Notes under the pieces: model-generated
What the model saw: only the letters and a program-made list of their open reading frames with translations
What the model was told of the DNA's origin: nothing
The model's database searches: none
Shown here: positions 1 to 5,976 of the stretch, piece after piece
How positions within the stretch are numbered: the first letter of the stretch is position 1
Layout: every line of letters begins with the position of its first letter
Program-made: the position numbers and the translations under genes
Source: a virus
Taxonomy: Duplodnaviria > Heunggongvirae > Uroviricota > Caudoviricetes
Virus record (IMG/VR): IMGVR_UViG_2713896787_000006
DNA: 5,976 nucleotides
Direction: 5' to 3' (one strand)

Positions 1-1343
1 GTCAGGCTGGCTGATATTGGCTGCCTGCATAATTTTGTTTACTTCGTCAGCGGTAACTTTTATCGGCTCTGGTTGTTCTGAATCTTCAGCGGTATCTACA
101 TTTTGCGGTAAGCCCGTGTATGTGCCATTTTTTCGGGCAAAATATTCTTCTTTTGTGATTTCAGTGGCGCCAGCAGCCAGTGCCTTATCCAGACCAGAAA
201 GTTTGTTTGCGCGACCGTATTTTTCTCCGTCCTTATCTGCGAAGAGGAAATAGAACGGCCCCTCACGCTCTACAGATGGTTCAGCTTCCGGCGCGGTTTC
301 ATTTTTTGGGATATCAGATACCTCAGTTTCCACTGCATCAGTTTGTGTTTCTGATGACTGGAGAACATCAACAGTGCCCAGGTCTGTTTCTTCATTCTCA
401 AACACGCCCTTTGTAGTCAGGTATTCAGTAATGTATTTGTTCAGTGCCACAGGGTCTTTGTGAATGTCGATCGGACGTTCACGGACAAGGCCAAAAATAG
501 TCTGGCGGTCGTAGCGAAGGGCATCAGGCTGTTTGCGCATTGATGCCGAGATACGCTTCCAGTCTTCGCGGTCGTTGTCGATAACTTCATTTTTTGCCCA
601 GCGATGGATGCTGCCGTCAATGTTTCCGGCATCCACATCACCAGGCCAGAGAGCGTAGGCCAGTTCTTCATCCAGCGTTTTCCATGTCTGCTTGTATTCG
701 CGACAAATGGCGGCAGTGACTGGGTTGATTTTTCCTGCTGAGTTTTCAGTGTGCTGTTGATTGACTCTGGCGCTGGCGAGATCAACAACAGACGTGTATT
801 TTCCAGTCTCTTTGCGCTCTGCGTCCTGCCGTTTTTTCCAGTTACGTAATTCAGCCTGAATTTCGGGCCATTTGGCACCCGGATTACATTTGTGTTTAAC
901 CCATCCGATAGCGAACAGTTTGCGTTCCGGATACATAGCGTTAATTTCAGGCGTTTTCATCAGTGCTTCAACGATATGCCCGTCAAAGGTAGCAACGTCT
1001 TCCTGCAGTAATTCCTGCGCGTCAATCGCCATATCAACGGTGATGTTTTCACATGTACCGAACTTAACCAGGACCGCGTTCTGTACTTCAGGGGACAGCT
1101 TGTCAAAATTGACGTTCATCGGATCGGATTCTGGTTCGACCGGAATAAAGGAAGCGGATTCCTCATCCCAGCGGTTTTCCTGCATATATTCAGCATCCCA
1201 NNNNNNNNNNNNNNNNNNNNNNNNNNNNNNNNNNNNNNNNNNNNNNNNNNNNNNNNNNNNNNNNNNNNNNNNNNNNNNNNNNNNNNNNNTCCTTTATTGC
1301 CTGTTCGTCCGGAATGGCGGCGCAAATAAAGACTTTACTCATT
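1..1343 (-). CDS. Partial CDS (3' end lies beyond window start): large acidic hypothetical protein in the early-left exo/RecE-like position; interrupted by N-run 1201-1289
   Basis: Stop-free minus-strand frame from 1200 down to 1 (about 400 codons, codon starts at positions divisible by 3), translating ...WDAEYMQENRWDEESASFIPVEPESDPMNVNFDKLSPEVQNAVLVKFGTCENITVDMAIDAQELLQEDVATFDGHIVEALMKTPEINAMYPERKLFAIGW... ATG at 1343-1341 with GAGG about 9 nt upstream gives MSKVFICAAIPDEQAIKE before the gap. Absent from the ORF track because it has no in-window stop. Frame continuity across the gap cannot be verified, so this could be two genes. Function not recognised; the RecE-like label is positional only. 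Confidence 0.55.
1201..1289. other. Run of 89 N (assembly gap or masked sequence)
   Basis: Directly visible in the sequence; true length and content unknown. Confidence 0.99.
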
Positions 1344-1437
1344 TTGTTTTAACCTCATTACAGATTTCAGGGTGAACGAATCCCTGCCATTGCTGGCATT
1401 TTTAATCCGTTGGTATGGCGTTAATATGGCTGGCGGG

Positions 1438-1626
1438 TTATCCAGCCGGTATTTCGTTATTCAGGTTCAGCGATACTTTTTTTAACGGGAGGCATTCACC
1501 GGGGATTTTTTGTTCGTCCCTTACCTGAATGCAGGATGACTTACTGTCATAAATTCCGGTAATCACATTTTGTGGCTCACCCGTTATAAGAAAAACGGTC
1601 ATCACCAGTGCAAATGCTGAAGTCAC
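1438..1626 (-). CDS. Small hypothetical early protein (about 62 aa with GTG start; 54 aa if ATG at 1602 is used), YdaE-like position
   Basis: Track ORF 1438..1626. GTG at 1626-1624 overlaps the TGA stop of the upstream gene (GTGA, translational coupling) and has GGAG 4-5 nt upstream; the alternative ATG at 1602 has a weak SD. Product not recognised. Confidence 0.4.
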   Translation of the reverse strand: MTSAFALVMTVFLITGEPQNVITGIYDSKSSCIQVRDEQKIPGECLPLKKVSLNLNNEIPAG

Positions 1627-1811
1627 TGCTGTTCTCCGATAATACCAAGTTCAAGAAGGGCAATTCTGGAAAGTATGGAATTATCATTGAGAAGATAAGG
1701 TTCATATTTTCTCATCTTAATGGCATCTTCCGTAAACTCCCGGTTACTGAGCAGAACACCAATATCAAAACAACCTTCAGACGTATTAACGTTTGGTAAT
1801 AACGTTTCCAT
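1623..1811 (-). CDS. Small hypothetical early protein (61 aa, METLLPNVNTSEGCFDIGVLL...), Kil-like position
   Basis: ATG at 1811-1809 preceded by GAGGA with a 7-nt spacer; stop TGA at 1625-1623. The track's longer version (to 1916) begins with GTG and lacks an RBS. The Kil assignment is positional only. Confidence 0.5.
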   Translation of the reverse strand: METLLPNVNTSEGCFDIGVLLSNREFTEDAIKMRKYEPYLLNDNSILSRIALLELGIIGEQQ

Positions 1812-1828
1812 TATCGCGTCCTCAACAA

Positions 1829-1976
1829 TGAATTTTGTGATGCGGTGCCTGGTGCCTCCAGGTGACGTTAACCAGTTAACAATTAACGCCGGATACAGAG
1901 AATCCACCCATAACACTGTTTTTGGTTTTAACTGTTCCGCGTGCGCTCAGCCGCATTCACCGCATCACAAAATTCA
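1829..1976. repeat. Perfect 19-bp inverted repeat pair (TGAATTTTGTGATGCGGTG at 1829-1847; CACCGCATCACAAAATTCA at 1958-1976) flanking a 110-bp segment rich in internal symmetry
   Basis: Both arms checked base by base. Interior contains GTTAACCAGTTAAC, CCTGGTGCCTCCAGG and tandem CCGCAT(T)CAC. Left arm ends 17 nt upstream of the start codon of the 1623..1811 gene. Confidence 0.9.
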
Positions 1977-2063
1977 CTTTAAAAAGGGCGGCAGAGCAGT
2001 CACGGAGTAAAACTGATACCGCCAAACGTCACCAGAAAATTGATAACAGAGGGCGTTGCAGCG

Positions 2064-2100
2064 GGGTTGTCACTTAAGCGTATGGTCAACCTGACAACCC
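2064..2100. repeat. Stem-loop: 9-bp perfect stem GGGTTGTCA / TGACAACCC with 19-nt loop, within a GC-rich hairpin cluster
   Basis: Direct inspection. Further hairpins at 2112-2130 (CGGGG/CCCCG), 2143-2158 (CCGCG/CGCGG) and 2246-2261 (CCCTGA/TCAGGG, 4-nt loop). No convincing ORF on either strand between 1917 and 2363. Confidence 0.7.
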
Positions 2101-2375
2101 GGTGTCCTCAACGGGGAAGGAATAACCCCGCCATACTTACCGCCGCGCCATTTCGCGGAGTGCCACAACCGGAAGCGCACGTTCGAAGAAATCTAACGAC
2201 AAGCCTTCTAAGGGAAAGAGCTTCGCCGTACGCTTTCGCGTTATGCCCTGACTTTTCAGGGAAATATCCTTTCAGTAAACTGTCAGTACCGGATTCTTAT
2301 CCGTGTCCGGCGCACGACCACACGTGACAGCGTGTTGGTCTCCATTTTTAACCCAGAACCTCAATGGAGGATAAA

Positions 2376-2585
2376 ATGCCAAACAAAAAAAGAAATCCGC
2401 TTATTGAAAAACAGATTGAATGCCTGGTAAATCAACTCAGGCAATCAGGGTTATTAAAAACTCATTCAGAGTTGAGGCTCACAGAATCAGCATTCGACGA
2501 TAAATTAAATAATGTCCTTTATAATGGCATTATTGATTTTAATCGTTCTGTTGGTCGCCGCGGCCCTGCTGGTGTTTCCTTATAA
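2376..2585 (+). CDS. Small hypothetical protein (69 aa, MPNKKRNPLIEKQIECLVNQLRQSGLL...), sieB-like position but much shorter
   Basis: ATG at 2376 with strong SD GGAGG (2366-2370) and 5-nt spacer; the track start at 2364 lacks an SD. Convergent with the 216-aa gene (stops abut at 2585/2586). The C-terminal 20 aa (GIIDFNRSVGRRGPAGVSL) look frame-shifted relative to a hydrophobic +1 frame. Confidence 0.5.
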   Translation: MPNKKRNPLIEKQIECLVNQLRQSGLLKTHSELRLTESAFDDKLNNVLYNGIIDFNRSVGRRGPAGVSL

Positions 2586-2622
2586 TTACCAGTCAATCCA
2601 GAGTGGACCGTGTTCAGCGTAA
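2512..2622 (+). CDS. Candidate small hydrophobic ORF (36 aa, MSFIMALLILIVLLVAAALLVFPYNYQSIQSGPCSA) in the +1 frame of the 69-aa gene; possibly the true C-terminus after a frameshift
   Basis: 19 consecutive hydrophobic residues (one predicted TM helix) encoded at 2527-2583; ATG at 2512 and 2524, no SD; stop TAA at 2620-2622. Below the track's size cut-off. Overlaps the last 12 codons of the convergent 216-aa gene. Confidence 0.25.
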   Translation: MSFIMALLILIVLLVAAALLVFPYNYQSIQSGPCSA

Positions 2623-3236
2623 ATATAACTGTACACATCCAGATTATATTTGTGGTCTGTTAAGAACAGGCCGCAAATACATGCCGAAGCTTCCAGTGCA
2701 GCGGCTCTGTTACTGAATAACCATGTAGCAACATTCCAGCGTTTTTCTGCATCCCAGTCTTTATCAAGGCCTGATACCATGAAGAAACCGTTAGTGTTGC
2801 CATCAAATAATTCTGTTTCCAAATTTTTAAGCAATGCCTGATGGACTCTTGCCAGGTATTCCGCCGGAATTTCGCCACGAATTCTGATGAGATTGTCATA
2901 AACAAACATGTTCCCCGCATATGGCGATTTTTCTTTCTTGTTTTTTAAACCAGCATCATGAGCAAACTGATCAATTTCTTCTTCCGTTGGTTTCGTATTG
3001 ATGTTTTGCGCTGTCGTTTCTGCAATTTTATTTGCCACACTCTCTGAGTCGTGTTTATTTATAGACGCACAGAAATACAATCCGGTAAACGCATCGCGCA
3101 CATTACGAGCCATATTATCAGTGTCTTTTTTCGTTACCGATTCCAATTCAAGTTCGTTCAGACGATGACGAAGTGTGTGTGCTGCAATCTCCTGGATTGA
3201 AGGAGGTAAATCTTTAAATTCCATCGTCAACCTCAT
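2586..3236 (-). CDS. Hypothetical protein, 216 aa, second gene of the PL-proximal pair
   Basis: Track ORF with ATG at 3236-3234 overlapping the upstream TGA (TGATG, one-nucleotide overlap, translational coupling). Diverse protein-like composition. No family recognised by eye. Confidence 0.75.
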   Translation of the reverse strand: MRLTMEFKDLPPSIQEIAAHTLRHRLNELELESVTKKDTDNMARNVRDAFTGLYFCASINKHDSESVANKIAETTAQNINTKPTEEEIDQFAHDAGLKNKKEKSPYAGNMFVYDNLIRIRGEIPAEYLARVHQALLKNLETELFDGNTNGFFMVSGLDKDWDAEKRWNVATWLFSNRAAALEASACICGLFLTDHKYNLDVYSYIYAEHGPLWIDW

Positions 3237-3469
3237 CAGTCGGAGTTTCTTGCTAACCAGCGATGCGCGCCAGCTTCGGTTTTAAACGTTTTACTTTTGG
3301 TATACGTCATCGCGGTAAACGTACCGTCCTGGTTGGGAAACACGCCGCATACCAGAGATTCGCTGTTGCCAAGATCGATAGTATCCATGCTGACCTCATT
3401 TCCCCTTAACGCCGGGGTAGCGGAACAAAAACCTGCTGCATAGTTATTAAAGTTGAACCCTGCCGTCAT
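3236..3469 (-). CDS. Hypothetical small protein, 77 aa, first gene downstream of the PL-like promoter
   Basis: ATG at 3469-3467 with GAGG about 12 nt upstream; stop TGA at 3238-3236 overlapping the start of the 216-aa gene. Not arginine-rich at the N-terminus, so not an obvious N-type antiterminator. Confidence 0.6.
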   Translation of the reverse strand: MTAGFNFNNYAAGFCSATPALRGNEVSMDTIDLGNSESLVCGVFPNQDGTFTAMTYTKSKTFKTEAGAHRWLARNSD

Positions 3470-3570
3470 GTTCTTACGCCTCGGGCTGGCTACTTACCCC
3501 CTGACCACTGCCTGGTAACTCGAAGTATTGCCCTGCGTTCTGTGGGACGGGGTGGGTTGGTATGAAAGGA

Positions 3571-3612
3571 AGGATACCCATGGGTATTTAAAAAGTAAAT
3601 ACCCATGGGTAA
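3571..3612 (-). promoter_or_regulatory. PL-like leftward promoter with two palindromic operator sites (OL1 TACCCATGGGTA 3575-3586; OL2 TACCCATGGGTA 3600-3611)
   Basis: Two copies of the perfect palindrome TACCCATGGGTA spaced 25 bp centre to centre (the first is a perfect 14-mer ATACCCATGGGTAT). On the minus strand: -35 TTTACT (3599-3594), 17-nt spacer, -10 TATCCT (3576-3571). OL1 overlaps the spacer and -10; OL2 abuts the -35. Confidence 0.55.
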
Positions 3613-3653
3613 TTTTTTGATGTGTCTTAACTGGTGACTGGTTGTTTGGTGAG

Positions 3654-4073
3654 TTATGATGCGTTTTGTGCTTTCTTTTTACGGATTTCTTCGTAGATCA
3701 TATTGTAATACTGTTTTTTCTCTTCAAGAGTTTTTAATAAGTTATCCGCTTCACTTTCTGGCAGTTCGTCTAAGAGATCTAAAAAAATACGTTGTCGTGG
3801 CGTTAGAACCCTTGTTTCATAATTGGAGGCTGTGTTCGTTGATGATGAAACGATACCATCCATCCATCCCCGGGGTAACCCAAAGGACTCTTCTATAATC
3901 TCCACCATATCATCAGCGATCCGTTTTTTTCCTTTTTTCCCCTCTGGGTACAACATTCTTGATACATAAGAAGGCTCGCGACCGATCTTTCTGGCCACGT
4001 TAACCGCTTTACCATCGCATTTCTCATCACGAATTTTGATGAGTTGTTGTCGTCTAAATTCATATTTGTCCAT
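3654..4073 (-). CDS. Prophage repressor-like HTH DNA-binding protein (139 aa), CI-like position, too short for a LexA/S24 autocleavage domain
   Basis: ATG at 4073-4071 (MDKYEFRRQQLIKIRDE...). Probable HTH around GKAVNVARKIGREPSYVSRML. Divergent from the Cro-like gene, with operators at both ends. The track's TTG start at 4115 adds an implausible Cys-rich extension. Positional analogue of RacR/CI; I do not recognise the sequence itself. Confidence 0.75.
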   Translation of the reverse strand: MDKYEFRRQQLIKIRDEKCDGKAVNVARKIGREPSYVSRMLYPEGKKGKKRIADDMVEIIEESFGLPRGWMDGIVSSSTNTASNYETRVLTPRQRIFLDLLDELPESEADNLLKTLEEKKQYYNMIYEEIRKKKAQNAS

Positions 4074-4079
4074 AGGTAA

Positions 4080-4148
4080 ATAATAGATGCGATTACCGCA
4101 AGGTAAACAACCCAAGGGTATTGACTTTTGTTTACCTGTGGGTATTCT
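4080..4148. promoter_or_regulatory. Divergent immunity control region: three operator-like TACC-N4-GGTA sites (4094-4105, 4109-4120 imperfect, 4133-4144), PR-like promoter, and a possible PRM-like promoter for leaderless repressor mRNA
   Basis: PR: -35 TTGACT (4121-4126), 16-nt spacer, -10 TATTCT (4143-4148); site 4133-4144 overlaps the spacer and -10, site 4109-4120 abuts the -35. This mirrors PL. Minus strand: TATTAT at 4085-4080 lies 6 nt upstream of the repressor ATG, with a weak -35. SD AAGGAG at 4162-4167 precedes the Cro-like ATG at 4173. Confidence 0.5.
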
Positions 4149-4172
4149 TGCTGTGTTTACTAAGGAGTAGCT

Positions 4173-4454
4173 ATGGAAGAATTAAGAATATTTCTCAATT
4201 CTCTTTCGTCAGATGAACAGCGTATGTTTGCATGTGAGTGTGGTACTAGCATCGGTTATCTAAGAAAGGCATTGAGTAAAGGTCAAATGTTAGGGGCATC
4301 GTTATGTGTCCTTATTGAGCGAGCCAGTAATGGTGAAGTTACACGTCAGCAACTAAGGCCTTTTGATTGGATGAATATTTGGCCCGAGCTGGAAGATACC
4401 AAAACGTTAACACAACCACTTACTAGGAGCTTGATTCATGAAAATCAAGCATGA
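4173..4454 (+). CDS. ydaS: Cro-like small HTH regulator, YdaS-family-like (93 aa)
   Basis: Strong SD AAGGAG with 5-nt spacer; first gene rightward of the operators. Translation contains FACECGTSIGYLRKALSKG ... LCVLIERASNGEVTRQQLRPFDW, matching my recollection of the YdaS/Cro-like signature (IERA-x-x-GEV ... LRP-x-DW). Symbol assigned from that recollection and synteny, not from a search. Confidence 0.75.
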   Translation: MEELRIFLNSLSSDEQRMFACECGTSIGYLRKALSKGQMLGASLCVLIERASNGEVTRQQLRPFDWMNIWPELEDTKTLTQPLTRSLIHENQA

Positions 4455-4863
4455 ACACATCCGCATGGCGATGAATGCCTGGGCGCGTCCTGATGGCGAA
4501 AAAGTTCCAGCAGCTGGAATAACCCAGGCTTATTTTGAGTTGGGTATGACGTTTCCTGAACTGTATGACGACAGCCATCCGGAAGCCCTGGCTCGCAATA
4601 CCCAGAAAATTTTCCGCTGGGTAGAGAAAGACACCCCTGATGCAGTTGAAAAAATTCAGGCGTTGTTACCAGCGATCGAAAAGGCAATGCCACCTTTGCT
4701 GGTGGCCAGAATGCGCAGCCACAGTTCAGCTTATTTTCGGGAGCTGGTGGAGACGCGGGAGCGACTGGTGAGAGACGCTGATGATTTTGTCGCAGTGGCA
4801 ATCGCCGGTTTCAATCAGATGAACCGTGGTGGCCCGGCAGGAAATGCTGTGGCAGTTCATTGA
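4438..4863 (+). CDS. ydaT: YdaT-family protein (141 aa), CII-like position downstream of the Cro-like gene
   Basis: Starts MKIKHEHI..., contains ...QKIFRWVEKDTPDAVEKIQALLPAIEKA... and ends ...AVH, consistent with my recollection of Rac YdaT. AGGAG 8 nt upstream; overlaps the ydaS-like stop by 17 nt. Confidence 0.8.
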   Translation: MKIKHEHIRMAMNAWARPDGEKVPAAGITQAYFELGMTFPELYDDSHPEALARNTQKIFRWVEKDTPDAVEKIQALLPAIEKAMPPLLVARMRSHSSAYFRELVETRERLVRDADDFVAVAIAGFNQMNRGGPAGNAVAVH

Positions 4864-4934
4864 CTGACAATAGCCATATCGAATCGCTTCCGGCAACTCG
4901 TGAGTAAAAAGATTCGGTATCAGAAGAGGTGAGT

Positions 4935-5976
4935 ATGGCTAACGCCTGGCTCAGATTATGGCATGACATGCCAAATGACCCTAAGTGGCGAACAATTGCC
5001 AGGGTGTCAGGGCAGCCAATTGCAACAGTGATGGCAGTGTATATCCACCTCCTGGTGAGCGCGTCACGAAATGTCACGCGAGGTCACATTGATGTCACGA
5101 CAGAAGATTTGGCAAGTGCGCTCGACGTGACAGAAGAGGTAATTGATTCAATTTTGCAGACGATGCAGGGGCGGGTACTTGATGGTGATTTAATCACTGG
5201 ATGGGAAAAACGCCAGGTGCTGAAAGAGGACAACGGCAATATTTCGCAAACCGCAAAATCTCCGGCAGAGCGCAAGAGGGCGCAGCGAGAGAGGGAAAGA
5301 AAGCGGGAACAAAATGGCGATTGTCACGGCGCGTCACGAAATGTCACGCACATGTCACGACGAGTCACGACAGATAAAGATACAGATAAAGATACAGATC
5401 AAGAAGATCAAAACACTATGGTCCATGGCGTAAAAAACGCCACGAACCAGGCAGGGGATGTTCAGACCGTCAATCCTGGTCAGCCAGCAGGCACGACACC
5501 GGAAGCCGATTCAGCGTATGCGCTGAAAGCCGATTCGGGCGCTGTGCAGCAGGTGATGACCGCAAGGCAGGAGCAATCACACCAACTTCAGCAGCCTGAA
5601 GCCGATTCCGCCATTCAGCGGGAAGCCGATCGGGTAGTCCCGGAAAACACCGGGCAGCCTGTGGGACGAGTGGATTATCCGGATGTGTTCGAACAGGTCT
5701 GGCGGGAATACCCGTTGCGTGCTGGGGCAAACCCGAAGAAATCCGCTTTCAGTGCCTGGAAGGCCAGATTACGCGAGGGGGTGCCACCAGAGGCCATACT
5801 GGATGGTGTGAGGCGTTACGCAAGATACCTGGCGGCTACCGGGAAAACGGGAACGGAATTTGTTCAGCGAGCGACGACGTTTTTTGGGCCGGACCGGAAT
5901 TTTGAAAACCCCTGGTTGCTCCCGGTAAGCGGCACGAACAACCAGCGTTGTGTGAATCATATTTCTGAACCGGATA
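4935..5976 (+). CDS. Partial CDS (3' end beyond window): phage replication initiator (O-like), ori iterons embedded, C-terminal region resembling the conserved phage replication-protein C-terminus (FEQVWREYP...KKSAFSAWKARL)
   Basis: ATG at 4935 with SD GAGGTGA; stop-free frame to the window end (347 codons: MANAWLRLWHDMPNDPKWRTIARVSGQPIATVMAVYIHLL...). Absent from the track because it has no in-window stop. All antisense track ORFs here are shorter and junk-like. Confidence 0.8.
   Translation, partial: MANAWLRLWHDMPNDPKWRTIARVSGQPIATVMAVYIHLLVSASRNVTRGHIDVTTEDLASALDVTEEVIDSILQTMQGRVLDGDLITGWEKRQVLKEDNGNISQTAKSPAERKRAQRERERKREQNGDCHGASRNVTHMSRRVTTDKDTDKDTDQEDQNTMVHGVKNATNQAGDVQTVNPGQPAGTTPEADSAYALKADSGAVQQVMTARQEQSHQLQQPEADSAIQREADRVVPENTGQPVGRVDYPDVFEQVWREYPLRAGANPKKSAFSAWKARLREGVPPEAILDGVRRYARYLAATGKTGTEFVQRATTFFGPDRNFENPWLLPVSGTNNQRCVNHISEPD
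5059..5100 (+). repeat. Iteron cluster 1: four (T)GTCACG repeats at 5063, 5073, 5083 (GTCACA) and 5094, 10-11 bp apart, plus an inverted copy CGTGAC at 5126-5131
   Basis: Direct inspection; a 21-bp block GCGCGTCACGAAATGTCACGC (5059-5079) is identical to 5329-5349. Confidence 0.55.
5321..5405 (+). repeat. Iteron cluster 2 (five GTCACG repeats at 5323, 5333, 5343, 5354, 5364) followed by three tandem 12-bp A-rich repeats ACAGATAAAGAT (5370-5405); candidate replication origin
   Basis: Direct inspection; repeats in helical phase (10-11 bp); resembles the lambda arrangement of iterons plus an AT-rich region inside gene O. The repeats encode ASRNVT... and TDKDTDKDTDQED in the protein. Confidence 0.5.

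Follow-up and report, generated by a model that had tools for sequence, protein, structure and literature searches.

Introduction

The small RNA DicF of Escherichia coli K-12 is encoded in the dicBF operon of the cryptic Qin prophage (RF00039) and is excised from a polycistronic transcript, with RNase III giving rise to a 190-nt species and RNase E to a 53-nt species (PMC10448788). In addition, a 72-nt form of DicF arises from RNase III cutting of the full-length RNA (PMC9438474). Primer extension and Northern blots have revealed dicBp as the only promoter of this transcript (PMC10448788). Further systems that invite comparison are the leader of the ban gene in phages P1 and P7, which harbours a “dicF-like region”, the stand-alone small RNA STnc100 (reported as PasD-related) and the put element of phage HK022. 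To our knowledge, the upstream part of the DicF precursor has always been treated as spacer.

The stretch considered here spans positions 1812-2363 of a 5,976-nucleotide window from the Caudoviricetes record IMGVR_UViG_2713896787_000006. A preliminary description had singled it out as non-coding, GC-rich and hairpin-rich DNA beside a “Kil-like” gene, and had offered a structured RNA, a long regulatory leader or a decayed gene as its possible nature. The analysis presented here leaves little doubt that, on its minus strand, it carries the dicF locus of a Qin-like lambdoid prophage whose early-left operon is of the dicBF type. This locus itself is already known and encodes an ordinary, textbook prophage small RNA.

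Identity and gene order of the locus

The covariance-model search proposed for this stretch identifies the RNA at once. DicF (RF00039) was found at 2037..1986 on the minus strand over model positions 1-52, scoring 76.7 bits where the gathering score is 48 (Rfam scan, E = 3.4e-16), and all dicF columns of alignment A1 are identical to the experimentally defined dicF of K-12 (b1574). By the Rfam match and the K-12 identity, the 53-nt DicF occupies 1986..2038 (minus strand), where the seed region is followed by a terminator hairpin at 2023..1986. This terminator, read directly off the sequence as a GGCGG...CCGCC hairpin with UUUUU, is succeeded by a U-tract that extends to 1981; a simple terminator scan did not call it, and its stem has internal loops. 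The start of dicB is located 174 nt 3' of DicF on the same strand (1623..1823, minus strand, with the ribosome-binding site GAGGA at 1823..1819, the ATG at 1811 and the end at 1623). The supposed Kil-like gene is dicB, according to both Pfam (PF05358, 129.5 bits, positions 1-62 of 62) and PGAP, which names the product DicB in a near-identical O157 locus; the dicBF operon had gone unrecognised at first reading.

On the minus strand, a DicA-like repressor gene (4115..3654) is followed by a DUF1391/YdfA-like gene, a gene for 216 amino acids, the non-coding block, dicF, dicB, a ydfD-like gene and an exonuclease gene. The same order is given by PGAP in a 99.5%-identical O157 chromosome, and DUF1391 was also recovered in a Pfam search of the window's open reading frames (ORFs). 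Among 5426 complete E. coli genomes, 4720 harbour the stretch, which has a median copy number of 2 and reaches ten copies at most.

The locus shares with K-12 Qin about 500 nt of near-identical DNA, beginning at ~2316 and extending past dicF as far as the first half of dicB, as well as the order of repressor, DUF1391 gene, non-coding block, dicF, dicB and ydfD-like gene. In contrast, the second half of dicB has diverged, the genes flanking the shared block are unrelated, and Qin has ydfB and ydfC whereas the window has the 216-aa gene (phrog_2151) and a convergent plus-strand gene for 69 amino acids (phrog_4274). The right-hand end of the stretch (2317..2363), which is not shared with Qin, constitutes the upstream region and ribosome-binding site of this 69-aa gene (2376-2585). 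The gene displays a strong GGAGG ribosome-binding site and a full-length match to phrog_4274, and is called hypothetical by PGAP. It is convergent with the 216-aa gene and antisense to the early-left transcript; a convincing plus-strand promoter was not seen.

Several other features of the window were recorded. A perfect palindrome (TACCCATGGGTATTTA...TAAATACCCATGGGTA) at 3575-3611 separates the repressor gene from the first early-left gene and accounts for an Rfam match to “mir-2041”. Related half-sites are found at ~4107-4150 between the repressor and a cro-like gene, and the two sites probably represent the left and right operators. Clusters of GTCACG / ATGTCACG repeats inside the replication-protein gene (5061-5110 and 5321-5370) look like origin iterons of the lambdoid type. 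The exonuclease gene contains a run of N (1201-1289), which is either masked or unresolved.

Structured and non-coding character of the stretch

Direct reading recovers the four hairpins previously described at exactly the coordinates claimed, namely gggttgtca / tgacaaccc with a 9-bp stem (2064-2072 / 2092-2100), cgggg / ccccg (2112-2116 / 2126-2130), ccgcg / cgcgg (2143-2147 / 2154-2158) and ccctga / tcaggg (2246-2251 / 2256-2261). The reported enrichment in GC is real and modest (0.47-0.54 over 1801-2400 vs 0.385-0.44 on either side). A credible ORF is likewise absent, as PGAP calls none in the equivalent stretch of the 99.5%-identical O157 chromosome, and neither the 95-aa plus-strand ORF at 2040-2327 nor any other local ORF has a Pfam match. 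Folding is better than in shuffled controls, with z-scores of -3.08 (1980-2330, minus strand) and -4.66 (entire stretch, plus strand). Thus, the options of a structured RNA and of a long leader were both right in kind, since the stretch is a processing precursor as well as the long leader of the downstream gene. The earlier interpretation stands as regards a non-coding, structured RNA, while it missed the strand and the name of the RNA, and its option of a decayed gene fails on evidence given below.

Probable processing of the DicF precursor

The hairpins noticed earlier make up the upstream portion of the 190-nt DicF precursor described in the literature. In the following account, RNase dependence and the lengths of the RNA species are taken from the cited papers, while the present analysis supplies the identification of DicF and DicB together with gene order, conservation and helices.

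A repressor-controlled promoter beyond the DicA-like repressor gene (4115..3654) would drive the minus-strand transcript, which would cross the DUF1391 and 216-aa genes and continue as ~770 nt of non-coding RNA. RNase III would cut a hairpin at 2235..2173 and leave a 5'-monophosphate end at ~2175 as the start of 190-nt DicF, an RNA that would open with a closed domain, here termed module C (2169..2055). RNase E would cut the single-stranded linker just 3' of module C to give 53-nt DicF (2038..1986), the 3' end of which would be set by its own terminator hairpin and U-tract. RNA reading through this terminator would fold a 20-bp stem (1977..1958 / 1847..1828), where a cut by RNase III would yield 72-nt DicF and separate the small RNA from the dicB message. 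DicF together with Hfq then pairs with ftsZ and other host mRNAs, while septation is blocked by DicB.

The long hairpin at 2173..2235 (minus strand), a likely RNase III substrate, is formed by AAGCGUACG (2235..2227) with CGUGCGCUU (2181..2173). Its fold includes a further stem, CGAAG (2225..2221) with CUUCG (2188..2184), and a variable tip. The core stem stays paired in 15 distinct strand combinations, and two stem positions have changed on both sides (A-U/G-C and G-C/U-A); covariation of the stem is seen when two diverged locus types are compared. With a length of 190 nt up to the 3' end of DicF, the 5' end falls at ~2175, within the 3' strand of this hairpin, and the RNase III cut is placed there on account of the 190-nt length and the published RNase III dependence (PMC10448788). 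Similarly, 72 nt from the 5' end of DicF leads to ~1966, inside the 5' strand of the 20-bp stem. The linker GCCCUCUGUUAUCAAU (2039..2054, minus strand) is single-stranded, and the RNase E cut would fall between AUCAA and UUUUCUGG, which is the 5' end of 53-nt DicF; this position follows from the 5' end of K-12 dicF, for which RNase E dependence is published (PMC10448788). The sites were mapped in K-12 and not in this prophage, and the exact cut positions in the window are estimates placed by RNA length.

An internal promoter that drives dicF or dicB apart from the early-left promoter is improbable. According to PMC10448788, one previous study had proposed a promoter 5' of dicB, and our scan returned two weak promoter-like sites, yet both are on the plus strand, while no minus-strand site was obtained across 1500-2700. 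Moreover, primer extension and Northern blots have left dicBp as the sole promoter (PMC10448788).

The leader of dicB and the upstream conserved module

The dicB message begins with a structured 5' leader, module A (1828..1977, minus strand), closed by the 20-bp stem of GUGAAUUUUGUGAUGCGGUG (1977..1958) with CACCGCAUCACAAAAUUCAU (1847..1828), which is the likely downstream RNase III site. The minus strand of 1800-1985 folds with -69.4 kcal/mol (z = -5.75), and the closing stem has undergone only wobble-preserving changes. As the long stem extends towards the dicB ribosome-binding site in this fold, it may couple RNase III cutting to dicB translation, and it may also mask this site.

Module A aligns over the whole 206-position model of STnc100 (RF02076), including the closing stem and the inner hairpins. 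The match (1988..1779, minus strand; 40.1 bits, E = 2.9e-6) is below the gathering score of 47, and the leader is therefore called STnc100-like, being akin to the family in shape, and not a member of it. A similar element also precedes terB in P7 and D6. The systems differ in that STnc100 is a stand-alone small RNA and PasD is encoded in the late region near the Q gene, whereas the element of the window is the 5' leader of dicB.

At the opposite end of the block, an upstream conserved leader, module D (2246..2316, minus strand), contains CCCUGA-AAAG-UCAGGG (2261..2246) and CCGG...CCGG (2310..2289). It marks the 5' limit of the block common to K-12 Qin, where conservation begins at ~2316, and in Stx phages a portion of it (2275-2333) is found by itself. 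In the consensus folds of modules A and D changes are few and mostly one-sided, and their structures are therefore not proven by comparison; this weak covariation reflects the narrow diversity of the relatives (Escherichia, Salmonella and Klebsiella phages).

Fold and comparative support of module C

Module C (2055..2169, minus strand) is a closed multi-helix domain of about 115 bases that forms the 5' body of 190-nt DicF and is captured by the covariance model R1. Its closing helix P1 pairs GUUGUGGC (2169..2162) with GCUGCAAC (2062..2055) and encloses the hairpins H1 (2158..2154 / 2147..2143), H2 (2130..2126 / 2116..2112), which is variable, and H3 (2100..2092 / 2072..2064), all on the minus strand. 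A possible pseudoknot joins GUAUGG in the junction (2136..2131) to CCAUAC in the loop of H3 (2085..2080). It consists of six perfectly complementary and nearly invariant bases with one compensatory event, in which U-A, U.G and C-G are seen and C-A never.

Model R1, built from 17 module C copies, recovered 143 full-length copies among the collected loci. In alignment A3, 95.2% of cells hold standard pairs, as against 33-57% when the partners are slid, and the comparison for compensatory changes that had been proposed earlier yields eight pairs changed on both sides. The covariation score is 0.116 vs 0.079 in shuffles, the observed value being reached by none of 500. Among 81 distinct module C sequences, 93.9% of cells pair and compensatory changes are present, although all these pair figures overstate the independent support, as the structure was derived from the same, closely related sequences. 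The lowest-energy fold of the 193-nt species departs from the comparative structure, with the 3' strand of H1 pairing with the terminator instead.

Rfam returned no matches in 2030-2340 even at E <= 10, and antisense RNAs of the C4 and IsrK types are thus unmatched there. ARAGORN detected no tRNA or tmRNA in the window. A description of the module C fold was not found in the literature; older work on dicF and P1 may mention the homology, though probably not the fold.

It is highly improbable that the hairpins act as DNA, be it as operator, origin, single-strand initiation site or recombination site. An inverted repeat folds as well on one DNA strand as on the other, and the modules do behave as recombination units shuffled between phages. 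Nevertheless, the closing helix P1 relies on U.G and G.U pairs, present in 32 and 36, respectively, of 55 distinct rows, which would be C-A mismatches on the other strand, and the module C fold therefore forms only in minus-strand RNA. Pairing between loop and junction, along with a hairpin of variable length that compensates, is an RNA signature, and transcription and processing of the stretch are established (PMC10448788).

A remnant of a protein-coding gene, such as a decayed ydfC-like gene or a small annotated ORF, is scarcely credible either. Several phage records (hits H61-H101) annotate a “hypothetical protein” over module C DNA, and the minus-strand ORF at 2070-2180 matches phrog_8854 (E = 3e-14), being the sole local ORF with a PHROG match. 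However, variable sites in this ORF are spread over the three codon positions (26/21/22), with no third-position bias. The frame persists in only 22 of 55 distinct copies, and in the window it is closely preceded by several stops. Lengths vary in steps other than multiples of three, segments of 36-42 and 62 nt being mostly out of frame with each other. Pfam offers no family for any local ORF, and ydfC of K-12 is upstream of the conserved block and unrelated to it. Most likely, phrog_8854 comprises ORF calls over a conserved RNA.

Distribution of module C and its optional interior

According to BLAST, module C spreads independently of its surroundings; it is present at 88-89% identity in the phages Ayreon, cdtI and 2H10 and in Stx2c phages and at 82% in Salmonella phage F1055, where it is followed by different small RNA bodies, and at 77-82% in the ban leader of P1/P7. 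Relatives among plasmids and phages were restricted to phages of Escherichia, Salmonella and Klebsiella, which limits the power of the covariation analysis. A gapped DNA pattern scan of genome contigs gave matches that were nearly all due to chance in GC-rich genomes, the real ones being confined to E. albertii, E. ruysiae and E. coli.

The ban leader of P1/P7 has module C with compensating changes ~45 nt after the C1-controlled ban promoter and, like the window, a short single-stranded stretch and a terminator after it. It differs in that the RNA body following module C is unrelated to DicF and in that tRNAs, tci/ter genes and ban are located downstream instead of dicB.

The interior of module C is absent from 32 of 129 viral loci with the junction of DicF terminator and leader. 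These retain the closing stem, capped by a loop of 4-5 nt, the common type being GGUUGUG-AAUA-ACAAC; in locus L268, the capped stem reads GUUGUGGC-AAUCA-GCUACAAC. The examples carry the same DicA-type repressor and ydfA gene, and an N-like protein was not detected in them by a weak search with a single query family. As these loci lack it, the interior is dispensable for the operon. The safest reading is that the closing stem is a conserved processing element beside the RNase E site, where it may guide the cut, and that the interior is an optional insert; the strongly conserved loops of the interior still need explaining under this reading.

Following module C or its closing stem, the position of DicF is taken by at least eight unrelated small RNA bodies, each consisting of a single-stranded stretch with a terminator (loci L004 2450-2510, L251 2620-2710, L105, L125, L066, L050, L003 2440-2495 and L255), none of them reaching the Rfam cut-off for DicF. 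Such diversity at one position is suggestive of a hot spot for the exchange of regulatory RNAs among prophages. In the Ayreon, cdtI and F1055 types, the terminator of the small RNA is followed by an element closed by a 17-bp stem (ACAAAACAGAGAAGAGCA ... UGUUCUUCUCUGUUUUGU; L254 ~2676-2770, also L004 and L251), in the place of the dicB leader of the window. Genes for the antisense RNAs isrK and C4 are adjacent to each other in L105 (1171-1359), L066 (4732-4920) and L004 (4896-5084); in L105 and L066 the two follow the small RNA at the DicF position by a few hundred bases, and in L004 (Ayreon) they are on the other side of the immunity region.

Some records deserve caution. In phage vB_Apl-pPE4 (L252 2590-2760), the small RNA at the DicF position is duplicated in tandem, and both the closing helix and hairpin 1 of module C are missing their 5' strands. 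This record (PP818812.1, “Actinobacillus phage vB_Apl-pPE4”) and MT713136.1 (“Aeromonas phage AP1”, 98.7% identity over 237 nt) have DicF regions of the E. coli type, and their host labels or assemblies look doubtful.

Does module C have a function of its own?

That module C has a function of its own is possible rather than probable. We tentatively consider its ~95-nt interior, with three hairpins and the loop-junction pseudoknot, as an undescribed class of phage RNA with its own function, common to lambdoid early-left leaders and the ban leaders of P1/P7. In that case, candidate roles would include binding of a host factor, tuning of the yield or stability of the small RNA that follows, and release as a stable RNA. 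“Long DicF” would then be a two-part RNA and the locus a cassette site, in which a fixed structured head precedes interchangeable small RNA bodies.

Specific forms of such a function are somewhat unlikely. Module C might work by itself as a put-like cis antiterminator, as a riboswitch-like control that adjusts transcription past the DicF terminator into dicB and the recombination genes, or as a stable RNA of ~137 nt that binds a host factor and is freed by the cuts of RNase III and RNase E. Lambdoid phages and P1/P7 have nearly the same junction and loop sequences, in contrast to H2, which is free to vary and shows compensating changes. In every context seen, module C is downstream of a repressor-controlled early promoter, and a hairpin with a U-run follows within ~50-100 nt of it in 46 distinct downstream variants; it is also absent from Rfam. 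Against this stands the loss of the interior in 32 of 129 loci, including siblings with the same DicA-type repressor and ydfA. Furthermore, module C is not preferentially present where an N-like antiterminator is missing, its distance to the terminator varies, and the locus types share no alternative pairing with the terminator.

Comparison with put is instructive in this regard. The put element of HK022 is, like module C, a structured RNA in a lambdoid early transcript, after a repressor-controlled promoter and before terminators. It differs in consisting of two stem-loops of ~70 nt, a two-stem V-shaped RNA (PMC9378689) and not a closed junction, and in having no sequence or structure match to module C, which is optional among siblings. 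Model R1 returned no matches in the PL/PR regions of HK022 (21000-29000 and 27000-33000). An antiterminator of this kind, required for transcription past early terminators, would also be expected in every phage of the type without N, yet 32 of the 129 loci have no module C interior.

Two candidates were rejected. The put-like antiterminator was set aside in view of the missing HK022 match, the missing anticorrelation with N and the optional nature of the element. The riboswitch-like switch, in which GGCGG of module C would compete for CCGCC of the terminator, was discarded because terminators of the F1055 and P1 types lack that sequence.

Significance

The dicF locus needs no new category, and the initial call of a non-coding, structured stretch was correct. 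What may be new in the locus is module C, which has a conserved and comparatively supported fold, occurs in phage P1 as well, is missing from Rfam and is labelled “hypothetical protein” in several phage records. Describing it would clean up annotation and provide researchers working on DicF with a testable element.

Follow-up and report, generated by a model that had tools for sequence, protein, structure and literature searches.

A long inverted repeat between dicF and dicB as the closing helix of a probably RNase III-cut RNA domain with an STnc100-like core

RNase III makes a staggered cut that leaves a 2-nt 3' overhang, and in the transcripts of lambda N, phage T7 and ribosomal RNA its action separates functional RNAs or remodels a ribosome-binding site. 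The stems concerned (the lambda N leader, T7 R1.1-R5 and the rRNA precursor stems) are long intramolecular helices of polycistronic transcripts that either are local hairpins or enclose rRNA. In the dicBF operon of Escherichia coli K-12, the small RNA DicF has two 3' ends, with a 53-nt form arising by termination and a 72-nt form arising by RNase III, according to two papers that cite Faubladier et al. 1990 (PMC5069750, PMC9438474). These two accounts treat the RNase III site without an enclosed core and without a relationship to any RNA family. A third point of comparison is the RNA family STnc100; among sRNA families it is listed as one of the most abundant across bacterial genomes, and its function is not known (PMC9029176). 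The related PasD1 and PasD2 are sRNAs of EPEC prophages; they are expressed, depend on Hfq and have targets detected by RIL-seq (PMC8550237).

We analyzed a stretch of 5,976 nucleotides of caudoviral DNA (IMG/VR record IMGVR_UViG_2713896787_000006), referred to here as the window, which carries a perfect 19-bp inverted repeat. We consider it probable, at roughly 80%, that this repeat is the closing helix (P1) of an RNA domain in the dicBF transcript, that the domain is cut by RNase III, and that its core is a divergent member of the STnc100/PasD family. P1 resembles the lambda N, T7 and rRNA stems in being a long intramolecular helix cut by RNase III, but it has no sequence homology to them and encloses an STnc100-type core. 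Its likeness to the K-12 site is one of orthologous DNA at the same position between dicF and dicB, with the 72-nt DicF end in the 5' arm; the differences from K-12 Qin are allelic only, the window having a perfect 19 bp where K-12 has two G.U pairs. Because an RNase III cut has been reported in this helix in K-12, the stem downstream of DicF is essentially known and was described in 1990, as far as the citing accounts convey. What is new is that the stem closes an STnc100-type RNA common to the division-inhibitor modules of Qin and Rac. We therefore see three additions: the classical DicF RNase III site is linked to STnc100, which is a modest addition; an unannotated element is recognized in most complete E. 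coli genomes, with two copies in K-12; and the element is given a covariation-supported fold that includes a pseudoknot. The roles of STnc100-type RNAs, and the way in which a prophage coordinates an sRNA, a structured RNA and a toxic inhibitor, become directly testable in K-12.

The window comprises the immunity and early-left region of a lambdoid prophage, with a dicBF operon on the minus strand. In the order of transcription, its features are:

3654-4115, minus strand: repressor-like ORF
Downstream of the repressor-like ORF, minus strand: DUF1391 (YdfA-like) gene
Between the DUF1391 gene and DicF, minus strand: 216-aa ORF
1986-2037, minus strand: DicF sRNA including its terminator hairpin (full-length match to Rfam RF00039)
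1985-1981, minus strand: U-tract of the DicF terminator
1958-1978, minus strand: 5' strand of P1, made up of the right arm of the repeat (1958-1976) and two extra pairs (from the fold and covariation)
1827-1847, minus strand: 3' strand of P1, made up of the left arm (1829-1847) and two extra pairs (from the fold and covariation)
1812-1826, minus strand: dicB ribosome-binding spacer, with the Shine-Dalgarno sequence GAGGA at 1823-1819 as read from the sequence
1623-1811, minus strand: dicB, encoding the 62-aa cell-division inhibitor DicB (Pfam PF05358)
Downstream of dicB, minus strand: DUF1482 (YdfD-like) gene (Pfam)

The DicF match scored 76.7 bits against a gathering cut-off of 48 (E 3.4e-16), and the DicB match to PF05358 scored 129.5 bits (E 3.7e-38). 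The same gene order is annotated in E. coli genomes, K-12 Qin included, and in phages, where dicB is named as such. In K-12, dicF is annotated at the equivalent relative position, and the spacer between DicF and dicB measures 174 nt in the window and in Qin alike. With DicF upstream (2037-1986) and dicB downstream (1811-1623), the repeat therefore lies within the dicF-dicB spacer. An upstream extension of dicB, in the form of a 97-aa GTG-initiated ORF (1623-1916) that would run through the element, was considered and rejected, because indels in the enclosed segment vary in length among homologues, because the downstream genes in those homologues are unrelated, and because the Pfam DicB model covers exactly the 62-aa form.

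Both a repeat search and the raw sequence show the two arms (1829-1847 and 1958-1976) to be 19 nt long, 100% complementary and 110 nt apart, the left arm reading TGAATTTTGTGATGCGGTG. The window contains this sequence at exactly two places, one on each strand, and allowing up to 3 mismatches adds no others; shuffled windows are expected to contain 0.01 matches, and in 0 of 200 shuffles were there at least 2. By calculation, 5976 bases should contain 6.5e-5 perfect 19-bp inverted pairs, or 4e-6 if the arms are to lie no more than 200 nt apart. Inside the enclosed segment are the palindrome CCTGGTGCCTCCAGG at 1848-1862 and a second one, a hairpin with GTTAAC, at 1864-1890. Between the left arm and the dicB ATG, 17 nt remain (1812-1828). 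The first-pass annotation had thus described the repeat accurately, as an exact 19-bp pair around 110 nt, beyond chance, with palindromes inside it, an end 17 nt before the start codon of the 1623-1811 ORF, and no target-site duplication (left flank ...caacaa, right flank cttta...). It identified neither DicF nor DicB, nor the STnc100-like core, and two of its details need amending: the downstream gene, which it had labelled Kil-like, is DicB by its Pfam match, and the helix that it gave as 19 bp, correct for the DNA repeat, has 21 pairs on the minus-strand RNA, where one G.U and one A-U pair are added.

Folding of the minus-strand RNA from 2040 to 1800, a check that the first-pass annotation had itself proposed, gave a minimum-free-energy structure with a 21-bp closing stem and several hairpins inside (z = -4.4). 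In this stem, positions 1978-1958 pair with 1847-1827 without interruption; the 21-bp duplex has an energy of -37.4 kcal/mol, and P1 thus has the approximately two helical turns of double-stranded RNA (at least 20 bp) expected of an RNase III processing site. In an alignment of 16 sequences of the dicB/kilR-type subfamily, 95.7% of the pair cells can pair, compared to 30-40% when the partners are slid against each other, and double-sided changes are seen at 16 pairs, 8 of which are among the 21 pairs of P1. The arms of the Klebsiella and Raoultella copies are altered in sequence with complementarity kept; in Klebsiella sp. I138, P1 has a very different sequence (AGGCUUUGCAAUACGGUG / CACCGCAUUGCAAAGCCU) that is complementary but for one A.C mismatch.

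The direction in which the repeat is read can be decided from its G.U pairs. The P1 of K-12 Qin contains two of them, which is why its arms match at only 17/19 as DNA while pairing fully as RNA, and the kilR-type copies have a U.G pair in P1. Six arm haplotypes from IMG/VR (among them GCGGUG/CACUGC, GUGGUG/CACCGC, GUGGUG/CAUCGC and GCGGUG/CGCCGC) differ only by transitions that are compatible with G.U pairing on the minus-strand RNA, and the same transitions would be A.C mismatches if read on the opposite strand. A covariance model built from subfamily copies likewise scored 169.8 bits on the minus strand of the window and 35.3 on the plus strand. The inverted repeat is an RNA helix rather than a DNA site, and its functional strand is the minus strand. 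The long-range RNA stem offered as one of several readings on first inspection was therefore right in kind, given the minus-strand pairing, the covariation and the K-12 DicF end inside the helix; the accompanying idea that the stem gates expression of the downstream gene fares less well, the 19-bp stem itself not including the dicB Shine-Dalgarno sequence.

P1 encloses a core of 110 nt, in which two hairpins and a 3-bp helix are accompanied by a further hairpin with a pseudoknot-forming loop. From 5' to 3' on the RNA, its parts are:

Between the 5' strand of P1 and P2, minus strand: junction J1/2, AAU
1939-1954, minus strand: hairpin P2, GCGGC / GC[A]CGC, 5 bp with a bulged A and a UNNGC loop
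1936-1938 with 1891-1893, minus strand: 3-bp helix P2.1, with covariation between GGA/UCC, GAC/GUC and GGC/GCC
1891-1938, minus strand: segment spanned by P2.1, holding the 5' strand of P3 and the variable insert
1928-1934 with 1873-1879, minus strand: pseudoknot P3, CAGUUAA pairing with UUAACUG in the P4 loop
1894-1927, minus strand: variable insert, with indels of varied lengths among homologues
1864-1890, minus strand: hairpin P4 (GGCGUUAA / UUAACGUC)
1848-1862, minus strand: hairpin P5, CCUGG-AGGCA-CCAGG, containing an SD-like GGAGG and abutting the 3' strand of P1

P2 is unchanged throughout the dicB/kilR subfamily; in canonical STnc100 copies (stand-alone or arrayed) it reads CCCCC / GG[A]GGG, a complete swap in which bulge and loop are kept, and family-wide 4 of its 5 pairs show double changes. 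For P4, double changes were found at 5 of 8 pairs in the subfamily and at 7 of 8 family-wide. P3 is likewise invariant within the subfamily, and family-wide many different complementary pairs take its place at the identical two positions, including AAGCCACAG/UUGUGGCUU, GACUGAA/UUCAGUC, AGACUAC/GUAGUCU and GAACUGGCA/UGCCAGUUC. Because the alignment fitted to the covariance model was too inconsistent in this variable region, we scored P3 by testing complementarity in each sequence separately instead of by alignment column. The mean longest complementary run was 6.72, compared to 5.14 with shuffled loops and 5.37 with permuted partners, and the observed value was reached in 0 of 300 runs of either control. 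In P5, the U-A pair is replaced by G-C elsewhere, with a G.U intermediate in phage P7, and the loop is invariant in the aligned copies, with the qualification that the scan pattern used to find the loci itself demanded this motif. No variation is seen in the AAU junction, the P4 loop UUGUUAACUG or the P5 loop AGGCA among the copies of E. coli, Klebsiella, Citrobacter, Raoultella and P1-like phages. These loops and junctions persist despite flanks that are unrelated.

Compared to the Rfam model of STnc100 (RF02076), the element in the window scored 40.1 bits (E 2.9e-6), which is under the gathering cut-off of 47 bits, with helices that agree; other copies of the subfamily scored 31-44 bits. The K-12 Qin, Klebsiella and Raoultella copies were not found in an Rfam scan at the gathering threshold, in which neighbouring canonical copies scored 48-95 bits. 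In the reverse direction, a covariance model made from dicB/kilR-type copies only, which we call R1, detects Rfam-validated STnc100 copies at 39-76 bits. Related loci were collected with a pattern taken from the P5/P1 junction, which yielded 48 loci in Pantoea, Erwinia, Rahnella, Klebsiella, Citrobacter and Escherichia; another two hits, both GC-rich, were discarded as due to chance. In these 48 loci, R1 finds about 70 copies, many of which Rfam calls STnc100 at 48-95 bits. Across 67 distinct sequences of the whole family, 94.6% of the cells are paired, compared to 37-45% when slid, and double changes occur at 35 of 42 pairs, although these covariation counts partly rest on an alignment that was fitted to a covariance model and thereby favours pairing.

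The window element has the secondary structure and core motifs of STnc100 (P1, P2, P4, P5, GGUGAAU and CACCNGGAGGCACCNGGCACCGC). It shares with STnc100/PasD a P1 with GCGGUG/CACCGC, the AAU junction, a 5-bp P2 with a bulged nucleotide and a UNNGC loop, P4, a P5 of the form CCNGG-AGGCA-CCNGG placed directly against P1, and a prophage- or phage-borne location. It differs in its lower score, in its fully swapped P2 sequence, in a P1 of 21 bp instead of 6-10 bp, in its place within an mRNA leader without a promoter or terminator of its own, and in its position in an early-left operon, STnc100 being found in late or tRNA regions. In addition, the printed Rfam consensus has no pseudoknot, while P3 is predicted for the window element. 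A scan for promoter-like and terminator-like sites on the minus strand around the element gave none above chance. The 3' part of the Rfam alignment, in which model positions of about 160-206 represent the terminator hairpin, extends into dicB with poor matches. The STnc100 copies of Pantoea, by comparison, have their own promoter (TTGCTT-18-TATAAT) and terminator. Since the element falls below the Rfam cut-off and has no stand-alone promoter or terminator, we file its core as a divergent, operon-embedded relative of STnc100/PasD and not as a certified member. ARAGORN called no tRNA on the STnc100-type copies of 16 related loci other than the window element.

The length of P1 sets the window element apart from most of the family. 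Contiguous P1 pairing amounts to 6-10 bp in nearly all canonical STnc100 copies and to 8-9 bp in the copies of P1-like phages. Most copies with an sRNA terminator or a gene on their upstream side and an ORF on the other have a longer stem of approximately 19-28 pairs (-29 to -41 kcal/mol). Another arrangement was seen in 26 IMG/VR loci: a core with a 9-bp P1 comes first, then a KilS/DicF-like sRNA, and then an unrelated long hairpin that starts in the terminator U-tract and has about 18 perfect pairs, or 25 in the fold. In other words, the core before the sRNA has a short P1 and a long hairpin stands after it, and the long helix therefore tracks the position behind the sRNA rather than the core. 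The comparative sequence data support a helix that would serve processing at this specific position.

The evidence that links P1 to RNase III comes from the orthologous K-12 locus. There, dicF occupies 1649382-1649434 (1083-1135 in our locus record L057) and the 5' arm occupies 1649444-1649462 (1145-1163 in L057), so that, by coordinate arithmetic, the 72-nt DicF extends to the tenth nucleotide of the 5' arm, 19 nt past the 53-nt end. Transferred to the window by coordinate mapping, this end corresponds to about position 1967, in the 5' strand of P1; the mapping of the two ends is somewhat uncertain, and a shift of 5 nt would leave the end within the arm. A comparison of delta-rnc and wild-type strains by RNA-seq reported a "dicF-dicB" site at 1649470, with 26 reads versus 0 and 0, which the authors of that survey flagged as "known" (PMC5371410). 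This peak lies inside the element and is a weak, low-resolution signal. Ragunathan et al. (2023; PMC10448788) describe only an RNase III site upstream of DicF, at the 5' end of a 190-nt species, and mention none downstream; the downstream site therefore rests on secondary citations and on our coordinate arithmetic. The dependence on RNase III reported for the K-12 orthologue would, by analogy, apply to the window.

Based on these data, the following course of events can be proposed. In transcripts that continue past the DicF terminator, the arms would pair into a long double-stranded RNA, in a domain that spans from just past that terminator to 15-17 nt before the dicB start codon, and RNase III would cut it. 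A cut in the 5' arm would give rise to the alternative, longer 72-nt 3' end of DicF. By the rule of the 2-nt 3' overhang, the matching cut in the 3' arm would fall at about 1837/1836 and may leave a dicB-ydfD mRNA with a leader of approximately 25 nt. Both cuts together would release a core of about 130 nt (1966-1837) closed by about 9 bp. We infer where exactly the cuts fall, that the core is released, and whatever effect this may have on the expression of dicB.

RNase III cutting alone does not explain why the core is conserved, since a plain hairpin would be enough for the enzyme. An alternative with less than even odds is that the product under selection is the core itself, as a free-standing STnc100-type RNA that acts in trans or binds a protein, with the long P1 as an excision device comparable to the rRNA precursor stems. 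This alternative overlaps with our best explanation and places the selected function elsewhere. The core is better conserved than dicB: relative to the window, the element is 100% identical in phage mEp460 and 97% identical in phage Tritos, with dicB at 88% and 87%, respectively, and in the same phages the ranges are 97-100% for the element and 83-88% for dicB. Together with loops and junctions that stay invariant across hosts and unrelated flanks, this conservation suggests that the core has a function of its own. The pseudoknot, with its family-wide covariation, implies a compact tertiary fold, and the cuts proposed above would leave about 9 bp of P1, as in stand-alone STnc100 genes (6-10 bp), some of which have their own promoter and terminator; the PasD relatives, moreover, are expressed Hfq-dependent sRNAs with RIL-seq targets (PMC8550237). 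On the other hand, an excised core would have neither the terminator hairpin nor the U-tail that Hfq-dependent sRNAs normally need, and STnc100 itself has no known function to lend (PMC9029176). A more specific proposal, that the core of about 130 nt is a pseudoknotted functional RNA of the STnc100/PasD class, excised by RNase III from early-left transcripts that also carry DicF or KilS and DicB or KilR, is tentative and in our judgement rather doubtful. If it were true, the invariant loops and the pseudoknot would suggest that the core works with a protein, the ribosome or the tRNA machinery and not by ordinary seed pairing, and the two unannotated K-12 copies in Qin and Rac would offer a tractable model for an abundant RNA family. 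The STnc100/PasD class, to which the core would then belong, is much larger and also forms tandem arrays in phage tRNA clusters.

A second alternative retains a part of the gating idea, in that an extension of P1 through the DicF U-tract would cover the dicB Shine-Dalgarno sequence, and RNase III, by cutting or binding, would free this site or mark the RNA for decay. Partition-function folding of read-through RNAs gave most of GAGGA a probability of being unpaired of 0.04-0.16, and for RNA cut at 1836 a value of 0.99 is predicted for 4 of its 5 bases. In kilR-type copies, the U-tract pairs with an A-run just upstream of the kilR Shine-Dalgarno sequence, giving duplexes of 27-28 bp. Layered control would be plausible for a toxic protein such as DicB (PMC10448788), and the lambda N leader, in which RNase III frees a ribosome-binding site, would be a parallel. 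However, the DicF U-tract and UUGAGGA are predicted, on thermodynamic grounds, to form 7 weak pairs, of which 3 are G.U; the folding of the cleaved RNA places the AUG in a local hairpin; and such a gate would not need the core. Furthermore, the extension is not conserved in the Citrobacter, Klebsiella and P1-like contexts, whose start codons are 25-60 nt more distant, and for this reason we give the gate a low weight and think it unlikely.

The distribution of the element bears on whether it could be a MITE-like unit with 19-bp terminal inverted repeats that was inserted upstream of dicB, as had also been suggested on first inspection. Homologues are found in four contexts: between DicF and dicB; between a DicF-like sRNA and kilR (Rac-SA53, the Stx phages 75/02 and phiSTEC1589, and K-12 Rac); as a core between tRNA genes and terB/tciA in the P1-like phages P7 and D6; and in prophages of Klebsiella, Raoultella and Citrobacter, with other small ORFs downstream. 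The search for further copies that had been proposed as a test for a MITE showed that 4642 of 5426 complete E. coli genomes contain the element (median 2 copies, maximum 9), unannotated among the E. coli matches listed; the total is about 10,400 E. coli copies. The copies that we inspected individually lie in the early-left operon slot of prophages or in phage tRNA or late regions, and all of them run in the direction of transcription. A MITE would fit the size of 148 bp, the terminal inverted repeats, the 1-9 copies per genome and a breakpoint of phage homology exactly at the outer edge of an arm (1827). We nevertheless regard this reading as very improbable: there is no direct repeat in the flanks (caacaa|TGAATTTT and AAAATTCA|ctttaa) and no empty site, the element being present in each of the 20 phage records with dicB (20 of 20); among phages and K-12, the copies inspected share one syntenic slot and a fixed orientation; the arms evolve by compensatory and G.U changes, as expected from selection on pairing and not on sequence; and the relatives have stems of only 6-10 bp around an interior that is a covarying RNA fold. 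The remaining first-pass suggestion, that the arms are a bipartite operator or DNA-looping sites for a prophage regulator, is the least credible of all, since two identical 19-bp inverted sites 129 bp apart from centre to centre would fit it, but no further arm copy with up to 3 mismatches occurs in the window, the immunity/operator region included, no significant promoter-like site lies nearby, the K-12 arms are matched at 17/19 as DNA and fully paired as RNA, the same arms occur in phages with different and unrelated repressors (DicA, RacR, CI), and the arms change by compensatory and G.U-type substitutions, those of Klebsiella and Raoultella being different in sequence and still complementary. 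For annotation purposes, an RNA helix thus accounts for a conspicuous repeat that is easily mistaken for a mobile element or an operator.

A 247-bp match at 98% identity in Aeromonas phage AP1, which at first looked like a horizontally transferred module of DicF and the element, was not used as evidence, because inspection by eye showed that, shortly before the record ends, four dicB codons run into a capsid fragment resembling lambda gpE, and the record is therefore probably a chimeric assembly. In K-12, the Qin copy (L057, 1142-1296) scored 162.7 bits with a model built around the window element. The second, paralogous K-12 copy, in prophage Rac (1748-1904 in locus record L058; 155 bits), lies between the annotated sRNA KilS and kilR. 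The Rac locus resembles the window as a triad of an Hfq-bound sRNA, an element with a long P1 and, 18-20 nt downstream, a division inhibitor directed at FtsZ; it differs from it in a bulged A and a U.G pair in P1 and in its downstream gene, kilR being unrelated to dicB.

A second K-12 copy of the long-stem element, comprising the P1 helix and its enclosed STnc100-like core, was found in the prophage Rac:

L058 (homologous locus of K-12 Rac) 1748-2003; NC_000913.3 about 1418247-1418502: region holding the long-stem element, covariance-model score 155 bits.

This copy lies directly 3' of the annotated sRNA KilS, which in related phages gives only weak DicF-family Rfam matches (35-41 bits), and kilR begins 18 nt downstream of it. 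The Rac copy is thus placed between KilS and kilR, so that Qin and Rac have in common a triad in which an sRNA is followed by the element and then by a division inhibitor. Comparison of dicB-type with kilR-type phages further showed that homology breaks exactly at window position 1827, the outermost base of P1 on its 3' strand. The conserved element thus forms a mosaic junction beside interchangeable toxic genes; those found next to it are dicB, kilR, a 282-aa ORF and small ORFs of 40-94 aa.

Another arrangement of related parts was found in 26 loci from IMG/VR, one of which is:

L059 3330-3530, minus strand: alternative module; same order in L061, L067 and 23 other IMG/VR loci.

Here, a K-type core with a short P1 of 9 bp is followed by a KilS/DicF-like sRNA and then by an unrelated long hairpin, which begins in the terminator U-tract and whose roughly 18 perfect pairs extend to 25 when the sequence is folded (z = -7.6).

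Canonical STnc100 copies occur in tandem arrays in Pantoea, Citrobacter and Erwinia, with up to 6 copies within about 2 kb. The array and tRNA-linked copies lie in the following homologous loci:

L023 6386-7847
L030 4123-5938
L026 2053-3615
L015 935-2000
L029 3728-5471
L042 207-748

The array copies adjoin or alternate with tRNA genes (Met, Thr and one odd tRNA with a 4-nt anticodon). The P1-like phages P7 and D6 carry the core within the tRNA/ban operon, with terB/tciA downstream. This setting suggests that STnc100 copies are co-transcribed and processed together with tRNAs.

The record of the T4-like Aeromonas phage AP1 contains 247 bp with 98% identity to E. coli DicF, the element and four dicB codons (L004 2991-3237; MT713136.1 about 249906-250152). 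Judged by eye, this E. coli-like stretch runs into a capsid fragment resembling lambda gpE, close to where the record ends, so that gene transfer into AP1 is disfavoured and the record is probably a chimeric assembly or contaminated.

Upstream of DicF, folding predicted a helix in the window:

About 2160-2245, minus strand: irregular helix, some 20 bp long, AUAACGCGAAAGCGUACG... paired with ...CGUGCGCUUCCGGUUGU.

This is where the upstream RNase III site is expected, at which the 190-nt DicF precursor begins (PMC10448788), some 137 nt before DicF. Taken as a whole, the region folded no better than shuffled sequences (z = -0.8).

Elsewhere in the window, other features were observed:

3575-3611: perfect 16-bp palindrome pair, TACCCATGGGTATTTA + 5 nt + TAAATACCCATGGGTA, in the interval that separates the repressor-like gene from the first early-left gene.
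5063-5101 and 5323-5393: GTCACG repeat clusters, spacing about 10 bp, downstream of YdaS/YdaT-like genes.
1201-1289: 89 consecutive N (masked), breaking the sequence that lies downstream of the DUF1482 gene.

The palindromes probably represent the half-sites of an operator at the early-left promoter; their sole Rfam match, a microRNA hairpin family, was dismissed as a chance match. The GTCACG clusters hold 3 copies with one GTCACA variant and 5 further copies; two tandem copies of ACAGATAAAGAT come next. Together the repeats look like iterons or an origin, or else like regulator-binding arrays.

What the first reader, a model, noticed from the sequence alone, without database searches (positions are those of the whole stretch)
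2586..3469. Translationally coupled 77-aa/216-aa gene pair directly under the PL-like promoter, family unrecognised
The two genes overlap as TGATG and are the first genes transcribed from the operator-controlled leftward promoter, the slot lambda uses for N and the Rac prophage for small ydaF/ydaG genes. Neither protein looks like an N-type antiterminator (no arginine-rich N-terminus), and I cannot assign either to a known family from the sequence. Early-left operons of lambdoid phages are hubs for host-takeover, anti-restriction and exclusion functions, and a small-protein-plus-larger-protein coupled pair is also the classic layout of toxin-antitoxin or effector-regulator modules. This is my best candidate in the window for an undescribed accessory system.
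Basis: partly seen in the sequence, partly recalled or inferred. Interest (0 to 1): 0.65.

Follow-up and report, generated by a model that had tools for sequence, protein, structure and literature searches.

The report
Variable cargo genes in dicBF operon
The two reading frames are real genes at the head of a known prophage operon (dicBF, which also makes the cell-division inhibitors DicF and DicB): the first is the known small protein YdfA/YdaF, the second an uncharacterised swappable cargo gene. Its steady partner is a small gene on the opposite strand, not YdfA.

Summary
Both ORFs exist at the stated coordinates, but both starts are over-extended. Gene 1 is a 50-aa YdfA/YdaF protein (Pfam DUF1391; window 3236-3388, minus strand). 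It is 82% identical to Rac YdaF, so it is not an unrecognised family. Gene 2 is a 212-aa protein (2586-3224, minus strand; phrog_2151, function unknown). The TGATG overlap is not the conserved junction. The genes are 11 nt apart, with a GAGG Shine-Dalgarno over the ydfA stop.

The locus is a Qin-type dicBF early-left operon: repressor, two perfect palindromic operators, ydfA, cargo, DicF, DicB, YdfD.

YdfA and the 212-aa gene are not an obligate pair. ydfA matches about 4,350 of 5,426 complete E. coli genomes; the 212-aa gene about 600. The 212-aa gene also occurs after ydfB or ydfC.

The slot between ydfA and the DicF leader holds at least seven interchangeable forward cassette types. They share a ~55-aa N-terminal domain and differ in their C-termini. 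Most also carry their own convergent small antisense gene, which starts at a conserved SD-ATG.

Here that partner is a 69-aa gene (2376-2585, plus strand). It accompanies the 212-aa C-domain in 74 of 74 viral-contig loci, and again in Salmonella P2-like prophages at 33-52% identity.

Function is unknown. There is no toxin-antitoxin or defence homology. Moderate interest.

The parts
3654..4073 (-). Prophage repressor gene (139 aa from ATG 4073). It matches phrog_5736, and its C-terminal third resembles DicA.
   Evidence: NF007257 DicA at 24 bits, far below the 101-bit cut-off, so it is not DicA itself
3575..3611 (.). Two perfect 12-bp palindromic operators, TACCCATGGGTA, at 3575-3586 and 3600-3611. 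Together they form a 37-nt hairpin with a 16-bp stem that looks like a terminator on both strands.
   Evidence: weaker operator copies at 4109-4120 and 4133-4144
3571..3599 (-). Inferred dicBp/PL-like promoter: TTTACT, 17 nt, TATCCT. Its -10 overlaps operator 3575-3586, and operator 3600-3611 abuts its -35.
   Evidence: Read from the sequence. It matches 8 of 12 consensus positions and was not returned by the scan. The analogy is to K-12 dicBp, which lies upstream of ydfA and is repressed by DicA (PMC10448788).
3389..3469 (-). The 27-codon 'N-terminal extension' of the 77-aa ORF. It is not conserved as coding and is part of the 5' leader.
3236..3388 (-). ydfA/ydaF homologue, 50 aa, Pfam DUF1391. 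It is the first gene of the operon.
2586..3224 (-). 212-aa modular accessory gene (phrog_2151; some sources call it Ybl81). The N-domain is aa 1-55 (nt 3060-3224), the linker aa 56-99, and the C-domain aa 100-212 (nt 2589-2927).
2376..2585 (+). Convergent 69-aa gene ('as69', phrog_4274). GGAGG lies 5 nt before its ATG, and its stop codon abuts the stop of the 212-aa gene.
2038..2375 (.). Conserved right arm of the cassette, which is also the DicF precursor leader. It holds covarying hairpins and the conserved SD-ATG from which the antisense genes start.
1986..2037 (-). DicF small RNA
   Evidence: Rfam RF00039, 76.7 bits against a gathering score of 48
1623..1811 (-). dicB (cell-division inhibitor), 62 aa
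1438..1626 (-). ydfD homologue (DUF1482)

Best explanation
The interval holds the first two genes of a Qin-type dicBF early-left operon in a lambdoid prophage of STEC-type E. coli. The genes are a 50-aa YdfA/YdaF (DUF1391) protein and a 212-aa two-domain accessory protein.

Inferred from the operators and from K-12: both genes are silent while the prophage repressor occupies two palindromic operators over the promoter, and both are transcribed when repression is lifted. That transcript runs on through the DicF leader to DicF, DicB and YdfD.

Shown: YdfA and the 212-aa protein are neighbours but not a dedicated pair. The 212-aa gene is one of at least seven interchangeable forward cassette types in the slot between ydfA and the DicF leader.
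- The forward genes share a ~55-aa N-terminal helical hairpin and differ in their C-terminal domains.
- Six of the seven types carry their own small gene on the opposite strand. It starts at a conserved SD-ATG in the right arm and converges on the forward gene.
- In this window that partner is a 69-aa protein (2376-2585, plus strand).

Inferred at low confidence (about 0.2-0.25): the working unit is the 212-aa C-domain plus the 69-aa protein.
- The forward protein would be made on induction or infection.
- The small protein would be made from the opposite strand, probably in the lysogen.
- Convergent transcription would make the two expression states mutually exclusive.
- The two proteins would form a cognate pair, for example a lysogen-expressed exclusion factor and the phage's own antidote, as with sieB/esc. 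That would explain why they are exchanged together.
For: Operon identity:
- DUF1391 at 96.6 bits, DicB at 127 bits, DUF1482 at 56 bits; DicF at 76.7 bits.
- K-12 Qin DNA homology flanks the cargo on both sides: window 3243-3426 at 91% and 1321-2316 at 81%. Between them K-12 has ydfB and ydfC instead.
- In K-12 the operon is one transcript from dicBp upstream of ydfA, and DicA represses it (PMC10448788).
- Operators.

Variable slot:
- Of 69 YdfA-seeded loci with enough downstream sequence, 53 have a gene with the MEFKDLP N-domain next. Fifteen of those are the 212-aa type, two of them frameshifted to 183 and 187 aa (13 are at least 200 aa). The other classes are 124, 112, 133, 129 and 122 aa, plus single loci of 54 and 106 aa. 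Three loci have ydfB next and 13 have neither.
- The immunity module assorts independently of the cargo.
- The N-domain is a real domain family, with many 50%-identity clusters that have different C-termini.

Partner gene:
- In 74 of 74 as69 loci the 212-aa C-domain lies convergent; the stop codons abut in 71.
- Among complete E. coli genomes, as69 is in 597 genomes (744 places) and the C-domain in 600 genomes (751 places).
- In Salmonella P2-like prophages a C-domain relative (33-37% identity) sits after cox, with a convergent, overlapping 64-69-aa ORF. The 69-aa copy was compared and is 52% identical to as69.
- as69 has dN/dS of 0.19-0.27 and a strong SD.
- Other cassettes have their own antisense partners starting from the same SD-ATG. 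Three of these match PHROG families: phrog_4987, phrog_18692 and phrog_8894.
- Rac has sieB convergent on its DUF1391 gene at the same position.
Against: - The AlphaFold2 models are only moderate: pLDDT 65 for the 212-aa protein and 62 for as69.
- Co-variation of two adjacent genes lying between conserved recombination arms is expected from linkage alone.
- The Salmonella block also includes the homologous leader, so it is one inherited block rather than a fully independent reassembly.
- No convincing promoter was found for as69, so expression in the lysogen is an assumption.
- The 124-aa cassette has no antisense gene.
- Six of 47 distinct cassettes keep an intact 212-aa gene with as69 frameshifted or replaced, and one shows the reverse. 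Neither gene is strictly dependent on the other in a silent prophage.
Confidence: 0.55

Rival explanations
1. YdfA and the 212/216-aa protein form a translationally coupled two-component module (toxin-antitoxin or effector-regulator), in which the small protein controls the large one.
For: The genes are adjacent and co-oriented, with only 11 nt between them, and the SD overlaps the ydfA stop. In 53 of 69 ydfA-seeded loci a gene with the MEFKDLP N-domain follows directly.
Against: - The ydfA-containing query matches 4,352 genomes (9,229 places), while the 212-aa C-domain is in about 600 genomes (751 places).
- The 212-aa gene also follows ydfB or ydfC, with a different upstream junction.
- N-domain genes occur far from any ydfA in Stx2a phages.
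- ydfA stands alone in Rac and in 13 of 69 loci.
- There is no PADLOC or Pfam toxin or antitoxin match.
- The pair has no promoter of its own; it uses the operon promoter.
Confidence: 0.05
2. There is no functional pairing. The forward cargo gene and the antisense small gene are independent morons that sit side by side. The conserved N-terminal codons and the conserved antisense start are simply the homologous arms through which lambdoid prophages swap the DNA between them.
For: - Mosaic boundaries fall at the end of the N-domain and at the antisense start.
- The 124-aa cassette has no partner.
- In L145, L155 and L157 as69 is missing. In L155 and L157, where the flanking ORFs were listed, another antisense gene lies nearby.
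- The intact/disrupted table shows no dependency in either direction.
- The Salmonella locus shares the leader as well, so a single ancestral block is enough to explain it.
Against: - Both genes stayed intact, convergent and under purifying selection while diverging to 33-37% and 52% identity in a different phage type, with a different N-terminal domain on the forward gene.
- A convergent small ORF starting at one conserved SD-ATG recurs in six different cassettes.
- The N-domain is a diverged protein family, not merely conserved DNA.
Confidence: 0.3
3. The cargo acts in cis on the operon. The forward protein and/or antisense transcription from the right arm would tune read-through, RNase III/E processing or stability of the DicF/DicB transcript, rather than acting on the host or on other phages.
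For: - The cassette sits immediately upstream of the structured DicF precursor leader.
- No terminator-like site lies between 2376 and 3236, so PL transcripts must cross as69 in antisense.
- A CTCCAT...ATGGAG pairing that could occlude the antisense SD is conserved.
Against: - Purifying selection on the as69 protein sequence and its conservation in Salmonella loci that lack DicF argue against a purely RNA-level, DicF-specific role.
- K-12 and the loci with no cargo gene (ydfA-to-dicF spacing of 262-264 nt) still carry DicF and DicB downstream.
Confidence: 0.1

Closest known systems
dicBF operon of cryptic prophage Qin, E. coli K-12 (dicA | ydfA-ydfB-ydfC-dicF-dicB-ydfD)
   Same: - Same order: repressor gene, operator-controlled promoter, ydfA first, then the long structured leader, DicF, DicB and YdfD.
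- DNA is 91% identical over ydfA and 81% over the leader to ydfD.
- The ydfABC products are likewise of unknown function (PMC5069750, PMC10448788).
   Different: - ydfB and ydfC are replaced by the 212-aa gene plus the antisense 69-aa gene.
- The repressor has a different immunity type; only its C-terminal third resembles DicA.
- The 5' leader is about 180 nt rather than about 70 nt.
Rac prophage early-left region (racR-ydaG-ydaF / sieB / kilS-kilR)
   Same: - It has a DUF1391 gene 82% identical to gene 1.
- A gene on the opposite strand (sieB) converges on and overlaps the 3' end of that DUF1391 gene.
- A small RNA and an FtsZ inhibitor follow.
- The rightward genes are YdaS/YdaT-like in both.
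   Different: - Rac has no gene with the MEFKDLP N-domain.
- No sequence similarity was seen between the as69 and sieB upstream regions.
- Rac has ydaG ahead of ydaF.
- This window carries DicF and DicB, not KilS and KilR.
sieB/esc superinfection exclusion with the sas antisense RNA in P22 and lambda (from my own knowledge: Ranade & Poteete 1993; not checked here)
   Same: An exclusion gene inside the early-left operon region, a phage-encoded self-antidote, and antisense transcription that switches between them. This is the functional model I propose for the 212-aa C-domain and As69.
   Different: - There is no sequence or fold similarity.
- esc is an in-frame product of sieB, not a separate convergent gene.
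- Nothing here has been shown to exclude phage.
Polymorphic toxin/immunity cassettes (CDI CdiA-CT/CdiI, Rhs-CT/RhsI)
   Same: A constant N-terminal part is fused to interchangeable C-terminal domains. Each C-terminal type is linked to its own small gene, and the units are swapped between conserved flanks.
   Different: - The partner gene is convergent rather than co-directional.
- The proteins are small and cytoplasmic, with no secretion or delivery domain.
- There is no toxin-domain homology.
- No toxicity has been shown.
PHROG families phrog_2151 (212 aa), phrog_751 (YdfA) and phrog_4274 (69 aa)
   Same: The 212-aa and 69-aa proteins match over the full profile (E = 2.7e-147 and 1.4e-51). 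The 77-aa ORF that contains YdfA matches phrog_751 over positions 2-69 of 70 (E = 4.8e-45).
   Different: These are catalogue entries with no function attached. Neither the C-domain nor the 69-aa gene occurs in any of 50,697 GenBank phage records; they occur only in prophages.

Membership tests
DUF1391 / YdfA-YdaF family (Pfam PF07151) | Score above the Pfam gathering threshold over the whole model | tested here: met
   96.6 bits against a cut-off of 27.3, model positions 1-48 of 48, residues 29-76 of the 77-aa ORF
DUF1391 / YdfA-YdaF family (Pfam PF07151) | A protein of about 50 aa, close to the K-12 members | tested here: met
   50 aa from ATG 3388. 82% identical to YdaF. DNA 91% identical to ydfA.
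Qin-type dicBF operon | DicF small RNA followed by dicB and ydfD, downstream of ydfA on the same strand | tested here: met
   Rfam DicF at 76.7 bits; Pfam DicB at 127.3 bits and DUF1482 at 56.4 bits
Qin-type dicBF operon | A repressor gene upstream on the same strand, with operator-controlled promoter dicBp ahead of ydfA | tested here: inconclusive
   The repressor ORF and two perfect palindromic operators are present. The promoter matches only 8 of 12 consensus positions and there are no transcript data. The repressor is not DicA: 24 bits against a cut-off of 101.
Qin-type dicBF operon | ydfB and ydfC between ydfA and dicF | tested here: not met
   There is no homology to ydfB or ydfC. They are replaced by the 212-aa gene and the antisense 69-aa gene.
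Type II toxin-antitoxin pair (ydfA plus the 212-aa gene) | The two genes co-occur obligately as a unit | tested here: not met
   The ydfA-containing query matches 4,352 genomes, against about 600 for the 212-aa gene. The 212-aa gene also occurs after ydfB or ydfC.
Type II toxin-antitoxin pair (ydfA plus the 212-aa gene) | Homology to known toxin or antitoxin folds or families; the toxin is growth-inhibitory and neutralised by the partner | tested here: not met
   The homology part was tested. There are no significant Pfam, NCBIfam or PADLOC hits; the best PADLOC hit for the 77-aa ORF is AbiEi at E = 0.039, 11.6 bits. Toxicity cannot be tested with these tools.
Lambda N-type antiterminator | An arginine-rich N-terminal RNA-binding motif, with the gene first in the PL operon | tested here: not met
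   YdfA has 2 Arg in 50 aa and none in its first 40 residues. The 212-aa protein starts MEFKDLPPSIQE. Neither has an antiterminator family hit.
Known anti-phage defence systems (PADLOC-DB 2.0) | A match of any component to a defence-system model | tested here: not met
   Nothing significant for the 212-aa, 69-aa or repressor proteins
Polymorphic effector/immunity-like cassette (architecture only) | A constant N-terminal region, interchangeable C-terminal regions, and a linked small gene specific to each type | tested here: met
   At least seven forward C-terminal types share one N-domain, and six have a matched antisense ORF. The 124-aa type lacks one.
Polymorphic effector/immunity-like cassette (architecture only) | The C-terminal domain is toxic or active, and the cognate small protein binds and neutralises it specifically | not testable with these tools
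   No multimer prediction was available and no experiments were possible. The intact/disrupted pattern is uninformative.

The most novel reading that the evidence does not exclude
The slot between ydfA and the DicF leader is a polymorphic locus of cognate convergent gene pairs. Each cassette would encode an induction- or infection-expressed protein (shared N-terminal adaptor plus a type-specific C-domain) and a small protein on the opposite strand that recognises only that C-domain. Together they would act as a phage-versus-phage lock and key: a lysogen-expressed exclusion or immunity factor, and its type-specific antidote or target. Convergent transcription would switch between the two states. 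The 212-aa/69-aa pair would be one allele, old enough to be shared with Salmonella P2-like prophages.
Probability: 0.2. Interest if true: 0.75.

Novelty: new member of a known kind. Interest (0 to 1): 0.4.

Why it matters
The dicBF operon is present in most E. coli, often in several copies in EHEC. Its DicF and DicB products affect cell division, metabolism, phage resistance and (per my own recollection, not checked here) EHEC virulence. Its promoter-proximal genes have never been given a function.

This work shows that the region is not 'ydfABC' in general. It is a hypervariable slot with a constant first gene (ydfA), a shared N-terminal domain and interchangeable cargo. The cargo often comes as a convergent gene pair.

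That gives a concrete, cheap set of experiments:
- express matched and mismatched pairs;
- map transcripts with and without the repressor;
- challenge with related lambdoid phages.

If the pairs turn out to be cognate exclusion/anti-exclusion or effector/immunity modules, this would be a new class of prophage competition locus, present in about 11% of complete E. coli genomes for this allele alone. If not, the result is still a corrected annotation: true start codons, family assignment and operon context.

Tried and rejected
Searches with no useful result:
- Pfam, NCBIfam and PADLOC gave nothing for the 212-aa and 69-aa proteins. Pfam gave nothing for the alternative cargo proteins and their antisense partners either.
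- PDB sequence and profile searches gave nothing below E = 0.1. The weak YdfA hit to phage head-decoration protein (E = 0.11) probably explains the 'head-DNA stabilization protein D' label seen in some phage records. I reject it as homology.
- The afdb50 library was unavailable.
- The AlphaFold2 model of as69 is a two-helix hairpin at pLDDT 62. I judged it too simple for a fold search.
- A profile search of 1.84 billion representative proteins found the full-length 212-aa family as one 50%-identity cluster, many clusters sharing only the N-domain, and only two distant full C-domain relatives.
- A genome-contig scan with the as69 profile found no relatives.
- Literature searches for ydfA, DUF1391, Ybl81, the WP accessions and the PHROG ids found no functional data. 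The 'ydfA' in the IbfA paper is an unrelated plasmid gene.

Analyses that led nowhere:
- I looked for a promoter for as69 in E. coli and Salmonella and found none convincing.
- I compared the Rac sieB upstream region with the as69 upstream region and saw no similarity.
- I tabulated intact against disrupted copies of the pair, looking for an addiction signature, and found no asymmetry.

Considered and rejected:
- N-type antiterminator.
- The 77-aa and 216-aa start codons.
- A ydfA/212-aa toxin-antitoxin pair.
Full report
**1. What is in the window**

The window matches STEC-type E. coli chromosomes. Positions 2400-3700 are 100% identical to O111 and related strains.

Reading the minus strand from right to left:
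- A repressor gene lies at 3654-4073 (phrog_5736). Only its C-terminal third resembles DicA.
- Two perfect 12-bp palindromes, TACCCATGGGTA, lie at 3575-3586 and 3600-3611. Weaker copies sit in the divergent repressor/cro region at 4109-4120 and 4133-4144.
- The 77-aa ORF and then the 216-aa ORF follow.
- A 69-aa ORF lies on the opposite strand at 2376-2585.
- A 340-nt conserved leader follows.
- DicF lies at 1986-2037 (Rfam, 76.7 bits).
- dicB (Pfam, 127 bits) and a ydfD/DUF1482 gene follow.

On the plus strand sit YdaS-like (cro-type) and YdaT-like (cII-type) genes.

This is therefore a Qin-type dicBF operon. It is not a Rac-type locus, although Rac is built along similar lines.

In K-12 the operon is transcribed as one RNA from dicBp, upstream of ydfA. 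DicA represses it. The ydfABC products have no known function (PMC10448788 and PMC5069750).

**2. Checking the observation**

The ORFs and the TGATG are there, but both proposed start codons are wrong.

*Gene 1.*
- The DUF1391 model starts at residue 29 of the 77-aa ORF.
- RefSeq annotates 3236-3388, which is 50 aa.
- Across 155 related loci the 38 nt before that ATG are conserved, including a GAGG Shine-Dalgarno.
- Further upstream there are at least four unrelated sequences. A 1-nt length change in a C-run puts the upstream ATG in or out of frame. K-12 has no such ATG.

*Gene 2.*
- Homologues almost all begin MEFKDLP.
- Where the gene follows ydfB or ydfC, the overlapping ATG is missing; in three of those loci an in-frame TAG directly precedes the MEF start. 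A GAGG/GGGG Shine-Dalgarno is kept.

The real layout is therefore: ydfA stop (3236-3238), 11 nt holding the SD, then ATG at 3224.

All three genes are under purifying selection, so they are real genes.

The promoter is my inference: TTTACT, 17 nt, TATCCT at 3599-3571, overlapping the operators. It did not pass the consensus scan.

**3. What the two proteins are**

*Gene 1* is YdfA/YdaF.
- Pfam DUF1391 scores 96.6 bits.
- It is 82% identical to Rac YdaF.
- Its DNA is 91% identical to Qin ydfA.
- The family is known but has no known function.

*Gene 2* is phrog_2151 (E = 2.7e-147).
- NCBI calls it hypothetical, and a few sources call it Ybl81.
- It occurs only in Escherichia and Salmonella.
- It has no Pfam, NCBIfam, PADLOC or PDB match.
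- The AlphaFold2 model (pLDDT 65) shows an N-terminal helical part (aa 1-90) and a C-terminal alpha/beta domain (aa 100-212).
- Fold searches were uninformative.
- An exhaustive profile search shows that the full-length family is one 50%-identity cluster.
- By contrast, the first ~55 residues are shared with dozens of small-protein clusters that have unrelated C-termini.
- The C-domain has only rare distant relatives.

**4. Are the two genes a unit? No**

- The ydfA-containing query matches 4,352 of 5,426 complete E. coli genomes (9,229 places).
- The 212-aa C-domain is in 600 genomes (751 places).
- Among 69 YdfA-seeded viral-contig loci with enough downstream sequence:
  - 53 have a gene with the MEFKDLP N-domain directly after ydfA;
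  - 15 of those are the 212-aa type, two of them frameshifted (183 and 187 aa);
  - the other classes are 124, 112, 133, 129 and 122 aa, plus single loci of 54 and 106 aa;
  - 3 loci have ydfB next, and 13 have neither.
- The 212-aa gene also occurs after ydfB, after ydfB-ydfC, or after a ydfC-like gene with no ydfA.
- N-domain genes occur in the ea region of Stx2a phages, far from any ydfA.
- The immunity module assorts independently of the cargo.

The idea that the small and large gene form a module is not.

**5. The steadier partner**

The 69-aa gene on the opposite strand (2376-2585) has these features:
- GGAGG lies 5 nt before its ATG.
- Its dN/dS is about 0.25.
- It belongs to phrog_4274.
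- Its stop codon abuts the stop of the 212-aa gene.

Its association with the C-domain is tight:
- All 74 viral-contig loci found with the as69 profile have the 212-aa C-domain convergent on it.
- The E. coli genome counts for the two genes are almost the same: 597 genomes (744 places) against 600 genomes (751 places).

The C-domain's distant relatives (33-37% identity) lie in Salmonella P2-like prophages, in the order integrase, repressor C, Cox, relative.
- There the N-terminal part is unrelated.
- A convergent, overlapping 64-69-aa ORF is again present. The 69-aa copy was compared and is 52% identical to as69.

*Caveat:* that Salmonella block also contains a homologue of the DicF leader, though not DicF itself. 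It is one old block, not a fully independent reassembly.

**6. The pattern generalises**

The right arm of the slot is conserved in all cassette types and in Salmonella. It holds:
- two hairpins, the second of which covaries;
- a CTCCAT...ATGGAG pairing;
- the motif ATGGAGGATAAAATG.

Different antisense ORFs start at that same SD-ATG and match the forward type one to one:

| Forward gene | Antisense partner |
|---|---|
| 212 aa | 69 aa (phrog_4274) |
| 112 aa | 64 aa (phrog_4987) |
| 133 aa | 92 aa (phrog_18692) |
| 122 aa | 100 aa (phrog_8894) |
| 129 aa | about 99 aa |
| 106 aa | 91 aa |
| 124 aa | none; the right arm is truncated |

In L145, L155 and L157 as69 is missing. In L155 and L157, where the flanking ORFs were listed, another antisense gene (phrog_1244) lies nearby.

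In Rac, sieB occupies the equivalent antisense position, converging on the DUF1391 gene.

**7. Mechanism**

*Shown:*
- the operon context;
- the corrected gene models;
- the modular N-plus-C build of the forward gene;
- cassette exchange between conserved arms;
- the persistent linkage of the C-domain with as69.

*Inferred:*
- The forward gene is expressed only on derepression.
- as69 is expressed from the opposite strand. No promoter was found for it.
- Because no terminator lies between the two genes, convergent transcription would make the two states exclusive.
- The two products would then be a cognate pair, for example an exclusion factor and its antidote in the manner of sieB/esc.

I put about 0.2-0.25 on that last step.

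The main rival, at 0.3, is that the linkage is only physical. The intact/disrupted table shows no dependency in either direction.

**8. Novelty and score**

- Gene 1 is already known as a family.
- Gene 2 and as69 are catalogued but uncharacterised. They are absent from 50,697 GenBank phage genomes.
- The polymorphic convergent-pair layout of the slot is, as far as I could find, undescribed. Its function is unproven.
- I file the whole as a new member of a known kind: accessory or moron cargo in a lambdoid early-left operon.
- Interest is 0.4.

Noticed in passing
window 2376-2585 (+): A 69-aa gene (phrog_4274) lies convergent with the 212-aa gene, and their stop codons abut. It has a strong GGAGG SD and dN/dS of about 0.25. 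A homologue 52% identical sits in the same convergent position in Salmonella P2-like prophages. In 12 of 85 copies it is frameshifted (269 instead of 270 nt), and the truncated product diverges within the A7 run near the 5' end.
   Followed up: yes
window 3575-3611: The two operators form a perfect 37-nt hairpin with a 16-bp stem. It is followed by a T-rich tail on both strands, and the tail is better on the plus strand (ATTTTTTGAT). It could therefore also serve as a bidirectional terminator. One side would insulate ydfA from read-through of the repressor gene; the other would stop plus-strand (antisense) transcripts before they reach the repressor gene.
   Followed up: partly
window 2038-2375; L002 3575-3880; L161 6830-7140; L163 6850-7130: The DicF precursor leader contains a long conserved stem of about 24 bp with a few compensatory changes, plus smaller covarying hairpins. 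A homologous element is present in Salmonella P2-like prophages that have no DicF.
   Followed up: partly
window 2340-2378 (+), and the same place in L008, L028, L036, L058, L081 and L163: A conserved CTCCAT sequence lies about 18 nt upstream of ATGGAG and could pair with the Shine-Dalgarno of the antisense genes. That suggests translational control. The pairing would form equally on the operon-sense RNA.
   Followed up: no
loci L003-L160, between ydfA and dicF: At least seven forward cassette types share the MEFKDLP N-domain. Six have a type-specific convergent antisense ORF of 64-100 aa, and three of those match their own PHROG family of unknown function (phrog_4987, phrog_18692, phrog_8894). 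In L155 and L157 a 211-252-aa antisense gene (phrog_1244) lies near the site where as69 is missing.
   Followed up: partly
window 3389-3469 (-): The motif GAACATGACGGC is kept in several otherwise different leaders. Depending on a 1-nt C-run length, its ATG opens either a 20-codon uORF ending at GGCGTTAAGG or an in-frame extension of ydfA. This could be a leader peptide or an RNA element.
   Followed up: partly
window 4173-4454 (+) and 4438-4863 (+): A YdaS-like (cro-type) gene and a YdaT-like (cII-type, phrog_163) gene overlap by 17 nt. Pfam labels these families as 'toxins', but their position and PHROG names indicate lysis-lysogeny regulators.
   Followed up: no
window about 1190-1325: A run of masked or unknown bases (translated as X) lies inside what RefSeq annotates as a truncated RecE-type exonuclease pseudogene in matching genomes. 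The left end of the prophage is decayed, with partial integrase and exonuclease genes.
   Followed up: no
window 1623-1916 (-) and 3654-4115 (-): The longest-ORF calls also over-extend dicB (97 aa against the 62 aa annotated in RefSeq) and the repressor (TTG at 4115 against the RefSeq start ATG at 4073).
   Followed up: partly
L161 8582-8669: A C4 antisense RNA (Rfam RF01695, 76.8 bits), the P1/P7-type immunity RNA, lies in the Salmonella P2-like element that carries the C-domain relative.
   Followed up: no
phage records (for example ON470580): YdfA homologues are annotated there as 'head-DNA stabilization protein D'. This is probably a mis-annotation that stems from a weak similarity (E = 0.11) to phage head-decoration protein.
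   Followed up: partly

Follow-up and report, generated by a model that had tools for sequence, protein, structure and literature searches.

The locus studied here raises the question of whether the short palindromes on both sides of a gene for a 139-residue 'hypothetical' protein are the operators of that protein, and whether gene and sites together make up a complete immunity switch. The whole stretch of DNA that was analysed, hereafter called the window, is 5976 bases long. It represents the immunity region of a lambdoid prophage that is defective and resides in STEC E. coli; across the 1.1 kb compared, its sequence is 100% identical to such a prophage (e.g. that of O111:H- 11128). In strain 11128 this prophage adjoins tRNA-Ser/mtfA and carries lambda-like head and tail genes as well as the effector gene nleC. 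A megablast search of the phage collection returned similarity in the flanks only, and none of the phages shared the immunity DNA. From the evidence set out below, we put the probability that the five palindromes serve as operators of the 139-residue repressor, in a lambda-like switch layout, at roughly 85%.

The repressor gene (3654..4073, minus strand) is assigned to phrog_5736 (E 4.7e-70), which carries the annotation 'transcriptional regulator'. Separated from it by 99 bp is a divergent cro-like gene of the YdaS type (4173..4454, plus strand, 93 residues) that matches phrog_35 and, at 25.9 bits and under the cut-off of 30, PF15943; it has a homologous divergent counterpart in most of the loci compared below. 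The next rightward gene, on the same strand, is a cII-like gene of the YdaT family (4438..4863; PF06254, 39.6 bits against a cut-off of 21), with a perfect YdaT-type operator, TTGATTcatgaaAATCAA, at the ydaS–ydaT junction (4431-4448). A replication initiator gene begins at 4935, also on the plus strand. To the left, a minus-strand operon (1623..3469) under the predicted control of a leftward promoter PL contains a DUF1391/ydfA-like reading frame (3236-3469), a 216-residue reading frame (2586-3236), the small RNA DicF (1986-2037; Rfam, 76.7 bits) and dicB (1623-1811). An exonuclease gene and a DUF1482 gene are further leftward genes of the window on the minus strand. By synteny comparison, the gene order in the window is that of the Qin prophage, dicC-dicA-ydfA-...-dicF-dicB-ydfD.

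Five sites related to the palindrome TACC-N4-GGTA are present in the two intergenic regions flanking the repressor gene, as the first-pass annotation had reported. Two of them, downstream of the gene, are perfect copies of TACCCATGGGTA: OL1 (3575-3586), where the palindrome extends to ATACCCATGGGTAT (3574-3587), and OL2 (3600-3611), which begins 43 bp past the repressor stop codon. The other three are variants lying between the repressor and cro-like genes, namely an OR3-like site TACCGCAAGGTA (4094-4105) with the weakest half-sites, an OR2-like site AACCCAAGGGTA (4109-4120) and an OR1-like site TACCTGTGGGTA (4133-4144). The centre-to-centre spacing is 25 bp for the OL pair, 24 bp for OR1–OR2 and 15 bp for OR2–OR3, and the OL and OR clusters are ∼520 bp apart. 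Measured from the repressor ATG, OR1, OR2 and OR3 are located at −71, −47 and −32. Allowing up to one mismatch to TACCNNNNGGTA, the window contains 8 matches against 1.13 expected (sd 1.09), a number attained in none of 200 dinucleotide shuffles of the window. All four exact matches fall within the two intergenic regions, and in ∼64 kb of the matching O111:H- 11128 prophage (L001 and L044) exact TACC-N4-GGTA occurs four times, each time at one of these same window sites.

The sites are placed in register with two predicted promoters. PR is predicted at 4121..4148 on the plus strand (TTGACT at 4121-4126, a 16-nt spacer and TATTCT at 4143-4148; 9/12 in the consensus scan), with a predicted start at ∼4155, and would drive the cro-like and cII-like genes. 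PL is predicted at 3571..3599 on the minus strand (TTTACT at 3599-3594, a 17-nt spacer and TATCCT at 3576-3571), with a predicted start at ∼3564; it scores only 8/12, below the scan threshold, and is therefore absent from the consensus-scan list. OR2 abuts the PR −35 hexamer, and OR1 extends across the spacer of PR into the beginning of its −10; likewise OL2 abuts the PL −35, and OL1 extends across the spacer of PL into the opening bases of its −10. The positions and spacings of sites and hexamers at the two promoters confirm the mirrored geometry described in the first-pass annotation, in which the −35 is directly flanked by one site and the spacer is covered by the other, which reaches into the −10. 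Its observation that the right arm of the operator feeds the −10 holds for the TA of TATTCT at PR and the TA(T) of TATCCT at PL.

To this picture of PR and PL a third predicted promoter can be added. PRM, the putative promoter of the repressor gene itself, is predicted at 4080..4107 on the minus strand (TTTACC at 4107-4102, a 16-nt spacer and TATTAT at 4085-4080; 9/12 in the scan). OR3 overlaps its −35 and spacer, and OR2 is situated between the two −35 hexamers of PRM and PR. Six nucleotides separate the PRM −10 from the A of the repressor ATG (4073), which is also the predicted start (∼4073), and no Shine-Dalgarno sequence is found there. A gap of this size, 5–7 nt in the loci described below, leaves no room for a Shine-Dalgarno sequence, so the repressor mRNA is predicted to be leaderless. 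Relative to the predicted PRM start, the centres of OR3, OR2 and OR1 are at −26.5, −41.5 and −65.5; relative to the predicted PR start, OR2 is centred at ∼−40.5. The repressor's own promoter and the separate roles that we infer below for the three OR sites go beyond the first-pass annotation.

The repressor combines a DNA-binding domain and a C-terminal region that have different relatives. Residues 1–75 form a helix-turn-helix DNA-binding domain with the motifs REPSYVSRMLY...KKRIADDM...LPRGWMDG (the 'MDKYE' DNA-binding domain), followed by a disordered linker and a DicA-like helical C-terminal region. In the AlphaFold model (mean pLDDT 85.9) the helix-turn-helix domain scores above 90, residues 77–87 are the disordered linker and the C-terminal region consists of two helices. 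The N-terminal ∼75 residues are 50–85% identical to the N-termini of 221–242-residue repressors of the S24-peptidase (LexA/CI) type from Salmonella, Edwardsiella, Yersinia, Pantoea, Klebsiella and others. The domain is 76% identical to that of cI from the lambdoid phage mEp043, and the recognition helix is identical. The C-terminal 46 residues (89–134) are 33% identical to DicA (E 1e-7), and the N-terminal domains of the two proteins do not align; a partial match to NF007257 reaches 24.1 bits, the cut-off being 101. The repressor is thus a hybrid, with a DNA-binding domain of the mEp043 type and a tail of the DicA type. The 139-residue protein has no PF00717 (S24 peptidase) hit and matches no Pfam family, and its translation contains no AG dipeptide that could be an Ala-Gly cleavage site; PF00717 is present in many homologues that share its N-terminal domain. 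Comparison of its sequence with the PDB gave nothing usable (best E 0.075). Fold comparison gave as best match the SPC32H repressor of a Salmonella phage (5d50), which is marginal at E 1.2e-3, followed by generic XRE/C-protein helix-turn-helix domains. An exhaustive search returned 637 representative clusters (E ≤ 0.001) whose lengths range between 72 and ∼400 residues, indicating that the domain is fused to many different C-termini. Literature searches with the operator motif, the repressor protein, its accession, its PHROG identifier and its peptides returned nothing relevant.

The palindrome recurs at most of the loci that encode the domain. The comparison covered 43 regions, comprising the window, 41 loci encoding the domain (one genome per species) and the mEp043 locus (L043). 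In 30 of them, from Enterobacterales, Aeromonas, Xanthomonas, Stenotrophomonas, Neisseria and Burkholderiales, TACC-N4-GGTA is found at ∼−73, −48 and −33 from the repressor ATG, OR1 being at −73/−72 and OR3 at −33/−32 in the homologues. A total of 121 exact sites were counted over 220 kb, against 3.4 expected from composition, and 62 of these lie between −80 and −20, an interval that makes up 1.2% of the sequence. A downstream pair of sites spaced by 24–26 bp is present in 34 regions. The motif search in related prophages that the first-pass annotation had proposed thus finds the palindrome at fixed offsets together with the repressor domain, and the fixed-offset sites and downstream pairs support its reading of an OL/OR-type switch for the 139-residue repressor.

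The promoter elements are conserved along with the sites. The PR hexamer register is kept in the 30 regions, a −35 of the form TTGAC- directly following one site and a −10 of the form TAnnnT starting from the last TA of the other. The usual form of PL in the homologues is GGTA|TTGACa ... TACC-N4-GGTA|tnnT, the same −35/−10 register as in the window. The PRM design is found in 30/30 regions, with a spacer of 16–18 nt and a gap of 5–7 nt to the ATG. The pooled family consensus is tTACCY-NN-RGGTAa. Within the tripartite OR, the middle site has a degenerate half-site on the PRM side throughout the family; of the three sites, the one closest to the ATG shows the loosest constraint at positions 5 and 8.

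Such conserved sites could in principle belong to the other DNA-binding protein of the locus, with the palindromes bound only by the YdaS-type Cro-like protein and the 139-residue protein binding elsewhere. The cro-like gene does accompany the tripartite OR in nearly all loci, its helix-turn-helix (CGTSIGYLRKA) is conserved, and YdaS of CP-933P footprints the intergenic region (PMC8630535). Four Klebsiella loci (L003 and L006–L008), the only ones that separate two genes co-occurring in most loci, argue against it: they encode the repressor domain and have sites both upstream and downstream, but contain no cro-like gene, so the motif tracks the repressor domain rather than Cro. On this ground the Cro-only target was rejected. 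Loss of the sites also goes with an altered repressor recognition helix. In the site-less loci L022, L038 and L042 the helix reads SYVNRIFY, ASISHMLY and ATISHLLL, respectively, instead of SYVSRMLY. Furthermore, the three sites and the promoter hexamers account for every conserved intergenic base, which leaves no room for a second operator set. Exclusive use of the palindromes by Cro is accordingly regarded as very improbable. In the two Advenella loci among these three (L038 and L042), TACC and GGT half-sites were seen 12 bp apart.

The state of the prophage invites a different doubt, that the sites are inactive relics of a decayed element and the switch is dead in the 11128-type genome. In O111:H- 11128 the prophage carries a truncated integrase and an IS66 insertion, and IS1203 splits its exonuclease gene; some E. 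coli carry frameshifted copies of the repressor (P0013, P0016 and P0019). The reading frames of the repressor, the cro-like protein and the cII-like protein are nevertheless intact in the window, and 822 of 5426 complete E. coli genomes contain 80% or more of the 1.1-kb immunity segment. Among relatives at 85–93% protein identity the half-sites TACC and GGTA are invariant while the neighbouring bases, including the central 4 bp, vary, a pattern at odds with decay. Silencing of dicB and DicF would also be needed even in a defective prophage, as for DicA in Qin. There is little reason, on balance, to believe that the switch is dead.

The OL pair allows yet another interpretation, in which the PL sites act chiefly as an RNA or DNA hairpin, either an intrinsic terminator that separates the repressor gene from the leftward operon or a stop for antisense transcription, and do not bind protein. 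Positions 3575-3611 form a perfect 16-bp stem with a 5-nt loop (∼−24 to −26 kcal/mol), followed by a T-run on the plus strand. In the E. coli relatives L046 and L047 the site centres are CACA/TGTG and the stem remains perfect, and a Salmonella copy retains it through one G-U pair. The repressor stop codon is only 43 bp from OL2, and this interval shows no other terminator. A point against the hairpin reading is that each arm, taken alone, is a palindrome with the motif of the OR sites; any two copies of this palindrome will pair to a large extent. The tail on the repressor strand is TCCTTCCT, without a T-run, and the conserved −35/−10 hexamers are in register with the sites. Over 36 distinct pairs, 2.25 of the 4 central positions are complementary within a locus and 2.24 between loci (permutation p = 0.53). 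Selection for a PL hairpin across the family was therefore rejected, the stem being kept in the three closest relatives only. A hairpin as the chief function of these sites is thus unlikely, if a little less so than the two alternatives above. A secondary role of the OL pair as terminator or roadblock in the sub-lineage of the window is easier to entertain, though still doubtful; it is suggested by the 43-bp gap between stop codon and OL2 and by the harm that read-through into dicBF would do.

Under the preferred reading, with the palindromes as repressor operators, the switch would work as follows. A repressor dimer would read each TACC half-site through the conserved helix-turn-helix, with SYVSRMLY as recognition helix. 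Occupancy of OR1 and OR2 would block PR, and occupancy of OL1 and OL2 would block PL; repression of PR is a well-supported prediction. The genes expected to be silenced are the cro-like, cII-like and replication genes on one side and the leftward operon with the cell-division inhibitors DicF and DicB on the other. OR2, at ∼−42 from PRM, is positioned for activation of the repressor promoter in the manner of lambda CI, and the weaker OR3, which overlaps PRM, would shut that promoter off at high repressor concentration; both activation from OR2 and self-repression from OR3 are putative. OR2 and OR3 may not be occupied simultaneously, since they are 15 bp apart centre to centre, unlike the 23 bp of lambda. 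The YdaS-type protein would probably act as Cro on the same sites. Since the repressor ends in a DicA-like region that lacks the S24 peptidase, induction is expected to proceed through an antirepressor and not by RecA-stimulated self-cleavage; none of the annotations of L001 or L044 names an antirepressor.

Taken together, the window appears to hold a well-supported lambda-type switch whose operator and DNA-binding domain seem not to have been described before. Its general mechanism, that of a bistable switch of the lambda type, is textbook knowledge. What is gained is a putative function and a precise DNA target for a 'hypothetical' protein, and likewise for a repressor domain that has neither a Pfam family nor a solved structure. 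The window is set apart by the DicA-type C-terminus that replaces the S24 peptidase, which should make its product a RecA-insensitive, antirepressor-dependent repressor. The proposal in the first-pass annotation that the sites define an immunity specific to this repressor does not survive the comparison, as both the TACC/GGTA core and the SYVSRMLY recognition helix recur across the family, mEp043 cI and many S24-type repressors included. The core and the helix are the same in the mEp043, Xanthomonas and Neisseria loci, so cross-repression within the family is predicted, and with it cross-immunity and cross-talk among prophages that differ in their mode of induction.

A broader, tentative proposal, which we think has a good deal less than an even chance of being right, is that the 'MDKYE' domain, the TACC-N4-GGTA operators and the YdaS-type cro gene make up a portable immunity cassette of near-fixed DNA specificity in Gamma- and Betaproteobacteria, in which only the C-terminal domain is exchanged. 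If so, swaps of the C-terminus (S24 peptidase, DicA-like helices or others) would alter induction and leave the repressed targets unchanged, and unrelated phages and defective prophages would repress one another. The prophage of the window would be immune to mEp043, mEp043 cI would silence its dicB and DicF, and a recombination junction would be expected inside the repressor gene, at the linker. The OL pair, for its part, may have a second role in the sub-lineage of the window, as a terminator or roadblock preventing the repressor transcript from reaching dicBF.

How does this switch relate to those already known? In lambda, the centre of OR2 is at about −42 relative to PRM, 24 bp from OR1 and 23 bp from OR3; the operators are 17 bp long, three of them are at OL, and the cI mRNA is leaderless. 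The window resembles lambda in having a repressor gene and a cro gene that diverge across ∼100 bp, three palindromic operators that overlap PR and PRM, an OR1–OR2 spacing of 24 bp with the middle site at ∼−42 of PRM, operators at the leftward promoter and a predicted leaderless repressor mRNA. It differs in its operator, which is 12–14 bp of TACC-N4-GGTA type rather than 17 bp, in having two OL sites instead of three, in the OR2–OR3 spacing of 15 bp instead of 23 bp and in its OL–OR distance of ∼520 bp. Its DNA-binding domain has no detectable sequence similarity to lambda CI, its repressor lacks the S24 peptidase, and its leftward operon has DicF and dicB in place of an N gene.

Three systems come closest to the window: CP-933P among those studied experimentally; mEp043 cI by sequence; and DicA/DicC of Qin by gene context. 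The PaaR2/YdaS/YdaT module of CP-933P, from E. coli O157:H7, shares the gene plan with its YdaS-type Cro and YdaT-type CII, the size of the intergenic region (97 bp compared with 99 bp in the window) and the presence of operators at PR/PRM and at a PL (PMC8630535). Its paaR2 mRNA is leaderless, as shown by 5'-RACE (PMC8630535). The footprinted YdaT operator, TTGATT-N6-AATCAA at the ydaS–ydaT junction (PMC9986795), is present in perfect form at the same junction in the window (4431-4448). The two modules differ in the operators of the repressor, which in CP-933P are repeats with a consensus of the GTTTAGTAA type (PMC8630535) and in the window TACC-N4-GGTA. The window also lacks the toxin–antitoxin genes paaA2-parE2, and its cro-like protein scores below the Pfam YdaS cut-off (25.9 versus 30 bits).

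The mEp043 cI locus matches the window in the arrangement of the operators themselves, with OR sites at −72/−47/−32, an OL pair 25 bp apart and a cro gene of the same family. Its cI protein, by contrast, has 228 residues and an S24 peptidase domain, which presumably makes it cleavable through RecA, and it is accompanied by cII and N of the lambda type, where the window has YdaT and dicBF. We found no published operator analysis of mEp043 in the literature. With Qin, the window shares the order cro-like gene, repressor, ydfA, DicF, dicB and ydfD, although its cro-like gene is of the YdaS type and not DicC. Like the repressors of the DicA/Gifsy type, which are short (about 135–140 residues), its 139-residue repressor has no S24 domain. 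The likeness to DicA does not run along the whole protein, the N-terminal DNA-binding domain and the operators being unrelated. DicA is relieved by the antirepressor Rem and not by RecA, and the Gifsy repressors are likewise controlled by antirepressors (10.1101/2023.04.14.536235).

The operator pair at the predicted leftward promoter PL (3575–3611), two TACC-N4-GGTA palindromes that are putative binding sites of the 139-aa repressor, forms a perfect 16-bp stem. The stem stays perfect in the close E. coli relatives L046 and L047 (at about 2015–2055), where complementary changes leave one site with the centre CACA and the other with TGTG. Such a tendency to keep the stem was absent across the wider family of repressor loci.

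An additional perfect half-site, TTTACC, is present at 4062–4073 on the repressor strand, directly 5′ of the repressor ATG. The half opposite it, GACA, is poor, and the half-site is not kept in the more distant homologues among the loci compared; it may be a chance occurrence. Frameshifted versions of the repressor gene occur in some E. coli; their proteins (P0013, P0016, and P0019) start MNLDDNNSSKFVM and are back in the usual frame from about residue 50 (close to KKRIADDM) or further on. These proteins would be missing the DNA-binding helix. The corresponding alternative frame in the window lies at 3893–4063 (− strand).

The Klebsiella loci with S24-type homologues (L003 and L006–L008) contain sites at −73 and −33 only, plus a downstream pair; the −33 site of L003 failed a one-mismatch search. 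These four loci have neither a middle site nor a divergent cro-like gene. The arrangement in these loci is different and is possibly a domesticated one. The two Advenella loci, L038 and L042, encode distant homologues whose recognition helix differs, and are devoid of TACC-N4-GGTA. Both have an inverted repeat about 40–60 bp 5′ of the repressor ATG with half-sites 12 bp apart. In L038 it reads ATACCGC-N8-GCGGTAT; the one in L042 resembles this but is imperfect and has GGTG at its end. These repeats may represent a variant with another dimer geometry.

Elsewhere in the window, a run of N at 1201–1289 breaks the exonuclease gene, at the point of IS1203 insertion in the O111:H- strain 11128, whose prophage is identical to the window over the 1.1 kb tested. 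The replication-initiator gene contains GTCACG repeats spaced ∼10 bp apart in two clusters, at 5063–5100 and 5323–5369 (+ strand). GTCACG-N4-GTCACG has five matches in the window against 0.03 expected, and the clusters look like origin iterons.

Both DicF sRNA (1986–2037, − strand; Rfam RF00039, 76.7 bits) and dicB (1623–1811, − strand) are downstream of the predicted PL, and the repressor would therefore govern two cell-division inhibitors. DicA of the Qin prophage likewise controls both. A perfect TTGATTcatgaaAATCAA at 4431–4448, the sole perfect match in a search of the whole window, extends over the 3′ end of the cro-like gene together with the start codon of the ydaT-like one. This element has the same form and the same position as the main operator of YdaT in the E. 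coli O157:H7 prophage CP-933P, which has been footprinted (PMC9986795).

Follow-up and report, generated by a model that had tools for sequence, protein, structure and literature searches.

Replication origins that lie inside initiator genes are textbook knowledge from lambda, P22, and SPP1. Less familiar is the overprinting of a further array of these sites on the DNA-binding-domain loop of the initiator itself. What, then, is the meaning of two clusters of the hexamer GTCACG within a single initiator gene (rep), located at the end of a 5,976-nucleotide stretch of viral DNA (IMG/VR record IMGVR_UViG_2713896787_000006; referred to here as the window)? The analyses reported here indicate that the overprinted cluster (array 1) is kept by selection on synonymous sites and that its specificity switches in step with that of the main cluster (array 2).

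Genomic context of rep

The window corresponds to the immunity and replication/early region of a lambdoid, Rac/Qin-like prophage of Escherichia coli. The gene order is DicA/RacR-like repressor, YdaS-like gene, YdaT-like gene, rep, and a DnaC-like gene (Table 1). Bases 4800 to 5976 exhibited 99.6% identity with a prophage of E. coli O111:H8 and 99% identity with phage Evi. DNA related to this segment was present in 2,442 of 5,426 complete E. coli genomes (~45%), including those of O111 and O157 EHEC strains, and the arrays mark the probable origin of the prophage type that is carried by this large fraction of genomes.

The rep gene extends past the window end. In a near-identical locus (L001, from the 99.6%-identical O111 prophage), the complete protein consists of 356 amino acids (aa), and the gene 3' of rep encodes a DnaC-like helicase loader/ATPase (PHROG 50). 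The rep protein of the window carries the NCBI name “phage replisome organizer.” It matched PHROG 3729, “replication initiation protein” (2.8e-257), and PHROG 1701, “DnaD-like helicase loader” (1.6e-62). Identity with YdaU of the K-12 Rac prophage was considered and rejected; YdaU occupies the same gene slot, but its N-terminal domain belongs to a different family (DUF1376).

TABLE 1 Genes and sequence elements of the window (window coordinates)
Feature	Position	Strand	Description
DicA/RacR-like repressor	3654-4115	-	
YdaS/Cro-like gene	4173-4454		
YdaT/cII-like gene	4438-4863		
Replication initiator (rep) gene	4935-5976, past window end	+	ATG at 4935
Array 1	5059-5099 (units, 5063-5099)	+	Four units: GTCACG at 5063, 5073, and 5094; GTCACA variant at 5083
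Inverted unit	5126-5131	-	CGTGAC on the + strand; codons D-V-T
Array 2	5323-5369	+	Five exact GTCACG units: 5323, 5333, 5343, 5354, and 5364
21-bp block GCGCGTCACGAAATGTCACGC	5329-5349, same as 5059-5079	+	Two units plus spacer, identical in both arrays
AT-rich (GATAAA/GATACA)n tract	5370-5413	+	ACAGATAAAGAT x 2.9, then CAAGAAGATCAAAA; candidate DNA-unwinding element

Two phased arrays and an AT-rich tract in rep

GTCACG occurred 11 times in the window versus 2.46 expected, and none of 200 shuffled sequences reached 11 copies. Nine of the 11 copies were inside rep (3 plus 1 inverted copy in the array 1 region and 5 in array 2), in agreement with an earlier, sequence-only reading of this DNA that had placed both clusters within the initiator gene. 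That reading had counted four and five GTCACG repeats. The five were confirmed, while the four proved to be three exact copies and one GTCACA variant. Its description of the geometry was accurate: the units of both arrays were spaced by 10 to 11 bp, the start of array 1 was 260 bp from the start of array 2 (given as about 260 bp), and the same 21-bp block was present in both.

Regarding the three A-rich 12-mers reported after the second cluster, two were exact copies of ACAGATAAAGAT, whereas the third had diverged (TRF, 2.9 copies at 5370 to 5404). The tract begins 2 bp past the last array 2 unit, i.e., 8 nt from the first base of that unit. The most AT-rich 40-bp segment of rep (5374 to 5413) had an AT content of 75% versus a gene mean of 46%. 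No AT-rich tract accompanied array 1, and ordinary coding sequence filled the interval between the arrays.

Given that the 10-bp phasing moves the reading frame by one per unit, the array 1 hexamer is read in all three frames (i.e., as S-R, V-T, and G-H). A peptide repeat is thus no explanation for the units, which are repeats at the DNA level.

A DnaA-box-like sequence just upstream of array 1 (ATATCCACC; 5041 to 5049, + strand) had also been pointed out. This site differs from TTATCCACA at two positions, and the window contained 18 matches with up to 2 mismatches versus 17.5 expected, which puts it at chance level. Its codons showed no synonymous conservation in the homologues described below, and we do not regard it as part of the element.

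Conservation of the two-array layout among homologues

We compiled 55 homologous loci (50 to 99% identity) by an alignment scan with the N-terminal domain, retaining one genome per species. The hosts were Enterobacteria, Serratia, Rahnella, Pseudomonas, Aquitalea, Chromobacterium, Bordetella, Castellaniella, Variovorax, Janthinobacterium, Sphingobium, and others. In a codon-shuffle test for the same hexamer repeated in both regions of the gene (P ≤ 0.003), 38 of the 48 full-length genes had both arrays with a common hexamer; as these loci share ancestry, fewer independent events underlie the counts than the numbers suggest. The 38 genes spanned Enterobacteria, Pseudomonas, Bordetella, Aquitalea, Variovorax, and sphingomonads. 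A k-mer count revealed that the commonest 6- to 7-mer of almost every gene formed a 10-bp-phased group at nt ~129 to 165 and a second group at nt ~355 to 450, the latter being followed by a run of AGATAA or AGATAC hexamers. Across the homologue arrays, units were spaced by 10 bp (n = 131), 11 bp (n = 34), or 20 to 21 bp (n = 10), and the 10-bp phasing of array 1 was kept at nucleotide identities of 61 to 98%. Many GTCACG-type homologues also contained the inverted unit, at gene nt 192, for which array 2 had no counterpart.

The second set of repeats had been called atypical, which it is not: both arrays with the same motif are the norm of this initiator family. Because the layout is the family norm, we also rejected the suggestion that it is a scar of past recombination between replication modules, a suggestion further contradicted by the purifying selection at the DNA level and the co-switching of motifs described below. 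The sequence-only reading had named absence of the repeats from homologues as the observation that would tell against it; the comparison clearly gave the opposite result.

The layout was not without exceptions. Two loci (L039 and L052) had a clear array 2 and no array 1, indicating that array 1 is dispensable in at least some relatives; three (L025, L033, and L038) had at most a weak array 2, and neither array was recognizable in L041/44 and L043/53. Judging from these exceptions, array 2 together with the AT-rich tract is the more basic element, and array 1 its usual but dispensable partner. Unit numbers varied as well, with six array 1 units in L003. Among 72 near-identical viral contigs, the arrays hardly varied in position (2 of the 72 lacked single units), and the number of GATAMA hexamers ranged from 3 to 8.

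In the GTCAC-type loci, the AGATAA motif followed the first base of the last unit at a distance that was, without exception, exactly 8 nt. Its translation depended on the lineage, being D-K/D-T for the majority, Q-I-R for L026/27/31, and R-E-D for L046/47. A fixed offset combined with a motif that is read differently between lineages lends moderate support to a DNA-level role for the AT-rich tract, for which unwinding would be the obvious candidate.

Motif co-switching and DNA-level selection

The core motif differed by lineage: one large group had GTCACG, a second had (C)GAACG(C), and L027, L029, L031, L032, and L042 had GTAACG. The core was always identical between both arrays of a gene. On a rough NJ tree of the N-terminal domain, from which the loop columns were left out, the motif types were not monophyletic, and several independent switches were apparent. 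TAACG was found beside L026 (L027/L031), within the GTCAC clade (L029), and twice within the GAACG clade (L032 and L042), and GTCAC reappeared within the GAACG clade (L047). Every switch altered all units of both arrays. Given the roughness of the tree and the relatedness of the loci, these data represent a handful of switch events rather than 38 independent ones, all pointing in the same direction. On the basis of sequence comparison, we conclude that array 1, far from being peculiar to this prophage, is conserved and co-evolves with array 2 in a widespread proteobacterial initiator family. GTCACG, GTAACG, and GAACG represent ready classes of initiator/site specificity for studies on how origin specificity evolves.

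Synonymous sites were analyzed in the first 330 nt of 21 GTCACG-type genes (median nucleotide identity, 68%). At the fourfold-degenerate third positions of conserved residues, the entropy was 0 to 0.55 bits within hexamers versus 1.2 to 1.96 bits elsewhere (Mann-Whitney test, P = 8e-6). The values within hexamers were 0 bits for V47, T48, G50, and V54, 0.28 bits for S44 and T55, and 0.55 bits for A43. V65, in the inverted copy, also had 0 bits, with codon 65 being GTG in 18 of the 18 loci that have V there. The spacer codon R49, located between two hexamers, had 1.76 bits. Frozen synonymous sites in a hexamer that is read in three frames indicate selection at the DNA level, and because the constraint falls on the cores and leaves the spacers free, block-wise gene conversion does not explain it. 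Judging from these entropies, array 1 is a DNA element under purifying selection; protein conservation alone cannot give such a pattern. Array 1 thereby offers a clean natural example of dual coding, in which a protein loop and putative protein-binding DNA occupy the same bases. As a caution, codon-level recoding of such initiator genes would destroy cis-acting sites.

Domain structure of the initiator and placement of the arrays

The rep protein is modular: a long linker of variable sequence separates the N-terminal domain (aa 1 to ~125) from a C-terminal domain that is conserved. Numerous relatives have just one of the two domains in common with it, and the N-terminal domain moves together with both arrays, coupled to different C-terminal domains. 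The AlphaFold2 model had a mean pLDDT of 55 (C-terminal domain, >90; N-terminal domain, 45 to 69; residues 44 to 52, <50), and residues 128 to 244 were predicted to be disordered. The poorly modeled N-terminal domain contained a helix (29 to 45), an unstructured segment (46 to 55), two more helices (56 to 63 and 67 to 77), and a hairpin (DSSP strand residues 82 to 83 and 86 to 87). This predicted order is winged-helix-like, and a weak match to HTH_Crp_2 at residues 39 to 79 is consistent with it, as is the subthreshold match to Phage_rep_org_N described below.

According to the modeled helix order, array 1 encodes the loop ASRNVTRGHIDVT (codons 43 to 55) that would precede the helix-turn-helix of the N-terminal domain. 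The loop was an indel hotspot in the homologue alignments, with insertions exactly there. R49 and G50 were nearly invariant even in lineages without repeats, so the loop is doubly constrained. Array 2 (codons ~130 to 145) and the AT-rich tract are both in the region predicted to encode the disordered linker.

The match to Pfam PF09681 (Phage_rep_org_N) covered profile positions 1 to 119 of 121 at 16.5 bits, which is below the gathering cutoff of 23.3 (E = 0.0085), and 2 of 25 homologues matched this profile at an E value of ≤0.01. Precomputed matches to PF17948 (DnaT-like) were present in many relatives with the same C-terminal domain, and the C-terminal domain of the window protein had no Pfam match of any kind. 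Sequence and profile searches of the PDB produced marginal matches to the DnaT C terminus only (E values of 0.02 to 0.07; residues 333 to 356), and a Foldseek search of the PDB with the AlphaFold2 model retrieved nothing at an E value of ≤0.001.

A candidate gene-embedded origin

We consider it likely that rep holds a gene-embedded origin of the lambda/SPP1 style and that array 1 is its auxiliary or enhancer half, acting in cis with array 2. According to this model, monomers of the winged-helix-like N-terminal domain would bind the 6-bp GTCACG core once per helical turn. Array 2 would be the core initiator-binding array, and the duplex would open in the adjoining (GATAMA)n tract. The DnaT/DnaD-like C-terminal domain would recruit the DnaC-like loader, the product of the following gene, along with host DnaB. 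Array 1, with its four units and the inverted one (5059 to 5131), would provide a second, co-evolving set of sites in the codons of a permissive DNA-binding-domain loop, and contacts between initiators across the ~200 to 320 bp between the arrays may result in a larger and more stable origin complex. The observed layer on which the model is built comprises the repeats, their phasing, the family-wide conservation, the co-switching, the synonymous constraint, and the position of the arrays relative to the protein domains; a search of the accessible literature for binding or replication data on this initiator family returned none. Two proposals of the sequence-only reading are in line with the model. 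The proposed lambda-like origin in the initiator gene is consistent with phased repeats in the linker-coding part that are followed, at a fixed 2 bp, by the most AT-rich stretch of the whole gene, and the upstream cluster, which had been suggested as an auxiliary initiator-binding site, is probably a second binding site.

Several further features were sought. The distance between the arrays (192 to 319 bp; 20 distinct distances) exhibited no conserved helical phase (Rayleigh test, P ~ 0.44), and no match to WATCAANNNNTTR, the IHF site, was present anywhere in the window; a rigid loop is thus not supported. A scan of the entire 40-kb Evi genome (99% identity in the rep region) showed only the two arrays and no third GTCACG cluster, which makes promoter-operator autoregulation and an SPP1-like distant second origin unlikely. 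Matches to internal promoters and terminators were at chance level. A conserved, lambda-like palindrome after the AT-rich tract was considered and rejected; an imperfect one was located at 5419 to 5449, and the inverted repeats of homologues in that region were no stronger than those of control segments.

In a stricter version of the model, which we regard as possible but on the whole doubtful, array 1 would be indispensable as one half of a bipartite origin, with the initiator having to occupy sites within the codons for its DNA-binding domain and to bridge them to the linker array before the AT-rich tract opens. If this were true, the DNA-binding domain, its specificity, and both arrays would constitute one inseparable co-evolving cassette. 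Such a cassette would explain why, across the Proteobacteria, the N-terminal domain and the arrays are exchanged jointly and combined with different C-terminal domains.

Alternative explanations for array 1

A regulatory role for array 1 is a serious alternative, even if we judge it rather unlikely. The array may bind the initiator as a negative or autoregulatory element outside the firing origin. As a roadblock, initiator bound 130 to 200 nt into rep would stop RNA polymerase arriving from the early promoter and thereby reduce the expression of rep, the loader, and downstream early genes. Alternatively, array 1 would pair with array 2 and limit reinitiation, i.e., by handcuffing, which is known for P1 incA and F incC. 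The evidence from selection and covariation fits this role equally well, and the lack of an AT-rich tract at array 1, its dispensability in some lineages that retain array 2, and the variable helical phase between the arrays are all compatible with it. Array 1 overlaps no promoter-like site except chance-level matches, so regulation would take the form of a roadblock or pairing and not of promoter occlusion. However, an origin used in the lytic phase of a phage has no obvious need to limit copy number, and the array 1 units share the orientation and 10-bp phasing of array 2, as would be expected for one cooperative assembly. We favor cooperation with array 2.

It is very improbable, in our view, that array 1 is a functionless passenger maintained by concerted evolution, i.e., by gene conversion or slippage with array 2 and by conservation of the loop, with its nearly invariant R-G pair, at the protein level. 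The identical 21-bp block, repeat numbers that grow and shrink (the six units of L003 and the 3 to 8 hexamers of the tract in near-identical contigs), the lineages without array 1, and the conservation of R49 and G50 even without repeats could be understood in this way. The distribution of the constraint could not, as it affects the hexamer cores (0 bits in those flanking R49) and not the spacers, and the spacers differ between the arrays, unlike those of a block conversion product. Also at odds with a passenger are the persistence of the phasing across the whole range of nucleotide identities, the conserved extra inverted unit that array 2 lacks, and the several independent motif switches that hit all units of both arrays. 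We give hardly any credence to an explanation in which the repeats are recognized by a host protein or by a phage protein other than the initiator or represent a peptide motif under protein-level selection. The identity of the binder is something that we infer, and the peptides encoded by the two arrays are alike (ASRNVT in both), but a unit read in three frames is not what selection on a peptide would maintain. Furthermore, the motif type follows the lineage of the initiator N-terminal domain across hosts of different proteobacterial classes, which argues against a host factor, and this domain travels with both arrays while joined to different C-terminal domains.

Comparison with known origins

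We found no paper on the origin of this initiator family in the searchable full-text literature; an earlier mention in the review literature is possible. The origin of lambda and Stx phages is in the middle of gene O and consists of iterons and an AT-rich tract (PMC7466680). The candidate origin in rep is similarly placed mid gene, in the linker code between the N-terminal DNA-binding and C-terminal loader-recruiting domains, with direct repeats followed by an AT-rich tract, and rep occupies the same genomic slot, after cro/cII-like genes and before the helicase-loader gene. Array 2 possesses three structural attributes of a lambda-type gene-embedded iteron origin (at least three phased repeats, an adjacent AT-rich tract, and linker placement). 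The linker placement does not extend to array 1, which is in the N-terminal domain loop (residues 43 to 55).

The differences from lambda concern both the sites and the proteins. The rep units are 6-bp cores that occur once per helical turn; lambda iterons are 19 bp and palindromic. The second array of rep, 260 bp upstream in the DNA-binding-domain code, has no described counterpart in lambda to our knowledge. The loader of the rep locus is DnaC-like rather than P-like. The rep protein has no detectable sequence relation to O, and searches of Pfam and NCBIfam yielded no lambda O match for it. The name “DNA replication protein O” appears in some phage records as a depositors' label only.

Auxiliary initiator-binding arrays that act in cis, by enhancement or handcuffing, are known from P1 (incA/incC), F (incB/incC), R6K, and P4 (ori and crr). 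Array 1 resembles them in being a second, selected array of the same repeats that is separate from the candidate melting origin. The known arrays are found between genes or flanking the respective rep gene, in contrast to array 1, which is overprinted on the DNA-binding-domain codons of the initiator; we know of no such overprinting among the P1, F, R6K, and P4 arrays.

Two sets of short repeats are also a property that rep shares with PICI/SaPI origins, in which an element-specific initiator recognizes two sets of short (~6-bp) repeats (PMC6092414). The PICI/SaPI sets flank an AT-rich melting region outside coding sequence, whereas the AT-rich tract of rep is downstream of the second set. In SPP1, oriL (AB boxes plus DUE) is inside gene 38, and the initiator G38P binds two discrete regions, the second being oriR (PMC5737612). 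Like G38P, the rep initiator is without an AAA+ domain and has repeats and a DUE candidate in its own gene; the likeness extends to the “phage replisome organizer” name, and the match to Phage_rep_org_N is full-length but weak and subthreshold. The second SPP1 site is in a distant genome region, unlike that of rep, which is 260 bp away in the same gene. By analogy of function and placement, the closest systems appear to be lambda ori-in-O and SPP1 oriL-in-gene-38.

Exchange of initiator domains and varying downstream genes

Among the homologous initiator loci (L002 to L055) and the relatives of the rep protein, the N-domain, together with both arrays of phased GTCACG repeats and the AT tract, was found fused to a number of unrelated C-terminal regions. 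In turn, the C-terminal domain of the rep protein in the window was also paired with other N-domains (e.g., in P0044 and P0057 to P0070, relatives from the protein search). The boundary of this exchange appears to lie just 3′ of the AT tract. The genes following rep also varied: in the near-identical E. coli O111 prophage locus (L001) the next gene encodes a DnaC-like ATPase, whereas in phage Evi (L138, 21077 to 22368) none is so annotated and the genes are labeled "LygF" and "Transcriptional regulator." Near-identical rep genes therefore have differing downstream partners.

Sequence features around the AT tract and in the linker

The features are listed in the table. The imperfect palindrome recalls the one on the right side of the lambda ori. 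Across the homologues, inverted repeats at its position were no stronger than those in control segments, and we therefore ruled out this palindrome as a feature of the family. GATC is rarer than expected over the whole window (13 versus 22 sites expected), and AGATCT closes the AT tract in several homologues as well. Many homologues (L004, L006, L008, L016, L019, L027, L031, L036, and others) carry a C run (CCCCC or CCCCCC) directly 3′ of the (GATAAA)n tract, sometimes forming a small palindrome (CCCCC..GGGGG); the rep gene of the window has no C run after its AT tract.

Farther downstream, the four AAGCCGAT copies sit inside a 36-nt imperfect duplication (5499 to 5534 and 5595 to 5630) in the part of rep coding for the disordered linker ("PEADSA"). 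Length variants of the rep protein in E. coli (302 to 374 aa) carry deletions bounded within this repeat stretch. The stretch may be mere filler that is prone to slippage, or it may be another DNA element.

Repeat features in the window and in K-12 Rac ydaU (L137)
Feature	Sequence	Position	Remark
Imperfect palindrome, TGGTCCATGGCG ... CGCCACGAACCA	Window	5419-5449	Immediately 3′ of AT tract
GATC (Dam) sites (two)	Window	5397-5400, 5406-5409	9 bp apart; 3′ end of AT tract
AAGCCGAT (×4)	Window	5503, 5527, 5599, 5623	+ strand; spacing 24, 72, 24
GATGTTCAA-like repeats	L137	2972-3063	Mid-gene; 33-bp spacing
(ATAAAG)×3.3	L137	3101-3120	Downstream of GATGTTCAA-like repeats
ATCCCCCCC (×2)	L137	3131-3151	Downstream of GATGTTCAA-like repeats
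GATGTTCAA-like copies (two more)	L137	2761, 2848	Upstream; N-domain coding part

Comparison with Rac and identity of the prophage

YdaU of E. coli K-12 Rac occupies the same gene slot as rep with another N-domain (DUF1376). Despite this difference, the layout of ydaU (2761 to 3151) is similar to that of rep, and this arrangement may be what underlies Rac oriJ at the sequence level.

The window contains 89 N (masked or unknown bases) at 1201 to 1289, which break the ORFs there. A DicF antisense RNA was detected at 1986 to 2037 on the minus strand (Rfam RF00039; 76.7 bits; E = 3.4e-16), and the matching part of the prophage in L001 carries dicB (2818 to 3006). These features confirm the assignment of the prophage as Qin/Rac-like.
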